From: Escherichia coli
GTDB taxonomy: Bacteria > Pseudomonadota > Gammaproteobacteria > Enterobacterales > Enterobacteriaceae
Direction: 5' to 3' (one strand)
Length of the DNA: 64,000 bases
Assembly (NCBI RefSeq): GCF_003334815.1
Contig: NZ_QOWO01000008.1
In this document: positions 1 to 64,000 of the stretch, piece after piece
How the letters are laid out: every line of letters starts with the position of its first letter
Numbering within the stretch: the stretch's first letter is position 1
Program-made: the position numbers and the translations under genes
The notes under the pieces: generated by a model
Told to the model about the DNA's origin: nothing
Seen by the model: the letters and a program-made list of their open reading frames with translations, nothing else
Databases searched by the model: none

Positions 1-75
1 GTTATCGTGAGAGTAATTCATCGGCACGTTAAATCATATCAGGCGTAATACCACAACCCTTAAGTTAGCGCTTAT
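1..75 (-). mobile_element. insL: IS186 terminal region (partial, continues beyond left edge): terminal inverted repeat plus start of transposase gene (ATG at 21 reading leftward, MNYSHDN...)
   Basis: Minus-strand reading of 1-75 gives CATAAGCGCTAACTTAAGGGTTG... followed by ATG AAT TAC TCT CAC GAT AAC, which I recall as the IS186 end and InsL N-terminus; junction abuts GGGGGTTTACCCC (77-89), the G-run/C-run target IS186 prefers. From memory, no search run. Confidence 0.6.
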
Positions 76-198
76 GGGGTAAACCCCCGGGCGCGTTCCT
101 TTATCAAGATGACGTTCGAATATTCCGGCAGGTGCAGTTTGTTTATTCCAGAAAGGCGTTGAGCGCGTATGAATATAATTCTGTGGGATTTGAAGCAT
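76..198 (-). pseudogene. yeaR: yeaR 5' fragment (codons 1-41 of DUF1971 protein) interrupted by IS186
   Basis: Minus-strand ORF from ATG at 198 translates MLQIPQNYIHTRSTPFWNKQTAPAGIFERHLDKGTRPGVYP, matching recalled YeaR N-terminus, then diverges into IS-derived sequence and stops at 34-36 (54 aa total vs about 119 aa expected). Confidence 0.5.
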
Positions 199-261
199 CC
201 TTTTCCCTCCTTCGGTGAATGCGCTGAAAACGGTTTATTCCAGCCGTTTCAGGGTACGCCT

Positions 262-288
262 GATAATTTGCATTTTAAATACCATTTA
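262..288 (-). promoter_or_regulatory. Candidate NsrR operator in yeaR promoter (AATTTGCATTTTAAATACCATTT, imperfect inverted repeat)
   Basis: Resembles the AAGATGCATTT-N-AAATACATCTT type NsrR box; lies about 65-90 nt upstream of the yeaR ATG. yeaR-yoaG is a known NsrR/NarL target. Confidence 0.3.
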
Positions 289-370
289 TTGGTTACTTTT
301 TAGCACCATATCAGTGAAGAATCAGGGAGGATTATAGATGGGAAGCCCGCGACAACGCGGGCTGAAAGCA

Positions 371-1078
<708 letters not shown>

Positions 1079-1135
1079 TTAGAAAGGAGAAAATCAGGTT
1101 TTAACCTGATATCAACCCGATAATTGAATCATTAA

Positions 1136-2059
1136 TCAGGCATGCTCCAGTGAAAAATTCGGGTAGTGCTCGGCAAAATACTGGCGTAAAAATTCTACCG
1201 TTATCCGCACTTTCGCTGACGTCGCCAGCCTTGAAACATAAACGGCCCAGACGTTCGCTGGCTGGTAATATTCCGGTAGCACTTGCACTAAATGACCACT
1301 GGCAATGTTTTCGCTAACATCCCACCAGGAACGCAGAGCAATCCCCTGCCCATCGAGACACCACTGATGGACAATTTCTCCATGATTAGACGACAGTGGG
1401 CCGGTGACTTTAATCGCATGGGGGCCTTCTTTATTGCGTAATTGCCAGACACCAAAAGGATGATCGCGCTCTTTAATGACCAGGCACGGCAATGCAGAAA
1501 GATCGGTTAAATGTTTCGGCGCGCCATGTTGCGCAATAAATTCCGGCGACGCGCAGAGAATACGGTAATTGGTCGCCAGTTTGCGGGCGATTAAATTAGG
1601 GGCGATGTCATCGCCAATGCGAATATCGAGATCGACACCTTCATTGACCAAATCGACCAGTCGGTCTTCCACATCAAAACGTAATTCCAGTTGCGGATAC
1701 GCCTTCGCCAGCGCTGATAACGCCGGAGCCACCACCTGTCGTCCAAAACCAAAGCTGCTGATAATACGCAGCATCCCCTGCGGCACCTGACGCACGTCAG
1801 AAAGTTCGTCCATCATCTGACCGACATCCTGCAAAATCCGCTGCGCCCATTCATAAATCCGCTCTCCTTCTTCGGTAATGGTGACGCGGCGGGTGGTGCG
1901 GTGTAACAACACCACGTTTAGCGTTTGCTCCAGCAAGGCGATGCGCTTGCTGACGAACGCCGGTGAAACGCCCAGTTCTTCCGCCACGGCGGCAAAACCA
2001 GCCCGGCGAGCCACCAGCATAAAGACGCGCAAATCATTCAGCAGCGGTAAATTATTCAT
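1136..2059 (-). CDS. dmlR: LysR-type transcriptional regulator of dmlA
   Basis: ORF 1136-2080; internal ATG at 2059 gives 307 aa (MNNLPLLNDLRVF...), HTH LysR N-terminus, divergent from dmlA. Confidence 0.88.
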   Translation of the reverse strand: MNNLPLLNDLRVFMLVARRAGFAAVAEELGVSPAFVSKRIALLEQTLNVVLLHRTTRRVTITEEGERIYEWAQRILQDVGQMMDELSDVRQVPQGMLRIISSFGFGRQVVAPALSALAKAYPQLELRFDVEDRLVDLVNEGVDLDIRIGDDIAPNLIARKLATNYRILCASPEFIAQHGAPKHLTDLSALPCLVIKERDHPFGVWQLRNKEGPHAIKVTGPLSSNHGEIVHQWCLDGQGIALRSWWDVSENIASGHLVQVLPEYYQPANVWAVYVSRLATSAKVRITVEFLRQYFAEHYPNFSLEHA

Positions 2060-2161
2060 GATTCGTGTTTTATGTTTCACCAGTTACGGGGATTAATTCC
2101 TTTTCAGTCAATTATAGGATGGTGATGTTGTCAATTTTGATGGTCAGGAAGTGAGAACCCA

Positions 2162-3247
2162 ATGATGAAAACGATGCGTATTGCTGCGATCCCGGGAGAC
2201 GGGATTGGCAAAGAAGTCCTTCCTGAAGGGATTCGCGTGTTACAGGCTGCCGCTGAGCGCTGGGGCTTCGCCTTGAGTTTTGAGCAAATGGAGTGGGCGA
2301 GCTGCGAGTATTACAGCCATCACGGTAAAATGATGCCGGACGACTGGCATGAGCAACTTAGCCGTTTCGACGCCATCTATTTTGGTGCCGTCGGCTGGCC
2401 GGATACCGTTCCGGACCATATTTCGTTGTGGGGTTCGCTGCTGAAATTTCGTCGTGAATTCGACCAGTACGTCAACCTGCGCCCGGTTCGTCTCTTTCCT
2501 GGCGTTCCCTGCCCGCTGGCGGGAAAACAGCCTGGCGACATCGATTTTTACGTGGTCAGGGAAAACACCGAAGGCGAATATTCCTCGCTCGGCGGTAGAG
2601 TGAATGAAGGTACAGAGCATGAAGTCGTCATTCAGGAATCGGTATTTACCCGCCGTGGTGTCGATCGCATTTTGCGTTATGCCTTCGAACTTGCGCAAAG
2701 CCGTCCACGTAAGACACTAACTTCTGCCACTAAATCGAACGGTTTAGCCATCAGCATGCCGTACTGGGATGAGCGAGTGGAAGCAATGGCCGAGAATTAC
2801 CCGGAGATCCGCTGGGACAAGCAGCATATTGATATTCTCTGCGCGCGTTTTGTGATGCAGCCGGAACGATTCGATGTGGTGGTGGCGTCCAATTTGTTTG
2901 GCGATATCCTTTCCGATCTTGGCCCGGCCTGCACCGGCACCATTGGCATTGCCCCATCCGCCAACCTGAATCCGGAACGCACTTTCCCGTCGCTCTTCGA
3001 GCCTGTCCACGGTTCCGCGCCGGATATCTACGGGAAAAATATTGCTAACCCTATCGCCACGATTTGGGCCGGGGCAATGATGCTCGATTTTCTCGGCAAT
3101 GGCGATGAGCGTTTCCAGCAAGCGCATAACGGTATTCTGGCAGCAATTGAAGAAGTGATTGCTCACGGGCCGAAAACACCTGATATGAAAGGCAATGCCA
3201 CCACGCCACAGGTTGCCGACGCGATTTGCAAAATTATTTTGCGTTAA
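2162..3247 (+). CDS. dmlA: D-malate / 3-isopropylmalate-type dehydrogenase (decarboxylating)
   Basis: 361 aa, isocitrate/isopropylmalate dehydrogenase family motifs; K-12 YeaU length. Confidence 0.92.
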   Translation: MMKTMRIAAIPGDGIGKEVLPEGIRVLQAAAERWGFALSFEQMEWASCEYYSHHGKMMPDDWHEQLSRFDAIYFGAVGWPDTVPDHISLWGSLLKFRREFDQYVNLRPVRLFPGVPCPLAGKQPGDIDFYVVRENTEGEYSSLGGRVNEGTEHEVVIQESVFTRRGVDRILRYAFELAQSRPRKTLTSATKSNGLAISMPYWDERVEAMAENYPEIRWDKQHIDILCARFVMQPERFDVVVASNLFGDILSDLGPACTGTIGIAPSANLNPERTFPSLFEPVHGSAPDIYGKNIANPIATIWAGAMMLDFLGNGDERFQQAHNGILAAIEEVIAHGPKTPDMKGNATTPQVADAICKIILR

Positions 3248-3267
3248 GGTCAAACCAGTTTATTTGA

Positions 3268-3293
3268 ACCGCGTCACTGACGCGGTTTTTTTA
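3268..3293 (+). terminator. Intrinsic terminator after dmlA
   Basis: Hairpin AACCGCGTCACTGACGCGGTT followed by T7 run. Confidence 0.6.
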
Positions 3294-3437
3294 TTCGTTC
3301 TTTGCAGTAAATAACCTGCGTCATTTCACCTTTTATTGTTTCCGTTTCGTGTTTTATGGCTTTCCGTATTCTTAATTGTTTAATTTATGTAACATGCAAA
3401 TTTTGTTACGCGTACGTTAGGTTCCGCCGTACAGGTA

Positions 3438-4883
3438 TTGGTTTTGCTGGCAATGGGACTGGTGATTTATTTAGCCACCAGTAAATACGGCAATATTCGT
3501 CTTGGCGAAGGAAAACCGGAATACAGCACGCTCTCCTGGCTGTTTATGTTTATTTGTGCCGGTTTAGGTTCTTCTACGCTTTATTGGGGGGTTGCTGAAT
3601 GGGCCTATTATTATCAAACACCTGGATTAAATATCGCACCGCGTTCACAACAGGCACTCGAATTTAGCGTTCCCTACTCTTTCTTCCACTGGGGCATCAG
3701 CGCCTGGGCAACTTATACGCTGGCCTCATTAATCATGGCTTATCACTTTCATGTGCGGAAAAACAAAGGTCTGAGCCTTTCCGGCATTATTGCTGCTATT
3801 ACCGGCGTTCGCCCGCAAGGCCCATGGGGAAAACTGGTCGATTTGATGTTCCTGATCGCCACTGTCGGCGCACTGACCATTTCCCTTGTTGTTACCGCAG
3901 CAACCTTTACCCGTGGGCTTTCCGCGCTGACCGGTTTACCCGATAACTTCACCGTGCAGGCATTTGTGATCCTGCTTTCCGGCGGCATTTTTTGCCTAAG
4001 CTCGTGGATTGGTATCAACAACGGTTTGCAACGTCTGAGCAAAATGGTTGGCTGGGGCGCGTTCCTGCTGCCATTACTGGTGCTGATTGTCGGCCCAACC
4101 GAATTTATTACCAACAGCATCATCAATGCCATCGGCCTGACCACGCAAAACTTCCTGCAAATGAGCTTATTCACCGATCCGCTTGGCGATGGTTCATTTA
4201 CCCGCAACTGGACCGTTTTCTACTGGCTGTGGTGGATCTCATACACCCCTGGCGTAGCAATGTTTGTCACCCGCGTTTCCCGCGGTCGTAAGATTAAAGA
4301 AGTTATCTGGGGACTGATCCTCGGCAGCACCGTCGGTTGCTGGTTCTTCTTTGGCGTAATGGAAAGCTATGCCATTCATCAGTTTATCAATGGCGTAATC
4401 AACGTCCCACAGGTGCTGGAAACACTGGGCGGCGAAACAGCTGTACAGCAAGTTCTGATGTCGTTGCCAGCCGGTAAATTGTTCCTCGCCGCATACCTGG
4501 GCGTGATGATTATTTTCCTTGCCTCGCATATGGATGCAGTGGCCTACACCATGGCGGCGACCAGTACGCGTAATCTCCAGGAAGGTGACGATCCTGACCG
4601 TGGGCTGCGTCTTTTCTGGTGCGTGGTGATCACTCTGATCCCGCTTTCCATCTTGTTTACCGGTGCTTCGCTGGAAACGATGAAAACCACCGTCGTGCTC
4701 ACAGCCCTTCCCTTCCTCGTCATTTTACTGGTGAAAGTCGGCGGGTTTATTCGCTGGCTGAAACAGGATTACGCCGACATTCCGGCTCATCAAGTTGAAC
4801 ATTATCTCCCGCAGACACCGGTTGAAGCCCTGGAAAAAACGCCAGTGCTCCCTGCGGGAACCGTATTCAAAGGCGACAACTGA
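3438..4883 (+). CDS. yeaV: BCCT-family transporter (carnitine/betaine-type)
   Basis: 481 aa polytopic membrane protein with BCCT signature region; precedes yeaW-yeaX. Confidence 0.88.
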
Positions 4884-4914
4884 GCGCCATCATCCTAACG
4901 ATAAAGGTATCCCT

Positions 4915-6039
4915 ATGAGCAATCTGAGCCCTGACTTTGTACTACCCGAAAATTTTTGCGCTAACCCGCAAGAGGCGTGGACCATTCCTGCCCGTTTTTA
5001 TACCGATCAGAACGCGTTTGAACACGAAAAAGAGAACGTCTTCGCCAAAAGCTGGATTTGCGTCGCTCACAGCAGCGAACTGGCGAATGCCAATGATTAT
5101 GTGACGCGTGAGATCATTGGCGAAAGCATCGTGCTGGTACGCGGTCGTGATAAGGTTTTGCGCGCGTTCTATAACGTGTGTCCGCACCGTGGTCATCAGT
5201 TGTTGAGCGGTGAAGGAAAAGCAAAAAATGTGATTACCTGCCCGTATCACGCATGGGCATTCAAACTCGATGGCAACCTGGCCCATGCACGTAACTGCGA
5301 AAACGTCGCCAATTTCGATAGCGACAAAGCGCAACTGGTTCCGGTGCGTCTGGAAGAATATGCCGGATTCGTCTTCATCAACATGGACCCCAACGCCACC
5401 AGCGTAGAAGATCAATTACCCGGCCTGGGCGCGAAAGTGCTGGAAGCCTGCCCGGAAGTCCACGATCTGAAACTGGCGGCCCGCTTTACCACCCGCACGC
5501 CTGCCAACTGGAAGAACATTGTCGATAACTATCTCGAGTGCTATCACTGTGGTCCGGCGCATCCAGGTTTCTCCGACTCCGTACAGGTTGATCGTTACTG
5601 GCACACCATGCACGGTAACTGGACGCTGCAATACGGTTTCGCCAAACCGTCCGAACAGTCGTTTAAATTTGAAGAGGGTACGGATGCGGCATTCCACGGT
5701 TTCTGGCTGTGGCCGTGCACGATGCTGAACGTCACCCCGATCAAAGGGATGATGACGGTCATTTATGAATTCCCGGTGGATTCTGAAACTACCCTGCAAA
5801 ACTACGATATTTACTTCACCAATGAAGAGTTAACCGACGAGCAAAAATCGCTGATTGAGTGGTATCGCGATGTGTTCCGTCCGGAAGATTTACGTCTGGT
5901 TGAAAGCGTACAGAAAGGGCTGAAATCGCGTGGCTATCGTGGTCAGGGGCGCATCATGGCCGACAGTAGCGGTAGTGGCATTTCCGAACATGGTATCGCC
6001 CATTTCCATAATCTGCTGGCGCAGGTGTTTAAGGACTAA
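4915..6039 (+). CDS. yeaW: Rieske (2Fe-2S) oxygenase subunit, carnitine monooxygenase CntA-like
   Basis: ORF-track start 4795 is an extension; ATG at 4915 (MSNLSPDFVLPENF...) gives 374 aa; Rieske motif CPHRGHQL...CPYHAW present. Confidence 0.88.
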   Translation: MSNLSPDFVLPENFCANPQEAWTIPARFYTDQNAFEHEKENVFAKSWICVAHSSELANANDYVTREIIGESIVLVRGRDKVLRAFYNVCPHRGHQLLSGEGKAKNVITCPYHAWAFKLDGNLAHARNCENVANFDSDKAQLVPVRLEEYAGFVFINMDPNATSVEDQLPGLGAKVLEACPEVHDLKLAARFTTRTPANWKNIVDNYLECYHCGPAHPGFSDSVQVDRYWHTMHGNWTLQYGFAKPSEQSFKFEEGTDAAFHGFWLWPCTMLNVTPIKGMMTVIYEFPVDSETTLQNYDIYFTNEELTDEQKSLIEWYRDVFRPEDLRLVESVQKGLKSRGYRGQGRIMADSSGSGISEHGIAHFHNLLAQVFKD

Positions 6040-6094
6040 TGACATCGGCGGCGGTATTTTCCGCCGCTGGGCTGATTTTTGATGGAGTACAGCA

Positions 6095-7060
6095 ATGTCA
6101 GACTATCAAATGTTTGAAGTACAGGTGAGCCAGGTTGAACCCCTTACCGAACAGGTGAAACGCTTCACGCTGGTGGCAACCGATGGCAAACCATTACCTG
6201 CGTTTACCGGAGGAAGTCACGTCATTGTGCAGATGAGCGATGGTGATAACCAGTACAGCAATGCGTATTCACTACTGAGTTCGCCGCATGACACCTCTTG
6301 TTATCAGATTGCCGTTCGGCTGGAGGAAAACTCGCGCGGCGGTTCCCGCTTTTTGCATCAGCAGGTAAAAGTGGGCGATCGGTTAACGATTTCAACGCCT
6401 AATAACCTGTTTGCGCTAATTCCCTCAGCCAGAAAGCATCTGTTTATCGCGGGCGGTATTGGTATCACCCCTTTCCTGTCGCACATGGCAGAGCTGCAAC
6501 ACAGCGACGTCGACTGGCAGCTACATTACTGCTCGCGAAATCCAGAAAGTTGCGCATTTCGTGATGAGCTAGTCCAGCATCCGCAGGCTGAGAAAGTCCA
6601 TTTGCATCATTCATCAACCGGAACACGACTGGAATTAGCGCGATTATTGGCGGATATCGAACCTGGCACACACGTTTATACCTGTGGCCCCGAGGCGCTA
6701 ATTGAAGCGGTAAGAAGTGAAGCTGCGCGTCTGGACATCGCCGCCGATACGCTGCACTTTGAGCAATTTGCTATCGAAGACAAAACCGGCGATGCATTTA
6801 CCCTGGTGCTTGCCCGTTCCGGAAAAGAGTTTGTGGTGCCGGAAGAGATGACTATTTTGCAGGTTATTGAAAATAATAAAGCCGCGAAAGTGGAATGTTT
6901 ATGTCGTGAAGGGGTATGCGGAACCTGCGAAACAGCAATACTGGAAGGTGAAGCTGACCATCGGGATCAATATTTTAGCGATGAAGAGCGTGCCAGCCAG
7001 CAAAGTATGTTGATCTGTTGTTCGCGTGCGAAGGGTAAACGCCTGGTGTTGGATTTGTAG
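6095..7060 (+). CDS. yeaX: Ferredoxin-NAD(P) reductase subunit with C-terminal 2Fe-2S ferredoxin domain, CntB-like
   Basis: 321 aa; FMN/FAD reductase fold plus C-terminal CxxxxCxxC...C ferredoxin motif (CREGVCGTCE). Confidence 0.88.
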   Translation: MSDYQMFEVQVSQVEPLTEQVKRFTLVATDGKPLPAFTGGSHVIVQMSDGDNQYSNAYSLLSSPHDTSCYQIAVRLEENSRGGSRFLHQQVKVGDRLTISTPNNLFALIPSARKHLFIAGGIGITPFLSHMAELQHSDVDWQLHYCSRNPESCAFRDELVQHPQAEKVHLHHSSTGTRLELARLLADIEPGTHVYTCGPEALIEAVRSEAARLDIAADTLHFEQFAIEDKTGDAFTLVLARSGKEFVVPEEMTILQVIENNKAAKVECLCREGVCGTCETAILEGEADHRDQYFSDEERASQQSMLICCSRAKGKRLVLDL

Positions 7061-7063
7061 TTT

Positions 7064-7108
7064 GCCGAAGCCGGATGTGGCGCTGAGCGCGCCCAGTCCG
7101 GCTTCGGA
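7064..7108. repeat. REP-like palindromic element between yeaX and rnd
   Basis: GCCGAAGCCGGATGTGGCGC...CCAGTCCGGCTTCGG imperfect palindrome resembling REP consensus. Confidence 0.4.
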
Positions 7109-7113
7109 AGATT

Positions 7114-8241
7114 TTACTGCGGATATTCCTGCAATAAATTGTGTAATGCTTCCGCCATCAGCTCACCACGCCAGCCGGAAATCAGCTCCGGCAAATTGTT
7201 CTGCGGTTTCAGTTTCCATTGCCAGTTCAGCAGTTGGTTGATTTGCCGACGCGATGCCAGCAATTCGGCGCTGATCTTATGCGTTTCGCTCACGTCAGTA
7301 ATCAGCGACTTAATCGCTTTAAACGCTTTACGATAACCCGGCATGTCCATCAGGTTAAGCATCGGCTGCGGTAAGGCATCTTCCGGCAATGTCTGCGCTT
7401 TTTCCACCAGCGCTAGCAGCGTTTTACCGTGAAAGCGGATTTCGCTACCGGATAAACCCAGGCTGTCCAGTTCGCCTAAACTTCCCGGCATATAACGCGC
7501 TACCGACCACAAATGCTCTTCACGCACGACAAAGTTCACCGCCAGATCGCGCTCTCGCGCCTTGCGCAGTCGCCAGTCGGCTAACAGTTGCAGACAGGCC
7601 AGTTGGCGTGTGCGTAATTGCCAGGCATTGGTGATATCACGCCAGGCATCTTCCGGCGCAACGACTTCCTGACGACGCATTTGCATCAGGCGGCATTCAT
7701 CCAGCGCCGCAGGTAGCCAGCCGGAGGCCTCCGTTTCTACCATAAGCTTGGCGGTGATCGGTAACAGATACCAGACATCCGCCGCTGCGTATTCACACTG
7801 ACGTTCGGTCAGCGGTCTGGCCAGCCAGTCGGTGCGCGATTCACTCTTGTCCAGCGTAACGCCGGAATACTCTTCCACCATGGAAGCGAAACCCCATGAC
7901 ATCGGGCGTCCGCAGAAGGCAGCAAGGATTTGCGTGTCAATCAAGGGTTGTGGTAATTCGCCAAAGACATTGAGGAACACTTCCAGATCTTCACTGCCTG
8001 CATGGAGAAATTTTGTGATGGACGGATCGCGCAGGATCGCTTTCAGCGGTGACCAGTCGGTGATCCCGAGTGGATCGATTAGCGCCAGATGCTCGCCATC
8101 GAAAAGTTGAATCAACCCCAGCTGCGGGTAATAAGTGCGCGTACGAACAAATTCAGTATCCAGGGCTATCGCCGGAAAGGCACGGACGGCTTCACACAAA
8201 GAAGCCAGCGCATCGTCCGTGGTAATCATTTGGTAATTCAA
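7114..8241 (-). CDS. rnd: Ribonuclease D
   Basis: 375 aa, 3'-5' exonuclease (DEDDy) plus HRDC domains; K-12 length. Confidence 0.93.
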   Translation of the reverse strand: MNYQMITTDDALASLCEAVRAFPAIALDTEFVRTRTYYPQLGLIQLFDGEHLALIDPLGITDWSPLKAILRDPSITKFLHAGSEDLEVFLNVFGELPQPLIDTQILAAFCGRPMSWGFASMVEEYSGVTLDKSESRTDWLARPLTERQCEYAAADVWYLLPITAKLMVETEASGWLPAALDECRLMQMRRQEVVAPEDAWRDITNAWQLRTRQLACLQLLADWRLRKARERDLAVNFVVREEHLWSVARYMPGSLGELDSLGLSGSEIRFHGKTLLALVEKAQTLPEDALPQPMLNLMDMPGYRKAFKAIKSLITDVSETHKISAELLASRRQINQLLNWQWKLKPQNNLPELISGWRGELMAEALHNLLQEYPQ

Positions 8242-8244
8242 ATT

Positions 8245-8335
8245 GTTTTCTCTTTAGTGGGCGTCAAAAAAAACGCCGGATTAACCGGCGTCTGGCGTCT
8301 GACGACTGACTTAACGCTCAGGCTTTATTGTCCAC
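8245..8335 (-). ncRNA. sroD: Candidate SroD small RNA (fadD 3' region / rnd upstream)
   Basis: Recalled from the literature as lying between rnd and fadD; exact ends not verifiable here. Overlaps the fadD terminator hairpin. Confidence 0.25.
8266..8290 (-). terminator. Intrinsic terminator downstream of fadD
   Basis: Palindrome CGCCGGATTAACCGGCG with a U8 run on the minus strand (A8 at 8264-8271 on plus). Confidence 0.55.
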
Positions 8336-10003
8336 TTTGCCGCGCGCTTCGTCACGTAATTCTCGTCGCAAAATTTTTCCGACGTTAGATTTCGGTAACT
8401 CATCACGAAACTCCACCAGCTTCGGTACTTTGTATCCCGTGAGCTGACGGCGGCAAAAAGTCACCAGTGACTCTTCGGTAAGCGATGGATCTTTTTTCAC
8501 TACGAAGATTTTCACCGCTTCACCACTGGAGCCGGAAGGTACGCCAACAGCCGCGACTTCCTGTACGCCAGGATGCTGCATGACGACATCTTCAATCTCG
8601 TTGGGATAGACGTTAAAACCGGAAACCAGAATCATGTCTTTTTTACGATCGACAATGCGCAGGAATCCTTCTTCATCCATTACCGCGATGTCGCCGGTGT
8701 GTAACCAGCCATTTTTGATGATTTCATCGGTAGCATCGGGACGCTGCCAGTAACCCAGCATCACCTGCGGTCCTTTGACACAAAGCTCACCCGGTTGACC
8801 TGGTGGTACTTCATTATCATCATCATCCACCAGTTTGGCTTCCGTCGACGGCACCGGCAAACCGATGCTACCACTATGATAATCAATATCATATGGGTTA
8901 ACGCTGACCAGCGGCGCACACTCGGTAAGGCCATAGCCTTCCAGCAGATACTGTCCGGTCAGTTTCACCCAACGCTCTGCCACCACTTGCTGCACTGGCA
9001 TCCCACCGCCTGCGGAAAGATGCAGACTGGAGAAATCCAGCTGCTGGAACTCTTTATTGTTCAGCAACGCATTGAACAAGGTGTTAACGCCCGTGATAGC
9101 GGTAAACGGATATTTCGCTAACTCTTTTACCAACCCTGGAATATCGCGCGGGTTAGTGATAAGCAGGTTCTGCCCACCCAGTTCGATAAACAGCAGGCAG
9201 TTAATGGTCAGGGCAAAAATGTGATACAGCGGCAGCGCCGTCACCACCAGCTCTTTGCCCGGATGCAACAGCGGACCATAGGTCGCGTTAACCTGTTCCA
9301 GGTTCGCCAGCATATTGCGGTGAGTCAGCATCGCGCCTTTCGCCACACCAGTGGTGCCGCCGGTGTATTGCAGAAAAGCTAAATCTTCCGGCACCAGTTC
9401 GGGTTTGACGTACTGCATCCGGTAGCCGTTATGCAGTGCGCTACGAAATGAAATGGCATCTGGCAGATGGTATTTCGGCACCAAACGCTTGATGTATTTA
9501 ACAACGAAATTGACTACCGTGCCTTTTGCCGTAGATAGCTGATCGCCCATACGGGTCAGAATTACGTGCTGAACGGCGGTTTTATCAACCACTTTTTCCA
9601 GTGTGTGAGCAAAGTTAGACACGATAACAATCGCCGATGCGCCGCTATCGTTAAGCTGATGCTCAAGCTCACGCGGGGTATACAACGGGTTAACGTTTAC
9701 GACGATCATCCCGGCACGCAAAATGCCAAACAGCGCCACCGGATATTGCAATAAATTAGGCATCATCAACGCAACGCGATCGCCTTTCTTCAGCCCCAAC
9801 CCTTGTTGCAAATAAGCGGCAAACGCGCGACTGCGTTCTTCCAGCTTGCGGAAGGTCATTACCTCCCCCATATTCACAAACGCAGGTTGATCGGCGTAGC
9901 GCGCGACCGACTGCTCAAACATATCTACCAGAGATTGATAACGGTCAGGGTTGATCTCCGTCGGAACGTCCGCGGGATAACGGTTAAGCCAAACCTTCTT
10001 CAA
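8318..10003 (-). CDS. fadD: Long-chain fatty acid-CoA ligase
   Basis: AMP-binding enzyme; 561 aa from TTG at 10003 ([10 protein letters not shown]...), ORF-track 583 aa form is an upstream extension. Confidence 0.9.
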
Positions 10004-10207
10004 TTCTTCACCTCTAAAATGCGTGTTCGTCGTCATCGCAACCCCAAATGATATACATGCCGTTAACATAATATTAACTCATCATACCAGCTTGATAATT
10101 ACCCAACGAAAAGGTTGCGAAGCGCGTCACTATTTATTTTTATCTTTACCGTAAGAATGCAGAAACAGCGGACCAGCCGCTGTTTCTTTTTCTTTAAAAA
10201 CAAGCAA

Positions 10208-10789
10208 TTATTCAGTTACAACTGTTTGTACTCTCGCGGGGCCGGGATTATACCAGCCCCATCCGCCGTAGCCATAGGGCCAGCCACGACCGCCATAAAA
10301 CCATGGATCAATCGGCTGAGGCGGCATAATCACCTGCTGGGTTAAATGCCAACGTTTGTAACCCGTTACTTGCATCACCATAAATTTATAGGGCGTATTG
10401 CCGATTTTGCCGTCAACCGCACCAGTGATTGGCCCGACTACCGTAACCAGTTGTCCACGGAAATCCACCGGGTCCAGAAAACCGTTCACATCGGCATAAA
10501 TGCGACCGCGAGAAGGTTCTCCCAGCGTCGGTCTGGCTCCGCTGTCCAGCGGTACGGTAGCAATTTCCAGGCGAGTTTTCCCTTGCTGGTTTTGTACCGC
10601 AACCACTTTGCCACCAAAGCGTGCCTCCTGACCAACGTACAGCTGCGGCGCACTCATCACCCGAACTAAATCTTGTTGCGGCGTGGGACTGCTGCCTTTA
10701 ATGGCGTCCGGCACAGTGACACAACCGCTCAGCATTAGCGCAAACGTACCTGCCAGTATGCCTTTGATAACATTCTTTTGAACCGCCAT
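10208..10789 (-). CDS. yeaY: Slp-family outer membrane lipoprotein
   Basis: 193 aa, lipoprotein signal with lipobox (LMLSGC), Slp-like. Confidence 0.85.
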
Positions 10790-10828
10790 GGTGCGACTCC
10801 TTTTTTTCTCAGGGCATACTCTTAAGAT

Positions 10829-11524
10829 TCATTCTTTGCCCGGAAGTTTCTTCCATGCGACGTTGTTACGTAAATAAACCGGTTCGGCATGTTCCACCGC
10901 CACCGTTTTACCCTCAGCAAACATCTGACACGCAATCGGCAGCATATCTTCAGCAGCAGGCAGTAACACTTCGCCATCGCGCAAAACCAGCCCGCTCTCT
11001 TTACCGAGATCCGGCCAAGCTTGCCAGCCCGTCCCTACCGTCACCCATTCGCCGGAAAGCTGTTGCATTCGTTCATGGACGATTTCGGGTTTGAGTACGG
11101 CTTCGGTTTCTTCACCGTGCCAGATACCGTTTTCATCACGCTGATATTCGGCCCAGTAAACTTCGCCCATTCGCGCGTCAATGGCTGCCAGCACGCGGGT
11201 TGCGCCGTTTTTGCGCCACGCCCCTTGCGCCATCGTCATTAGCGTGGAGACGCCAATCATCGGTAATTCCGCGCCAAGCGCCAGCCCTTGCGCGATGCCA
11301 ATACCAATGCGCACGCCAGTAAAGCTACCGGGGCCGCGCCCGTAAGCCAGAGCGTTAATATCAGTCAGGGAAGTTCCGCTGGTGGTCAGGATATCCTGCA
11401 CCATCGGTAAGATTCGTTGAGTATGTTCACGAGGGCAAAGCTCAAAATGAGCGTTGACAGTACCGTCGTTCCACAGGGCGACAGAGCAGGCCTCTGTCGC
11501 GGTATCGATAGCCAGAATTCGCAT
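10829..11524 (-). CDS. tsaB: tRNA threonylcarbamoyladenosine biosynthesis protein TsaB
   Basis: 231 aa, inactive Kae1/YgjD homolog family ([17 protein letters not shown]...). Confidence 0.93.
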
Positions 11525-11581
11525 GGGTCTTCGTGCTTAGATCAATAAAAAGGCGCGCATCATACCATACTCCGTAACAAA

Positions 11582-13492
11582 TTACCTGGAGGATGGTATC
11601 GCAAGGAAACGAACCGCACGGGCAATGTCACGGGTGCGTGGCGCGGGCGGCAGACTGGCGAGAAACGTCGCGCCGTAAGGACGCATCACCAGCCGATTGT
11701 CACAAATCACCAGCACGCCACGATCGTCGGCGTCGCGAATCAGTCGCCCTACCCCCTGTTTGAGAGTAATGACGGCATCTGGTAGTTGCACTTCATCGAA
11801 CGGGTCGCCACCGCGCAAACGACAATCTTCCATGCGCGCTTTTAACAGTGGATCATCCGGCGAGGTAAACGGCAATTTGTCGATAATTACCAATGACAAT
11901 GTATCGCCACGCACGTCCACCCCTTCCCAGAAACTGCTGGTTGCCACAAGAAGCGCATTACCGGCGCTGACAAATTGCTGCAACAGTTGCCCTTTGCTGG
12001 TTTCCCCCTGCAACAATACAGGAAGCGTCATGGTAGCGCGGAACTGCTCGGCCAGATCGCGCATCATGGCGTGCGAGGTACAAAGCATAAAACAACGACC
12101 GTTGTTAGCTTCGATGATCGGTCGCAGCATTGCCGCTAACTGGCGAGCAGAACCTGGCTGGTTGGTTTGCGGCAGATTGCGCGGCACACAGAGTAACGCC
12201 TGGCGGCTGTAATCAAATGGGCTGGGCAACAGCAACGACTCGGCCTGTTCGATGCCAAGCCGCGAGGTGAAATGATGCAGATCGTCGTTCACCGACAGCG
12301 TTGCTGAGGTGAAGATCCAGCTACCGGGTTTTTGCGCCATTAACTCTTTGAATTTATCCGCCACGCTGAGCGGCGTGAGAGCCAGAGTAAAATGGCGCGA
12401 AGTGCATTCGTACCAGTAGCTGTAGCCCGGCTGATTGATCTCTTTTAGCCGCTTCAGCCGTGTGCGATACAACGTGGCGCGCTCAAATGCCGCATCCAGC
12501 AAGGCGGAACGCCCCAGTGACAGTTTCGCCACGTCATAACAAAGTTCCAGGGTGTCATCGAGCAGTAAAAATGCCCGCTGAATTTGCGGATTAGCTAACA
12601 GCTCACGCAGGTTACCGCGATAACCTGGCTCACCGAGTTGCAGACGAAAATCCTGCGCACTCTGGGCAAGACGATCAGCGCACTTTTGTAACTGCTGGGT
12701 GTCTTTTAATTCGGTGCGGTAGGCGATGGTGATGTCTTTTGCCAGGTCGAGCAGTTGTCGACTGGAGAGTGACTGACCAAAATACTGGCTGGCAATGTCC
12801 GGTAGCTGGTGGGCTTCGTCGAAGATCATGACGTCCGCTTCCGGGATCAGTTCGCCAAATCCACTCTCTTTAACCACCATATCCGCCAGAAAGAGATGAT
12901 GGTTTACCACCACCACATCGGCGTCCATCGCTTTTTTACGTGCTTTGACCACAAAGCAATCTTTATACATCGGGCAGTCGCTGCCAAGACAGTTGTCGTT
13001 GGTGCTGGTGACCAGCGGCCACGCCTGTGAATCTTCCGCCACGCTGACGCAGGTGCTGATATCACCATCGACTGTTTGATTAGACCAGGAGCGCAGCAGG
13101 ATCACATCGCTTAAGATTTGTACCGGCAGATCGCCCCCCGCCAGCGCCTGCTGTTCGAGACGTTCGAGGCAGAGGTAGTTTGAGCGCCCTTTCAGCAGCG
13201 CCACGTTGCCCGTATATTTCAATGCCTTTGAGACTGTTGGCAAATCGCGGCTGTAGAGCTGATCCTGCAACGCTTTTGAGCCGGTCGAGATAATGACTTT
13301 CTTTTTCGCCCGCAGCGCAGGAGCCAGGTAAGCGTAGGTTTTGCCCGTACCGGTTCCTGCTTCCACCACCAGCGGCTGGCCTTTTTCTATCGCCTGGGTG
13401 ACGGCTACCGCCATCTGTCGCTGTGGTTCTCGCGGCTTAAAGCCTGGTATCGCTTTCGCCAGCTGACCGTCTGGTGCAAAATCGTCCGTCAC
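11582..13492 (-). CDS. yoaA: DinG-family ATP-dependent DNA helicase
   Basis: 636 aa, Walker A (GTGTGKT), DEAH box, Fe-S cysteine cluster. Confidence 0.9.
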   Translation of the reverse strand: MTDDFAPDGQLAKAIPGFKPREPQRQMAVAVTQAIEKGQPLVVEAGTGTGKTYAYLAPALRAKKKVIISTGSKALQDQLYSRDLPTVSKALKYTGNVALLKGRSNYLCLERLEQQALAGGDLPVQILSDVILLRSWSNQTVDGDISTCVSVAEDSQAWPLVTSTNDNCLGSDCPMYKDCFVVKARKKAMDADVVVVNHHLFLADMVVKESGFGELIPEADVMIFDEAHQLPDIASQYFGQSLSSRQLLDLAKDITIAYRTELKDTQQLQKCADRLAQSAQDFRLQLGEPGYRGNLRELLANPQIQRAFLLLDDTLELCYDVAKLSLGRSALLDAAFERATLYRTRLKRLKEINQPGYSYWYECTSRHFTLALTPLSVADKFKELMAQKPGSWIFTSATLSVNDDLHHFTSRLGIEQAESLLLPSPFDYSRQALLCVPRNLPQTNQPGSARQLAAMLRPIIEANNGRCFMLCTSHAMMRDLAEQFRATMTLPVLLQGETSKGQLLQQFVSAGNALLVATSSFWEGVDVRGDTLSLVIIDKLPFTSPDDPLLKARMEDCRLRGGDPFDEVQLPDAVITLKQGVGRLIRDADDRGVLVICDNRLVMRPYGATFLASLPPAPRTRDIARAVRFLAIPSSR

Positions 13493-13623
13493 ACTACCCC
13501 CTGTTGATTTGAACAGGGATTATGTCAGGATGAGGGCGCTTTCGCCAGTTGAAGTGGTGACGGCGACCTCACATTGTGGCAGTCTTTGCAGCACGAAAAT
13601 GGAAGTATAATGAGGACAAAATG

Positions 13624-13968
13624 ATGACTATCGTTCGTATCGATGCTGAAGCCCGCTGGTCTGATGTAGTAATCCACAACAACACGCTCTACTACACTGG
13701 TGTACCGGAAAACCTCGACGCCGATGCCTTTGAGCAAACCGCCAACACGCTGGCACAGATTGACGCCGTGCTGGAAAAACAGGGCAGCAATAAATCGAGC
13801 ATTCTGGATGCCACCATTTTCCTGGCCGATAAAAACGACTTCGCGGCGATGAATAAAGCGTGGGATGCCTGGGTTGTCGCGGGTCATGCGCCGGTGCGCT
13901 GCACGGTACAAGCGGGTTTGATGAACCCGAAGTATAAAGTTGAAATTAAGATTGTGGCTGCGGTGTAA
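13624..13968 (+). CDS. yoaB: RidA/YjgF-family protein
   Basis: 114 aa from ATG 13624 (MTIVRIDAEARW...); ORF-track start 13576 is an extension. Confidence 0.8.
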   Translation: MTIVRIDAEARWSDVVIHNNTLYYTGVPENLDADAFEQTANTLAQIDAVLEKQGSNKSSILDATIFLADKNDFAAMNKAWDAWVVAGHAPVRCTVQAGLMNPKYKVEIKIVAAV

Positions 13969-14389
13969 GCTTTATCGAAGCAAAATAAGTCAGACGATAA
14001 TTTATCGATAATACTGGTCGGTTTTACATAAATCGACCAGAGAATAAGATATTACTGTTGATGCTTCTGCTAATTCATTATTTATATTTATAATTTCAAT
14101 TTTATCTATAAAACTAACTATATAAATAAACATAAACATGCCGTTGTGTTCGCCCTTTGATTAGCAACTCTGGTTTTCTTTCTTAGCTGAACAATCTGGT
14201 TATAGCGTGCGGACTGACCGTTAAATTTCTCCATCTTACTGGATAACACACCATGAGCTGCTACCTTTAAAACACCTGAATGTCAACAGGTTAACTCGTG
14301 CCATATCGTTATAATCCCTTTGATATTAGATGCAAATTAAGGTCATATATAGCCTTATCGATAACATGGTTAATTTTAAGGATAAGAAT

Positions 14390-14689
14390 ATGCCTGCTGT
14401 AATAGATAAAGCCCTGGATTTCATTGGTGCCATGGATGTATCAGCGCCAACACCAAGTTCGATGAATGAAAGCACGGCGAAGGGAATCTTTAAATATTTA
14501 AAAGAACTGGGAGTACCCGCGAGTGCCGCTGATATTACGGCGCGAGCTGACCAGGAAGGCTGGAACCCTGGGTTCACGGAAAAAATGGTTGGATGGGCAA
14601 AAAAAATGGAGACAGGTGAACGTTCTGTGATTAAAAATCCTGAATACTTTTCAACATATATGCAGGAAGAACTAAAAGCACTGGTCTGA
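14390..14689 (+). CDS. yoaC: DUF1889 protein
   Basis: 99 aa from ATG 14390 (MPAVIDKALDF...). Confidence 0.78.
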   Translation: MPAVIDKALDFIGAMDVSAPTPSSMNESTAKGIFKYLKELGVPASAADITARADQEGWNPGFTEKMVGWAKKMETGERSVIKNPEYFSTYMQEELKALV

Positions 14690-14717
14690 GTTAAATTTAT
14701 ATCAGCATAAATGGGTC

Positions 14718-14755
14718 AGGACGCTTTTAATCACATATAAAAAGCGTCCTTTTTC
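14718..14755 (+). terminator. Intrinsic terminator after yoaC
   Basis: AGGACGCTTTT...AAAAGCGTCCT hairpin followed by T5. Confidence 0.6.
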
Positions 14756-14808
14756 TCACAATCAAATGATCATCGGCTTCTATAACGAAATCGATACGGA
14801 TTAGTGTG

Positions 14809-14988
14809 TTACTCGTCTTCATCCTCAAAACGCGCCACGATTCGCTCGCCGGAGTGGTTGGCACGCAGCTCTTCTGCCACCAGCGCGATTGCCTGGCCGC
14901 TGCTCATCCCTTGTGCCATCAGTTCCTGGATCCGCTCGACAGCTTTTTGCTGCTGTTCATGGGTGAGTGAAGGTAAACCTGCAAACAT
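14809..14988 (-). CDS. yoaH: UPF0181 small protein
   Basis: 59 aa minus-strand ORF ([16 protein letters not shown]...EDEDE), below ORF-track size cut-off; hand-translated. Confidence 0.82.
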
Positions 14989-15061
14989 TGTTAACTCCTG
15001 CTAAATTGTTGGCGCTAATTATTTCATGCTACCCGGCACATAGCCAGTAGAGTCAGGACTG

Positions 15062-16423
15062 ATGAAGACGTTATCTCCCGCTGTGATTACTTTACCCTGG
15101 CGTCAGGACGCCGCTGAATTTTATTTCTCCCGCTTAAGCCACCTGCCGTGGGCGATGCTTTTACACTCCGGCTATGCCGATCATCCGTATAGCCGCTTTG
15201 ATATTGTGGTCGCCGAGCCGATTTGCACTTTAACCACTTTCGGTAAAGAAACCGTTGTTAGTGAAAGCGAAAAACGCACAACGACCACTGATGACCCGCT
15301 ACAGGTGCTCCAGCAGGTGCTGGATCGCGCAGACATTCGCCCAACGCATAACGAAGATTTGCCATTTCAGGGCGGCGCACTGGGGTTGTTTGGCTACGAT
15401 CTGGGCCGCCGTTTTGAGTCACTGCCAGAAATTGCGGAACAAGATATCGTTCTGCCGGATATGGCAGTGGGTATCTACGATTGGGCGCTCATTGTCGACC
15501 ACCAGCGTCATACAGTTTCTTTGCTGAGTCATAATGATGTCAATGCCCGTCGGGCCTGGCTGGAAAGCCAGCAATTCTCGCCGCAGGAAGATTTCACGCT
15601 CACTTCCGACTGGCAATCCAATATGACCCGCGAGCAGTACGGCGAAAAATTTCGCCAGGTACAGGAATATCTGCACAGCGGTGATTGCTATCAGGTGAAT
15701 CTCGCCCAACGTTTTCATGCGACCTATTCTGGCGATGAATGGCAGGCATTCCTTCAGCTTAATCAGGCCAACCGCGCGCCATTTAGCGCTTTTTTACGTC
15801 TTGAACAGGGTGCAATTTTAAGCCTTTCGCCAGAGCGGTTTATTCTTTGTGATAATAGTGAAATCCAGACCCGCCCGATTAAAGGCACGCTACCACGCCT
15901 GCCCGATCCTCAGGAAGATAGCAAACAAGCAGTAAAACTGGCGAACTCAGCGAAAGATCGTGCCGAAAATCTGATGATTGTCGATTTAATGCGTAATGAT
16001 ATCGGTCGTGTTGCCGTAGCAGGTTCGGTAAAAGTACCAGAGCTGTTCGTGGTGGAACCCTTCCCTGCCGTGCATCATCTGGTCAGCACCATAACGGCGC
16101 AACTACCAGAACAGTTACACGCCAGCGATCTGCTGCGCGCCGCTTTTCCTGGTGGCTCAATAACCGGGGCTCCGAAAGTACGGGCTATGGAAATTATCGA
16201 CGAACTGGAACCGCAGCGACGCAATGCCTGGTGCGGCAGCATTGGCTATTTGAGCTTTTGCGGCAACATGGATACCAGTATTACTATCCGCACGCTGACT
16301 GCCATTAACGGACAAATTTTCTGCTCTGCGGGCGGTGGAATTGTCGCCGATAGCCAGGAAGAAGCGGAATATCAGGAAACTTTTGATAAAGTTAATCGTA
16401 TCCTGAAGCAACTGGAGAAGTAA
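15062..16423 (+). CDS. pabB: Aminodeoxychorismate synthase component I
   Basis: 453 aa chorismate-binding enzyme. Confidence 0.94.
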   Translation: MKTLSPAVITLPWRQDAAEFYFSRLSHLPWAMLLHSGYADHPYSRFDIVVAEPICTLTTFGKETVVSESEKRTTTTDDPLQVLQQVLDRADIRPTHNEDLPFQGGALGLFGYDLGRRFESLPEIAEQDIVLPDMAVGIYDWALIVDHQRHTVSLLSHNDVNARRAWLESQQFSPQEDFTLTSDWQSNMTREQYGEKFRQVQEYLHSGDCYQVNLAQRFHATYSGDEWQAFLQLNQANRAPFSAFLRLEQGAILSLSPERFILCDNSEIQTRPIKGTLPRLPDPQEDSKQAVKLANSAKDRAENLMIVDLMRNDIGRVAVAGSVKVPELFVVEPFPAVHHLVSTITAQLPEQLHASDLLRAAFPGGSITGAPKVRAMEIIDELEPQRRNAWCGSIGYLSFCGNMDTSITIRTLTAINGQIFCSAGGGIVADSQEEAEYQETFDKVNRILKQLEK

Positions 16424-16426
16424 GAC

Positions 16427-17005
16427 GTGGAATACCGTAGCCTGACGCTTGATGATTTTTTATCGCGCTTTCAACTTTTGCGCCCGCAAATTAACCGGGA
16501 AACCCTAAATCATCGTCAGGCTGCTGTGTTAATCCCCATCGTCCGTCGACCGCAACCGGGGTTGTTGCTGACTCAGCGTTCGATTCATCTGCGTAAACAC
16601 GCTGGACAAGTGGCATTCCCTGGAGGTGCAGTCGATGACACGGACGCATCAGCTATCGCCGCCGCGCTGCGCGAAGCTGAAGAAGAGGTCGCTATACCGC
16701 CTTCCGCCGTTGAAGTTATCGGCGTGCTGCCGCCCGTCGATAGCGTCTCTGGCTACCAGGTAACCCCAGTGGTCGGCATTATCCCGCCCGATCTGCCGTA
16801 TCGCGCCAGTGAAGATGAAGTCTCGGCGGTGTTTGAAATGCCGCTCGCCCAGGCATTACATCTGGGTCGTTATCACCCTTTAGATATCTACCGCCGTGGT
16901 GATTCACATCGGGTATGGCTGTCCTGGTACGAACAGTATTTTGTATGGGGAATGACCGCAGGCATAATTCGTGAGCTGGCGCTGCAAATTGGTGTGAAAC
17001 CCTGA
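16427..17005 (+). CDS. nudL: Nudix hydrolase (CoA pyrophosphatase type)
   Basis: 192 aa, Nudix box ([23 protein letters not shown]). Confidence 0.9.
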
Positions 17006-17188
17006 CTATACTTATCTTTACATCTACAAAACACTACTTGAGACAATCATCGCAATATTAGTTAAATCGCGGTTTTTGATTAGTTTAATTCATGTGAATA
17101 GTTAAGCCAGTCGCCGCGTTCCCTCTTACACTATGCGCTGTTATTAGTTCGTTACTGGAAGTCCAGTCACCTTGTCAGGAGTATTATC

Positions 17189-18553
17189 GTGATTAGTCTA
17201 TTCGACATGTTTAAGGTGGGGATTGGTCCCTCATCTTCCCATACCGTAGGGCCTATGAAGGCAGGTAAACAGTTCGTCGATGATCTGGTCGAAAAAGGCT
17301 TACTGGATAGCGTTACTCGCGTTGCCGTGGACGTTTATGGTTCACTGTCGCTGACGGGTAAAGGCCACCACACCGATATCGCCATTATTATGGGTCTTGC
17401 AGGTAACGAACCTGCCACCGTGGATATCGACAGTATTCCCGGTTTTATTCGCGACGTAGAAGAGCGCGAACGTCTGCTGCTGGCACAGGGACGGCATGAA
17501 GTGGATTTCCCGCGCGACAACGGGATGCGTTTTCATAACGGCAACCTGCCGCTGCATGAAAACGGTATGCAAATCCACGCCTATAACGGCGATGAAGTCG
17601 TCTACAGCAAAACTTATTATTCCATCGGCGGCGGTTTTATCGTCGATGAAGAACACTTTGGTCAGGATGCTGCCAACGAAGTAAGCGTGCCGTATCCGTT
17701 CAAATCTGCCACCGAACTGCTCGCGTACTGTAATGAAACCGGCTATTCGCTGTCTGGTCTCGCTATGCAGAACGAACTGGCGCTGCACAGCAAGAAAGAG
17801 ATCGACGAGTATTTCGCGCATGTCTGGCAAACCATGCAGGCATGTATCGATCGCGGGATGAACACCGAAGGTGTACTGCCAGGCCCGCTGCGCGTGCCAC
17901 GTCGTGCGTCTGCCCTGCGCCGGATGCTGGTTTCCAGCGATAAACTGTCTAACGATCCGATGAATGTCATTGACTGGGTAAACATGTTTGCGCTGGCAGT
18001 TAACGAAGAAAACGCCGCCGGTGGTCGTGTGGTAACTGCGCCAACCAACGGTGCCTGCGGTATCGTTCCGGCAGTGCTGGCTTACTATGACCACTTTATT
18101 GAATCGGTCAGCCCGGACATCTATACCCGTTACTTTATGGCAGCGGGCGCGATTGGTGCATTGTATAAAATGAACGCCTCTATTTCCGGTGCGGAAGTTG
18201 GTTGCCAGGGCGAAGTGGGTGTTGCCTGTTCAATGGCTGCTGCGGGTCTTGCAGAACTGCTGGGCGGTAGCCCGGAACAGGTTTGCGTGGCGGCGGAAAT
18301 TGGCATGGAACACAACCTTGGTTTAACCTGCGACCCGGTTGCAGGGCAGGTTCAGGTGCCGTGCATTGAGCGTAATGCCATTGCCTCTGTGAAGGCGATT
18401 AACGCCGCGCGGATGGCTCTGCGCCGCACCAGTGCACCGCGCGTCTCGCTGGATAAGGTCATCGAAACGATGTACGAAACCGGTAAGGACATGAACGCCA
18501 AATACCGCGAAACCTCACGCGGTGGTCTGGCAATCAAAGTCCAGTGTGACTAA
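17189..18553 (+). CDS. sdaA: L-serine dehydratase 1 (Fe-S)
   Basis: 454 aa, single-chain L-serine dehydratase family. Confidence 0.94.
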
Positions 18554-18683
18554 TACTTCTTACTCGCCCATCTGCAACGGATGGGCGAATTTATACCCGC
18601 TTTCTCGTCTGCTGTAATATTCCCCACTACACTTCCACTGTTGCGTCAGGCGTTTGTCGCCATACGCTTACAGGGTGGCCCGC

Positions 18684-20282
18684 ATGCAAAAAGCACAACG
18701 GATCATTAAAACCTATCGTCGTAATCGAATGATTGTTTGTACGATTTGCGCACTCGTTACGCTCGCTTCGACCCTGAGCGTGCGATTTATTTCACAGCGT
18801 AACTTAAATCAACAACGGGTAGTACAATTCGCCAATCACGCTGTAGAGGAATTAGATAAAGTACTGCTTCCCCTACAGGCAGGTAGCGAAGTCTTGCTTC
18901 CGCTGATTGGTCTGCCCTGCTCTGTCGCCCATTTGCCATTACGTAAACAGGCGGCAAAACTCCAAACTGTGCGATCCATTGGCCTGGTGCAAGACGGCAC
19001 ACTTTATTGCTCCAGCATTTTTGGTTATCGCAATGTGCCCGTCGTGGACATTCTGGCTGAACTTCCTGCACCGCAACCACTTTTACGCCTGACGATCGAC
19101 CGTGCCCTGATTAAAGGCAGTCCGGTTTTGATTCAATGGACGCCTGCAGCGGGCAGTAGCAATGCTGGGGTCATGGAGATGATTAACATCGACTTACTGA
19201 CGGCAATGCTGCTTGAGCCACAACTGCCGCAAATCAGTAGCGCCAGCCTGACGGTGGACAAACGGCATTTGCTCTATGGTAATGGGCTGGTAGATTCCCT
19301 TCCGCAACCTGAAGACAATGAAAACTATCAGGTTTCTTCGCAACGCTTTCCTTTTACCATTAACGTTAATGGTCCGGGGGCTACGGCGCTGGCATGGCAC
19401 TATCTTCCAACACAATTACCGCTGGCGGTGCTGCTAAGTTTACTGGTGGGCTACATCGCCTGGCTGGCGACCGCTTACCGAATGAGCTTTTCCCGCGAAA
19501 TCAATCTGGGCCTGGCGCAACATGAGTTCGAATTGTTCTGTCAGCCTTTGCTTAATGCGCGCAGCCAGCAATGTATTGGTGTAGAGATTTTGCTGCGCTG
19601 GAACAATCCGCGTCAGGGCTGGATTTCACCGGATGTGTTTATTCCTATCGCGGAAGAACATCATTTAATTGTGCCACTGACCCGCTATGTGATGGCAGAA
19701 ACCATTCGTCAGCGCCATGTTTTCCCGATGAGTAGTCAGTTTCATGTTGGCATTAACGTCGCACCCAGCCATTTTCGCCGTGGTGTGCTGATAAAAGATC
19801 TCAATCAGTACTGGTTTAGCGCTCACCCGATTCAGCAACTGATCCTCGAAATCACCGAACGCGATGCCTTACTGGATGTTGATTATCGGATTGCCCGCGA
19901 GCTGCATCGTAAAAACGTCAAACTGGCGATTGATGACTTCGGCACCGGCAACAGCTCGTTTTCCTGGCTTGAAACATTACGTCCTGACGTGCTGAAAATT
20001 GATAAGTCATTTACCGCAGCTATAGGTTCTGACGCGGTTAACTCGACGGTGACCGATATCATCATCGCGCTGGGGCAAAGACTGAATATTGAACTGGTGG
20101 CGGAGGGCGTGGAAACGCAAGAACAGGCGAAGTATTTGCGCCGTCATGGCGTGCATATTTTGCAAGGGTATTTGTACGCACAGCCGATGCCGCTACGTGA
20201 TTTTCCCAAATGGCTGGCGGGCAGCCAACCGCCGCCCGCCCGGCATAATGGACATATCACGCCCATTATGCCGTTACGTTAA
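18684..20282 (+). CDS. pdeD: c-di-GMP phosphodiesterase, CSS-motif periplasmic domain plus EAL domain
   Basis: ATG at 18684 (MQKAQRIIKTYRRN...) gives 532 aa; EAL signature (EILLRW, DDFGTG) present. Confidence 0.85.
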   Translation: MQKAQRIIKTYRRNRMIVCTICALVTLASTLSVRFISQRNLNQQRVVQFANHAVEELDKVLLPLQAGSEVLLPLIGLPCSVAHLPLRKQAAKLQTVRSIGLVQDGTLYCSSIFGYRNVPVVDILAELPAPQPLLRLTIDRALIKGSPVLIQWTPAAGSSNAGVMEMINIDLLTAMLLEPQLPQISSASLTVDKRHLLYGNGLVDSLPQPEDNENYQVSSQRFPFTINVNGPGATALAWHYLPTQLPLAVLLSLLVGYIAWLATAYRMSFSREINLGLAQHEFELFCQPLLNARSQQCIGVEILLRWNNPRQGWISPDVFIPIAEEHHLIVPLTRYVMAETIRQRHVFPMSSQFHVGINVAPSHFRRGVLIKDLNQYWFSAHPIQQLILEITERDALLDVDYRIARELHRKNVKLAIDDFGTGNSSFSWLETLRPDVLKIDKSFTAAIGSDAVNSTVTDIIIALGQRLNIELVAEGVETQEQAKYLRRHGVHILQGYLYAQPMPLRDFPKWLAGSQPPPARHNGHITPIMPLR

Positions 20283-20285
20283 CGC

Positions 20286-21842
20286 TTACTCATCTTCATC
20301 GTGCGCCGGTTGCTCTTTAACAATGCGAACCAGATCAACACGATAATCATTGGCTTCAATGATGGTGATATGCAGTGGCCCTACATCAATCACATCGCCC
20401 ACACGGGGAATGTGACCATTTGCCGAGATCACGAGGCCCGCGACCGTCGCGATATCATCGTCATCGGCAAGGTGCTCAACATCAAGCGCCTGCTGCAAGG
20501 CATGCAAATCTGTACCGCCTTTTACCAGCCAGCCGTCACCATCAGTAATGATTTCCGGCGTTTCGTCAGCGTCCGGGAATTCACCCGCAATGGCTTCCAG
20601 CACATCCAGCGGCGTGACCAGACCTTGTACCACACCAAACTCGTTGGTCACGATAACAAAGCTCCCGCGAGCACGACGCAGCACGCCCAACAGGTTGATC
20701 GGATCGAGGGTTTCCGGGACGATAATCGCCGGAGACGCCGAAGCAATCGCCGCCACATCAACGCCCTCTTCCAGCGCCACCAGCAGTTCTTTAGCACGTA
20801 CAATACCGATGATTTCATCCAGTTCACCGCGACATACCGGGAACAGACTGTGCGGTGAAGAGAGCAGTTGCTCGCGGATTTCATCGACCCCGAGATTAGC
20901 GTCAACCCAGCTTATTTCACCGCGCGGCGTCATGATCCCGCGCAGAGAACGCGACGCCAGCGTCAGTACGCCGTTAATCATGTAACGTTCTTCTTCGGCA
21001 AATGCACCTTCCGGGATCGGCATCGGCATCGGGTTATCGGCATCGTGCTGAACATTGGCCTGACGTTTCCCGCCCATCAAACGCAGGATGGCATCGGCAG
21101 TACGCGCTCGCAGCGGCAAAGTCGACTGGTGGCGAATAAAGTTGCGACGCGCAATCTGGTTAAACACTTCGATGATGATCGAGAAGCCAATCGCGGCATA
21201 CAGGTAACCTTTCGGAATGTGGAAACCGAAACCTTCTGCCACCAGACTCAGACCAATCATTAACAGGAAGCTCAGACAGAGCACCACCACCGTGGGGTGC
21301 TGGTTAACGAATCGCGTCAGCGGTTTGGATGCCAGCAACATAACCGCCATCGCAATCACTACCGCCGCCATCATCACCGGCAGATGGTTAACCATCCCTA
21401 CTGCAGTAATTACCGCATCCAACGAGAAGACGGCGTCAAGGATGACAATCTGTGTGACGACCACCCAGAAACTGGCGTAGCCTTTACCGTGGCCGGAATC
21501 ATGATCGCGGTTTTCCAGCCGTTCATGCAGTTCGGTTGTTGCTTTGAACAGCAAGAATATCCCCCCGAACAACATAATCAGGTCGCGTCCGGAGAAGGAG
21601 AAATCCATGACGGTAAATAGCGGTTTGGTCAGCGTGACCATCCATGAAATCAGCGACAGCAGCCCCAGACGCATAATCAGCGCCAGTGATAACCCCAGCA
21701 AACGCGCTTTATCGCGTTGTTTTGGCGGCAGTTTATCAGCAAGAATGGCGATGAAGACCAGGTTATCGATACCCAGCACAATTTCGAGAACAACAAGCGT
21801 GAGTAGCCCCGCCCAAATTGAGGGGTCCATTAAGAATTCCAT
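20286..21842 (-). CDS. yoaE: TerC-family membrane protein with CBS pair and CorC/HlyC C-terminal domains
   Basis: 518 aa; TerC-type integral membrane N-terminus, CBS domains. Confidence 0.9.
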
Positions 21843-22304
21843 GACAAGCTCCTGCTTAAGGAATAGCTATTCGACGCCAGAAATAATGCAGGCGTAACGA
21901 CAAAATGCAAACGAAAGGTGCGGCATAGAGTGCCAGAAAGGCAGGCGTTAAAAGGCCTGATGCTGAAATGACGTCGGTGACGATCCATACTGCGGGCTAC
22001 TGCCCTATACTCCATGGTTGTTAAACGGGAGTTAAACATATCAGAGACGCCTCTGATTTGGCAAAGATTTACCTTCCTTTGCAAACGAATGTGACAAGGA
22101 TATTTTACCTTTCGAAATTTCTGCTAATCGAAAGTTAAATTACGGATCTTCATCACATAAAATAATTTTTTCGATATCTAAAATAAATCGCGAAACGCAG
22201 GGGTTTTTGGTTGTAGCCCTTATCTGAATCGATTCGATTGTGGACGACGATTCAAAAATACATCTGGCACGTTGAGGTGTTAACGATAATAAAGGAGGTA
22301 GCAA

Positions 22305-33024: not shown

Positions 33025-35073
33025 TTACTTGACGGGAGCGGGTTGTTCCGCGGGTCTGGCTTTTTCAAGCTTCGCCAGATCGAGTGCGATATTCACCGTC
33101 TCATCCAGATAAGGATCCGGCTCCTGGTAATCTTTCGGTAGATCATCCAGTTTCTTCAACTCCGGTTTACCTTCGCGTTTAAAGCGTTCGTTCAAACGCG
33201 CCAGACGCGTCGCATCATCTTCATTATTCTCTTTCTCACGCACAGCGTAATTCAGAGAAACGATATTGCGCTTGTCCTTCATAGCGTTGAAGCGCGCGAT
33301 ATCCTTCATGATGTTCTGGAACTCAGGATCTTTCGCGATACGCGCATTATGTTCCTTCAGCAGCTCCGGTTCAAAGGCCGTTAAATCTCCTGATTTCACA
33401 TAAGTCGCGGCATCAATGCTATCCCACGGCAGCGCGTTATCTTCGAATTTCTCACCCGTTTCCGTTTCTTCATTACCCGTCGGCATGATGATGTCTGGCG
33501 TTACGCCTTTACGTTGCGTACTGCCGCCGTTAACGCGATAGAATTTCTGGATCGTGTACTGCACAGAACCCAGCGCTGGCCATTCAGGACGTAACATCTG
33601 ATCGTAAATACGGTTCAATGAACGGTATTGCTGAACGGTGCCTTTACCAAACGTCGGTTCACCCACAACCAGCGCACGACCGTAATCCTGCATTGCCGCG
33701 GCAAAGATTTCTGAAGCCGAAGCACTGAAGCGGTCAACCAGCACCACCAGCGGGCCTTTATAGAAAACCTGTCCGTCGGTATCGCTATCTTCACGAACCT
33801 TGCCGTTGTTATCGCGGACCTGAACAATGGGACCCGCAGGAATAAACAGACCGGAGAGCGATACGGCTTCAGTTAACGCCCCACCGCCATTGCTACGCAG
33901 GTCGATGATGACGCTGCTGACATTCTGTTTTTCCAGTTTCTGCAGTTGCACTTTGACATCGTCTGTCAAACCCACATAGAAGCCCGGAATATCCAGCACG
34001 CCGACTTTCTCTTTACCGACGGTCTTCACCGACATTTTAACCGCGCGGTCTTCGAGACGAATACGTTCACGGGTCAACGTTACAGTACGGGTCTTGGTCC
34101 CTTTACCAGCAGGTAAAATTTCCAGACGAACTTTACTGCCCTTCGGCCCTTTAATTAAGGCAACCACATCATCAAGACGCCAGCCAATCACGTCAACCAT
34201 CGGCTTGCCTGTTTGACCAACACCGACAATTTTGTCACCAACGCTGATAGCTTTACTCTTCGCTGCCGGACCACCTGCCACCATCGAATTGATAACGGTG
34301 TAGTCATCATCCATTTGCAGCACTGCGCCAATACCTTCCAGCGACAAACTCATTTCAGTGTTGAACTGTTCGGTATTACGCGGGGAAAGATAGTTGGTAT
34401 GCGGGTCGATTTCACGCGCAAACGCCGTCATTGCCAGCGAGAAAACATCTTCGCTGTTGGTTTGCGCCAGACGACGAATGGCAAATTTGTAGCGGCGAGT
34501 CAGGGTTTCACGAATTTCTTTATCCGTTTTTCCTGTCAGCTTCAGGCTTAACTCGTCGAATTTGACTTTACTGTCCCACAGCGCGTTCAACTCAGCCTCG
34601 TTTTTCGGCCAGGGCGCTTTGCTGCGGTCAAGGTTATAAGTGTCGTTGCCGGTGAAATCCATCGGCTTTTCCAGTACCGACAAAGCGTACTGGTAACGCT
34701 CAAAACGGCGCTTTTGCGCCAGATTGTAGAGATCGTAGAAAACGTCGAGTTTGCCTGAACGCAGTTCATCGCCTAACTCGGTTTTCTTTTTCGCGAACTG
34801 TTCAACATCGCTTGCCAGCAGCACGTTGTGGCTGTAATCGAGCAGATTCAGGTAGCGGTCAAAGATTTTGGCCGAAAATGCCTGATCGAGGTCGAACTGG
34901 CGATAATGAGAACGGGTGAAGCGCGACGTTACGCGCTCACTTACCGTCGCATGCTGCGTCTCTTCCTTTAATACCGGAATTTGATCAGCACGCGTGATAT
35001 CTTCTACAGCGAAGGTCTGGCCTGCTATTGCAAGCAGGCCAGCTAACGCGGTAAGCCTAAAAAACATGTTCAT
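33025..35073 (-). CDS. prc: Tail-specific periplasmic protease (C-terminal processing peptidase)
   Basis: 682 aa from ATG 35073 (MNMFFRLTALAGLLAIAGQTFA signal peptide); PDZ plus S41 peptidase. Confidence 0.92.
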   Translation of the reverse strand: MNMFFRLTALAGLLAIAGQTFAVEDITRADQIPVLKEETQHATVSERVTSRFTRSHYRQFDLDQAFSAKIFDRYLNLLDYSHNVLLASDVEQFAKKKTELGDELRSGKLDVFYDLYNLAQKRRFERYQYALSVLEKPMDFTGNDTYNLDRSKAPWPKNEAELNALWDSKVKFDELSLKLTGKTDKEIRETLTRRYKFAIRRLAQTNSEDVFSLAMTAFAREIDPHTNYLSPRNTEQFNTEMSLSLEGIGAVLQMDDDYTVINSMVAGGPAAKSKAISVGDKIVGVGQTGKPMVDVIGWRLDDVVALIKGPKGSKVRLEILPAGKGTKTRTVTLTRERIRLEDRAVKMSVKTVGKEKVGVLDIPGFYVGLTDDVKVQLQKLEKQNVSSVIIDLRSNGGGALTEAVSLSGLFIPAGPIVQVRDNNGKVREDSDTDGQVFYKGPLVVLVDRFSASASEIFAAAMQDYGRALVVGEPTFGKGTVQQYRSLNRIYDQMLRPEWPALGSVQYTIQKFYRVNGGSTQRKGVTPDIIMPTGNEETETGEKFEDNALPWDSIDAATYVKSGDLTAFEPELLKEHNARIAKDPEFQNIMKDIARFNAMKDKRNIVSLNYAVREKENNEDDATRLARLNERFKREGKPELKKLDDLPKDYQEPDPYLDETVNIALDLAKLEKARPAEQPAPVK

Positions 35074-35092
35074 GCCTGGCCCGGCCTCCGTT

Positions 35093-35791
35093 TCAGAACA
35101 CCAGGTGTTCTGCGCGCACAATCAAAGACATACCCGAATTCAGCTGGACGCGGACGCCGTCTTTGGTGATTTCTAATACGGTGGCATCCATCGCGTTTTG
35201 ACCCGCTTTCACCTTCAGGGCTTGTCCGACAGTCAGAGCTGAAATGTCAGAAACCGGGGTGTGCTGTTCTTCGCGAGGTGCTTTTACTGTTTTTGGCGCT
35301 TTCTCTACCGGCTTTTGCGCACGAGGTTTACGTTCAGCGCCTTCTTTGCGGCGTGGCGTAGTCGGACGTGGCTTGCGTTCGCGGCGCGGTGCGTCTTCTT
35401 TCTCACCAGCAGTTGCGGCAGCTTCGCGTTTTTTCGCTTGCTGTTCAGCACGCTGTGCCTGAACACGCGCTTTCGCTTCTTCAAGCTGCTTGCGAGCATG
35501 CTCTACATGTTGCTCGTCCAGCTCACCGCATGGGTTGCCGTCAAGATCGACACGCGTTGCGCCGGGTTTAACACCGTAAAGATAACGCCAGCTCGAAGTG
35601 TAGAGACGTAAAGCGGATCGCAATTGCGTTTTGCTCAGGTTCATTTCCCCAGCAACACGATCGACCAAATCCTGAAAAATACCGATTTTCAGCGGACGCG
35701 CTTCACCTTCCGCACTGAAACAGTGGGGAAAACGTTCGGCCAGAAACGCGATTACTTCTTTACTGCTATTCAACTTAGGTTGATTTTCCAT
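35093..35791 (-). CDS. proQ: RNA chaperone ProQ
   Basis: 232 aa, FinO-like N-domain, basic linker, C-terminal domain. Confidence 0.94.
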
Positions 35792-35887
35792 GAAATTTCC
35801 TGATTACAACGGACGTAGCCAACAAGCGCAGGCATGAACAGGCGTCATTATAATGACGCTATCAGTAAATGCTACGTTATCCGTTGA

Positions 35888-36385
35888 TTATCCTGCGACG
35901 CTCGCAAAGAATTTTTTGTAATCCGTCGTTGCAAGCACTTTTTCAAGCTGTGCCACAAGCTGACGTAAGCCTTGCTCGTCCTCGTCTGTAAAGCGACCGA
36001 AGACGGTACTATCGATGTCGAGAACACCAATAATCTGATTTTTCACCACCAGCGGCAGAACAATTTCAGAATTACTCGCCGCATCACAGGCAATATGCCC
36101 GTCAAACACATGAACATCCTCGATACGCTGCACTTGATTGCGGGCAACCGCAGTGCCGCACACGCCGCGCCCGACGGGTATCCGGACACAGGCAATTTTG
36201 CCCTGAAATGGTCCGAGTACCAGTGTATCGTCCTCAAGCAAATAAAAACCTGCCCAGTTTATGTCAGTGAGACGCTCATATAACAACGCACTGGTGTTCG
36301 CAAGCGTTGCCAGAAAACTGGTTTCTCCCGCCATCAGCGCGTTAAAGTCGCGATTTAAATCCGCGTAAAATTCTGTTTTGTTCAT
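35888..36385 (-). CDS. msrC: Free methionine-(R)-sulfoxide reductase (GAF domain)
   Basis: 165 aa from ATG 36385 (MNKTEFYADLNRDF...). Confidence 0.85.
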   Translation of the reverse strand: MNKTEFYADLNRDFNALMAGETSFLATLANTSALLYERLTDINWAGFYLLEDDTLVLGPFQGKIACVRIPVGRGVCGTAVARNQVQRIEDVHVFDGHIACDAASNSEIVLPLVVKNQIIGVLDIDSTVFGRFTDEDEQGLRQLVAQLEKVLATTDYKKFFASVAG

Positions 36386-36514
36386 TATATAATCACTTGG
36401 TTGTCTTACCTGGATCTGCCAGCCTATTAAAATAAGCATTAAATGCGTTAATGCTCAAGATCATTCCCATCATGGGTTAAGATTAATGTTAATTCTTATT
36501 ACATTTGGCACGTC

Positions 36515-37798
36515 ATGGCTCTTAACACACCACAAATTACGCCGACAAAAAAGATAACAGTGAGGGCAATCGGCGAGGAACTGCCGCGTGGTGATTACCA
36601 ACGTTGCCCGCAATGTGACATGCTGTTTAGCCTGCCCGAGATAAATTCTCATCAAAGTGCCTATTGTCCGCGCTGTCAGGCAAAAATTCGTGACGGGCGC
36701 GACTGGTCGCTAACGCGCCTGGCGGCAATGGCCTTCACCATGCTGTTGCTTATGCCGTTTGCCTGGGGCGAACCGCTGTTGCATATCTGGCTGTTAGGCA
36801 TTCGTATTGACGCCAACGTTATGCAAGGCATCTGGCAAATGACCAAACAGGGCGATGCGATAACGGGGTCGATGGTCTTTTTCTGCGTTATTGGTGCCCC
36901 GCTCATTCTGGTGACCTCCATAGCTTATTTATGGTTTGGTAACCGACTGGGAATGAATTTACGTCCGGTACTGCTGATGCTTGAGCGACTTAAAGAGTGG
37001 GTAATGCTCGATATCTACCTGGTCGGCATTGGCGTTGCTTCTATAAAGGTACAGGATTATGCCCATATCCAGGCTGGTGTCGGCTTGTTCTCTTTTGTGG
37101 CGTTGGTGATTTTAACGACGGTGACGTTGTCACATCTTAATGTCGAAGAACTGTGGGAGCGATTTTATCCGCAGCGCCCCGCTACGCGTAGGGACGAGAA
37201 ACTTCGTGTCTGTCTTGGGTGCCATTTTACCGGCTATCCAGATCAGCGTGGTCGCTGCCCGCGTTGCCATATCCCGCTACGCCTGCGTCGCCGTCATAGT
37301 CTGCAAAAATGCTGGGCGGCGCTGTTAGCGTCAATCGTTTTATTGTTACCTGCCAACCTGTTGCCTATTTCTATCATTTATCTGAACGGAGGACGGCAGG
37401 AAGATACAATTCTTTCCGGAATTATGTCGCTGGCAAGTAGCAACATTGCGGTTGCAGGAATCGTGTTTATCGCCAGTATTCTGGTACCGTTTACTAAAGT
37501 GATCGTCATGTTCACTTTACTGTTGAGCATTCATTTTAAATGCCAGCAAGGTTTACGCACACGTATTCTGTTACTGCGGATGGTGACCTGGATTGGTCGC
37601 TGGTCGATGCTCGACCTGTTTGTCATATCTTTAACCATGTCGCTGATTAATCGCGATCAGATCCTCGCTTTTACTATGGGACCGGCTGCGTTTTATTTCG
37701 GCGCAGCGGTAATTTTGACTATTCTTGCTGTGGAATGGCTGGACAGCCGCTTACTTTGGGATGCACATGAGTCAGGAAACGCCCGCTTCGACGACTGA
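36515..37798 (+). CDS. yebS: PqiA-like inner membrane protein (lipophilic envelope-spanning tunnel, LetA)
   Basis: 427 aa, duplicated PqiA-type membrane modules with Zn-ribbon-like CxxC pairs. Confidence 0.9.
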
Positions 37799-40400
37799 AG
37801 CGCAGATTAAAAATAAACGCCGTATCTCACCTTTCTGGCTGCTGCCGTTCATCGCGCTAATGATTGCCAGTTGGCTGATTTGGGACAGTTATCAGGACCG
37901 GGGTAATACCGTCACCATCGACTTTATGTCGGCGGATGGTATTGTTCCAGGCCGTACGCCTGTTCGTTATCAGGGCGTTGAAGTCGGAACAGTGCAGGAT
38001 ATCAGCCTCAGCGACGATCTTCGTAAGATTGAAGTCAAGGTCAGCATCAAGTCCGATATGAAAGATGCGCTGCGCGAAGAGACTCAGTTCTGGCTGGTGA
38101 CGCCAAAAGCATCGTTGGCAGGTGTCTCCGGGCTGGACGCCCTCGTCGGTGGGAACTATATCGGCATGATGCCGGGTAAAGGTAAAGAGCAGGATCACTT
38201 TGTCGCACTCGATACCCAACCGAAATATCGGCTGGACAATGGCGATCTGATGATCCACCTGCAAGCCCCCGATCTCGGTTCGCTGAACAGCGGTTCATTG
38301 GTCTATTTCCGCAAGATCCCGGTGGGAAAAGTCTACGACTATGCCATCAATCCCAACAAGCAAGGCGTGGTGATTGATGTCCTGATCGAGCGGCGTTTTA
38401 CCGATCTGGTGAAAAAAGGTAGCCGTTTCTGGAACGTTTCCGGCGTTGATGCCAACGTCAGTATCAGTGGCGCGAAGGTGAAACTGGAAAGCCTGGCGGC
38501 ACTGGTTAACGGTGCGATTGCCTTCGATTCACCAGAAGAGTCGAAACCTGCCGAGGCGGAAGATACCTTTGGTCTGTATGAAGATCTGGCCCACAGCCAG
38601 CGTGGCGTAATAATAAAACTGGAACTGCCGAGTGGGGCCGGATTAACCGCCGACTCGACGCCGTTAATGTATCAGGGGCTGGAAGTCGGACAGCTGACTA
38701 AACTGGATTTAAATCCTGGTGGTAAAGTCACAGGGGAAATGACCGTTGATCCCAGCGTCGTTACCCTGCTTCGTGAAAATACCCGCATCGAATTACGCAA
38801 CCCGAAATTATCCCTTAGCGATGCTAATCTCAGCGCCCTGCTGACCGGCAAAACCTTCGAGCTGGTGCCCGGCGATGGCGAGCCACGCAAAGAGTTCGTT
38901 GTTGTGCCAGGCGAAAAAGCACTGCTGCATGAACCTGATGTTCTGACGCTGACCCTGACCGCGCCGGAAAGTTACGGTATTGATGCGGGTCAGCCGCTCA
39001 TTCTTCACGGCGTGCAGGTAGGCCAGGTTATCGATCGTAAACTCACCAGCAAAGGCGTCACCTTTACCGTCGCCATCGAGCCTCAGCATCGCGAACTGGT
39101 AAAAGGCGATAGCAAATTTGTCGTCAACAGCCGTGTCGATGTGAAGGTGGGGCTGGATGGCGTTGAGTTTCTCGGTGCCAGCGCCTCAGAATGGATCAAT
39201 GGCGGGATACGTATTCTGCCGGGCGATAAAGGTGAGATGAAAGCCAGCTATCCACTGTATGCCAATTTGGAAAAAGCGCTGGAGAACAGCCTTAGCGATT
39301 TACCCACCACAACCGTGAGTTTGAGTGCAGAGACGCTGCCGGATGTGCAGGTAGGATCGGTAGTGCTGTACCGTAAATTTGAAGTTGGTGAAGTGATTAC
39401 CGTGCGTCCGCGAGCTAACGCGTTTGATATCGATCTGCATATTAAGCCGGAGTATCGCAACCTTCTGACCAGCAATAGCGTGTTCTGGGCAGAAGGCGGG
39501 GCGAAAGTTCAGCTGAATGGTAGTGGTCTGACCGTACAGGCATCCCCGCTCTCCAGAGCATTAAAGGGAGCCATTAGCTTCGACAACCTCAGCGGTGCCA
39601 GCGCCAGTCAGCGTAAAGGCGATAAGCGTATTCTGTATGCTTCCGAAACAGCGGCCCGTGCGGTTGGCGGGCAGATTACGCTTCACGCTTTCGATGCCGG
39701 AAAACTGGCGGTCGGGATGCCAATTCGCTATCTCGGTATTGATATCGGGCAAATCCAGACGCTGGATCTGATTACCGCACGCAATGAAGTACAGGCAAAG
39801 GCGGTACTTTACCCGGAATATGTCCAGACCTTTGCTCGCGGTGGTACGCGCTTCTCAGTGGTCACACCGCAAATTTCGGCAGCTGGCGTTGAGCATCTTG
39901 ATACTATCCTCCAGCCGTATATCAACGTCGAACCAGGCCGGGGCAATCCTCGCCGCGACTTTGAATTACAAGAGGCCACCATTACTGATTCGCGTTACCT
40001 GGATGGCTTAAGCATTATTGTTGAAGCGCCGGAAGCCGGTTCGTTAGGCATCGGTACGCCTGTGCTGTTCCGTGGTCTGGAAGTCGGTACGGTTACAGGA
40101 ATGACGCTGGGGACATTGTCAGATCGCGTGATGATTGCGATGCGCATCAGTAAACGCTATCAACACCTGGTGCGTAACAATTCCGTCTTCTGGTTGGCAT
40201 CGGGTTACAGTCTGGACTTTGGTCTGACGGGCGGCGTAGTGAAAACCGGCACCTTTAACCAGTTTATCCGTGGCGGCATCGCCTTCGCCACGCCTCCGGG
40301 TACGCCACTGGCACCGAAAGCCCAGGAAGGCAAACACTTCCTGTTGCAGGAAAGTGAACCGAAAGAGTGGCGTGAATGGGGAACTGCGCTTCCCAAATAA
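37767..40400 (+). CDS. yebT: Multi-MCE-domain periplasm-spanning protein (LetB)
   Basis: 877 aa from ATG 37767; repeated MCE domains; overlaps yebS 3' end by 32 nt. Confidence 0.9.
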
Positions 40401-40479
40401 TGCCCACTGCTCCGGCGTGCCTGCGCCGGAGCGTTTATGCTAAACTGCGCGCCTGTTTTTTTGCCAGTGGTACATGCTC

Positions 40480-41919
40480 GTGGCCCAACACACCGTTTAT
40501 TTCCCGGACGCCTTTCTGACACAAATGCGCGAAGCGATGCCTTCGACGCTCTCATTTGATGATTTTCTTGCCGCCTGTCAGCGCCCGTTGCGCCGCAGCA
40601 TTCGCGTTAATACGCTGAAAATCTCCGTTGCTGATTTCCTGCAATTAACCGCTCCTTATGGCTGGACGCTTACGCCAATTCCGTGGTGTGAAGAAGGTTT
40701 CTGGATTGAACGCGACAATGAAGATGCATTGCCATTGGGTAGTACCGCCGAGCATTTAAGTGGCCTGTTTTATATTCAGGAAGCCAGTTCAATGTTGCCT
40801 GTTGCCGCCTTGTTTGCTGACGGTAATGCACCACAGCGGGTGATGGATGTCGCTGCCGCGCCTGGCTCCAAAACGACGCAAATTTCCGCGCGGATGAATA
40901 ACGAAGGGGCAATCCTTGCCAATGAGTTTTCCGCCAGTCGGGTAAAAGTGTTACATGCCAATATCAGCCGCTGTGGTATCAGTAATGTTGCGCTCACACA
41001 TTTTGATGGCCGCGTGTTTGGTGCGGCAGTGCCAGAAATGTTCGATGCCATTTTGCTGGACGCTCCCTGCTCTGGCGAAGGCGTGGTGCGTAAAGATCCC
41101 GATGCGCTAAAAAACTGGTCACCAGAAAGCAATCAGGAAATCGCAGCTACACAACGGGAGCTTATCGACAGCGCCTTTCATGCATTACGTCCTGGTGGTA
41201 CGCTGGTTTACTCGACCTGTACCTTAAACCAGGAAGAAAACGAAGCCGTTTGCCTGTGGCTGAAAGAGACTTACCCCGACGCAGTAGAGTTTTTACCACT
41301 TGGCGATCTCTTCCCTGGTGCAAACAAAGCGCTGACCGAAGAAGGCTTTTTGCATGTTTTCCCACAAATTTACGACTGCGAAGGCTTCTTCGTTGCTCGT
41401 CTGCGTAAAACTCAGGCGATTCCCGCCTTACCCGCCCCCAAATACAAAGTCGGTAATTTTCCGTTCAGCCCGGTGAAAGATCGCGAAGCTGGACAAATTC
41501 GTCAGGCGGCTACAGGTGTTGGCTTAAACTGGGATGAAAACCTGCGCCTCTGGCAGCGTGACAAAGAACTGTGGTTGTTCCCGGTGGGCATTGAAGCCCT
41601 GATCGGTAAAGTCCGATTTTCTCGGTTGGGGATTAAACTTGCCGAGACGCACAACAAAGGTTATCGCTGGCAGCATGAAGCGGTTATTGCTCTTGCCTCA
41701 CCCGATAATATGAATGCATTCGAGCTGACACCGCAGGAAGCGGAGGAGTGGTATCGCGGGCGCGATGTTTACCCGCAAGCCGCGCCAGTGGCGGATGATG
41801 TATTGGTTACTTTCCAGCATCAACCGATTGGTTTAGCCAAACGGATTGGTTCGCGATTGAAAAACAGCTATCCGCGTGAACTGGTGCGCGATGGGAAACT
41901 TTTTACCGGTAACGCCTGA
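40480..41919 (+). CDS. rsmF: 16S rRNA m5C1407 methyltransferase
   Basis: 479 aa from GTG 40480; NOL1/NOP2/Sun-family SAM methyltransferase motifs. Confidence 0.88.
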
Positions 41920-42036
41920 CAGCGCACAAAAAAAGCGCACTTTTTGACTGGCACATTCGGCTGCCTCAACTAGGCTGAAAAATGGTGCGATCGGACTGGT
42001 CGTACCACAATCGGCAGCTAAATGGAGAGCACGAAG

Positions 42037-42273
42037 ATGAAAACCAGTGTGCGCATAGGCGCTTTTGAAATCGACGACGGCGAATTACACGGTGAATCGC
42101 CAGGTGATCGAACGTTAACCATTCCTTGTAAATCTGACCCCGATTTATGTATGCAACTGGATGCCTGGGATGCTGAAACCAGTATCCCTGCCCTGCTAAA
42201 TGGCGAACACTCTGTCCTTTACCGTACCCGTTACGATCAACAATCTGATGCCTGGATTATGCGTCTTGCCTGA
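42037..42273 (+). CDS. yebV: Small protein of unknown function YebV
   Basis: 78 aa from ATG 42037 (MKTSVRIGAFEIDDGE...). Confidence 0.78.
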   Translation: MKTSVRIGAFEIDDGELHGESPGDRTLTIPCKSDPDLCMQLDAWDAETSIPALLNGEHSVLYRTRYDQQSDAWIMRLA

Positions 42274-42377
42274 TCCAAAAAGAACCCGTCGGCATGGCGG
42301 GTTATTTGTCCTGGTTATTCCCCCGTTGTAAAATCTCTCCTAAACTTAACGGTACGGCACCACACTTCGGGGATGAA

Positions 42378-42569
42378 ATGTTCGCGCTGGTACTTTTTGT
42401 TTGCTACCTGGATGGCGGTTGTGAAGATATTGTTGTGGATGTCTACAACACGGAACAGCAGTGTCTTTATTCTATGAGCGATCAACGGATCCGCCAGGGC
42501 GGTTGTTTTCCGATTGAGGATTTTATAGATGGTTTCTGGCGACCTGCACAGGAGTACGGTGATTTTTAA
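42378..42569 (+). CDS. yebW: Small protein of unknown function YebW
   Basis: 63 aa from ATG 42378 (MFALVLFVCYLDGG...). Confidence 0.7.
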   Translation: MFALVLFVCYLDGGCEDIVVDVYNTEQQCLYSMSDQRIRQGGCFPIEDFIDGFWRPAQEYGDF

Positions 42570-43226
42570 TTATTGCAATTGCACAAGAGTCAGTTCGCCC
42601 CCAAAGACAGCACCGGTATCAATATAATGCAGGTTGCCAATATCCACGCGATGTCGCAACGGTGTATGACCAAACCAGAAATGATCAGCACCTGTAATTC
42701 CCTGCCCTTTTTGGCGTTCACCTAATCGCGAGCGGCTCCACAAGACCTGATGCAAATCAACGTCCTTTTGCCATTCATAAACATCATCTGGATAATCGGC
42801 ATGAGCAATAACATGCTTGCCGGTGCGACTGTGTACTTCAAGAATAAAGGGCAAATGCTGACATTTTTCCAGCGCCGTTTTCGCTTGTTTCTGTTGATTA
42901 TCTGCCAGCGCAATAAACCAGTCGCCGCCATTCATCAACCACAAAGACATCTGCTGGGATGCCAGCGCATCCATCGCCATCTGTTCATGATTGCCTCTTA
43001 CCGCACAAACCCAATGTTGTTCCAGTAACTGCAGACAACGTAAACTTTGCGGCCCACGATCGATAACGTCTCCCACTGAGATAAGTAAATCTCGCCACGG
43101 ATCAAAACGACAATGCCATAATTTGCGGCGCAACTGCTCAAGACAACCGTGTATATCGCCAGAAAGCCAGATATGTCGCCATTGATGACCCGCAATTCTC
43201 TGATAAACGGGCGCAGGCTGTTTCAT
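42570..43226 (-). CDS. pphA: Ser/Thr protein phosphatase 1 (PPP family)
   Basis: 218 aa from ATG (MKQPAPVYQ...); metallophosphoesterase motifs GDIHG, GDVIDRG, GNHE. Confidence 0.9.
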   Translation of the reverse strand: MKQPAPVYQRIAGHQWRHIWLSGDIHGCLEQLRRKLWHCRFDPWRDLLISVGDVIDRGPQSLRCLQLLEQHWVCAVRGNHEQMAMDALASQQMSLWLMNGGDWFIALADNQQKQAKTALEKCQHLPFILEVHSRTGKHVIAHADYPDDVYEWQKDVDLHQVLWSRSRLGERQKGQGITGADHFWFGHTPLRHRVDIGNLHYIDTGAVFGGELTLVQLQ

Positions 43227-43299
43227 CAATATTTTCCTCCCGCGCTAAAGATCACATAATCTTAACAAGAATGTTAAAAAACGCTGGACTCAGACAGTA

Positions 43300-43592
43300 G
43301 AGTGTGTGTTATGGTTGACTATAAAGTCAGCGAAGGAAATGCTTCTGGCTTTTAACAGATAAAAAGAGACCGAACACGATTCCTGTATTCGGTCCAGGGA
43401 AATGGCTCTTGGGAGAGAGCCGTGCGCTAAAAGTTGGCATTAATGCAGGCTTAGTTGCCTTGCCCTTTAAGAATAGATGACGACGCCAGGTTTTCCAGTT
43501 TGCGTGCAAAATGGTCAATAAAAAGCGTGGTGGTCATCAGCTGAAATGTTAAAAACCGCCCGTTCTGGTGAAAGAACTGAGGCGGTTTTTTT
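43300..43592 (+). ncRNA. ryeA: RyeA/SraC small RNA, antisense to SdsR (approximate 5' end)
   Basis: Known sRNA in the pphA-yebY spacer; 3' end set by the intrinsic terminator at 43553-43596. Confidence 0.4.
43357..43460 (-). ncRNA. sdsR: SdsR (RyeB) sigma-S-dependent small RNA
   Basis: Minus strand reads GCAAGGCAACUAAGCCUGCAUUAAUGCCAACUUUUAGCGCACGGCUCUCUCCCAAGAGCC...GACCGAAUACAGGAAUCGUGUUCGGUCUCUUUUU, matching recalled SdsR with its terminator hairpin; sigma-S-like -10 (TATTCT) just upstream. Confidence 0.65.
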
Positions 43593-43596
43593 ATTG
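43553..43596. terminator. Bidirectional intrinsic terminator (RyeA 3' end, also yebY)
   Basis: AAACCGCC...GGCGGTTT hairpin flanked by A5 and T8. Confidence 0.65.
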
Positions 43597-43621
43597 GAAA
43601 TCAAAAGGCTATTTTAGGTAA

Positions 43622-43963
43622 TTAACAGAGTTTTTCAGCTCGTTCTATAAACGGTGCCAGACTCATTTTTTCGCCGGGATTGTTAGGATCATCAATCTGA
43701 ATCACCGAAATGGGTTGGGCATTGGTCTTCCCACTGGCAACTTCCTTTTGTGCGATATCGTTTAAAGGATACTGCACGAGGGTACTCGGATTAATAACAT
43801 ACAAAGCATTACCCGGTCGGCAAGTCAGCATCACCTCTTCGCGATTAAACGCCCATTTGTCTTTACCCACTTCAAAACGACTGACGGTAATCACCTGCGG
43901 TGCAGCCAGCGCCGCTGCAGAACTGGTGAGTAACAGAAACGCCAGAATACTTTTTTTCATCAT
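43622..43963 (-). CDS. yebY: DUF2511 periplasmic protein
   Basis: 113 aa with signal peptide; last gene of yobA-yebZ-yebY. Confidence 0.88.
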
Positions 43964-43975
43964 TTTCGTAATCCA

Positions 43976-44848
43976 TCAAAAAGGTTCGAGAGTCGCAAGC
44001 AGGCTGATGATCACCAGCACTACCGCACCTATCGCCCATTCGAGTTTAGTCATCCACACAAACCAGGGTGCCGCACGATCTTCATCCTGCCTCATGCGCG
44101 GTACAAGAACATAACGATTAGCCAGCGCAATGACCACCATAATCATCACCAGGATGGCTTTGAGCAATAAGAGTTGGCCCCAGTAAGTCGTAAGCGTGGG
44201 GGGAAATCCGGTAATCAACAATGCATTAAGCACGCCGCTTGCCAGTACGCCGATCACCGCAAAATGCCCGCACCAGGAAAAACGCATCAGCGCCTGAATA
44301 GCCTGGTGTCGCCAACGGCCTTTGATGAGTTGCATACACCAGAGCACCGGCAGTAATCCCCCAAACCACGCCGCCGCACAAATCAGGTGAATCGCGTGAT
44401 TAGTCTGATGGATTTTCGCTGTTACCCCTTCATTCAGCGTCGCATGCCCCACTCCCGCCAGCAGAATAAATTGCGCGGTAGTGAGCATAAACAGCAAACG
44501 TGGCATATTCCGCGGTTGCATAAGGGCGACGATCAACGTTACGAGGGCGAGAACAATTTGCCATAACCAGATGCCACCAAACTGCGTTTGCAAAACAGCC
44601 TGCCAAATGTTTGGCGAAAATACATCTGTCCATCCCGTTCCCATCAACCCGCCCTGAACGGCGAGCATTGCAGTGGCACTGATCAAACTCCAGACGGCAG
44701 CGTGCTGTTGTAAACGCAGAAAACGCTTCGCCAGCAAGCGACGAATCGTCAAGGGGGCCAGCCAGGCACCGTACATTGCGAAGCCAAAAACCAGCATCAG
44801 CGAGGTGAAATGGATAAATCGCAGCGCGATCCAGGTAAACGCCAGCAT
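43976..44848 (-). CDS. yebZ: CopD-family inner membrane protein
   Basis: 290 aa, 8-TM CopD-like copper resistance family. Confidence 0.88.
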   Translation of the reverse strand: MLAFTWIALRFIHFTSLMLVFGFAMYGAWLAPLTIRRLLAKRFLRLQQHAAVWSLISATAMLAVQGGLMGTGWTDVFSPNIWQAVLQTQFGGIWLWQIVLALVTLIVALMQPRNMPRLLFMLTTAQFILLAGVGHATLNEGVTAKIHQTNHAIHLICAAAWFGGLLPVLWCMQLIKGRWRHQAIQALMRFSWCGHFAVIGVLASGVLNALLITGFPPTLTTYWGQLLLLKAILVMIMVVIALANRYVLVPRMRQDEDRAAPWFVWMTKLEWAIGAVVLVIISLLATLEPF

Positions 44849-44851
44849 GAT

Positions 44852-45226
44852 TTATTTCACGCTAAAGGTGTAGTGTCCTTTCGTTTTATGCCCGTCCACC
44901 GAAACAACATGCCAGTCAACGGTGTAGGTTCCGGGTTTCAGCGAATCGGCCAGTGGAACAATCAGTTGCTTTTGGTCCTGCTCATTTCGCTTCGCCGGTA
45001 ATGTTTTAATATTTTCGTTTTTTGGCCCCGTGATTTTTGCACCACTGAATCCTGTTTCAACACCTTCCGAGAAGTTTAAAGTGATTGCCTGCGGTGCAGC
45101 TGTCACTTGCGCGTTTGCCGCAGGATACTGATGCGTTAAATGCGCATGTGCCCAGACGGAAGGTGTCACCAACGAAGTGGTCAGGATTGCCAGCGCGTAG
45201 CGAAGGGAGCGTGCAGTTGAAGCCAT
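44852..45226 (-). CDS. yobA: CopC-family periplasmic copper-binding protein
   Basis: 124 aa, signal peptide followed by the N-terminal His (HAHL) typical of CopC. Confidence 0.88.
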   Translation of the reverse strand: MASTARSLRYALAILTTSLVTPSVWAHAHLTHQYPAANAQVTAAPQAITLNFSEGVETGFSGAKITGPKNENIKTLPAKRNEQDQKQLIVPLADSLKPGTYTVDWHVVSVDGHKTKGHYTFSVK

Positions 45227-45364
45227 ATTATCTATTCCTTTTTGTAATAACTTTTTTACAGAGCATAACCTTGTCTAATGTCTGAGTCGAGGATCATCAA
45301 TTCCGGCTTGCCATCCTGGCTCACTCTTAGTAACTTTTGCCCGCGAATGATGAGGAGATTAAGA

Positions 45365-45595
45365 ATGCTGAAGAATCTGGCTAAACTGGATCAAACAGAA
45401 ATGGATAAAGTGAATGTCGATTTGGCGGCGGCCGGGGTGGCATTTAAAGAACGCTACAATATGCCGGTGATCGCTGAAGCGGTTGAACGTGAACAGCCTG
45501 AACATTTGCGCAGCTGGTTTCGCGAGCGGCTTATTGCCCACCGTTTGGCTTCGGTCAATCTGTCACGTTTACCTTACGAGCCCAAACTTAAATAA
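45365..45595 (+). CDS. holE: DNA polymerase III theta subunit
   Basis: 76 aa from ATG 45365 ([20 protein letters not shown]...). Confidence 0.9.
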
Positions 45596-45696
45596 AACTT
45601 ATACAGAGTTACACTTTCTTACATAACGCCTGCTAAATTATGAGTATTTTCTAAACCGCACTCATAATTTGCAGTCATTTTGAAAAGGAAGTCATT

Positions 45697-46353
45697 ATGT
45701 CGTTCTGGAAAGTTGCAGCAGCGCAATATGAGCCTCGTAAAACCTCACTCACCGAACAGGTAGCTCATCATCTGGAGTTTGTGAGGGCCGCCGCCAGGCA
45801 ACAATGTCAGCTGTTAGTTTTTCCATCGCTTTCTTTACTGGGGTGTGATTATTCGCGACGTGCCCTTCCTGCCCCACCCGATCTCTCACTGTTAGACCCG
45901 CTTTGTTATGCCGCAACGACCTGGCGAATGACCATCATTGCCGGCCTTCCCATTGAATATAACGATCGCTTTATTCGTGGAATTGCGGTGTTCGCACCGT
46001 GGCGAAAAACGCCTGGGATCTACCATCAGAGTCATGGTGCATGTCTGGGCCGTCGTTCCAGAACCATCACGGTGGTCGATGAACAACCGCAAGGTATGGA
46101 TATGGACCCGACCTGTTCACTGTTTACTACAGGGCAATGTCTGGGAGAACCCGACCTGCTGGCGTCGGCCCGTCGCTTACAATTTTTTTCACATCAGTAC
46201 TCGATTGCCGTGCTGATGGCAAATGCCCGTGGTAACAGTGCACTATGGGATGAATATGGTCGTCTCATCGTTCGCGCCGATCGTGGTTCATTATTGTTAG
46301 TCGGTCAGCGTTCATCACAGGGTTGGCAAGGCGATATCATTCCATTACGCTAG
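45697..46353 (+). CDS. yobB: Carbon-nitrogen hydrolase family protein
   Basis: 218 aa. Confidence 0.82.
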   Translation: MSFWKVAAAQYEPRKTSLTEQVAHHLEFVRAAARQQCQLLVFPSLSLLGCDYSRRALPAPPDLSLLDPLCYAATTWRMTIIAGLPIEYNDRFIRGIAVFAPWRKTPGIYHQSHGACLGRRSRTITVVDEQPQGMDMDPTCSLFTTGQCLGEPDLLASARRLQFFSHQYSIAVLMANARGNSALWDEYGRLIVRADRGSLLLVGQRSSQGWQGDIIPLR

Positions 46354-46376
46354 GCTTTTTCGGCCTGGAGCATGCC

Positions 46377-49123
<2,747 letters not shown>

Positions 49124-49304
49124 TTATAAGGGTGGCAAAACTCACCGGGGATGCAAGCGAAACAGGGGAGTCATTGCTTAGATGATGACAGGTAATGGCG
49201 CGGATATCGAATGTTATGCAGACAGAGAAAATCAGCCTGTTCAAATGGCTGTGCGATTCTGGATAGCCCGAAATAGTCAACTTCAGGCTATCCAGAGAGC
49301 GGAA

Positions 49305-49964
49305 TTATTCCGCCAAAGTGCGTTTTTGCTGTTCGAGATCGCGTTCAATGCCGTCACGAACATCCTGGGGGATTTTCAGCGCGTCACCCAGTGCATTCAG
49401 GTAACTGCGTTCCATAAAATGGTCAATATCAATAGCCGCGCAACTCAGGAAATAGATTTCCAGCGCCTCTTCTTCATTGCGGACCCCGGTAGCCAGGCGT
49501 TGTGGATCCAGCGGTTGTTCGATTGCCTGCTCAATGAGTACACGCCCCTGCTCTTCCACGCCGGCTCCACGCAATTGCTGGTCGATTGCCGCACGTTCTT
49601 TGGCATCAATATGACCATCACTTTTAGCGGCAAAGACCAGCGCAAGGATCAAACGTGCTGTACGCTCATCCAGCGGCGTACTTTGCGCGCCAAACTGCGG
49701 TTCGTCCTGATGCGCCGCGCGAATTTTATCTTTGTATTTATTCCACAGCACCGTACCCGCTACCGCTCCGCCGCCAACCAGTAACGCGTTGGTGCCATAT
49801 TTCGTAAGAAGTTTACGTGCTGATTTATTTGCGACCAGCAGCCCAGCCAGTCCGCCTAATGCGCCTGGCACTAACAGTTTGACCAATCCCTGATCCGCAG
49901 ACGAGGAGGTAGAAGAACTGCTTTGCCCAAGCAGGGATTGCAGTTGATTTAACCAGTTAGCCAT
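49305..49964 (-). CDS. yebE: DUF533 inner membrane protein
   Basis: 219 aa. Confidence 0.88.
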
Positions 49965-50179
49965 ATTTGCTCCTCAATAACCATTTTTAGTGCCTGTAGC
50001 ATAGCGGATGAGGATGTCAGAAAATGTATATCGAGACAAAAGATGCGCAAATAAGCGGGGCGGTAGGCCGTTATTCAAAGAAATTCGCGCCAGGTAAGGT
50101 ATTTACTGTATATCAGGTGATAAGGGTATTTTAGGTGAAAGTAGTTTGTCGTTTTGAGTGGCATTGTTTGATGCTGATT

Positions 50180-50265
50180 GCCCGATGCGACGCTGTTGCG
50201 TCTTCTCAGGCCTACGATTGTGGTGCGTTCTGGGGCGGACAAGGCACTCGCGCCGCATCCGCCAA
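50180..50265. repeat. BIME: two REP elements in inverted orientation
   Basis: GCCCGATGCGACGCTGTTGCGTCTTCTCAGGCCTAC (50180-50215) and, inverted, GGCGGATGCGGCGCGAGTGCCTTGTCCGCC (about 50225-50265). Confidence 0.55.
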
Positions 50266-50290
50266 CAGTCAATCGAATTATCAGAAGCCA

Positions 50291-50695
<405 letters not shown>

Positions 50696-50713
50696 TCAGG
50701 AGCGCAAGTTGCT

Positions 50714-51004
50714 TCAGGCCGCGTGTGAGGCATCTTCCTCTTCGGATTCAGCACCGACGACCTGTGGGGACGGTAATTTGCCGGTTTTCAGAATGGTGCT
50801 CAGCACATCTTTTTGTTCTGCCAGCCATAGCGAAAGGGCTTCACGTTGCTCGTCTTCCATTTGCACTGGAGAATTTGTCAGCCAGGTGTCAAGCAGATCC
50901 GCCGTATCAAGCATTTTGTCATAAGCATCGGCTTCCTTTTTGCTGGTAAACGACATTTTCTCTTCGCCCTCACGAATGACTACGTATTTAACTTCAACCG
51001 CCAT
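50714..51004 (-). CDS. yebG: SOS-inducible protein YebG
   Basis: 96 aa; LexA box immediately upstream. Confidence 0.9.
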   Translation of the reverse strand: MAVEVKYVVIREGEEKMSFTSKKEADAYDKMLDTADLLDTWLTNSPVQMEDEQREALSLWLAEQKDVLSTILKTGKLPSPQVVGAESEEEDASHAA

Positions 51005-51023
51005 TTGCAGCCTCTCATAATAA

Positions 51024-51039
51024 CTGTGATTTTATACAG
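51024..51039. promoter_or_regulatory. LexA box (CTGTGATTTTATACAG) in yebG promoter
   Basis: Exact CTGT-N8-ACAG palindrome 20 nt upstream of the yebG start. Confidence 0.65.
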
Positions 51040-51084
51040 TATATTTCTTTTCGGTTGAGAAATCAACATCAGCAATAAAGACAC

Positions 51085-51100
51085 ACGCAAACGTTTTCGT
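51085..51100. promoter_or_regulatory. PurR operator (ACGCAAACGTTTTCGT) in purT promoter
   Basis: Close match to the pur-box palindrome ACGCAAACGTTTGCGT, about 40 nt upstream of purT. Confidence 0.6.
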
Positions 51101-51137
51101 TTATACTGCGCGCGGAATTAATCAGGGGATATTCGTT

Positions 51138-52316
51138 ATGACGTTATTAGGCACTGCGCTGCGTCCGGCAGCAACTCGCGTGATGTTATTAGGCTCCGGT
51201 GAACTGGGTAAAGAAGTGGCAATCGAGTGTCAGCGTCTCGGCGTAGAGGTGATTGCCGTCGATCGCTATGCCGACGCACCAGCCATGCATGTCGCGCATC
51301 GCTCCCATGTCATTAATATGCTTGATGGTGATGCATTACGCCGTGTGGTTGAACTGGAAAAACCACATTATATCGTGCCGGAGATCGAAGCTATTGCCAC
51401 CGATATGCTGATCCAACTTGAAGAGGAAGGACTGAATGTTGTCCCCTGCGCTCGCGCAACGAAATTAACGATGAATCGCGAGGGTATCCGTCGCCTGGCG
51501 GCAGAAGAGCTGCAGCTGCCCACTTCCACTTATCGTTTTGCCGATAGCGAAAGCCTTTTCCGCGAGGCGGTTGCTGACATTGGCTATCCCTGCATTGTAA
51601 AACCGGTGATGAGCTCTTCCGGCAAGGGGCAGACGTTTATTCGTTCTGCAGAGCAACTTGCTCAGGCATGGAAGTACGCTCAGCAAGGCGGTCGCGCCGG
51701 AGCGGGCCGCGTAATTGTTGAAGGCGTCGTTAAGTTTGACTTCGAAATTACCCTGCTAACCGTCAGCGCGGTGGATGGCGTCCATTTCTGTGCACCAGTA
51801 GGTCATCGCCAGGAAGATGGCGACTACCGTGAATCCTGGCAACCACAGCAAATGAGCCCGCTTGCCCTTGAACGTGCGCAGGAGATTGCCCGTAAAGTGG
51901 TGCTGGCACTGGGCGGTTATGGGTTGTTTGGTGTCGAGCTATTTGTCTGTGGTGATGAGGTGATTTTCAGTGAGGTCTCCCCTCGTCCACATGATACCGG
52001 GATGGTGACGTTAATTTCTCAAGATCTCTCAGAGTTTGCCCTGCATGTACGTGCCTTCCTCGGACTTCCGGTTGGCGGGATCCGTCAGTATGGTCCTGCA
52101 GCTTCTGCCGTTATTCTGCCACAACTGACCAGTCAGAATGTCACGTTTGATAATGTGCAGAATGCCGTAGGCGCAGATTTGCAGATTCGTTTATTTGGTA
52201 AGCCGGAAATTGATGGCAGCCGTCGTCTGGGGGTGGCACTGGCTACTGCAGAGAGTGTTGTTGACGCCATTGAACGCGCGAAGCACGCCGCCGGACAGGT
52301 AAAAGTACAGGGTTAA
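51138..52316 (+). CDS. purT: Formate-dependent phosphoribosylglycinamide formyltransferase 2
   Basis: 392 aa ATP-grasp enzyme. Confidence 0.94.
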
Positions 52317-52336
52317 ACCCGGCAAAAAAACGCTAC

Positions 52337-52368
52337 AAAAATGCCCGATCCTCGATCGGGCATTTTGA
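52337..52368. terminator. Bidirectional intrinsic terminator between purT and eda
   Basis: ATGCCCGATCCTCGATCGGGCAT hairpin flanked by A and T runs. Confidence 0.6.
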
Positions 52369-52371
52369 CTT

Positions 52372-53013
52372 TTACAGCTTAGCGCCTTCTACAGCTTCAC
52401 GCGCCAGCTTAGTAATGCGGTCGTAATCGCCCGCTTCCAGCGCATCTGCCGGAACCAGCCAGGAACCACCGATGCACAGCACGCTTTTCAGCGCCAGGTA
52501 GTCACGGTAGTTAGCCGGAGAAATACCACCCGTCGGGCAGAAACGGACCTGGGAGAACGGACCCGCGATCGCCTGCAGGGCTTTCACGCCGCCGTTAGCT
52601 TCAGCCGGGAAGAATTTGAACTCTTTCAAACCGTAGTCCATACCCAGCATCAGTTCGGAAACAGTGCTGATCCCCGGAATCAGAGGAATAGTCCCTTCGG
52701 TAGCAGCTTTCAGCAGCGGCTCGGTCAGACCCGGGCTAATTGCGAACTGTGCACCCGCTTCAGTGACTTCTGCCAGCTGCTGTGGATTCAGCACCGTACC
52801 GGCACCCACAATCGCTTCAGGCACTTCTTTGGCGATAGCACGGATAGCGTCAACTGCACACTCGGTACGCAGAGTCACTTCCAGAACGCGCACCCCACCA
52901 GCAACCAACGCTTTTGCCATCGGCACCGCGTGTTCCAGTTTTTTTACCACGATAACCGGTACAACCGGGCCGGTGGTCAGGATTGATTCTGCACTTGTTT
53001 TCCAGTTTTTCAT
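52372..53013 (-). CDS. eda: KDPG / KHG aldolase
   Basis: 213 aa. Confidence 0.95.
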
Positions 53014-53049
53014 CAGAGTTTTCTCTCGCCTGATTACAAATTTGTCGTC

Positions 53050-54861
53050 TTAAAAAGTGATACAGGTTGCGCCCTGTTCGGCACCGGACAGTTTTTCACG
53101 CAAGGCGCTGAATAATTCACGTCCTGTTCCCACGCGTGACGCGCTCAGGTCAGGAATGTGCGGTTCGCGAGCAGCCAGTTCCGCTTCGTCTACCAGCAGC
53201 GTCAGTTCGCCTGTCTGTCCATTCACACGAATGATGTCCCCGTCGCGCACTTTTGCCAGCAGCCCGCCATCGTAGGCTTCTGGTGTTACGTGGATAGCTG
53301 ACGGCACTTTACCTGAAGCGCCGGAGAGTCGTCCATCGGTAACTAACGCAATTTTGAAACACCGGTCCAATAATACACCAAGTGGCGGCATGAGTTTATG
53401 TAATTCTGGCATTCCGTTCGCTTTTGGCCCCTGATGACGGACAACAACGACACAATCGCGGTCCAGCAAACCCGCTTCAAAGGCCGGCATAACGTCATGC
53501 TGGCTTTCAAAAACAACCGCTGGCGCTTCAATCACCTGGTTCTCAACCGGCACGGCAGAGGTTTTCATAACCGCACGGCCCAGGTTACCGCTTAACACTT
53601 TTGTCCCACCATGATGAGAGAAAGGTTGTTCGAAGGAAGCGATCACATTGCTGTCGAGTGATTTTTCCGCCCCTTCCCGCCAGTCCAGTTCACCATTATT
53701 CAGCCATGGTTCAAGGGTATAACGAGACAGACCAAAACCTGCCACCGTATTGACATCTTCATGCAGCAGGCCTGCTTTGAGCAGTTCACGCACCAGAACC
53801 GGTACGCCACCTGCCGCCTGGAAGTGGTTAATATCGGCCGGACCGTTCGGGTAGAGACGTGCCATCAGCGGTACAACATCAGAAAGGTCAGAGAAGTCAT
53901 CCCAGTTAATCTGAATACCGGCCGCGCGCGCCATCGCCACCAGGTGCATGGTGTGGTTAGTGGAACCACCGGTCGCCAGCAGTGCAACGATACCGTTCAC
54001 CACCACTTTCTCATCGATCATCTTACCGATCGGCATCCATTCATTACCATTACCGGTCATGCGTGTAACCTGACGCGCAGCTGCGGCGGTCAAAGCATCG
54101 CGCAGCGGAGAATCCGGATGAACAAAAGAAGAGCCTGGCAACTGCATCCCCATAAACTCCACCACCATCTGGTTGGTGTTGGCAGTACCGTAGAAAGTAC
54201 ATGTTCCCGGCGCATGGTAAGACGCGGCTTCTGACTCCAGTAAGGCCATGCGGTCCACTTTACCTTCGGCATAAAGCTGGCGAATACGCACTTTTTCTTT
54301 ATTTGGCAAACCGCTTGCCATCGGTCCAGACGGCACAAACACCGCAGGCAAATGACCAAACGACAGGGCTGCCATCGTCAGACCCGGGACAATCTTGTCG
54401 CACACACCGAGGAACAGAGCACCATCAAACATGTTATGGGACAGCCCCACCGCCGCAGACATCGCTATCACTTCGCGGCTTAGCAGCGACAATTCCATTC
54501 CATCCTGCCCCTGGGTGACACCATCACACATCGCCGGAACACCGCCCGCAACCTGACCAACCGCATTCGCTTCATGCAGGGCTTTACGAATGATTTCTGG
54601 ATAGTGTTCATAAGGCTGGTGCGCGGAGAGCATGTCGTTATAGGAGGTGATGATGGCGATATTGTTACGCAACATGCTTTTCAAAGAGGCTTTGTCTTCT
54701 GGCTGGCAGGCAGCGAAACCGTGTGCCAGGTTACCGCATGCCAACTGCGAACGATGAACGGTCGAAGTTTTCGCTTGTTCTATCCGGGCGAGATAAGCAG
54801 AGCGAGTCTCGCGCGAACGTTCAATGATTCGATTTGTTACGCGTAACAATTGTGGATTCAT
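53050..54861 (-). CDS. edd: Phosphogluconate dehydratase (Entner-Doudoroff)
   Basis: 603 aa, ILVD/EDD dehydratase family. Confidence 0.95.
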
Positions 54862-54983
54862 AAAGGCTCCTGAAATTGAGTTGTCAGAGCAGGATGATTC
54901 ACAACGCGTTTCATTCAGAGGATTTATGACTGAAACGCCTGTAACCGGAGCTCATAGGGCAAAAACGTTTCAGTCAGTGTAAT

Positions 54984-55016
54984 AAAAAAAGCCTCGTGGG
55001 TGAATCCGCACGAGGC
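54984..55016 (-). terminator. Intrinsic terminator after zwf
   Basis: GCCTCGTGCGGATTCACCCACGAGGC hairpin followed by U7 on the minus strand. Confidence 0.6.
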
Positions 55017-55095
55017 CTGAAAGTGTAAAAATTGTTCTACAATCTGCGCAAGATCATGTTACCGGTAAAATAACCATAAAGGATAAGCGCAGATA

Positions 55096-56571
55096 TTACT
55101 CAAACTCATTCCAGGAACGACCATCACGGGTAATCATCGCCACCGAGGCAACGGGTCCCCAGGTTCCGGCCTGATACGGTTTCGGCGCATCATTGTCCAT
55201 CGCCCACGCCTCAGTAATGGAGTCTACCCATTTCCAGGCTTCTTCCACTTCGTCGCGACGTACAAACAGTGCCTGAATACCACGCATGGTTTCCAGCAGC
55301 AAACGTTCATAGGCATCCGCCAGATGCGTCTGATTAAAGGTTTCTGAATAGCTCAGATCCAGCTTGGTGATTTGCAGGTTATGTTTGTGGTCAAGGCCAG
55401 GAACTTTATTCAGTACCTGGATATCCACGCCTTCATCAGGTTGCAGACGGATAGTCAGTTTATTCTGCGGCAGATCCTGCCACGATTCTTTAAACAGATT
55501 CAGTTCAGGTGTTTTGAAATAGACCACGACTTCAGAACATTTGGTCGGCAGACGTTTACCAGTACGCAGGTAGAATGGCACACCGGCCCAGCGCCAGTTA
55601 TCAATGTCGACGCGGATCGCCACGAAAGTTTCTGTATTGCTGCTCTTGTTCGCGCCCTCTTCTTCCAGATATCCCGGCACTTTTTTGCCCTGGGCGAAGC
55701 CCGCAGTATATTGCCCGCGTACGGTTTTTTCGCGTACGTTGGAGCGGTCGATGCGGCGCAGAGACTTCAGTACTTTCACTTTTTCATCGCGGATGCTGTC
55801 TGCGCTCAGGTCAGACGGCGGAGACATCGCAATCATGCAAAGAATTTGCAGCAGGTGGTTCTGGATCATGTCGCGCATCTGACCGGCTTTATCAAAATAG
55901 CCCCAGCGCCCTTCGATCCCCACTTCTTCTGCCACGGTAATCTCAACATGATCAATGGTGCGATTGTCCCAGTTATTCACAAACAGGGAGTTAGCAAAAC
56001 GCAGCGCCAACAGGTTCAGCACCGTTTCTTTACCAAGATAGTGGTCGATACGGTAAACCTGGCACTCCTCGAAGTATTCGCCAACCTGATCATTGATTTC
56101 CTGCGAGGTCGCCAGCGACGTCCCCAGCGGTTTCTCCATGACTACGCGTGCCGGTTTAGCATTCAGTTTTGCCTCGCCAAGCCCTTTGCAAATTGCGCCA
56201 AAAGTGCTGGGCGGCATGGCAAAGTAGTTAATGGTGATACGATTTTTTTGATCCAGCATCGCGCCGAGACGGCTGAATGCAGCAGTGTCATTGACATCGA
56301 GATTACAAAAATCCAGACGTGCACTCAGGGTGTCCCATAAACCTTCATCAATGGTTTCTTTCATGAAAGTTTCGAGCGCCTCGCGGACAACTTTGGTATA
56401 TGCCGCTTTATCCCAGTCAGCACGCCCTACGCCGATAATCCGGGTGTCCGGGTTGAGCTGACCGGCTTTTTCCAGTTGATACAGGGAAGGCAGCAATTTA
56501 CGACGCGCAAGGTCGCCTTTCGCGCCGAAAATGACCAGGTCACAGGCCTGGGCTGTTTGCGTTACCGCCAT
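55096..56571 (-). CDS. zwf: Glucose-6-phosphate 1-dehydrogenase
   Basis: 491 aa, G6PD signature (RIDHYLGKE). Confidence 0.95.
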
Positions 56572-56908
56572 GTCATTCTCCTTAAGTTAACTAACCCGGT
56601 ACTTAAGCCAGGGTATACTTGTAATTTTCTTACGGTGCACTGTACTGCTTTTACGAGCTTGCGAAAACTGTAAACGCTTATCCACCCGTGCGATTACGGG
56701 AAAAGCGCGCAAAGTGCGGCAAAACTGATAAAAAAATCATCGTTTTCCATTGGGTAAAAATCTGACACTGATCATGTTATGAAAAAAAATAACAACTTTT
56801 TTATCTGCTTTTGTCATTAACACGGCACACAGGCGTAATATCTGACAAAACTGCATTTCGATTTCTTTCAGTGCGGAAATCGTCATTACCCGTGAGTCTC
56901 TTTACATC

Positions 56909-57778
56909 ATGAATATGCTGGAAAAAATCCAGTCTCAGCTGGAACATTTGAGCAAATCAGAGCGCAAAGTTGCCGAGGTCATTCTGGCTTCGCCCGATAA
57001 CGCGATCCATTCGAGTATTGCTGCTATGGCACTGGAAGCCAATGTTAGCGAACCGACGGTGAATCGTTTCTGTCGCAGCATGGACACGCGCGGTTTTCCT
57101 GATTTTAAACTTCATCTGGCACAGAGTCTGGCGAATGGCACTCCCTATGTTAATCGCAATGTCAATGAAGATGACAGCGTTGAATCATACACAGGGAAAA
57201 TATTTGAGTCCGCAATGGCAACGCTTGATCATGTCCGTCATTCACTGGATAAATCTGCCATCAACCGCGCCGTCGACTTGCTCACTCAGGCAAAAAAAAT
57301 CGCCTTTTTCGGATTAGGCTCTTCAGCCGCCGTTGCCCACGATGCGATGAATAAGTTCTTTCGTTTTAATGTTCCGGTGGTGTACTCCGATGATATCGTG
57401 CTGCAACGCATGAGTTGTATGAATTGTAGCGACGGAGACGTGGTGGTGCTGATTTCTCACACTGGAAGAACAAAAAATCTGGTCGAGCTGGCGCAGCTGG
57501 CACGCGAAAACGACGCCATGGTGATTGCCCTCACCTCTGCGGGTACCCCGCTCGCCCGGGAAGCAACGCTGGCAATTACCCTCGACGTACCGGAAGATAC
57601 TGACATTTATATGCCCATGGTTTCTCGACTTGCACAGCTGACCGTGATAGATGTGCTGGCGACAGGATTTACTTTGCGACGCGGTGCAAAATTCAGAGAT
57701 AACTTGAAGCGGGTCAAAGAAGCGCTGAAGGAATCGCGTTTTGATAAGCAGTTACTTAATTTAAGTGACGATCGCTAA
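56909..57778 (+). CDS. hexR: RpiR/HexR-family transcriptional regulator (HTH plus SIS domain)
   Basis: 289 aa, divergent from zwf. Confidence 0.9.
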
Positions 57779-57905
57779 AAACGACTGTCACTGTCCTAAT
57801 CTTATACGACATCCGAATGAGATTAATTTATCGCCATCGCGGCGTTATTTCATTCGGATTTCATGTTCAAGCAACACCTGGTTGTTTCAGTCAACGGAGT
57901 ATTAC

Positions 57906-59348
57906 ATGTCCAGAAGGCTTCGCAGAACAAAAATCGTTACCACGTTAGGCCCAGCAACAGATCGCGATAATAATCTTGAAAAAGTTATCGCGGCGGGTGC
58001 CAACGTTGTACGTATGAACTTTTCTCACGGCTCGCCTGAAGATCACAAAATGCGCGCGGATAAAGTTCGTGAGATTGCCGCAAAACTGGGGCGTCATGTG
58101 GCTATTCTGGGTGACCTCCAGGGGCCCAAAATCCGTGTATCCACCTTTAAAGAAGGCAAAGTTTTCCTCAATATTGGGGATAAATTCCTGCTCGACGCCA
58201 ACCTGGGTAAAGGTGAAGGCGACAAAGAAAAAGTCGGTATCGACTACAAAGGCCTGCCTGCTGACGTCGTGCCTGGTGACATCCTGCTGCTGGACGATGG
58301 TCGCGTCCAGTTAAAAGTACTGGAAGTTCAGGGCATGAAAGTGTTCACCGAAGTCACCGTCGGTGGTCCCCTCTCCAACAATAAAGGTATCAACAAACTT
58401 GGCGGCGGTTTGTCGGCTGAAGCGCTGACCGAAAAAGACAAAGCAGACATTAAGACTGCGGCGTTGATTGGCGTAGATTACCTGGCTGTCTCCTTCCCAC
58501 GCTGTGGCGAAGATCTGAACTATGCCCGTCGCCTGGCACGCGATGCAGGATGTGATGCGAAAATTGTTGCCAAGGTTGAACGTGCGGAAGCCGTTTGCAG
58601 CCAGGATGCAATGGATGACATCATCCTCGCCTCTGACGTGGTAATGGTTGCACGTGGCGACCTCGGTGTGGAAATTGGCGACCCGGAACTGGTCGGCATT
58701 CAGAAAGCGTTGATCCGTCGTGCGCGTCAGCTAAACCGAGCGGTAATCACGGCGACCCAGATGATGGAGTCAATGATTACTAACCCGATGCCGACGCGTG
58801 CAGAAGTCATGGACGTAGCAAACGCCGTTCTGGATGGTACTGACGCTGTGATGCTGTCTGCAGAAACTGCCGCTGGGCAGTATCCGTCAGAAACCGTTGC
58901 AGCCATGGCGCGCGTTTGCCTGGGTGCGGAAAAAATCCCGAGCATCAACGTTTCTAAACACCGTCTGGACGTTCAGTTCGACAATGTGGAAGAAGCTATT
59001 GCCATGTCAGCAATGTACGCAGCTAACCACCTGAAAGGCGTTACGGCGATCATCACCATGACCGAATCGGGTCGTACCGCGCTGATGACCTCCCGTATCA
59101 GCTCTGGTCTGCCAATTTTCGCCATGTCGCGCCATGAACGTACGCTGAACCTGACTGCTCTCTATCGTGGCGTTACGCCGGTGCACTTTGATAGCGCTAA
59201 TGACGGCGTAGCAGCTGCCAGCGAAGCGGTTAATCTGCTGCGCGATAAAGGTTACTTGATGTCTGGTGACCTGGTGATTGTCACCCAGGGCGACGTGATG
59301 AGTACCGTGGGTTCTACTAATACCACGCGTATTTTAACGGTAGAGTAA
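57906..59348 (+). CDS. pykA: Pyruvate kinase II
   Basis: 480 aa from ATG 57906 ([19 protein letters not shown]...); ORF-track 527 aa form is an extension. Confidence 0.94.
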
Positions 59349-59353
59349 GTACG

Positions 59354-59390
59354 TTGCCGGATGCGGCGAAAACGCCACATCCGGCCTACA
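59354..59390. repeat. REP element
   Basis: GCCGGATGCGGCGAAAACGCCACATCCGGCCTAC. Confidence 0.55.
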
Positions 59391-59454
59391 GTTCAATGAT
59401 AGTTCAACAGATTTCGAATATTCTGAAGCAAACTTGAACTTATCATCAGGCGAA

Positions 59455-59482
59455 GGCCTCTCCTCGCGAGAGGCTTTTTTAT
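59455..59482 (+). terminator. Intrinsic terminator after pykA (overlaps lpxM stop)
   Basis: GCCTCTCCTCGCGAGAGGC hairpin plus T6. Confidence 0.6.

Positions 59483-64000: not shown

Follow-up and report, generated by a model that had tools for sequence, protein, structure and literature searches.

IS186 is an insertion sequence of the IS4 family. Lee et al. 2016 (PMC5009759) showed that it prefers GGGG(N6/N7)CCCC targets, that 7 of the 59 reconstructed sites had one or two bases that did not fit this motif, and that the element lands in both orientations because the flanks of the target are palindromic. One of the genes in which it has been found is yeaR, the leading gene of the yeaR-yoaG operon, which is induced by nitrate/nitrite and NO (literature cited in PMC6307192). 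The MG1655-derived founder strain PFM2 carries an extra IS186 inside yeaR (Lee et al., PMC5009759), and IS186 was repeatedly found in yeaR of antibiotic-evolved MG1655 lines (Hoeksema et al., PMC6307192). The yeaR::IS186 allele is already known and is an ordinary polymorphism, present in the REL606 reference genome and in at least two papers (PMC5009759, PMC6307192).

The window, i.e., the whole stretch of 64,000 nucleotides of E. coli DNA analysed here, opens on such a junction (Table 1), and we are nearly certain that an IS186 copy has landed in codon 41 of yeaR, the window starting 76 nt inside this copy. Positions 1-76, for which IS186 identity had been proposed from the letters alone, proved on the reverse strand to be identical at 76/76 positions to the annotated start of MG1655 IS186A, and they include the terminal inverted repeat and the MNYSHDN start of insL near the left end of the element. 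The 23-bp inverted repeat CATAAGCGCTAACTTAAGGGTTG has a single match in the whole window (54-76, minus strand), with 0 occurrences expected in shuffled sequences, and the same 23-mer caps both ends of IS186 in K-12, UMNK88, UMNF18, NEBExpress and 52F4. The insL ATG occupies nt 56-58 of the element, about 55 nt inside its left end, and corresponds to the annotated start of insL1 in MG1655 IS186A and of the transposase CDS in 52F4. Relatives that share the junction have the full insL of 370 codons in their annotation, whereas the window holds seven of these codons.

On the other side of the junction, the open reading frame at 198..34 on the minus strand encodes MLQIPQNYIHTRSTPFWNKQTAPAGIFERHLDKGTRPGVYP, which equals residues 1-41 of MG1655 YeaR, and then runs on as ISANLRVVVLRLI until a stop codon. 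The first-pass annotation was right in its essentials and had rightly described a yeaR frame of 41 codons followed by foreign sequence. It had placed the switch at 75/76; the comparison with MG1655, in which 1-76 have no match in yeaR, puts the real break at 76/77 since the match begins at position 77. Position 76, the last base of codon 41, is supplied by IS186, which changes the native CCA to CCC and keeps the proline. The stop of the chimeric frame lies 12 nt upstream of the insL ATG and in frame with it. In relatives, PGAP labels the equivalent stretch of yeaR as 'DUF1971 domain-containing protein, incomplete, missing C-terminus'. MG1655 itself has an intact yeaR, and the claim that it carries no IS186 at this position was correct.

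Table 1. Features at the IS186 end of the window (coordinates are window positions)
Feature	Position	Strand	Remarks
IS186 left (transposase-proximal) end	1..76	-	100% identical to nt 1-76 of K-12 IS186A
insL, first seven codons (ATG 21-19)	1..21	-	translation MNYSHDN
Chimeric 54-codon ORF	34..198	-	YeaR residues 1-41 and 13 element-encoded residues; stop 36-34
IS186 23-bp terminal inverted repeat CATAAGCGCTAACTTAAGGGTTG	54..76	-	exact match
Target-site duplication, right-hand copy GGGTAAACCC (10 bp)	77..86	.	native MG1655 site; relatives
yeaR 5' fragment (codons 1-40 and 2 nt of codon 41)	77..198	-	identical to MG1655 yeaR
leuE-yeaR spacer with yeaR-yoaG promoter region	199..370	-	intact; now reads into IS186

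The native MG1655 site reads GGCGT-GGGTAAACCC-CCGGG on the plus strand of the window. Framed to the motif, it is GTGG-GTAAAC-CCCC (+ strand), i.e., GGGG(N6)CCCC with one mismatch, and the site thus agrees with the preferred GGGG(N6/N7)CCCC type except for this one base. How the motif maps onto the duplication is illustrated by the site of IS186A in K-12, GGGG-ATCACT-CCCC, whose 10-bp duplication GGATCACTCC comprises two G, the core and two C. The earlier reading of the junction, GGGGGTTTACCCC, had been taken as a GGGG-N-CCCC target. This string corresponds to positions 88-76 on the minus strand, the C at its end being already the terminal base of IS186, and the native counterpart in MG1655 is GGGGGTTTACCCA; the assignment to the G-run/C-run type holds, but the fourth C belongs to the element and the native site carries one mismatch. 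In four relatives (loci L001, L002, L003 and L005), GGGTAAACCC is present at both ends of IS186, which terminates there in CATAAG...CTTATG and is 1,339 bp long (1,343 bp in the UMNK88 copy); whether the terminal C is given to IS186 or not decides between a duplication of 10 bp and one of 11 bp. The same-orientation strain 52F4 harbours a full IS186 of 1,339 bp that is 100% identical to K-12 IS186A and flanked by the 10-bp duplication, and the complete element with its second inverted repeat is present in 52F4, CV601 and UMNK88, which share the junction. UMNF18, NEBExpress, REL606 and Dam/Dcm likewise have a full copy with the duplication, but in the opposite orientation. The UMNK88 copy (L001, 2734-4076; 1,343 bp) differs from K-12 IS186A by 4 extra bases and has a transposase that is annotated as frameshifted; either true decay or sequencing errors in homopolymers could be behind this.

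According to the mechanism that we propose, the InsL transposase selected a core with a G-run on one side and a C-run on the other, a pattern that GTGG-GTAAAC-CCCC in yeaR matches apart from one base, and staggered cuts 10 bp apart led to the duplication of GGGTAAACCC. In this strain, insL points in the same direction as yeaR. We infer that this strain has the whole IS186 and the 3' part of yeaR beyond the left edge of the window, where the remaining ~1,263 nt of the element, ending in CAACCCTTAAGTTAGCGCTTATG on the window minus strand, would be followed by GGGTAAACCC and by yeaR codons 42-119. A separate survey of the window for target-like GGGG(N6)CCCC sequences with at most one mismatch gave 7 matches, compared with 17.25 +/- 4.41 in dinucleotide-preserving shuffles, so that such sequences look depleted; 2 of the 7 are the yeaR junction itself, and a perfect GGGG(N6)CCCC site was found nowhere in the 64-kb window.

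The disruption had been called strain-specific in the first-pass annotation, of which the absence from MG1655 is right and the strain-specificity is not. Using a 152-nt probe centred on the window junction and requiring full coverage, we found the junction in the same orientation in 196 of 5,426 complete E. coli genomes, while IS186 in the opposite orientation at the same 10 bp occurs in 255 of the 5,426; carriers of the latter were first seen as probe matches that covered only 54-152, i.e., from the inverted repeat onward. The empty yeaR site was found in 4,963 of these genomes, and the site is occupied in either orientation in 451/5,426, about 8%, where the counts are of genomes and not of events and laboratory clones are over-sampled, as illustrated by 17 mouse-gut derivatives of one O16:H48 strain among the listed matches. 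IS186 is present in 2,147-2,221 complete genomes, the higher figure coming with 7,828 chromosomal matches, and the yeaR site accounts for ~6% of the chromosomal copies and is occupied in approximately one fifth of IS186-bearing genomes. The use of both orientations at this site is as expected of a palindromic target.

These counts bear on the alternatives to a simple insertion. The window ends within IS186 with the far side of the element outside it, and IS186 copies are known substrates of recombination (PMC5009759; RRE-IS186 event, PMC4173774), hence the junction might represent one side of an IS186-mediated inversion or deletion between two copies, in which case the 3' part of yeaR would not follow beyond the element. 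We regard this as very improbable. The far-side (left) junction matching the window orientation was detected in 197 genomes, and its near equality with the 196 right-hand junctions indicates simple insertions and not rearrangement breakpoints; furthermore, the order yoaG-yeaR'-IS186-'yeaR-leuE was seen in every relative inspected, and positions 77 to 64000 of the window are collinear with MG1655 (1,879,827-1,943,743). Repeats such as IS186 often break assemblies and the edge of the window falls inside one, so a collapsed repeat at the contig or window boundary could also have joined an IS186 end to yeaR artificially, but the chance of such an artefact is close to negligible given that the junction is base-for-base identical in 196 independently finished genomes, is located exactly at an IS186-type target and is accompanied in relatives by the 10-bp duplication that such an insertion should leave. 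A yeaR allele that has diverged naturally and has a merely IS186-like 3' part, which the first-pass annotation had itself named as the contrary case, has nothing in its favour beyond the continuous 54-codon frame and is refuted by the 76/76 identity to IS186A including the inverted repeat and the insL start, by the end of the frame after 13 foreign codons, and by the 4,963 genomes in which the site is uninterrupted.

The strain itself is close to K-12, yet not of it. Over the collinear part, 17 substitutions and a single 7-bp insertion set the window apart from MG1655. Its closest complete genome is that of 52F4 (calf, Switzerland); this strain shares the IS186 insertion and its orientation, but 30 kb of alignment with the window still hold 8 SNPs and a gap of 7 bp. 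Derivation from K-12 was considered and rejected, for 17 SNPs over 64 kb contrast with the 0-1 substitutions that true derivatives show over 18-27 kb; the window therefore comes from a close K-12 relative.

Several small differences were noted along this background. The leuE-yeaR spacer (199..370) equals that of MG1655 except for one private SNP at position 315, which is T in the window and C in MG1655, in 52F4 and in all of the best 40 matching genomes listed; it is located upstream of the yeaR promoter region. No perfect match to window positions 1-400 was found among complete E. coli genomes. The 7-bp insertion is a tandem duplication, GGCGTCT GGCGTCT, at 8287-8300, with a single copy in MG1655 and 52F4. 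It lies in the spacer between the 3' end of fadD and rnd, within a match to the Rfam SroD sRNA (8267-8359, minus strand) and just 5' of its terminator hairpin, and was present in 0/5,423 complete E. coli genomes, the best identity being 114/121. The gene yeaV (window about 3402-4883) is intact, with 1,446 nt, in the MG1655 record. PGAP calls it a pseudogene in 52F4, CV601, Dam/Dcm and REL606 ('missing N-terminus') and gives it an internal stop in UMNK88, a discrepancy that seems to come from differing annotation models or from an ancestral 5' truncation.

The Pfam domain DUF1971 spans residues 12-96 of intact YeaR, and the full domain is lacking in the window copy; since only residues 1-41 of the protein are retained, yeaR in the window is a disrupted gene. 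The truncated product would consist of 41 native and 13 foreign residues with most of DUF1971 gone. Because truncation at residue 41, within DUF1971 (12-96), removes most of this domain, YeaR is very probably inactivated, judging from its sequence, as the first-pass annotation had also thought likely. To our knowledge, no clear phenotype of yeaR::IS186 has been described. The gene yoaG is located downstream of yeaR in the same operon (MG1655, 52F4) and would now have ~1.3 kb of foreign DNA between itself and the operon promoter, making a putative polar effect with reduced yoaG expression plausible. A consensus scan of the full IS186 of 52F4 gave 2 terminator-like sequences on the yeaR strand versus 1.8 expected, none of them convincing, and polarity on yoaG is therefore an assumption; the corresponding promoter scan of the same element gave 0 promoter-like sites.

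In the window orientation, the yeaR promoter points straight into insL. In IS10 and IS50, RNA structure masks the transposase start. No structure masking the insL start was detected in the yeaR'-IS186-insL leader, whose fold was no better than that of shuffled sequences (z = +0.96). As the chimeric frame ends 12 nt short of the insL ATG and in register with it, it is tempting to speculate that read-through combined with translational coupling could make insL respond to nitrosative stress. The high occupancy of the site might also reflect selection for the loss of yeaR-yoaG and not mutational preference alone, perhaps combined with a nitrosative-stress-inducible insL, an idea that we put forward as a rather unlikely one.

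The yeaR site is a recurrent hot spot that has been hit independently and in both orientations in natural isolates, E. coli B and K-12 lines. CV601 carries IS186 in yeaR in the window orientation and its flanks show 1 mismatch to MG1655 in 27.4 kb, while Dam/Dcm (NEB) carries it in the opposite orientation with 0 mismatches in 17.9 kb; as both sets of flanks are MG1655-identical and the orientations are opposite, these K-12 lines gained the insertion separately. The porcine ETEC strains UMNK88 and UMNF18 likewise have IS186 in yeaR in opposite orientations, UMNK88 sharing the junction of the window and UMNF18 having the opposite one, and the 1,339-bp element in yeaR of NEBExpress is 100% identical to K-12 IS186A. 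The small number of landing sites that IS186 favours has been described before; other sites of the GGGG(N6/N7)CCCC form include fimA, menC and the lon promoter. As a consequence, a given gene is struck repeatedly, in either orientation, in strains that are unrelated, and sharing yeaR::IS186 is thus a poor guide to common descent. Beyond strain typing, for which yeaR::IS186 is a handy marker of this lineage versus MG1655, the insertion has little significance, and in annotation yeaR should be treated here as a pseudogene.

Among the known systems, the K-12 laboratory lines with IS186 in yeaR (PFM2, antibiotic-evolved MG1655, CV601, Dam/Dcm and ET12567) have the insertion in the same gene, and CV601 is identical to the window in junction and orientation. 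These lines differ from MG1655 by 0-1 positions in the flanks, whereas the window differs by its 17 SNPs and the 7-bp duplication over 64 kb. E. coli B REL606 (NC_012967.1, 1,856,818-1,858,526) and a BL21-type strain have the same element at the same 10-bp target GGGTAAACCC, and their yeaR is broken in the same way, leaving 41 codons in the 5' piece and 83 in the 3' piece, but IS186 is opposite to that of the window with the transposase divergent from the yeaR promoter, and the yeaR allele is unlike that of the window (98% over 99 nt). The three MG1655 copies IS186A/B/C (insL1-3) have an end sequence identical to that in the window and the same type of target, but they reside at other chromosomal locations, and the IS186A site is a perfect GGGG(N6)CCCC, compared with one mismatch at yeaR. 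The IS186 insertion that causes Lon deficiency resembles the one in yeaR in being recurrent and site-specific, in using a G-run/C-run target and in the lost expression of the adjacent gene, and differs from it in being located in a promoter and having a strong phenotype, whereas the insertion described here interrupts a coding sequence.

Follow-up and report, generated by a model that had tools for sequence, protein, structure and literature searches.

The region at positions 1136-7060 of the window (the whole 64-kb stretch of DNA that was analysed) was identified, from its list of open reading frames (ORFs) and by genome comparison, as the dmlR/dmlA/yeaV/yeaW/yeaX locus of Escherichia coli, whose neighbours in this species are leuE and rnd. 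The locus is 99.9% identical to that of K-12 MG1655 and 100% identical to that of E. coli ECCHD184, and the ORF list places the five genes where the original prediction had put them. On the minus strand lies dmlR (yeaT, 1136..2059), encoding a LysR-type regulator, with an ORF that can be extended to a GTG at 2080; its product matches LysR-family NCBIfam models, the best being TtdR, yet below cutoff, and the gene is annotated as dmlR in identical or near-identical genomes. Divergent from it, on the plus strand, is dmlA (yeaU, 2162..3247), whose product, a decarboxylating D-malate/tartrate/3-isopropylmalate dehydrogenase, matches the tartrate dehydrogenase model TIGR02089 with a score of 565 bits (cutoff 470.4). 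The intergenic region separating the two (2060..2161) is a candidate dmlR-dmlA promoter/operator, a role suggested by the divergent LysR arrangement, which is conserved in Acinetobacter, Klebsiella and Psychrobacter.

Downstream on the plus strand follow the remnant of yeaV (3402..4883), a BCCT-family carnitine-type transporter gene that lacks its 5' end, and two intact genes for the subunits of carnitine monooxygenase: yeaW (cntA, 4915..6039), specifying the oxygenase, a member of the group V Rieske oxygenases, and yeaX (cntB, 6095..7060), specifying the reductase. The ATG of yeaW is nested in a longer ORF (4795-6039) and has its own Shine-Dalgarno-like AAGG about 8 nt to its 5' side. Behind dmlA, a hairpin resembling an intrinsic terminator (3266..3295, plus strand; a 10-bp stem with 6 GC pairs, then TTTTATT) is also present in O157 and probably separates the transcription of dmlA from that of yeaV. 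It is followed by a non-coding block (3313..3395, plus strand) that is largely invariant in a three-way alignment of E. coli and Klebsiella sequences, whereas the remainder of the spacer could not be aligned, and which is a candidate promoter/operator for yeaVWX.

The carnitine monooxygenase and its pathway

By its sequence, YeaW is the carnitine-cleaving CntA, releasing trimethylamine and malic semialdehyde. It matches Acinetobacter CntA (PDB 6Y8J) with an E-value of 9e-197 and 72.8% identity, contains the Pfam Rieske (E = 1.6e-23) and Ring_hydroxyl_A domains, and is identical to CntA at 19 of the 19 functional residues checked in the alignment, whose roles in CntA have been described (PMC7948474, PMC5433236). 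The Rieske ligands, C-x-H and C-x2-H, are C89, H91, C109 and H112 (C86, H88, C106 and H109 in CntA); the motifs CPHRGH and CPYHAW, quoted in the original prediction, are real and both fall in this site. The mononuclear iron triad consists of H211, H216 and D325 (CntA H208, H213 and D323), and the bridging glutamate that is a signature of CntA is E208 (CntA E205). The carnitine pocket is likewise preserved throughout, with Y206, Y228, N272, Y297, F260, Y317, F321, C209 and C212 corresponding to Tyr203 (which makes the pi-cation contact), Tyr225, Asn270, Tyr295, Phe258, Tyr315, Phe319 and the Cys206/Cys209 pair of CntA. The alignment to CntA, the check by which the prediction could have been refuted, thus left no Rieske or mononuclear-iron ligand missing, and the proposed CntAB-type module for converting carnitine/gamma-butyrobetaine to trimethylamine stands. 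Proteins identical to these, YeaX and YeaW cloned from DH10B, cleave carnitine in vitro (PMC9508527).

YeaX, encoded beside cntA, is a class IA reductase of the phthalate dioxygenase reductase (PDR) type, with flavin, NAD and ferredoxin domains (Pfam FAD_binding_6, NAD_binding_1 and Fer2) and a GGIGITP motif. The C-terminal plant-type ferredoxin that had been noted in it agrees with both Fer2 and the [2Fe-2S] motif C270-x4-C275-x2-C278-x29-C308. It aligns end to end with phthalate dioxygenase reductase itself (PDB 2PIA, E = 2e-56), sharing with this and other class IA enzymes the domain order flavin, NAD, plant-type [2Fe-2S]; the oxygenase that it serves differs, however, from the partner of 2PIA-type reductases in its substrate, a quaternary amine instead of an aromatic ring, and in lacking a beta subunit.

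YeaX and YeaW lack none of the residues required for the CntB/CntA mechanism. In it, NAD(P)H would reduce the flavin and the plant-type [2Fe-2S] cluster of YeaX, from which electrons would be handed to the Rieske centre of YeaW and on, via bridging Glu208, to the mononuclear iron in the adjacent subunit. At this iron, O2 would be activated and carnitine, bound by Tyr206 together with the aromatic and polar pocket, would be hydroxylated at C4, the product collapsing to trimethylamine and malic semialdehyde. The published pathway runs from L-carnitine through malic semialdehyde and D-malate to pyruvate; in complete clusters a dedicated dehydrogenase converts malic semialdehyde to D-malate, and a DmlA-type enzyme under a LysR regulator converts D-malate to pyruvate and CO2 (PMC11353897).

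The gene for the dedicated dehydrogenase, msadh, lies between cntA and cntB in four of the four other genera (Acinetobacter, Klebsiella, Psychrobacter and Burkholderia). It was not found in the 55-bp yeaW-yeaX spacer of the window, nor in that spacer in any of the four E. coli strains examined, and a tblastn search of the 64-kb window with Klebsiella msadh returned no homolog. What separates yeaW and yeaX in E. coli can be aligned with the msadh-yeaX spacer of Klebsiella; the msadh gene once located there has been lost in E. coli. A GC-rich hairpin (6045..6070, plus strand; 10 pairs, 8 of them GC) sits where the other genera carry the gene. Carnitine degradation in this genome would need an unlinked aldehyde dehydrogenase for the malic semialdehyde step, for which GabD has been suggested (PMC11353897), as well as other importers (ProP, ProU, CaiT), while dmlR-dmlA would go on serving D-malate utilization.

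If the E. coli cluster were non-catabolic, either trimming intracellular pools of carnitine and gamma-butyrobetaine in compatible-solute homeostasis or acting on another quaternary amine, msadh could be lost. Such pool trimming has been proposed for clusters without msadh and/or mdh (PMC11353897), and the absence of msadh from all four E. coli strains, the in vitro acceptance of gamma-butyrobetaine and, weakly, of glycine betaine and choline (PMC9508527), and the rise of yeaV and yeaW on entry into stationary phase in O157 Sakai (PMC2241611) would all fit. Nevertheless, the retention of mdh (dmlA) beside the cluster argues for some flux to D-malate, and the carnitine pocket of YeaW is unchanged, so that we regard a non-catabolic role as rather unlikely.

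The 225-bp deletion in yeaV

The original prediction took all of the genes to be intact, which does not hold for yeaV. Alignments to O157:H7 and SE11 reveal that 225 bp are absent at 3400|3401 (one T at the junction, 3400..3401, is ambiguous), and the module is not intact because this deletion truncates yeaV at its 5' end. The lost DNA comprised a leader of about 96 bp, including an AGGAG ribosome-binding site, together with the ATG and codons 1-43. The longest remaining ORF (3438-4883) begins with a TTG, equivalent to codon 56 of the full gene, and encodes 481 amino acids; of the 536 positions in the NCBIfam model NF007412 it matches 56-536, as compared with 1-536 for the O157 gene, with a score of 968.8 bits (cutoff 647). 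A complete 12-helix YeaV that has a start codon and a ribosome-binding site of its own was not found in the window.

K-12 annotation lists the remnant as a CDS (b1801), while in ECCHD184 and BL21(DE3) PGAP marks the same sequence as a pseudogene, 'missing N-terminus'. One could suppose that the transporter, oxygenase and reductase are all in working order, the 481-residue YeaV initiated at TTG 3438 being a functional 11-helix BCCT protein. The frame is open, and comparison of its 481 codons with the O157 gene reveals 20 synonymous changes and no non-synonymous one, giving no sign of decay; the BCCT TM8 signature W-x2-FYW-x-WW is kept as WTVFYWLWW, together with all hydrophobic segments past TM2; and insertion with the N-terminus outside is conceivable in principle, this end being short and hydrophobic with K/R behind it. 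Untargeted metabolomics of K-12 with yeaV overexpressed or deleted, using Keio and ASKA strains, also found altered uptake, including carnitine depletion (PMC10971958). However, the remnant is without TM1 (residues ~10-32) and the beginning of TM2. Both are present in the orthologs of Klebsiella, Acinetobacter and Psychrobacter and in every solved BCCT homolog aligned, TM1 being conserved in these structures, which align from residue 16 of full-length YeaV. Upstream of the TTG, moreover, only a poorly spaced AGG remains, and since copies of the allele differ so little (K-12, ECCHD184 and the window are 99.9-100% identical), the lack of decay may reflect nothing more than a recent deletion event. 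Finally, K12, B and BL21 fail to grow on carnitine, and an extract of BL21 had no monooxygenase activity (PMC11353897). A fully working module with an 11-helix transporter is decidedly unlikely; of these strains, K-12 and BL21, for which negative carnitine results have been published, carry the truncated allele.

The block at 3313-3395 is retained in the window despite the deletion, and yeaW-yeaX may therefore still be transcribed. A consensus promoter scan located no promoter in either allele, and what the deletion does to expression is thus something that we infer. The E. coli carnitine catabolic cluster is very probably present here as its K-12-type allele, and we infer it to be a cryptic remnant in this genome, enzyme-competent but poorly expressed, in which the yeaV product is not a functional transporter. 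It is an ordinary, partly decayed copy of a well-known cluster able to release trimethylamine from dietary carnitine, its transporter without a beginning and one pathway enzyme absent, and all of these features were already known or annotated.

The allele was placed in the species by a census of 5426 complete E. coli genomes, in which the junction was scored with a 50-bp probe. At least 80% of the locus is found in 4367 of these genomes, and in about 1057 nearly all of the cluster has gone, leaving decayed remnants only. The deletion junction is carried by 1441, including K-12, BL21(DE3), ATCC 8739 and H10407; 2930 retain the deleted segment and an intact, 536-residue yeaV (for example SE11 and O157).

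Comparison with related clusters

The gene order LysR / D-malate dehydrogenase - BCCT - cntA - msadh - cntB occurs in Acinetobacter, in Klebsiella and on a Psychrobacter plasmid, and LysR, mdh, bcct (here truncated), cntA and cntB lie together in one locus in the window. The dmlR-dmlA pair, recognized in the original prediction as adjacent to the module, is consequently not a mere neighbour: the synteny with cntA/cntB in other genera marks it as part of the same ancestral carnitine pathway, of which it encodes the conserved regulator and the final enzyme. According to the literature, the E. coli regulator responds to D-malate, and CarR, the A. baumannii regulator, to carnitine (PMC11353897). 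That the two gene sets are unrelated and adjacent by chance, with dmlRA devoted only to D-malate/tartrate use and leucine-pathway backup, is most improbable, for while a strong terminator stands between dmlA and yeaV and E. coli DmlA has been described as a generalist for D-malate, L-tartrate and related substrates (quoted in PMC11353897), the order of regulator, D-malate/tartrate dehydrogenase, BCCT and cntA genes recurs in A. baumannii, K. pneumoniae and Psychrobacter, the Burkholderia tartrate/D-malate dehydrogenase gene lies ~3.8 kb from cntA, five E. coli-Acinetobacter protein pairs align at 46/72/55/74/52% identity, and D-malate is, biochemically, the obligatory product of carnitine cleavage and MSA-DH (PMC11353897).

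The A. baumannii cluster, carR / mdh-bcct(aci01347)-hyd-cntA-msadh-cntB, has its regulator, mdh, BCCT, oxygenase and reductase genes in the same order and orientation as E. coli. Protein identities are 46.5% for the LysR regulators (DmlR and its ortholog CarR), 71.9% for DmlA and the carnitine-operon mdh product, 54.9% for BCCT, 74.0% for CntA and 52.4% for CntB, and the catalytic and substrate residues of A. baumannii CntA are identical in YeaW. E. coli differs in having neither the hydrolase gene (hyd) nor msadh, and in that dmlA is followed by the terminator and a spacer of 190-250 bp, whereas A. baumannii mdh is tightly operonic; the BCCT gene of the window is, in addition, 5'-truncated.

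The intact E. coli allele (SE11, O157:H7; YeaV WP_000987525.1, 536 aa) occupies the same place between leuE and rnd and encodes a YeaW identical to that of the window (WP_000067822.1), but includes the 225 bp that carry the leader, Shine-Dalgarno sequence, ATG and TM1. The closest relative examined was the cluster of Klebsiella pneumoniae (LysR / tartrate dehydrogenase - BCCT - yeaW - msadh - PDR/VanB reductase), with 88-91% identity for DmlR, DmlA (90.3%), YeaV and YeaW but just 70.7% for the YeaX counterpart. It has a full-length BCCT gene (535 aa), keeps msadh between yeaW and yeaX, and shares with the intact E. coli allele both the upstream non-coding block and the yeaV leader and ribosome-binding site.

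Gene content and enzymes of the cluster

An ORF listing of window positions 1-10000 places the cluster in an interval flanked by two minus-strand genes, leuE (371-1009) and rnd (7114-8241). Within these flanks lie a LysR-type gene, dmlR (1136-2059, minus strand, with an ORF reaching a GTG at 2080), and genes for a 361-residue dehydrogenase (dmlA, 2162-3247), a membrane protein (yeaV, an ORF of 481 codons with a TTG start, 3438-4883), a Rieske protein of 374 residues (yeaW, ATG at 4915, stop at 6039) and a reductase of 321 residues (yeaX, 6095-7060). By megablast, this stretch is found in nearly all of 5426 complete E. coli genomes. Strain ECCHD184 matches it at 100% identity and carries the gene names dmlR, dmlA, yeaV, yeaW and yeaX, while K-12 MG1655 is 99.9% identical to the window across 10.2 kb and its annotated gene spacing agrees; the coordinates and gene content of the original prediction are therefore correct.

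YeaW, which contains a Rieske domain and a Ring_hydroxyl_A catalytic domain (Pfam), matches the A. baumannii carnitine monooxygenase CntA (PDB 6Y8J) over its full length (E = 9e-197), with an overall identity of 72.8%. Every functional residue defined in the CntA structure paper (PMC7948474) and mapped onto YeaW is identical, including the Rieske ligands (C89, H91, C109, H112), the bridging glutamate (E208), the iron triad (H211, H216, D325), a cysteine pair (C209, C212) and the pocket (Y206, Y228, N272, Y297, F260, Y317, F321). The Rieske and mononuclear iron ligands, on whose presence the original prediction had made its assignment depend, are thus all conserved. YeaX combines FAD_binding_6, NAD_binding_1 and C-terminal Fer2 domains, the last with the cysteine motif C270-x4-C275-x2-C278-x29-C308, and its alignment with phthalate dioxygenase reductase extends over the full length (2PIA, E = 2e-56). 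The CntA residues of YeaW and the reductase domains of YeaX uphold the recognition of a known carnitine-to-trimethylamine module. In vitro cleavage of carnitine has also been demonstrated, with purified YeaX and YeaW from cloned genes of E. coli DH10B (PMC9508527). With the tartrate dehydrogenase model TIGR02089, the DmlA score exceeds the curated cutoff, and DmlR belongs to the LysR family.

Evolution has been faster in YeaX than in the other four proteins, with 70.7% identity between E. coli and Klebsiella versus 88-91% for DmlR, DmlA, YeaV and YeaW; among codons differing between the window and O157, non-synonymous changes number 6 of 23 in yeaX, 0 of 20 in yeaV and 0 of 8 in yeaW. The neighbouring yeaR/yoaG region is an insertion sequence target: yeaR is split by IS421 in BL21(DE3) (locus L005, 44270-45382), and an IS200/IS605 tnpA remnant and a tnpB gene adjoin yoaG in SE11 (locus L011, 584-2225).

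The 5' deletion in yeaV

The original prediction held all genes of the cluster to be intact, but yeaV is 5'-truncated. In O157, yeaV is annotated at 536 residues, and in O157:H7 and similar genomes the match to the query falls in two parts that together extend over 225 bp more than in the window. Direct alignment with the intact allele resolves this difference as a clean 225-bp deletion at window position 3400|3401, where the microhomology is a single T. Lost with it are about 96 bp of leader, including an AGGAG Shine-Dalgarno sequence, the ATG and yeaV codons 1-43. The remaining frame is closed upstream by a TAA at 3390-3392, such that the earliest possible start in the window is the TTG at 3438, corresponding to codon 56 and preceded by a poorly spaced AGG. 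Coverage of the 536-position equivalog model NF007412 runs from 56 to 536 for the window protein and from 1 to 536 for the O157 protein. The gene is called a pseudogene by PGAP ('missing N-terminus') in both ECCHD184 and BL21(DE3), while the K-12 annotation keeps the 481-residue ORF as a coding sequence, b1801. We conclude that yeaV is here a 5'-truncated, pseudogene-like remnant.

Judging from sequence comparison, the long form is the ancestral one. The deleted segment encodes TM1 (residues ~10-32, with KKK ahead) and the first residues of TM2; solved BCCT structures (DddT, CaiT, BetP) align with full-length YeaV from residue 16 onward; and the orthologs of Klebsiella, Acinetobacter and Psychrobacter are 535-568 residues long with homologous N-termini. 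Each of these observations argues for the longer protein. The retained codons differ between the window and O157 by 20 synonymous and 0 non-synonymous changes, so that the remainder carries no signal of decay. Recency of the deletion, suggested by the near identity of the deletion-allele strains examined, may alone account for this. Metabolomic work in which K-12 yeaV was taken for an intact orphan transporter reported altered uptake, with carnitine depletion on overexpression as one of the changes (PMC10971958), a weak hint that the short YeaV may retain some activity.

Upstream of yeaV, a non-coding block of about 85 bp (window 3313-3395, plus strand) has hardly changed between E. coli and Klebsiella, in a spacer that otherwise cannot be aligned; it is a probable regulatory region. 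The window keeps this block and lacks the conserved sequence further downstream, namely the leader and ribosome-binding site. No consensus sigma-70 promoter candidate came from scanning the dmlA-yeaV spacer, whether of the window or of the intact allele in O157. A genomic SELEX list names yeaV (PMC3105977), for which reason a CRP-consensus scan was made; with 31.7 matches expected, it returned 32 and is uninformative. Rfam models, scanned against window 1-9000 (E <= 1), gave neither a riboswitch nor an sRNA within 1136-7060, the sole real match being the sroD sRNA (RF00370, 105 bits) at 8267-8359 (minus strand), outside the locus between rnd and fadD. The intact leader also contains a direct repeat, TAACATGCAAATAAT / TACCCTGCAAATAAT, with copies 44 bp apart (3755-3769 and 3799-3813 of the O157 intact-allele locus, L001). 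Copy 1 corresponds to window ~3388-3401, and the deletion begins at its end and takes out copy 2. A reading of the repeat as a paired operator was dropped and no function is claimed for it, since copy 2 is poorly conserved in Klebsiella.

Distribution of the alleles and possible consequences for carnitine metabolism

A 50-bp probe across the deletion junction, unable to seed a match in the intact allele, matched 1441 of the 5426 complete genomes, including K-12, RR1, ATCC 8739 and ETEC H10407. The 225 bp missing from the window occur in 2930 genomes and at least 80% of the locus is kept in 4367, the difference of 1437 agreeing with the direct junction count. In the approximately 1057 other genomes only fragments are found, nearly the whole dmlR-yeaX cluster being lost, with small diverged pieces left between leuE and rnd. 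In this set E. coli is thus polymorphic, with the locus intact in 54%, carrying the 5' deletion in 27% and lost in 19%. Strain p11A (locus L003, 6001-6420) exemplifies the last state: between leuE and rnd it retains 168 bp of the dmlR 3' end, two pieces of dmlA (173 internal bp at 92% identity and 37 bp at its stop codon) and the terminal 24 bp of yeaX, a pattern of remnants which indicates secondary loss of the cluster with decay. The deletion allele was confirmed in both BL21(DE3) and K-12 MG1655. Strain SE11, the commensal of the original CntA work according to later papers, has an intact yeaV and a YeaW accession identical to that of a K-12-type strain.

Published physiology of the laboratory strains is negative: E. 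coli K12, B and BL21 do not grow on carnitine, BL21 extract lacks carnitine monooxygenase activity, and substantial cntA transcription is absent from public expression data sets (PMC11353897). The yeaV truncation is mentioned neither there nor in the literature found by a whole-word search for yeaV, and studies using K-12 yeaV, or K-12 and BL21 as negative controls, take the locus as intact. In O157 Sakai, which carries the intact allele, a microarray reports yeaV and yeaW up by about 2 (in the table's units) at a growth transition (PMC2241611). E. coli K12 DSM 10517 appears among the carnitine-to-TMA producers tabulated in a review (PMC6200775); we rejected this as evidence of native activity, the strain serving only as a qPCR DNA standard in the cited paper (PMC5433236).

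The locus in this genome is most likely an enzyme-competent but cryptic remnant, a reading in which we have considerable confidence as regards anatomy and less as regards physiological consequence. Loss of the yeaV leader and TM1 might explain why laboratory strains lack carnitine monooxygenase expression, activity and growth on carnitine, a tentative and mildly new point; these negatives come from K12, B and BL21, and the truncated allele was confirmed in MG1655 and BL21(DE3). If the explanation held, the real producers of trimethylamine from carnitine would be the strains with an intact allele, 54% of E. coli, SE11 and O157 among them, and microbiome counts of cntA/yeaW would put trimethylamine capacity too high unless combined with typing of the yeaV 5' allele, which would refine cntA-based estimates of this potential. 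Allele polymorphism matters wherever trimethylamine production is inferred from the presence of cntA/yeaW. Caution is also due with the reference-strain yeaV (b1801, 481 residues), which is truncated, yet has been annotated, knocked out and overexpressed as a normal orphan transporter.

Comparison with carnitine clusters of other genera

The cluster is already known, at textbook level in research on carnitine, trimethylamine and cardiovascular risk, and nothing in it is conceptually new. A tblastn search with YeaW against a plasmid collection, some of whose records are mislabelled chromosomes, yielded annotated neighbourhoods from four further genera. (Several of the records among matches H21-H23, H25 and H29-H31 have lengths of 3.6-5.4 Mb and are clearly chromosomal; they helped here as context but would mislead plasmid statistics.) In A. 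baumannii, the LysR gene and a tartrate dehydrogenase gene are followed by genes for a BCCT transporter, a hydrolase, CntA, an SSADH-like dehydrogenase and the reductase; K. pneumoniae and the Psychrobacter plasmid pP32BP2 share this order without the hydrolase, whereas Burkholderia multivorans has cntA, dehydrogenase and reductase genes with the tartrate dehydrogenase gene ~3.8 kb off.

E. coli lacks msadh, the malic semialdehyde dehydrogenase (MSA-DH) gene, at exactly the site that it has in other genera: the 55-bp spacer of yeaW and yeaX can be aligned with the one that separates msadh from yeaX in Klebsiella, and no msadh homolog was found anywhere within the 64-kb window. This absence has been noted before, with GabD (62% identical to MSA-DH) named as a possible substitute (PMC11353897). 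The yeaW-yeaX spacer contains a GC-rich hairpin (10 pairs, 8 of them GC; window 6045-6070, plus strand) followed by GCTGATTTTT, which could serve in attenuation of yeaX or be a scar of msadh loss; a related GC-rich element is present in the Klebsiella msadh-yeaX spacer.

The five proteins that E. coli shares with A. baumannii are 46.5, 71.9, 54.9, 74.0 and 52.4% identical, reproducing the published values of 45, 72, 56, 72 and 52% (PMC11353897). Malic semialdehyde released by carnitine cleavage has been shown biochemically to be oxidised stereospecifically to D-malate, which is then decarboxylated to pyruvate by a DmlA-type enzyme (PMC11353897). The original prediction described the module as placed beside dmlR-dmlA; the adjacency stands, but not as mere proximity, since synteny in other genera together with the D-malate biochemistry makes it functional and ancestral, with dmlR-dmlA part of the carnitine pathway itself.

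Follow-up and report, generated by a model that had tools for sequence, protein, structure and literature searches.

TerC genes such as alx carry a yybP-ykoY riboswitch. A different kind of RNA element is found in phage T4, where a hairpin lying between the Shine-Dalgarno (SD) sequence and the AUG of genes 38 and 25 reduces the distance between them from 22 nt to 5 and from 27 nt to 11 (PMC3014915). This intervening hairpin is needed for efficient initiation (PMC3014915; PMC7297116). Small ORFs that overlap the start of a larger gene provide a third point of reference; in the report describing them, loss of yoaL led to a strong decrease in expression of the downstream gene and loss of pssL to a 30% decrease, while loss of baxL or argL led to an increase (10.1101/511675). 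The gene downstream of yoaL is yoaE. In Salmonella its product has been renamed MgpA; it guards against excess Mg2+, and it matters for survival in egg white and for virulence (PMC12421838). The authors of that study considered the regulatory mechanism to be unclear, and suspected YoaL (PMC12421838).

We have analyzed a window of 64,000 nt of the E. coli chromosome that contains yoaE. The initial annotation had pointed to a hairpin in the long leader of this gene as resembling the core of a Mn riboswitch. The hairpin does exist and is conserved, but its likeness to a riboswitch was a misreading. Comparison between species indicates that GGGCAGUAGCCC forms a small conserved stem-loop in the RNA where translation of yoaL is initiated. 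On balance we lean toward a reading of the whole in which the hairpin lies within a split ribosome-binding site in the style of T4 genes 25 and 38, from which ribosomes enter a translationally coupled yoaL-yoaE leader. The yoaL leader ORF, the PhoP box and the CpxR site are already known. The hairpin geometry and the covarying hairpins appear to be undescribed; we found no description of the hairpin-bridged SD or of the covarying yoaL hairpins in the searchable literature.

The spacer between the divergent yoaE and manX genes runs from 21843 to 22304 and is 462 nt in length, as had been stated. Of 5426 complete E. coli genomes 5424 contain the spacer, and in 5350 it is at least 99% identical. 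The genes and the manX side of the spacer are as follows.

20286-21842, minus strand: yoaE (RefSeq and the ORF list)
22305-23276, plus strand: manX (RefSeq)
22190-22304, plus strand: manX 5′ UTR, from its published full length (PMC5861419); outside any yoaE leader
22142-22157: candidate CRP-like site ACGGAtcttcaTCACA, centred at -40.5 from the manX transcription start (sequence inspection)

YoaE comprises TerC (PF03741), CBS and CorC domains. The full-length manX 5′ UTR is 115 nt (PMC5861419), which places the manX transcription start at 22190, and the ~160 nt from approximately 22030 to 22190 is promoter DNA shared by the two divergent genes. The spacer cannot therefore be taken as a leader over its entire 462 nt, since ~115 nt is the manX 5′ UTR and ~160 nt is the shared promoter DNA. 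With a predicted start near 22027 (see below) only ~185 of the 462 nt would be yoaE leader. This still leaves the predicted start ~185 nt from the yoaE ATG, and not within ~50 nt of it, where it would have told against a structured leader. We note that the initial annotation included neither the published PhoP and CpxR sites in the spacer nor the share of it that belongs to manX.

For comparative analysis a genome collection was scanned and the closest 80 of 395 loci were taken; the resulting alignment contains 79 Enterobacteriaceae yoaE loci, with 77 distinct sequences. Conserved blocks in the 79-locus alignment are, in order, TGCAAA-N5-GTAAA, TCTTTGCCAAA, TGnTATGTTTA-N5-YGTTTAA and AGGAGTA. 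The elements of the promoter region are:

22068-22082, minus strand: CpxR-type box GCAAAggaagGTAAA, just upstream of the -35 element
22035-22064, minus strand: predicted sigma-70 promoter of yoaL-yoaE (promoter scan, 9 of 12 matches plus TG)
22059-22064, minus strand: -35 element TTGCCA, followed by an 18-nt spacer
22042-22043, minus strand: TG of the extended -10 element
22035-22040, minus strand: -10 element TATGTT
22022-22038, minus strand: PhoP box TGTTTAactccCGTTTA, over the -10 element and the predicted start; conserved in the alignment

Transcription of yoaL-yoaE most likely begins near 22026-22029 (approximately 1,901,769-1,901,772 in MG1655), from the predicted extended -10 sigma-70 promoter. 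Both of its hexamer blocks are conserved in the 79 species, and the spacer between them varies. A PhoP-activated promoter with its -10 element at GAGTAT or TATAGG was also considered. This was rejected, as positions that have to be conserved within a -10 hexamer vary and PhoP represses yoaE. For Shigella an identical TGTTTAactccCGTTTA has been listed as the PhoP box of yoaE, and the PhoP-protected sequence there is reported to match the box motif (PMC5775216). Deletion of phoPQ in Shigella raised yoaE expression 7.14-fold measured by microarray and 3.18-fold by qRT-PCR (PMC5775216); thus PhoP acts as a repressor of yoaE. A box that covers both the -10 element and the predicted start is in keeping with repression. 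The CpxR-type box TGCAAA-N5-GTAAA is conserved in the 79 species. In Salmonella CpxR-P gives a DNase I footprint at -235 to -262 from the yoaE ATG, with positive regulation (PMC6952189), and the position of this footprint is that of GCAAAggaagGTAAA here.

Downstream of this promoter the ORF yoaL takes up nearly all of the predicted yoaE leader, and overlaps the start of yoaE.

21830-21988, minus strand: yoaL, a 52-codon leader ORF (RefSeq; b4751 in MG1655)
21840-21853, minus strand: yoaE translation initiation region, with the SD AGGAG at 21849-21853 and the ATG at 21840-21842

The TAA stop codon of yoaL (21830-21832) is located 10 nt inside yoaE. The distance from the yoaL ATG to the yoaE ATG, measured from the conserved ATGGAYCGTCAYCGACG, ranges from 110 to 155 nt, and is 2 mod 3 in all 79 aligned species. 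In 77 of the 79 the frame is open to a stop beginning 10 nt inside yoaE, giving ORFs of 40 to 55 aa. All 79 begin MD(R/P)HRR, and conservation of the protein is limited to these first six residues together with those at the C-terminus, where the coding sequence runs over the yoaE ribosome-binding site. At the start of yoaE both GGAG and ATGGAA are invariant in the 79 species. Conversion of the yoaL start codon to a stop codon strongly lowered expression of yoaE-lacZ (Weaver et al., 10.1101/511675). YoaL has been detected by epitope tagging, initially as a 69-aa ORF; the start was later shifted downstream by initiation-complex ribosome profiling. The conserved frame and overlapping stop indicate that yoaL is a real translated leader ORF coupled to yoaE.

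Longer forms of the ORF were examined and set aside. An 84-aa ORF at 21830-22084 (minus strand, TTG start) is present in the list of ORFs as the initial annotation said, but it corresponds to the 52-aa yoaL plus an unconserved upstream extension. The extension starts upstream of the -35 element, and an in-frame stop is found within 10 codons upstream of the yoaL ATG in 28 of the 79 species; the 84-aa form was rejected on these grounds. The 69-aa form was rejected because its upstream ATG falls within the -10 hexamer, and an intermediate ATG at M9 (CCATGG) is confined to E. coli and a small number of relatives. The ORF had been described as leader-encoded; yoaL is in fact a known, annotated leader peptide gene.

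The hairpin of interest lies in the predicted yoaL 5′ UTR, downstream of an SD-like sequence.

22010-22013, minus strand: SD-like GGAG (UGGAG in E. coli, AGGAG in most species)
21994-22005, minus strand: hairpin A, GGGC-AGUA-GCCC, between the SD-like sequence and the yoaL AUG

The 12 nt of hairpin A folds alone at -7.3 kcal/mol. Its four GGGC/GCCC pairs are 100% paired in the 77 distinct enterobacterial sequences, so that the hairpin is indeed conserved across the Enterobacteriaceae. The complete list of changes in the stem is CG to UG (four), CG to UA (one) and GC to GU (one), and all six retain pairing. Direct covariation at hairpin A thus amounts to one fully compensatory and five wobble changes, not all independent, in a stem that is nearly invariant. 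The loop is variable in sequence, with 3 nt in 16 of the 77 sequences and 4 nt in the others.

Invariant arms with a variable center would also typify a palindromic operator in the DNA, and GGGC-N4-GCCC, which would occupy approximately +23 to +34 in the predicted transcript, might be an operator bound beyond the promoter by a dimeric transcription factor. We regard this as highly improbable. A spacer of 3 nt in 16 of the 77 and 4 nt in the others would shift the phasing of the half-sites, which at four bases are very short. Moreover the stem substitutions are C to U in the sense of yoaE, generating G-U pairs, and none is the G to A change that a DNA palindrome would tolerate equally well. In yoaE-sense RNA every one of them preserves the pair.

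The position of the RNA hairpin relative to the ribosome-binding signals is also conserved. In the SD-like GGAG the three G nucleotides are invariant and the A nearly so. GGAG is separated from the AUG by 20-21 nt; 75 of the 77 sequences have the layout GGAG-4 nt-stem-loop-stem-5 nt-AUG, and one other has it at 4 nt. Upstream of the yoaL AUG it is the distant AGGAG (at -28/-27) that is most complementary to the anti-SD in 74 of the 77, with a mean of -7.0 kcal/mol. Windows at the canonical distance fall in the stem, and there the mean is -3.7 kcal/mol. A gap of 20-21 nt is too long for normal initiation and the hairpin fills the middle of it; we therefore infer that its role is to bring the SD and AUG to a workable distance. 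Judged from the sequence, folding of hairpin A would leave 4 + 5 unpaired nt, i.e. a reduction of the spacing from 21 nt to 9. E. coli K-12 has UGGAG as its SD, and an upstream CCAUG can also pair with the region of the yoaL AUG; the local fold in K-12 may differ from that in other species.

Four further hairpins can be drawn within yoaL.

21972-21982, minus strand: possible hairpin B, CGUC-ACC-GACG, within yoaL codons 3-6
21942-21959, minus strand: hairpin C, inside yoaL, with its 5′ arm within CAUCAGGCC
21922-21934, minus strand: hairpin D, GGCA-CUCUA-UGCC, inside yoaL
21874-21895, minus strand: hairpin E, ACGCCUG...CUGGCGU, inside yoaL, with partial support

Hairpin C has two-sided changes in all six of its base pairs; for example, columns 63-84 are AU in 37 sequences, UA in 11, GC in 4, UG in 4 and CG in 1. 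In hairpin D 91.5% of cells are paired, and pair 99-108 is GC in 24, AU in 21 and GU in 4. Hairpin E is paired in 61.9% of cells, with two-sided changes in four of seven pairs and a folding energy of -8.5 kcal/mol in E. coli. By inspection the CCUGC of its 5′ arm is also complementary to GCAGG at the yoaE SD. Over the whole leader (25 pairs) 81.4% of cells are paired; sliding the partners reduces this to 30-43%. Covariation scores 0.135, shuffled alignments have a mean of 0.077, and none of 500 shuffles reached 0.135; the covariation in enterobacterial alignments that had been suggested as a check is therefore present in the leader hairpins. With z = -0.29 the E. coli leader has an ordinary minimum free energy, so folding of the single sequence is uninformative and it is the comparative counts that carry the information.

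The region of hairpin B is constrained in a different way. The block UAUGGAYCGUCAYCGACGYC encodes MDRHRR, and most of its positions are identical in all 77 distinct sequences. Among the invariant positions are the third bases of CGU and of CGA, a rare codon, and these two face each other in the possible hairpin. The stem of hairpin B is without variation except for five unpaired cells in the 77 sequences. Such invariance at the synonymous sites of codons 2-6 is unexplained by a role as a spacer, and hints at a further partner, which might be a protein, an sRNA or a codon-specific effect. The conserved block could for example be the site of an RNA-binding protein or sRNA acting in trans, such as a CsrA dimer bridging AGGAG and AUGGA, with the hairpin serving as a scaffold. 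Two invariant GGA motifs ~22 nt apart do flank the hairpin, and the invariance of the nucleotides from UAUGGA through CGACG extends to synonymous sites, for which coding alone is insufficient. However, the GGA motifs are outside the hairpin loops, and by inspection they are a poor fit to the CsrA SELEX consensus beyond GGA itself. A literature search found no CLIP or sRNA-interaction data for yoaL. We consider a partner of this kind to be quite unlikely, and retain the split ribosome-binding site as the preferred explanation of the hairpin.

A covariance model comprising the SD, hairpin A, the AUG and hairpin B gave a single match in the 64-kb window, at the yoaL site, with a score of 73.4 bits. 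The same model gave no match upstream of four YoaE homologs of 53-59% identity, where the upstream regions are short and GC-rich. The motif is thus not general to TerC-CBS-CorC genes. From these comparisons, which covered close relatives of at least 87% protein identity and homologs of 53-59%, the yoaL leader looks like a lineage-specific addition.

We turn now to the riboswitch. The sequence elements on which the initial annotation drew are present: GGAGUAUAGGGCAGUAGCCCGC at 22013-21992 and the downstream motif CAUCAGGCC at 21962-21954, both on the minus strand, and a yybP-ykoY (RF00080) aptamer upstream of mntP, 3.7 kb away, at 25718-25814 on the plus strand. On this basis GGGCAGUAGCC could be the L1 core of a degenerate or novel yybP-ykoY-like riboswitch controlling the TerC-family yoaE in response to Mn2+ or pH. 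The match to GGGGAGUAGCC is 10 of 11, YoaE has the TerC domain PF03741, and a real copy of the aptamer is only 3.7 kb distant. We nevertheless find this scarcely credible. A permissive cmscan of 21700-22400 (701 nt) against all 4227 Rfam families at E ≤ 10 gave no match to RF00080, returning just five chance-level matches with E values from 2.5 to 9. As a positive control, the same style of search recovered RF00080 at mntP with 41.6 bits and E = 7.6e-10; this is below the RF00080 gathering score of 45, and the mntP aptamer is consequently missing from a default Rfam scan. In 15 diverse orthologous enterobacterial yoaE loci there was no match to any Rfam family at E ≤ 1.

The resemblance in sequence fares no better. 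Allowing at most one mismatch, GGGGAGTAGCC occurs twice in the window, and one of these is the real mntP riboswitch; 0.44 occurrences are expected per window, and 9 of 100 shuffles give two or more, so that the likeness of this 11-mer to the riboswitch core is no better than chance. The AGUA said to mimic the core makes up the loop of hairpin A, i.e. its most variable positions (0.45-1.5 bits; 3 or 4 nt). CAUCAGGCC, which had been taken for a second core, sits in another local hairpin, being the 5′ arm of the separate covarying hairpin C in the leader ORF. The downstream region is a translated ORF, and the four-helix architecture is absent. With no covariance-model match at the locus or in the orthologous loci, and a control at mntP that works, the yybP-ykoY-like Mn-riboswitch core is refuted as regards sequence and structure. 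The broader suggestion of a structured, possibly metal- or pH-responsive leader holds in part. Hairpin A is conserved, the leader hairpins covary and a Salmonella fusion responds to Mg2+ and pH (see below), while the Mn-riboswitch form of the proposal does not stand.

In the mechanism that we propose, CpxR would activate and PhoP would repress the yoaL-yoaE promoter, and the hairpin-bridged ribosome-binding site would load ribosomes onto yoaL. As they moved along, these ribosomes would open hairpins B to E and protect the C-rich RNA, and would terminate at the UAA 10 nt inside yoaE, beside its strong AGGAG-N7-AUG site. The effect of mutating the start codon is evidence that passage of ribosomes through yoaL is required for yoaE expression (10.1101/511675). 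Termination followed by reinitiation, unfolding of the leader, or keeping Rho off untranslated RNA are all candidate routes by which the two could be coupled. Rho prefers C-rich, G-poor RNA. The interior of yoaL has a composition of 33% C and 20% G. The accessible part of the 3′-end tables of Adams et al. 2021 (PMC7815308) contains no entry for yoaE or yoaL, and thus provides no support for Rho-dependent attenuation.

Expression of a Salmonella mgpA′-′lacZ translational fusion was high at 10 mM Mg2+ only at neutral or alkaline pH (PMC12421838). We infer that this pattern is predicted by the promoter regulators, PhoP being inactive when Mg2+ is high and the pH is not acid, and Cpx being active at alkaline pH. 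As promoter control already predicts the response to Mg2+ and pH, the leader need not be a metal sensor. It might nonetheless act as a dedicated post-transcriptional sensor of high cytoplasmic Mg2+ or alkaline pH, a mirror image of mgtL-mgtA that is independent of PhoP and CpxR, but we think this unlikely. Sensing would then take place either at initiation on the split site, through the hairpin, or as the invariant CGU-CAC-CGA-CGU codons are decoded, and the number of ribosomes crossing the structured, Rho-prone leader would set the amount of MgpA.

A related proposal is that hairpin A is itself the sensor rather than a fixed spacer, with its folding dependent upon Mg2+, pH or temperature. Folding would then set the level of yoaL initiation, and induce MgpA post-transcriptionally at high Mg2+. 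Short helices are stabilized by Mg2+. The geometry is strictly conserved, and the mgpA′-′lacZ translational fusions do rise at 10 mM Mg2+ and neutral or alkaline pH (PMC12421838). Against this, a GC stem of -7.3 kcal/mol is predicted to be 99% folded unaided, leaving little dynamic range, and PhoP repression with CpxR activation would already account for the published pattern. A sensor hairpin therefore seems doubtful, and we prefer the hairpin as a fixed spacer within the split ribosome-binding site.

This analysis removes a tempting but wrong annotation, that of a second Mn riboswitch near mntP. In its place it gives a concrete, testable anatomy for the locus, i.e. a CpxR-activated, PhoP-repressed promoter, a putative hairpin-bridged yoaL site, an invariant MDRHRR block and four further leader hairpins of which three covary.

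It is instructive to compare the yoaL leader with the known systems. Like the RF00080 riboswitches of mntP and alx it lies upstream of a gene encoding a TerC-domain membrane protein, and the 11-mer GGG(G/C)AGUAGCC is common to both. It differs in lacking a covariance-model match, a four-helix junction and conserved L1 and L3 loops; the matching bases lie partly in a variable loop and the region is translated.

There is a closer relationship with the leaders of mgtL-mgtA and Salmonella corA. In each case a short ORF is found in the long, structured, C-rich leader of a PhoP-controlled divalent-cation gene, and translation of the leader ORF determines downstream expression. However, yoaL overlaps the start of the main gene and its translation is required, having a positive effect, and PhoP represses yoaE rather than activating it. 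YoaL has no proline-rich or acidic stalling motif, its conserved part being MDRHRR. Neither a Mg2+ riboswitch nor any other Rfam match is found in the yoaE leader (at this locus and the 15 orthologous loci), and yoaE and yoaL do not feature in the accessible 3′-end tables (PMC7815308).

The yoaL-yoaE pair also resembles pssL-pssA, baxL-baxA and argL-argF, in that a small ORF overlaps the 5′ end of a larger gene in another frame and mutation of its start codon alters expression of the downstream fusion, as set out in the accessible part of the report (10.1101/511675). That part of the report describes no hairpin-bridged SD for pssL, baxL or argL (10.1101/511675).

The closest likeness of hairpin A is to T4 genes 38 and 25. 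In both systems an excessive distance separates the SD from the AUG (20-21 nt for yoaL, and 22 and 27 nt for the T4 genes), and a stable intervening hairpin is conserved among close relatives, leaving approximately 9 unpaired nt in the case of yoaL. The T4 hairpins were proven by mutation and structure probing, whereas the role of hairpin A is deduced from sequence alone. The two also differ in their setting, since the yoaL site is chromosomal and serves a regulatory leader ORF, not a structural gene. If correct, the split ribosome-binding site of yoaL would add a rare case on a chromosome to a device that is familiar chiefly from phage T4.

The start of yoaL, the 52-codon leader ORF (21830-21988, minus strand) that overlaps the start of yoaE, carries a strongly conserved block.

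21966-21989, minus strand: UAUGGAYCGUCAYCGACGYC block encoding MDRHRR, shared with the yoaE loci L002-L081

Among 77 distinct enterobacterial leader sequences most positions of this block are invariant, including synonymous sites and the rare arginine codon CGA, and outside MDRHRR the YoaL peptide diverges freely. The invariance is explained neither by coding nor by the weak hairpin B (CGUC-ACC-GACG, 21972-21982, minus strand) that lies within codons 3-6.

Codon 4 is CAU rather than CAC in six loci of the Klebsiella/Raoultella group (L040, L052, L054, L056, L069 and L072), so that GUCAUCG is perfectly complementary to CGAUGAC further downstream, towards the 3′ end of the leader. CAC is retained in other genera having CGAUGAC. 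The complementarity may reflect long-range pairing specific to this clade, or may be coincidental.

At the Shine-Dalgarno-like sequence of yoaL, (A/C)(A/U)UGG(A/G)G occurs in E. coli, E. albertii and S. enterica arizonae, and AGGAG in other genera.

22011-22016 and 21985-21990, minus strand: Shine-Dalgarno variant and yoaL start region, possibly pairing with each other in E. coli K-12

The variant creates CCAUG in E. coli K-12, and UAUGG, at the start codon of yoaL, is a possible pairing partner for it; such an interaction could partially mask the yoaL AUG in E. coli.

The PhoP box (22022-22038), overlapping the -10 element of the predicted yoaE promoter, was also given as a candidate manX site on the opposite strand in a Shigella study (PMC5775216). 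A single PhoP site might therefore be shared by the divergent yoaE and manX genes.

Rfam scans matched further elements in the window.

25511-25598, both strands: long near-perfect inverted repeat between yobD and mntP
27408-27868, minus strand: cspA-type thermoregulator leader (135.5 bits)
43357-43501, both strands: SraC/RyeA and SdsR/RyeB antisense pair
8267-8359, minus strand: sroD

The last three are all expected in this region of the chromosome in E. coli. The inverted repeat is matched on both strands by several microRNA-precursor models (e.g. mir-282, 25.3 bits); a REP-type element or a bidirectional terminator is its probable identity. The yybP-ykoY aptamer upstream of mntP (25718-25814, plus strand) is genuine; its alignment, to only part of the 177-position model, scores 41.6 bits, less than the gathering score of 45 given in Rfam 15, and the aptamer is thus missed when the window is scanned at the default gathering threshold.

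Follow-up and report, generated by a model that had tools for sequence, protein, structure and literature searches.

The letAB locus and its products

The segment from 36515 to 40400 of the window (the whole 64,000-nucleotide stretch of the Escherichia coli contig NZ_QOWO01000008.1 considered in the analysis) is the letAB (yebST) operon of E. coli K-12, an annotated gene pair and not a chance pattern. The DNA is 100% identical to that of E. coli K-12 MG1655 across 36400-40450, and the RefSeq annotation of yebS and yebT has the same coordinates as the open reading frames 36515..37798 and 37767..40400. The two genes and the domains assigned to their products are as follows.

36515..37798, plus strand: letA (yebS) coding sequence, 427 aa, inner-membrane LetA transporter subunit with two LetA/PqiA modules (ATG reading frame; RefSeq)
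36584..36709, plus strand: LetA N-terminal zinc-ribbon domain, residues 24-65, CxxC at C31/C34 and C51/C54 (translation; weak zinc-ribbon Pfam matches)
36710..37165, plus strand: first PqiA domain (transmembrane domain N, residues 66-217; Pfam PF04403, E = 1.3e-38)
37301..37768, plus strand: second PqiA domain (transmembrane domain C, residues 263-418; Pfam PF04403, E = 8.4e-43)
37767..40400, plus strand: letB (yebT) coding sequence, 877 aa, MCE tunnel protein (ATG within the stop-to-stop frame ending at 40400; RefSeq)
37830..37895, plus strand: LetB N-terminal transmembrane anchor helix, about residues 22-43 (hydrophobic stretch in the translation)
37899..38177, plus strand: MCE domain 1, residues 45-137 (Pfam MlaD PF02470, E = 4.7e-19)
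38253..38426, plus strand: MCE domain 2, residues 163-220 (Pfam MlaD, E = 6.9e-08)
38604..38825, plus strand: MCE domain 3, residues 280-353 (Pfam MlaD, E = 9.2e-10)
38946..39131, plus strand: MCE domain 4, residues 394-455 (Pfam MlaD, E = 4.8e-07)
39306..39533, plus strand: MCE domain 5, residues 514-589 (Pfam MlaD, E = 9e-05)
39672..39938, plus strand: MCE domain 6, residues 636-724 (Pfam MlaD, E = 2.3e-12)
40005..40190, plus strand: MCE domain 7, residues 747-808 (Pfam MlaD, E = 9.7e-11)

The initial annotation had described the locus as a yebS-yebT (LetAB) envelope lipid-transport pair, in which a PqiA-like membrane protein precedes an 877 aa protein with about seven tandem MCE domains. 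The identity with MG1655, the RefSeq annotation and matches to solved structures bear out this description, and the Pfam search resolves it into two PqiA domains and seven MlaD/MCE domains.

LetA aligns over its full length (residues 1-427) with PDB 9n8w_A (E = 2.1e-291) and scores 704.9 bits against TIGR00155, the PqiA/YebS family, for which the cutoff is 260.35. In the translation a four-cysteine motif precedes each of the transmembrane domains: at residues 31-54 it reads CPQC...CPRC, and in the linker that joins the PqiA domains it reads CLGC...CPRC; the limits of the zinc ribbon and the binding of zinc are taken from PMC13017536. The end of the second PqiA domain coincides with the start codon of letB, so that the overlap of the two genes begins at the last residue of that domain. 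A letA gene is told from pqiA by an adjoining downstream gene of the LetB type with six to eight MCE domains (PMC13017536), and the gene following letA in the window has seven such domains in Pfam.

LetB is matched over its whole length (residues 1-877) by PDB 9n8w_B and from residue 46 to 877 by 6v0c_A, both with an E-value of 0. Six N-terminal helices of LetB anchor the complex (PMC13017536). The MCE domains have been called by the MlaD family of Pfam (PF02470) with E-values ranging from 4.7e-19 to 9e-05. An assignment of LetB as PqiB (NF008070 equivalog) is rejected, as the score of 475.9 bits lies below the cutoff of 525 and the protein has seven MCE domains and not three; LetB is a paralogue of PqiB.

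The E. coli PqiABC system resembles LetAB in that the gene of a multi-MCE protein is directly preceded by that of a PqiA-family membrane protein containing two PqiA modules, and the envelope-integrity phenotypes of the two systems overlap. It differs in that PqiB has three MCE domains and a needle and is partnered by the lipoprotein PqiC, in the equivalog scores (LetA reaches 212 against a PqiA cutoff of 562, and LetB likewise remains under the PqiB cutoff), and in the spacing of the genes, which is +4 nt for pqiA-pqiB and -32 for letA-letB. In MlaFEDB, too, MCE domains assemble into hexameric rings through which phospholipid passes (PMC13017536), but MlaD has a single MCE domain and an ABC transporter drives the system, whereas LetAB is devoid of an ABC component and LetA has a distinct tetraspanin-like fold (PMC13017536). 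With respect to E. coli K-12 LetAB (PDB 9n8w/9n8x and 6v0c-6v0j; Isom et al. 2020, Santarossa et al. 2026) no difference is seen, the DNA, proteins, coordinates and overlap all being identical.

All but one of 5426 complete E. coli genomes carry the locus. Identity of at least 99% is reached by the 101-nt letA-letB junction in 5423 of these 5425 genomes, and by the whole 4-kb region in only 864.

The overlap and the start of letB

The shared stretch of 32 nt noticed in the initial annotation is confirmed by the reading frames, and a 32-bp letA-letB overlap has been explicitly given by Santarossa et al. 2026 (Nature; PMC13017536). The features at the junction and at the end of the operon are the following.

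37758..37761, plus strand: weak Shine-Dalgarno-like GGGA, 5 nt ahead of the letB ATG and inside the conserved LetA Trp-Asp codons (TGGGAY); best anti-Shine-Dalgarno duplex -4.0 kcal/mol
37767..37798, plus strand: 32-nt dual-coding overlap, encoding residues 418-427 and the stop of LetA in one frame, and residues 1-10 of LetB plus bases 1 and 2 of codon 11 in the other (reading frames; RefSeq; PMC13017536)
40408..40433, plus strand: GC-rich hairpin directly 3' of the letB stop (terminator-like scan: a stem of 11 pairs, of which 8 are G-C, with a poor T tract)

The most likely start of letB is the ATG at 37767, and an equivalent ATG is present in all 21 of the sampled Enterobacterales loci. An ATG at 37761, which would give a protein of 879 aa beginning M-H-M, is rejected since 5 of the 21 loci lack it (THM, TLM, ILM) and it overlaps the GGGA; a TTG at 37725 (891 aa) is rejected for want of a Shine-Dalgarno sequence. 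Between 37767 and the transmembrane helix of LetB no further ATG, GTG or TTG has been found. The GGGA probably acts as the ribosome-binding site of letB, and the TGGGA containing it is invariant in 22 Enterobacterales sequences. A site as weak as this (-4.0 kcal/mol) would alone favour some help from upstream translation.

No structure hiding this site is predicted: the single-sequence fold is no more stable than shuffled sequences (z = -0.58), a prediction with which weak structures are compatible, and in a consensus folded from 20 Enterobacterales sequences the Shine-Dalgarno sequence and ATG of letB are unpaired, with zero compensatory pairs. The consensus fold has only two short upstream stems, one of 4 bp and the other an essentially invariant hairpin of 5 bp within the codons for W-L-D-S-R. 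Neither has compensatory changes, and they are therefore rejected as evidence for coupling of the unfolding type.

The scan of 36200-40700 for promoters gave nothing exceeding the expectation from shuffling, and an internal letB promoter is therefore not proposed. The hairpin at 40408..40433 is included in the predicted fold of 40395-40475 (z = -1.84) and is possibly a weak terminator or a 3'-end stabiliser of the letAB transcript.

The sequence of the overlap is ATGAGTCAGGAAACGCCCGCTTCGACGACTGA, with the letB frame at +1 relative to letA. Its length is 32 nt in 19 of the 21 sampled loci and 29 nt in the other two, which have a one-codon deletion. The position of the LetA stop is kept in 21 of 21, with the codon varying among TGA, TAG and TAA. 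Within the overlap the pairwise identity lies at 0.78-0.84 whichever of the three codon phases is taken, as against 0.48-0.55 at the third positions of the flanks; the relaxation usual for third codon positions is thus lost, which shows that both frames are under selection, and hence translated, in this stretch. The tails carry conserved motifs across Enterobacterales, WDAH..GNA.[FY].D in LetA and M.QETP in LetB. The invariant CAGGAAAC inside the overlap is explained by the conserved Gly-Asn of LetA together with Gln-Glu-Thr of LetB; as a Shine-Dalgarno sequence for another start it is rejected, no start codon lying downstream at a usable spacing. No cryo-EM density was seen for LetA residues 419-427, residues 1-13 of LetB are described as absent and were left out of the models (PMC13017536), and the overlap coincides with these two disordered cytoplasmic tails, the C-terminal one of LetA and the N-terminal one of LetB.

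The locus, the LetAB structure and the 32-bp overlap are already published, and their re-finding therefore contributes nothing new. The conservation of the start and stop across Enterobacterales and the two-frame selection within the overlap are new with respect to the published work. These comparative additions are small; they comprise support for the annotated letB start, selection on both frames, and the placing of the overlap on two disordered tails.

Interpretation of the overlap

The cryo-EM complex (PDB 9n8w) has a stoichiometry of 1 LetA to 6 LetB, and the same study describes the seven MCE rings, the opening of ring 1 and a model of lipid loading (PMC13017536). In this complex a single inner-membrane LetA, each of its two modules formed by a zinc ribbon and then a transmembrane domain, lies beneath the LetB hexamer, whose seven MCE domains stack as seven rings to give a hydrophobic tunnel of about 225 Å spanning the periplasm. 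MCE ring 1 is opened by LetA, which is proposed to supply the tunnel with phospholipids drawn from the inner membrane. The overlap is a conserved dual-coding segment carried on the disordered tails of LetA and LetB; initiation of letB would be largely independent, presumably at the weak GGGA within the Trp-Asp codons of LetA, and translation of letA would add to it modestly at most. That the locus is a letAB operon with a conserved dual-coding overlap, in which letB initiates largely independently at 37767, is considered highly probable. With 1 LetA to 6 LetB, the initiations needed on letB exceed several-fold those that letA could pass on. In the mutational scan of LetA the wild-type background was a plasmid with the genes refactored as non-overlapping frames, and selection was on function (PMC13017536). 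The refactored construct is plasmid-borne, and a quantitative effect of the native overlap is possible.

The initial annotation had also taken the overlap to suggest translational coupling. This inference is rather weak, and the evidence leans against coupling of the classical kind. Coupling is most efficient at spacings of -4 to +3 nt, longer overlaps reduce it more than gaps of equal length, and one systematic study observed none at -25 nt (PMC12548453); a separation of about 20 nt nearly eliminated termination-reinitiation in the work of Huber et al. 2023 (PMC10666635). The letA-letB spacing of -32 nt is outside the range of about -4 to +3 in which reporter studies see efficient termination-reinitiation (PMC12548453, PMC10666635), and the hidden ribosome-binding site that characterises coupling by RNA unfolding is not seen in the predicted folds at letB. 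The literature search found no paper linking yebT with ribosome profiling and none joining 'translational coupling' with yebS or yebT. The overlap alone is indicated to be insufficient ground for assuming translational coupling.

Were the overlap a true coupling device, ribosomes terminating letA at 37798 would scan about 30 nt back to start again at 37767, or would hold the ribosome-binding site of letB open as they pass, and synthesis of LetB would depend on that of LetA. The conservation of the -32 geometry across the 21 sampled loci (29 nt in two) and the weakness of the letB Shine-Dalgarno sequence agree with such a device, as does the enrichment of overlapping pairs among subunits of heteromeric complexes (PMC10666635), but the steep drop in efficiency with growing overlap and the near loss of termination-reinitiation described above argue against it, and a hand-over of 1:1 cannot yield a 1:6 stoichiometry (PMC13017536). 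The refactored plasmid without the overlap, moreover, allowed functional selection (PMC13017536). Overlaps predominate at junctions of PqiA-like and MCE genes (71 of 89, 50 of them obligatory, among the matches listed), a further point for coupling. These junctions come from a scan of genome contigs with the GRWSM motif of the second PqiA domain, a choice that biases the sample, and start codons outside Enterobacterales were chosen heuristically, so that the statistics are descriptive and form no census. The +4 nt spacing of pqiA-pqiB and the gaps of 24-55 nt ahead of the LetB-like genes of Aeromonas, among the matches listed, imply that the family can do without the -32 geometry, which again speaks against a coupling device. 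The coat-lysis pairs of RNA phages (fr at -38 nt, MS2 at -50 nt) offer the closest parallel, their downstream start lying tens of nucleotides ahead of the upstream stop (PMC12548453); there, in contrast, coupling is shown by experiment and MS2 needs an inhibitory RNA structure, whereas near the letB start such a structure is neither predicted nor conserved. On balance a coupling device is unlikely.

The Shine-Dalgarno sequence and start of letB lie entirely within letA, and ribosomes on the letA tail could instead occlude them, tuning the LetA:LetB ratio down or making letB initiation sensitive to letA traffic. The Shine-Dalgarno sequence of letA itself is very weak (-1.5 kcal/mol), from which low ribosome traffic on letA would follow; low traffic is compatible with an output ratio of 1:6, but it would also make occlusion negligible, and as the argument is purely inferential we hold this kind of interference to be very improbable.

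It is an even chance that the overlap has no function in expression at all, being a historical accident in which the stop or the start came by drift to lie in two tails free of constraint and the arrangement was then frozen, because any change alters two proteins simultaneously. This possibility is compatible with the favoured interpretation given above and is partly contained in it. The disorder of both tails in the structure and the success of the refactored non-overlapping construct (PMC13017536) are in keeping with such an origin, as are the overlap lengths in the family, which among the matches listed vary from 4 to 35 nt, with gaps in some members. The tails are, however, fairly well conserved in Enterobacterales, suggesting constraint beyond drift, for which dual coding alone could account.

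That the LetA stop is held so strictly in place throughout an order may be due to selection on the geometry itself, and not on the two peptides alone. Taken together with a Shine-Dalgarno sequence set in invariant Trp-Asp codons, where the last transmembrane domain of LetA ends, the conserved -32 nt geometry might constitute a dedicated device setting the 1:6 ratio of LetA to LetB synthesis, either through backward re-initiation over a long distance, of the kind known from the coat-lysis pairs of RNA phages, or through occlusion by letA ribosomes. We regard such a device as quite unlikely; if true, it would be a rare cellular case of expression control by a long overlap.

Identity and function of the letAB locus

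Two genes that overlap on the plus strand have been identified from the ORF table and the sequence:

36515-37798, plus strand, letA (yebS) ORF, ATG start, 427 aa
37767-40400, plus strand, letB (yebT) ORF, ATG start at 37767, 877 aa

They have in common a stretch of 32 nt (37767-37798), in which letB is read in the +1 frame with respect to letA. The ORF table and the sequence agree with every number of the initial annotation, namely the coordinates, the 877 aa and the 32-nt overlap, and yebS and yebT have exactly the same coordinates in RefSeq, where htpX, prc, proQ and msrC are the upstream and rsmF, yebV, yebW and pphA the downstream neighbours. The proposed PqiA-like and tandem-MCE character of the products is borne out by Pfam searches, which assign two PqiA domains to the first protein and seven MlaD/MCE domains to the second. 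The identification of the pair as LetAB is right, as seen from the RefSeq names, these domains and full-length matches of LetA to chain A and LetB to chain B of the LetAB cryo-EM entries 9n8w/9n8x; further structure matches of LetB are 6v0c-6v0j, 6kz3/6kz4, 7see and 6vci. The first protein belongs to the PqiA/YebS family of NCBIfam with a score well over the cutoff, and both proteins score under the PqiA and PqiB equivalog cutoffs, which makes them Pqi paralogues and not Pqi itself. The region 36400-40450 is 100% identical to that of E. coli K-12 MG1655 and many further strains, and of 5426 complete E. coli genomes 5425 contain it; the letAB feature is already known, its 32-bp overlap included (PMC13017536). 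One genome of this collection has no letAB match; letAB occurs twice in one record, and a single copy was seen on a plasmid record.

The operon structure of yebS-yebT has been predicted and YebT localised to the inner membrane (Isom et al. 2017, PMC5561183). Deletion of letA or of letB gives the same sensitivity to cholate and LSB in a ΔpqiAB background, and LetB is pulled down by LetA (Santarossa et al. 2026, PMC13017536). In the complex six LetB are situated above one LetA; the seven MCE domains of each LetB form seven stacked rings enclosing a tunnel about 225 Å long, the first ring of which is opened by LetA binding (PMC13017536). LetA comprises two modules, each with a zinc ribbon and a transmembrane domain of tetraspanin-like fold, and those authors propose that phospholipid passes from the inner membrane through the LetA cleft, groove and pocket to the tunnel, with direction and energy coupling left open (PMC13017536).

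Comparative anatomy of the letA/letB junction

The comparative anatomy of this junction is new in the current analysis. Species-representative genomes were scanned once for the GRWSM motif of LetA, written as a degenerate pattern, giving at least 120 loci. The 21 Enterobacterales loci among the matches listed come from Escherichia albertii, Enterobacter, Kluyvera, Pseudocitrobacter, Pseudescherichia, Mangrovibacter, Pantoea, Erwinia, Rosenbergiella, Rahnella, Serratia, Acerihabitans and MAGs. All 21 keep an ATG at the place of 37767, and the adjoining ATG 37761 is replaced in 5, which speaks against it as the letB start. No other ATG, GTG or TTG was found between 37767 and the transmembrane helix. 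It follows that 37767 is the start that is conserved and that the two genes necessarily overlap. The position of the LetA stop is constant in these loci, the codon being TGA, TAG or TAA, and the overlap measures 32 nt in 19 of the 21 and 29 nt in the other two, which have a one-codon deletion.

Third positions are relaxed in the flanks, with a pairwise nucleotide identity of 0.55 in the letA-only and 0.48 in the letB-only part, and the identity within the overlap is 0.78-0.84 at all three codon phases. Evenness of this kind marks a sequence on which selection acts in both frames. Of 5425 E. coli genomes, 5423 have a 101-nt junction of 99% identity or more, and only 864 reach this level over the whole 4-kb region. 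The second PqiA domain (Pfam) ends with residue 418, and this is where the overlap begins; the shared stretch codes for residues 419-427 of LetA and the N-terminal residues of LetB. These residues are unresolved or omitted in structural work (PMC13017536), so the common DNA encodes two disordered cytoplasmic tails.

Among the matches listed, 89 usable PqiA-like/MCE junctions of diverse Proteobacteria, a sample biased by the search motif, were compared. With the ATG nearest upstream of the transmembrane helix taken as a heuristic start, 71 of the 89 overlap, and 50 overlap with any start; the sizes seen are 4, 8, 11, 14, 17, 20, 23, 26, 29, 32 and 35 nt, with the +1 frame in 59 of the 71 (loci L002-L121 of the scan). 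The LetB-like genes of Aeromonas listed there follow gaps of 24-55 nt. In the same listed matches, overlaps of 8 nt are common in Vibrio and Burkholderiaceae, and Shewanella overlaps measure 14 or 23 nt. In these matches the Trp-Asp codons (TGGGAY) conserved at the C-terminal end of the PqiA-like proteins read xG(M/T/I) in the MCE-gene frame. In the pqiABC locus of E. coli K-12 (L122:11683-14581), a gap of 4 nt separates pqiA from pqiB and an overlap of 4 nt joins pqiB to pqiC, in contrast to 32 nt at letA-letB, so the long overlap is specific to letAB. Tight packing is typical of the family and the 32-nt geometry specific to Enterobacterales LetAB, as judged from this motif-biased sample.

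Initiation of letB translation

The initial annotation had suggested that the overlap couples translation of the two genes, a proposal that is unproven and, on the present evidence, somewhat disfavoured. Coupling from letA to letB would fit the conserved overlap geometry in the Enterobacterales loci among the matches listed and the weak putative letB Shine-Dalgarno-like element (GGGA, 37758-37761, -4.0 kcal/mol), which is embedded in the invariant LetA Trp-Asp codons; phage coat-lysis pairs are coupled even at -38 and -50 nt (PMC12548453). However, efficiency in reporter studies peaks at -4 to +3 nt and drops more steeply with growing overlap than with growing gap, and one systematic series gave no coupling at -25 nt (PMC12548453); termination-reinitiation is nearly abolished by about 20 nt (Huber et al. 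2023). RNA structure likewise speaks against coupling: the fold of the 151-nt junction is no better than its shuffles (z = -0.58), and in a consensus fold of 20 Enterobacterales sequences the putative element and the ATG are unpaired, with no compensatory pairs. The 1:6 stoichiometry also requires several-fold more initiations at letB than at letA.

A plasmid construct with letA and letB refactored as non-overlapping frames works, and the deep mutational scan selecting for LetA function was run in this background (PMC13017536); plasmid-borne LetAB can hence function in its absence, which is a further point against coupling. Coupling may make a minor contribution, and translational interference at the overlap possibly another. 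In our reading, letB would initiate largely independently of letA translation, and the overlap would have been first tolerated and then frozen, because it lies on two disordered tails.

Other elements of the window

A GC-rich hairpin of 11 bp (40408-40433, plus strand) lies 8 nt past the letB stop. Its T tract is poor and the fold z is -1.84, and it could be a weak terminator or 3'-end stabiliser of letAB; a run of seven T is situated further along the 79-nt spacer between letB and rsmF. Gene starts differ between longest ORFs and RefSeq for rsmF (ATG 40474 against 40480), prc (35121; a TTG-extended ORF of 698 aa against a CDS of 2049 nt) and msrC (36439; 183 aa against a CDS of 498 nt, with the end at 36385).

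Matches at Rfam gathering level have been identified for the antisense sRNA pair SraC/RyeA (43357-43501, plus strand, 175 bits) and SdsR/RyeB (43361-43460, minus strand, 114 bits), at their expected E. coli K-12 place between pphA and yebY. The Rfam model of the cspA thermoregulator matches 27408-27868 (minus strand, 135 bits), covering cspC (27483-27692, CspC protein) and an upstream yobF-like ORF of 47 aa (27705-27848), and the match hence represents a paralogue mRNA and not cspA itself. The sRNA sroD is matched at 8267-8359 (minus strand, 105 bits, Rfam).

What the first reader, a model, noticed from the sequence alone, without database searches (positions are those of the whole stretch)
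43300..43600. Overlapping antisense sRNA pair SdsR/RyeA with back-to-back terminators
The pphA-yebY spacer encodes SdsR on the minus strand (terminator GACCGAAUACAGGAAUCGUGUUCGGUC plus U-run) and RyeA on the plus strand (ending at the 43553-43596 terminator), fully overlapping each other. This is a known sRNA/anti-sRNA sponge pair. It sits immediately upstream of the yobA-yebZ-yebY copper-like module, which SdsR processing may influence.
Basis: partly seen in the sequence, partly recalled or inferred. Interest (0 to 1): 0.3.

Follow-up and report, generated by a model that had tools for sequence, protein, structure and literature searches.

The report
Known E. coli SdsR/RyeA antisense pair

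Summary
The identification is correct and already known. The window matches E. coli K-12 MG1655 at 6000 of 6001 bases here. The curated genes therefore map exactly: sdsR (b4433) = 43361-43464 (-), 104 nt; ryeA (b4432) = 43323-43594 (+), 272 nt. Rfam hits both at full model length (RF00111 114 bits, RF00101 175 bits; gathering scores 38 and 37). The quoted SdsR terminator is at 43368-43394 (-), and the RyeA terminator is a hairpin at 43551-43585 with a U7 run at 43586-43592.

Three corrections:
1. Only SdsR is fully overlapped. RyeA extends 38 nt beyond it at its 5' end and 130 nt at its 3' end.
2. The two terminators are not back-to-back. They sit at opposite outer ends. RyeA's hairpin is bidirectional and shared with convergent yebY.
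3. yobA-yebZ-yebY is on the minus strand and reads towards the locus, so the sRNAs lie downstream of it. The gene shown to be coupled to sdsR is pphA, by read-through (PMC6610125).

Mechanism (published): sigma-S-dependent SdsR is an Hfq-dependent trans-acting repressor. Sigma-70-dependent RyeA antagonises it by RNase III co-degradation and transcriptional interference.

Comparative work here reproduced published conclusions: SdsR structure covaries strongly, yebY-sdsR synteny holds in 51 of 54 Enterobacterales, and the sdsR 3' end is a prophage attachment site in 228 of 5426 E. coli genomes. Interest is low.

The parts
43307..43315 (+). ryeA sigma-70 promoter: extended -10, TG (43307-43308) + t + TATGGT (43310-43315)
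   Evidence: Sequence read directly. TATGGT is the hexamer replaced by CTCGAG in the ryeA -10 mutagenesis primer RyeA-p3 (TGTGTGTCTCGAGTGACTATAAAG) of PMC6610125. In vitro, ryeA is transcribed only by E-sigma70.
43323..43594 (+). RyeA (SraC) antisense small RNA, 272 nt as annotated (b4432)
   Evidence: Mapped from NC_000913.3 1923066-1923337. Rfam RF00101 covers only 43357-43501, at 175.1 bits. Published 5' end +1 = 43323; 3' RACE ends +261 to +270 = 43583-43592. MFE -93 kcal/mol, z = -4.3.
43361..43464 (-). SdsR (RyeB) small RNA, 104 nt as annotated (b4433); this is also the 104-bp SdsR:RyeA duplex region
   Evidence: Mapped from NC_000913.3 1923104-1923207. RF00111 114.4 bits at full model length. 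MFE -35.2 kcal/mol, z = -3.8, three hairpins. Primer extension places the start 1 nt downstream, at 43463, with 3' ends +100 to +102.
43470..43497 (-). sdsR sigma-S promoter: -35-like TGGAAA (43497-43492), 16-bp spacer, -10 TATTCT (43475-43470), with -13 C, -14 T, -8 C and an A/T-rich discriminator
   Evidence: Coordinates computed. Every feature matches the sigma-S selectivity criteria listed for sdsR in PMC3333887. The CTGGAAAA and TCTATTCTT blocks are conserved across the Enterobacterales loci.
43361..43395 (-). SdsR Rho-independent terminator: 11-pair stem 43395-43367, then CUUUUU. It is unidirectional; on the plus strand the same hairpin is followed by AGGGAAAUGG, with no U run
   Evidence: In the 55-sequence alignment, all 9 modelled pairs of this helix show compensatory double changes. 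97.1% of cells are paired, against 81.8% in shuffles (0 of 500 reach the observed value) and at most 49% in slid controls.
43404..43421 (-). SdsR central hairpin GGCUCU-CUCCCA-AGAGCC (SdsR nt 44-61)
   Evidence: Fold and Rfam structure line. Five pairs were fixed by my search pattern and are uninformative. The sixth flips A-U/U-A at 29:16 across taxa.
43422..43463 (-). SdsR 5' part: a small 5' hairpin plus the conserved single-stranded stretch CAUUAAUGCCAACUUUUAGCGCAC (target-pairing region); the RNase E-dependent processed form starts near +31 (about 43433)
   Evidence: Fold. AAUGCCAACUUU is invariant in the 54 Enterobacterales loci. Processed 5' ends at +31 to +34. SdsR+31 lacks nt 1-30, depends on RNase E and cannot repress ompD.
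43551..43592 (.). Bidirectional intrinsic terminator shared by RyeA (+) and yobA-yebZ-yebY (-): A5-CCGCC...GGCGG-U7 on the plus strand, A7...U5 on the minus strand
   Evidence: Both strands fold (z = -4.6 on plus, -5.5 on minus). RyeA 3' ends map to 43583-43592. 27 nt separate the RyeA end from the yebY stop codon. An A-run/CCGC..GCGG/T-run hairpin at about the same distance from sdsR is present in most Enterobacteriaceae genera examined.
43360..43391 (.). Prophage attachment core (attB), unoccupied in this window; it covers the last ~31 nt of sdsR
   Evidence: In E. coli F2_407_2_2 both ends of a ~47-kb lambdoid prophage (integrase/excisionase at one end, nleC at the other) carry this 32-bp segment. 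The integrase-side junction is present in 228 of 5426 complete E. coli genomes. The Salmonella phage PhiW104 analogue uses the last 23 bp of ryeB.
42570..43226 (-). pphA (phosphoprotein phosphatase 1), downstream of sdsR and co-transcribed with it by terminator read-through
   Evidence: Annotation and ORF. The read-through sdsR-pphA transcript and its dependence on the sdsR promoter are shown in PMC6610125.
43622..45226 (-). yobA-yebZ-yebY (CopC-like, CopD-family and DUF2511 proteins), transcribed towards the sRNA locus; conserved upstream neighbour of sdsR
   Evidence: Annotation. tblastn synteny: yebY lies directly upstream on the same strand in 51 of 54 Enterobacterales loci.

Best explanation
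The 43300-43600 interval is the E. coli K-12 sdsR/ryeA (ryeB/sraC) locus.

SdsR (104 nt, minus strand) is transcribed in stationary phase from a sigma-S-selective promoter and ends at its own intrinsic terminator. [quoted passage not shown]

RyeA (272 nt, plus strand) is transcribed from a sigma-70 extended -10 promoter that lies just beyond the sdsR terminator. It runs antisense across the whole of sdsR and the sdsR promoter, and stops at a bidirectional terminator shared with convergent yebY.

RyeA antagonises SdsR in two ways. The perfect 104-bp RyeA:SdsR duplex is cleaved by RNase III, so each RNA destroys the other. Convergent transcription from PryeA also interferes with PsdsR. Some sdsR transcription reads through the SdsR terminator into pphA, so RyeA transcription indirectly lowers pphA expression as well.

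Shown here: identity, coordinates, promoter and terminator anatomy, RNA structure conservation, and synteny. Taken from the literature: sigma-factor dependence, RNase III co-degradation, transcriptional interference, read-through into pphA, and the mRNA targets.
For: Identity: 6000 of 6001 bases match MG1655, where ryeA b4432 and sdsR b4433 are curated.

Rfam: full-length hits at 175.1 and 114.4 bits against gathering scores of 37 and 38.

Terminators: folding z-scores of -3.1 (SdsR), -4.6 (RyeA, plus strand) and -5.5 (the same hairpin on the minus strand). Published RACE 3' ends fall on the U-runs.

Promoters: TATGGT at 43310-43315 equals the mutated ryeA -10. The sdsR -10 TATTCT carries -13C, -14T, -8C and a 16-bp spacer, as described in PMC3333887.

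Structure: in 55 sequences from Enterobacterales, Alteromonadales, Aeromonadales and related groups, all 9 terminator pairs have compensatory changes. The covariation score is 0.485 against 0.192 in shuffles (0 of 500 reach it), and slid controls reach at most 0.113. Internal wobble positions favour the SdsR strand, 23 G.U to 6 A.C.

[quoted passage not shown] E-sigmaS makes SdsR and E-sigma70 makes RyeA in vitro. Promoter mutants show reciprocal effects and pphA read-through (PMC6610125).

Core locus: it is present in all 5426 complete E. coli genomes and contiguous in 5189 of them.
Against: Nothing in the sequence contradicts this.

Caveats:
- No expression data can be generated with these tools, so every functional step rests on the cited papers.
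- Rfam RF00101 is largely the reverse complement of SdsR plus the sdsR promoter. It does not cover RyeA's first 34 nt or last 93 nt, so its hit is not independent evidence for RyeA.
- RyeA's promoter region is not conserved outside close relatives (PMC3333887), so RyeA's role may be lineage-specific.
- PMC6610125 reports that mutS did not behave as a primary SdsR target.
- The consensus promoter scan found neither real promoter, and its single terminator hit was not above the shuffle expectation.
Confidence: 0.95

Rival explanations
1. RyeA is a pure sponge. It titrates SdsR away from its mRNA targets by sequestration alone, without promoting decay or acting at the level of transcription. This is the literal reading of the first reader's 'sponge pair'.
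For: Perfect 104-nt complementarity would certainly allow sequestration. Reviews group the pair with RNA antagonists and sponges (PMC8687705).
Against: PMC6610125 shows mutual degradation aided by RNase III, and transcriptional interference that persists in vitro and is independent of the sdsR terminator. PMC7373196 finds ~21-bp RNase III products from the locus in vivo.
Confidence: 0.05
2. The locus is primarily an RNA-RNA toxin-antitoxin module: SdsR is a toxin that kills by repressing yhcB, RyeA is its antitoxin, and trans-regulation of porin and efflux mRNAs is secondary.
For: Proposed by Choi et al. 2018 and 2019 and listed in toxin-antitoxin databases and reviews.
Against: Toxicity was seen on SdsR overexpression. 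SdsR is conserved far beyond the organisms that have a recognisable ryeA/sraC (PMC3333887). It reaches about 300 copies per cell in normal stationary phase without killing. [quoted passage not shown]
Confidence: 0.15
3. One reading: the sRNA pair, or SdsR processing, regulates the adjacent yobA-yebZ-yebY copper-related operon in cis.
For: Strong conserved synteny, with yebY directly upstream of sdsR on the same strand in 51 of 54 Enterobacterales. RyeA converges on yebY and shares its terminator, ending 27 nt from the yebY stop codon.
Against: SdsR does not overlap the operon at all, and RyeA stops before the yebY coding sequence. yebY does not occur in the text of PMC6610125 (0 occurrences), although I did not inspect its supplementary RNA-seq tables.
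Confidence: 0.07
4. The matches are chance or merely homologous sequence, and no RNA genes are present here.
For: PGAP-annotated RefSeq genomes list no feature under the match.
Against: E-values of 1e-21 to 1e-40, identity to the curated MG1655 genes, covariation, and published Northern blots, RACE, in vitro transcription and dsRNA capture. The missing PGAP features reflect that pipeline's annotation of these records, not absence of the genes.
Confidence: 0.01

Closest known systems
E. coli K-12 MG1655 sdsR (b4433, RyeB; Rfam RF00111) and ryeA (b4432, SraC; Rfam RF00101)
   Same: Identical sequence, coordinates, flanking genes, promoters and terminators. This is that locus.
   Different: Nothing within the locus. 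The only difference from MG1655 in the surrounding 6 kb is one base in yobB (window 45952, Val86Ile).
Salmonella enterica SdsR/SraC (Frohlich et al. 2012, PMC3333887)
   Same: Same SdsR 5' end, sigma-S promoter features, position downstream of yebY, three-hairpin structure, RNase E-dependent +31 processing, and reciprocal expression with the antisense RNA.
   Different: Salmonella and Shigella SraC is about 35 nt longer because its -10 box lies further upstream. The ompD target is not expressed in K-12. The gene 3' of sdsR is variable.
Other cis-encoded sRNA/anti-sRNA pairs processed by RNase III, such as Campylobacter jejuni CJnc190/CJnc180 (PMC8687705)
   Same: Two sRNAs from opposite strands, one acting in trans and the other antagonising it. 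Both pairs are RNase III substrates, show inverse expression, and may involve transcriptional interference.
   Different: Unrelated sequences and organisms. In C. jejuni, RNase III matures the active sRNA; here it degrades both partners.
sRNA or tRNA 3' ends used as phage attB, such as PhiW104 at Salmonella ryeB (Balbontin et al. 2008, cited in PMC7380047 and PMC3603311)
   Same: The attachment core is the 3'-terminal terminator segment of sdsR. Integration regenerates an intact sdsR but separates ryeA's promoter and 5' end from the rest.
   Different: The E. coli element found here is a ~47-kb lambdoid prophage carrying nleC, with a 32-bp shared core against 23 bp. The site is empty in this window.

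Membership tests
Rfam RF00111 SdsR_RyeB | Covariance-model score at or above the curated gathering score, over the full model | tested here: met
   114.4 bits against a gathering score of 38, model positions 1-100 of 100, E = 1.8e-21, at 43460-43361 (-).
Rfam RF00111 SdsR_RyeB | Three-hairpin architecture ending in a Rho-independent terminator, supported by covariation | tested here: met
   Fold z = -3.8. All 9 terminator-helix pairs covary across 55 sequences. Shuffle control 0 of 500; slid controls far lower.
Rfam RF00111 SdsR_RyeB | Sigma-S-selective promoter (-13 C, -14 G/T, -8 C, 16-bp spacer, A/T-rich discriminator) as defined in PMC3333887 | tested here: met
   All features are present at 43470-43497 (-), matching the criteria quoted. 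Actual sigma-S dependence is taken from the literature only.
Rfam RF00111 SdsR_RyeB | Genomic position directly downstream of yebY on the same strand (Enterobacterales) | tested here: met
   yebY 43622-43963 (-) and sdsR 43361-43464 (-). The same arrangement holds in 51 of 54 Enterobacterales loci.
Rfam RF00111 SdsR_RyeB | Hfq-dependent base-pairing repression of target mRNAs (tolC, yhcB, ompD and others) | not testable with these tools
   Literature only.
Rfam RF00101 SraC_RyeA | Covariance-model score at or above the gathering score | tested here: met
   175.1 bits against 37, model positions 1-145 of 145, at 43357-43501 (+). The model is mostly the complement of SdsR and covers only the middle of the 272-nt RNA, so this is weak as independent evidence.
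Rfam RF00101 SraC_RyeA | Own sigma-70 promoter beyond the sdsR terminator, and own intrinsic terminator beyond the sdsR promoter | tested here: met
   Extended -10 TGtTATGGT at 43307-43315 equals the experimentally mutated -10. Terminator hairpin plus U7 at 43551-43592, z = -4.6, coincides with the RACE 3' ends.
Rfam RF00101 SraC_RyeA | Identity to the curated gene b4432 | tested here: met
   100% over 272 nt.
RNase III-processed cis-antisense sRNA pair | Extended perfect duplex between two independently transcribed RNAs | tested here: met
   104-bp overlap at 43361-43464, with separate promoters and terminators on each strand.
RNase III-processed cis-antisense sRNA pair | RNase III-dependent mutual cleavage in vivo | not testable with these tools
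   Literature: top p19-captured dsRNA cluster with ~21-bp products; model in PMC6610125.
Sponge RNA in the strict sense (sequestration without decay) | Antagonist acts by titration only | not testable with these tools
   Published data point to co-degradation and transcriptional interference instead, so I do not file the pair under strict sponges.
RNA-RNA toxin-antitoxin system | Toxin overexpression is lethal and is rescued by the antitoxin | not testable with these tools
   Claimed by Choi et al. 2018 and 2019. No sequence feature can test it.
Bidirectional intrinsic terminator | G+C-rich hairpin flanked by an A-run on the 5' side and a T-run on the 3' side, so that both strands read hairpin plus U-tail | tested here: met
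   AAAAACCGCC...GGCGGTTTTTTT at 43551-43592. Both strands fold, with z = -4.6 and -5.5. Of the 54 Enterobacterales loci, 26 met both flank criteria, 29 met the A-run criterion alone, and several more contain the motif inside an over-extended hairpin.

The most novel reading that the evidence does not exclude
The yebY-proximal terminator keeps a symmetric A-run/hairpin/T-run form at a fixed distance from sdsR across Enterobacteriaceae genera whose ryeA promoter regions are unrelated. This could mean that antisense transcription across sdsR is maintained much more widely than the recognisable sraC/ryeA gene suggests. Its promoter might be repeatedly replaced as islands and prophages integrate at the sdsR 3' end. 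The invariant yobA-yebZ-yebY-to-sdsR linkage might also reflect real functional coupling through this shared terminator. Nothing here demonstrates either point. A symmetric terminator could equally be a neutral feature of that hairpin family.
Probability: 0.15. Interest if true: 0.3.

Novelty: already known. Interest (0 to 1): 0.06.

Why it matters
As a discovery it does not matter. The locus has been annotated since 2001 and dissected in detail: promoters, ends, sigma factors, RNase III, read-through into pphA, targets and prophage integration.

Its value for the scan is as a positive control. A reader without tools recognised a real overlapping sRNA pair and both terminators to within a few bases.

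The corrections matter for anyone reusing the annotation. The operon next door ends at the locus rather than starting there, the coupled gene is pphA, and an Rfam RyeA hit should not be taken as independent proof of an antisense RNA.

Tried and rejected
1. Whole-sequence strand test. I compared the MFE of the SdsR-sense and RyeA-sense strands over 82 unique core-plus-terminator sequences. I expected SdsR to be favoured, but the antisense strand folded better in 71 of 82. I rejected the test as confounded. SdsR's linkers are C/A-rich, so the complement is G/U-rich and wobble-pairs promiscuously (195 G.U against 78). I replaced it with a helix-restricted count of internal non-Watson-Crick positions, which gave 23 G.U to 6 A.C. 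A first version of that count (100 to 41) was inflated by helix extension into the loop.

2. My first trimming of terminators at the first T-run cut some sequences inside the hairpin. I redid it with fold-defined ends.

3. The consensus promoter and terminator scan found neither experimentally defined promoter and missed the RyeA terminator, whose stem has a bulge. Its counts were not above shuffle expectation, so I did not use it as evidence beyond locating the SdsR terminator.

4. PGAP-annotated E. coli records show no feature under the match. Only the curated MG1655 record carries the genes.

5. I looked for short ORFs in RyeA. There are five ATG ORFs of 3-14 codons, none with a well-spaced Shine-Dalgarno sequence, so there is no case for a small protein. 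The 63-codon TTG ORF at 43327-43518 (-) simply spans sdsR and was not pursued.

6. I searched the held flanks of 116 loci for extra partial copies of the sdsR 3' end, as integration footprints. I found none except the Zobellella tandem duplication. The flanks are too short to exclude large islands.

Full report
**What is in the sequence**

Window 40757-46757 matches E. coli K-12 MG1655 (NC_000913.3 1920500-1926500) at 6000 of 6001 positions. The offset is fixed (record coordinate minus window coordinate = 1,879,743), so the curated features transfer exactly:
- pphA 42570-43226 (-)
- ryeA (b4432) 43323-43594 (+), 272 nt
- sdsR (b4433) 43361-43464 (-), 104 nt
- yebY 43622-43963 (-)
- yebZ 43976-44848 (-)
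- yobA 44852-45226 (-)

An independent Rfam scan of the whole window gives full-length hits at the same place. RF00111 SdsR_RyeB hits 43460-43361 (-) at 114.4 bits (gathering score 38, E = 1.8e-21). RF00101 SraC_RyeA hits 43357-43501 (+) at 175.1 bits (gathering score 37, E = 2.9e-40). The locus is present in all 5426 complete E. coli genomes searched and is contiguous in 5189 of them.

**Anatomy of SdsR**

The full stem is 43395-43367 (11 pairs) followed by CUUUUU (-15.8 kcal/mol, z = -3.1). SdsR as a whole folds into three hairpins (-35.2 kcal/mol, z = -3.8).

Upstream on the minus strand lie a -10 TATTCT (43475-43470), a 16-bp spacer and a -35-like TGGAAA (43497-43492). The promoter has C at -13, T at -14, C at -8 and an A/T-rich discriminator. 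These are exactly the sigma-S selectivity features listed for sdsR by Frohlich et al. (PMC3333887).

**Anatomy of RyeA**

RyeA starts at 43323, downstream of an extended -10, TGtTATGGT (43307-43315). TATGGT is the hexamer that Choi et al. replaced with CTCGAG to make their ryeA promoter mutant (PMC6610125, primer RyeA-p3).

RyeA ends at a hairpin (43551-43585) followed by U7 (43586-43592) (-20.2 kcal/mol, z = -4.6). The published 3' RACE ends, +261 to +270, correspond to 43583-43592. The same paper places the SdsR start 1 nt downstream of the annotated one (43463) and its 3' ends at +100 to +102.

1. 'Fully overlapping each other' holds only for SdsR, which lies wholly inside RyeA. RyeA has 38 nt at its 5' end and 130 nt at its 3' end with no SdsR partner.

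2. The two terminators are not back-to-back. They lie about 160 bp apart at the opposite outer ends of the locus. The SdsR terminator is unidirectional: read on the plus strand, the hairpin is followed by AGGGAAAUGG, so RyeA transcribes through it. The RyeA terminator is bidirectional. The same hairpin folds on the minus strand (-19.8 kcal/mol, z = -5.5) with a U5 tail, 27 nt past the yebY stop codon. It is therefore back-to-back with the terminator of the convergent yobA-yebZ-yebY operon.

3. That operon is on the minus strand and reads towards the sRNAs, so the locus is downstream of it, not upstream. I found nothing linking SdsR processing to it. The neighbour that does depend on sdsR is pphA: most pphA transcription starts at the sdsR promoter and reads through the SdsR terminator (PMC6610125).

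**How it works**

- E-sigmaS makes SdsR and E-sigma70 makes RyeA in vitro. Both RNAs are primary transcripts ending at intrinsic terminators.
- Expression is reciprocal. [quoted passage not shown] Transcription from PryeA also interferes with PsdsR, which lowers SdsR and pphA.
- In vivo, ryeA-ryeB is the most abundant stationary-phase dsRNA cluster captured by p19, with ~21-bp RNase III products (PMC7373196).
[quoted passage not shown] An RNase E-dependent form lacking nt 1-30 cannot repress ompD.
- The pair has been called a toxin-antitoxin system made of two RNAs. 'Sponge' is used loosely for such antagonists, but one group suggests reserving it for pure sequestration (PMC8687705).

**Comparative evidence generated here**

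Of these, 54 are Enterobacterales-type, with the invariant AAUGCCAACUUU just upstream of the core. The other 66 come from Shewanella, Idiomarina, Rheinheimera, Alteromonas, Colwellia, Zobellella and relatives. Rfam's SdsR model scores sampled distant loci above its gathering score (48-68 bits), so this breadth is already within the curated family.

- **Covariation.** In a 55-sequence alignment, all 9 modelled pairs of the terminator helix show compensatory double changes. 97.1% of cells are paired, against 81.8% in shuffles (0 of 500 reach the observed value) and at most 49% when partners are slid. The covariation score is 0.485 against 0.192. Five of the six central-hairpin pairs were fixed by the search pattern and say nothing. 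The sixth flips A-U/U-A at 29:16.
- **Strand of selection.** Internal wobble positions in 61 distinct terminator helices favour the SdsR strand, 23 G.U to 6 A.C. This agrees with the non-standard-pair ('v') marks Rfam places on the RyeA-sense copy of that hairpin in this window.
- **Synteny.** yebY lies directly upstream on the same strand in 51 of 54 Enterobacterales loci. pphA is found downstream in only 9, at +175 to +2947 nt. None of these genes neighbours the non-enterobacterial homologues.
- **RyeA conservation.** Sequence downstream of the SdsR terminator, where PryeA lies in E. coli, is unrelated between genera.

One detail I did not see stated in the papers I read. The A-run/CCGC..GCGG/T-run terminator sits about 120 nt upstream of the core in most Enterobacteriaceae genera, with freely varying loop and inner stem. 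It is not recognisable in Yersinia, Serratia, Erwinia, Rahnella, Dickeya or Hafnia.

**Mobile elements at the locus**

About 237 E. coli genomes lack a contiguous locus.

In strain F2_407_2_2 a ~47-kb lambdoid prophage separates pphA from sdsR. It has integrase and excisionase at one end and the effector gene nleC at the other. Both junctions carry window 43360-43391, which is the last ~31 nt of sdsR. Integration leaves an intact sdsR next to yebY. It moves the ryeA promoter, the first 69 nt of RyeA, and pphA 47 kb away. The integrase-side junction is present in 228 of 5426 genomes.

In strain FDAARGOS_944 an IS1 interrupts the 5' part of sdsR.

Use of the ryeB 3' end as a phage attachment site, and its effect on ryeA and ryeB expression, is documented for Salmonella phage PhiW104 (Balbontin et al. 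2008, as summarised in PMC7380047, and PMC3603311). The site is empty in this window.

**Verdict**

This is the known sdsR/ryeA locus of E. coli K-12, correctly recognised. Novelty: already known. Interest is low (0.06).

The most novel reading not excluded is that antisense transcription across sdsR, terminated at the shared yebY hairpin, is conserved more widely than the recognisable ryeA gene, and that the yebY-sdsR linkage is functional. I put this at about 0.15 probability and modest interest even if true.

Noticed in passing
window 45952 (yobB, 45697-46353 +): This is the only difference from MG1655 in the 6001 nt around the locus: A instead of G, which changes yobB codon 86 from Val to Ile. 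The window is K-12-like but is not the MG1655 reference sequence itself.
   Followed up: partly
window 43611-43638 (-): A sigma-70-like match (CTGAAA, 16 nt, TAAAAT) straddles the yebY stop codon, about 150-175 nt upstream of the sdsR start. This is roughly where an older report placed a pphA heat-shock promoter ('about 180 bp upstream of the sdsR promoter'). PMC6610125 detected no activity from that promoter. The same scan missed both real promoters.
   Followed up: no
window 27408-27868 (-) and 8267-8359 (-): Two other Rfam hits above gathering score. RF01766 (cspA thermoregulator, 135.5 bits) falls, by the MG1655 offset and from memory of the map, in the yobF-cspC region. RF00370 is sroD (105.3 bits). 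Both are expected K-12 features.
   Followed up: no
L004 (E. coli F2_407_2_2, NZ_CP074756.1 2568400-2618300); att core = window 43360-43391: A ~47-kb lambdoid prophage carrying the type III effector gene nleC is integrated at the sdsR 3' end. It separates pphA and the ryeA promoter and 5' end from sdsR. The integrase-side junction occurs in 228 of 5426 complete E. coli genomes.
   Followed up: yes
L003 (E. coli FDAARGOS_944, NZ_CP065613.1), insertion near window 43438-43457: An IS1A element is inserted in the 5' part of sdsR, which also disrupts RyeA. The adjacent copD/yebZ gene is annotated as truncated in the same strain.
   Followed up: partly
L079 (Yersinia artesiana, NZ_CACVAD010000087.1) around 8008-8036: sdsR is inverted relative to yobA-yebZ-yebY: yebY is convergent and ends about 95 nt past the SdsR core. 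Y. aldovae (L007) and L107 keep the usual yebY-to-sdsR order. The cause, whether an inversion or a rearrangement, was not determined.
   Followed up: partly
L053 (Zobellella taiwanensis) 940-967 and 1492-1519: Two identical tandem copies of the SdsR homologue lie 552 nt apart, each with its upstream region. This is the only locus of 116 tested that has a second copy of the sdsR 3' end within the held flanks.
   Followed up: partly
L005-L124, non-enterobacterial loci (e.g. L010, L011, L036, L043): Distant SdsR homologues keep the UAGCGCACGGCUC...GAGCCAUU hairpin, a CCCCU linker, the terminator and a CTAYACT-type -10 upstream. Their 5' regions are unrelated to the enterobacterial one, and many contain a C-rich CUCUCCC-like stretch. 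This suggests a different seed and different targets. None has yebY or pphA nearby.
   Followed up: partly
H38, PP818812.1 ('Actinobacillus phage vB_Apl-pPE4') 46270-47508: The integrase region of the sdsR-targeting E. coli prophage is 96% identical at the DNA level to a phage record labelled with an Actinobacillus pleuropneumoniae host. That is an unexpected host label for an E. coli-type lambdoid integrase.
   Followed up: no
Rfam RF00101 against the real RyeA, window 43357-43501 against 43323-43594: The Rfam SraC_RyeA model covers only the middle 145 nt of the 272-nt RNA. That part is essentially the complement of SdsR plus the sdsR promoter. In distant taxa it scores just above threshold (37-57 bits) wherever SdsR is present, so its hits do not show that an antisense RNA exists there.
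   Followed up: yes
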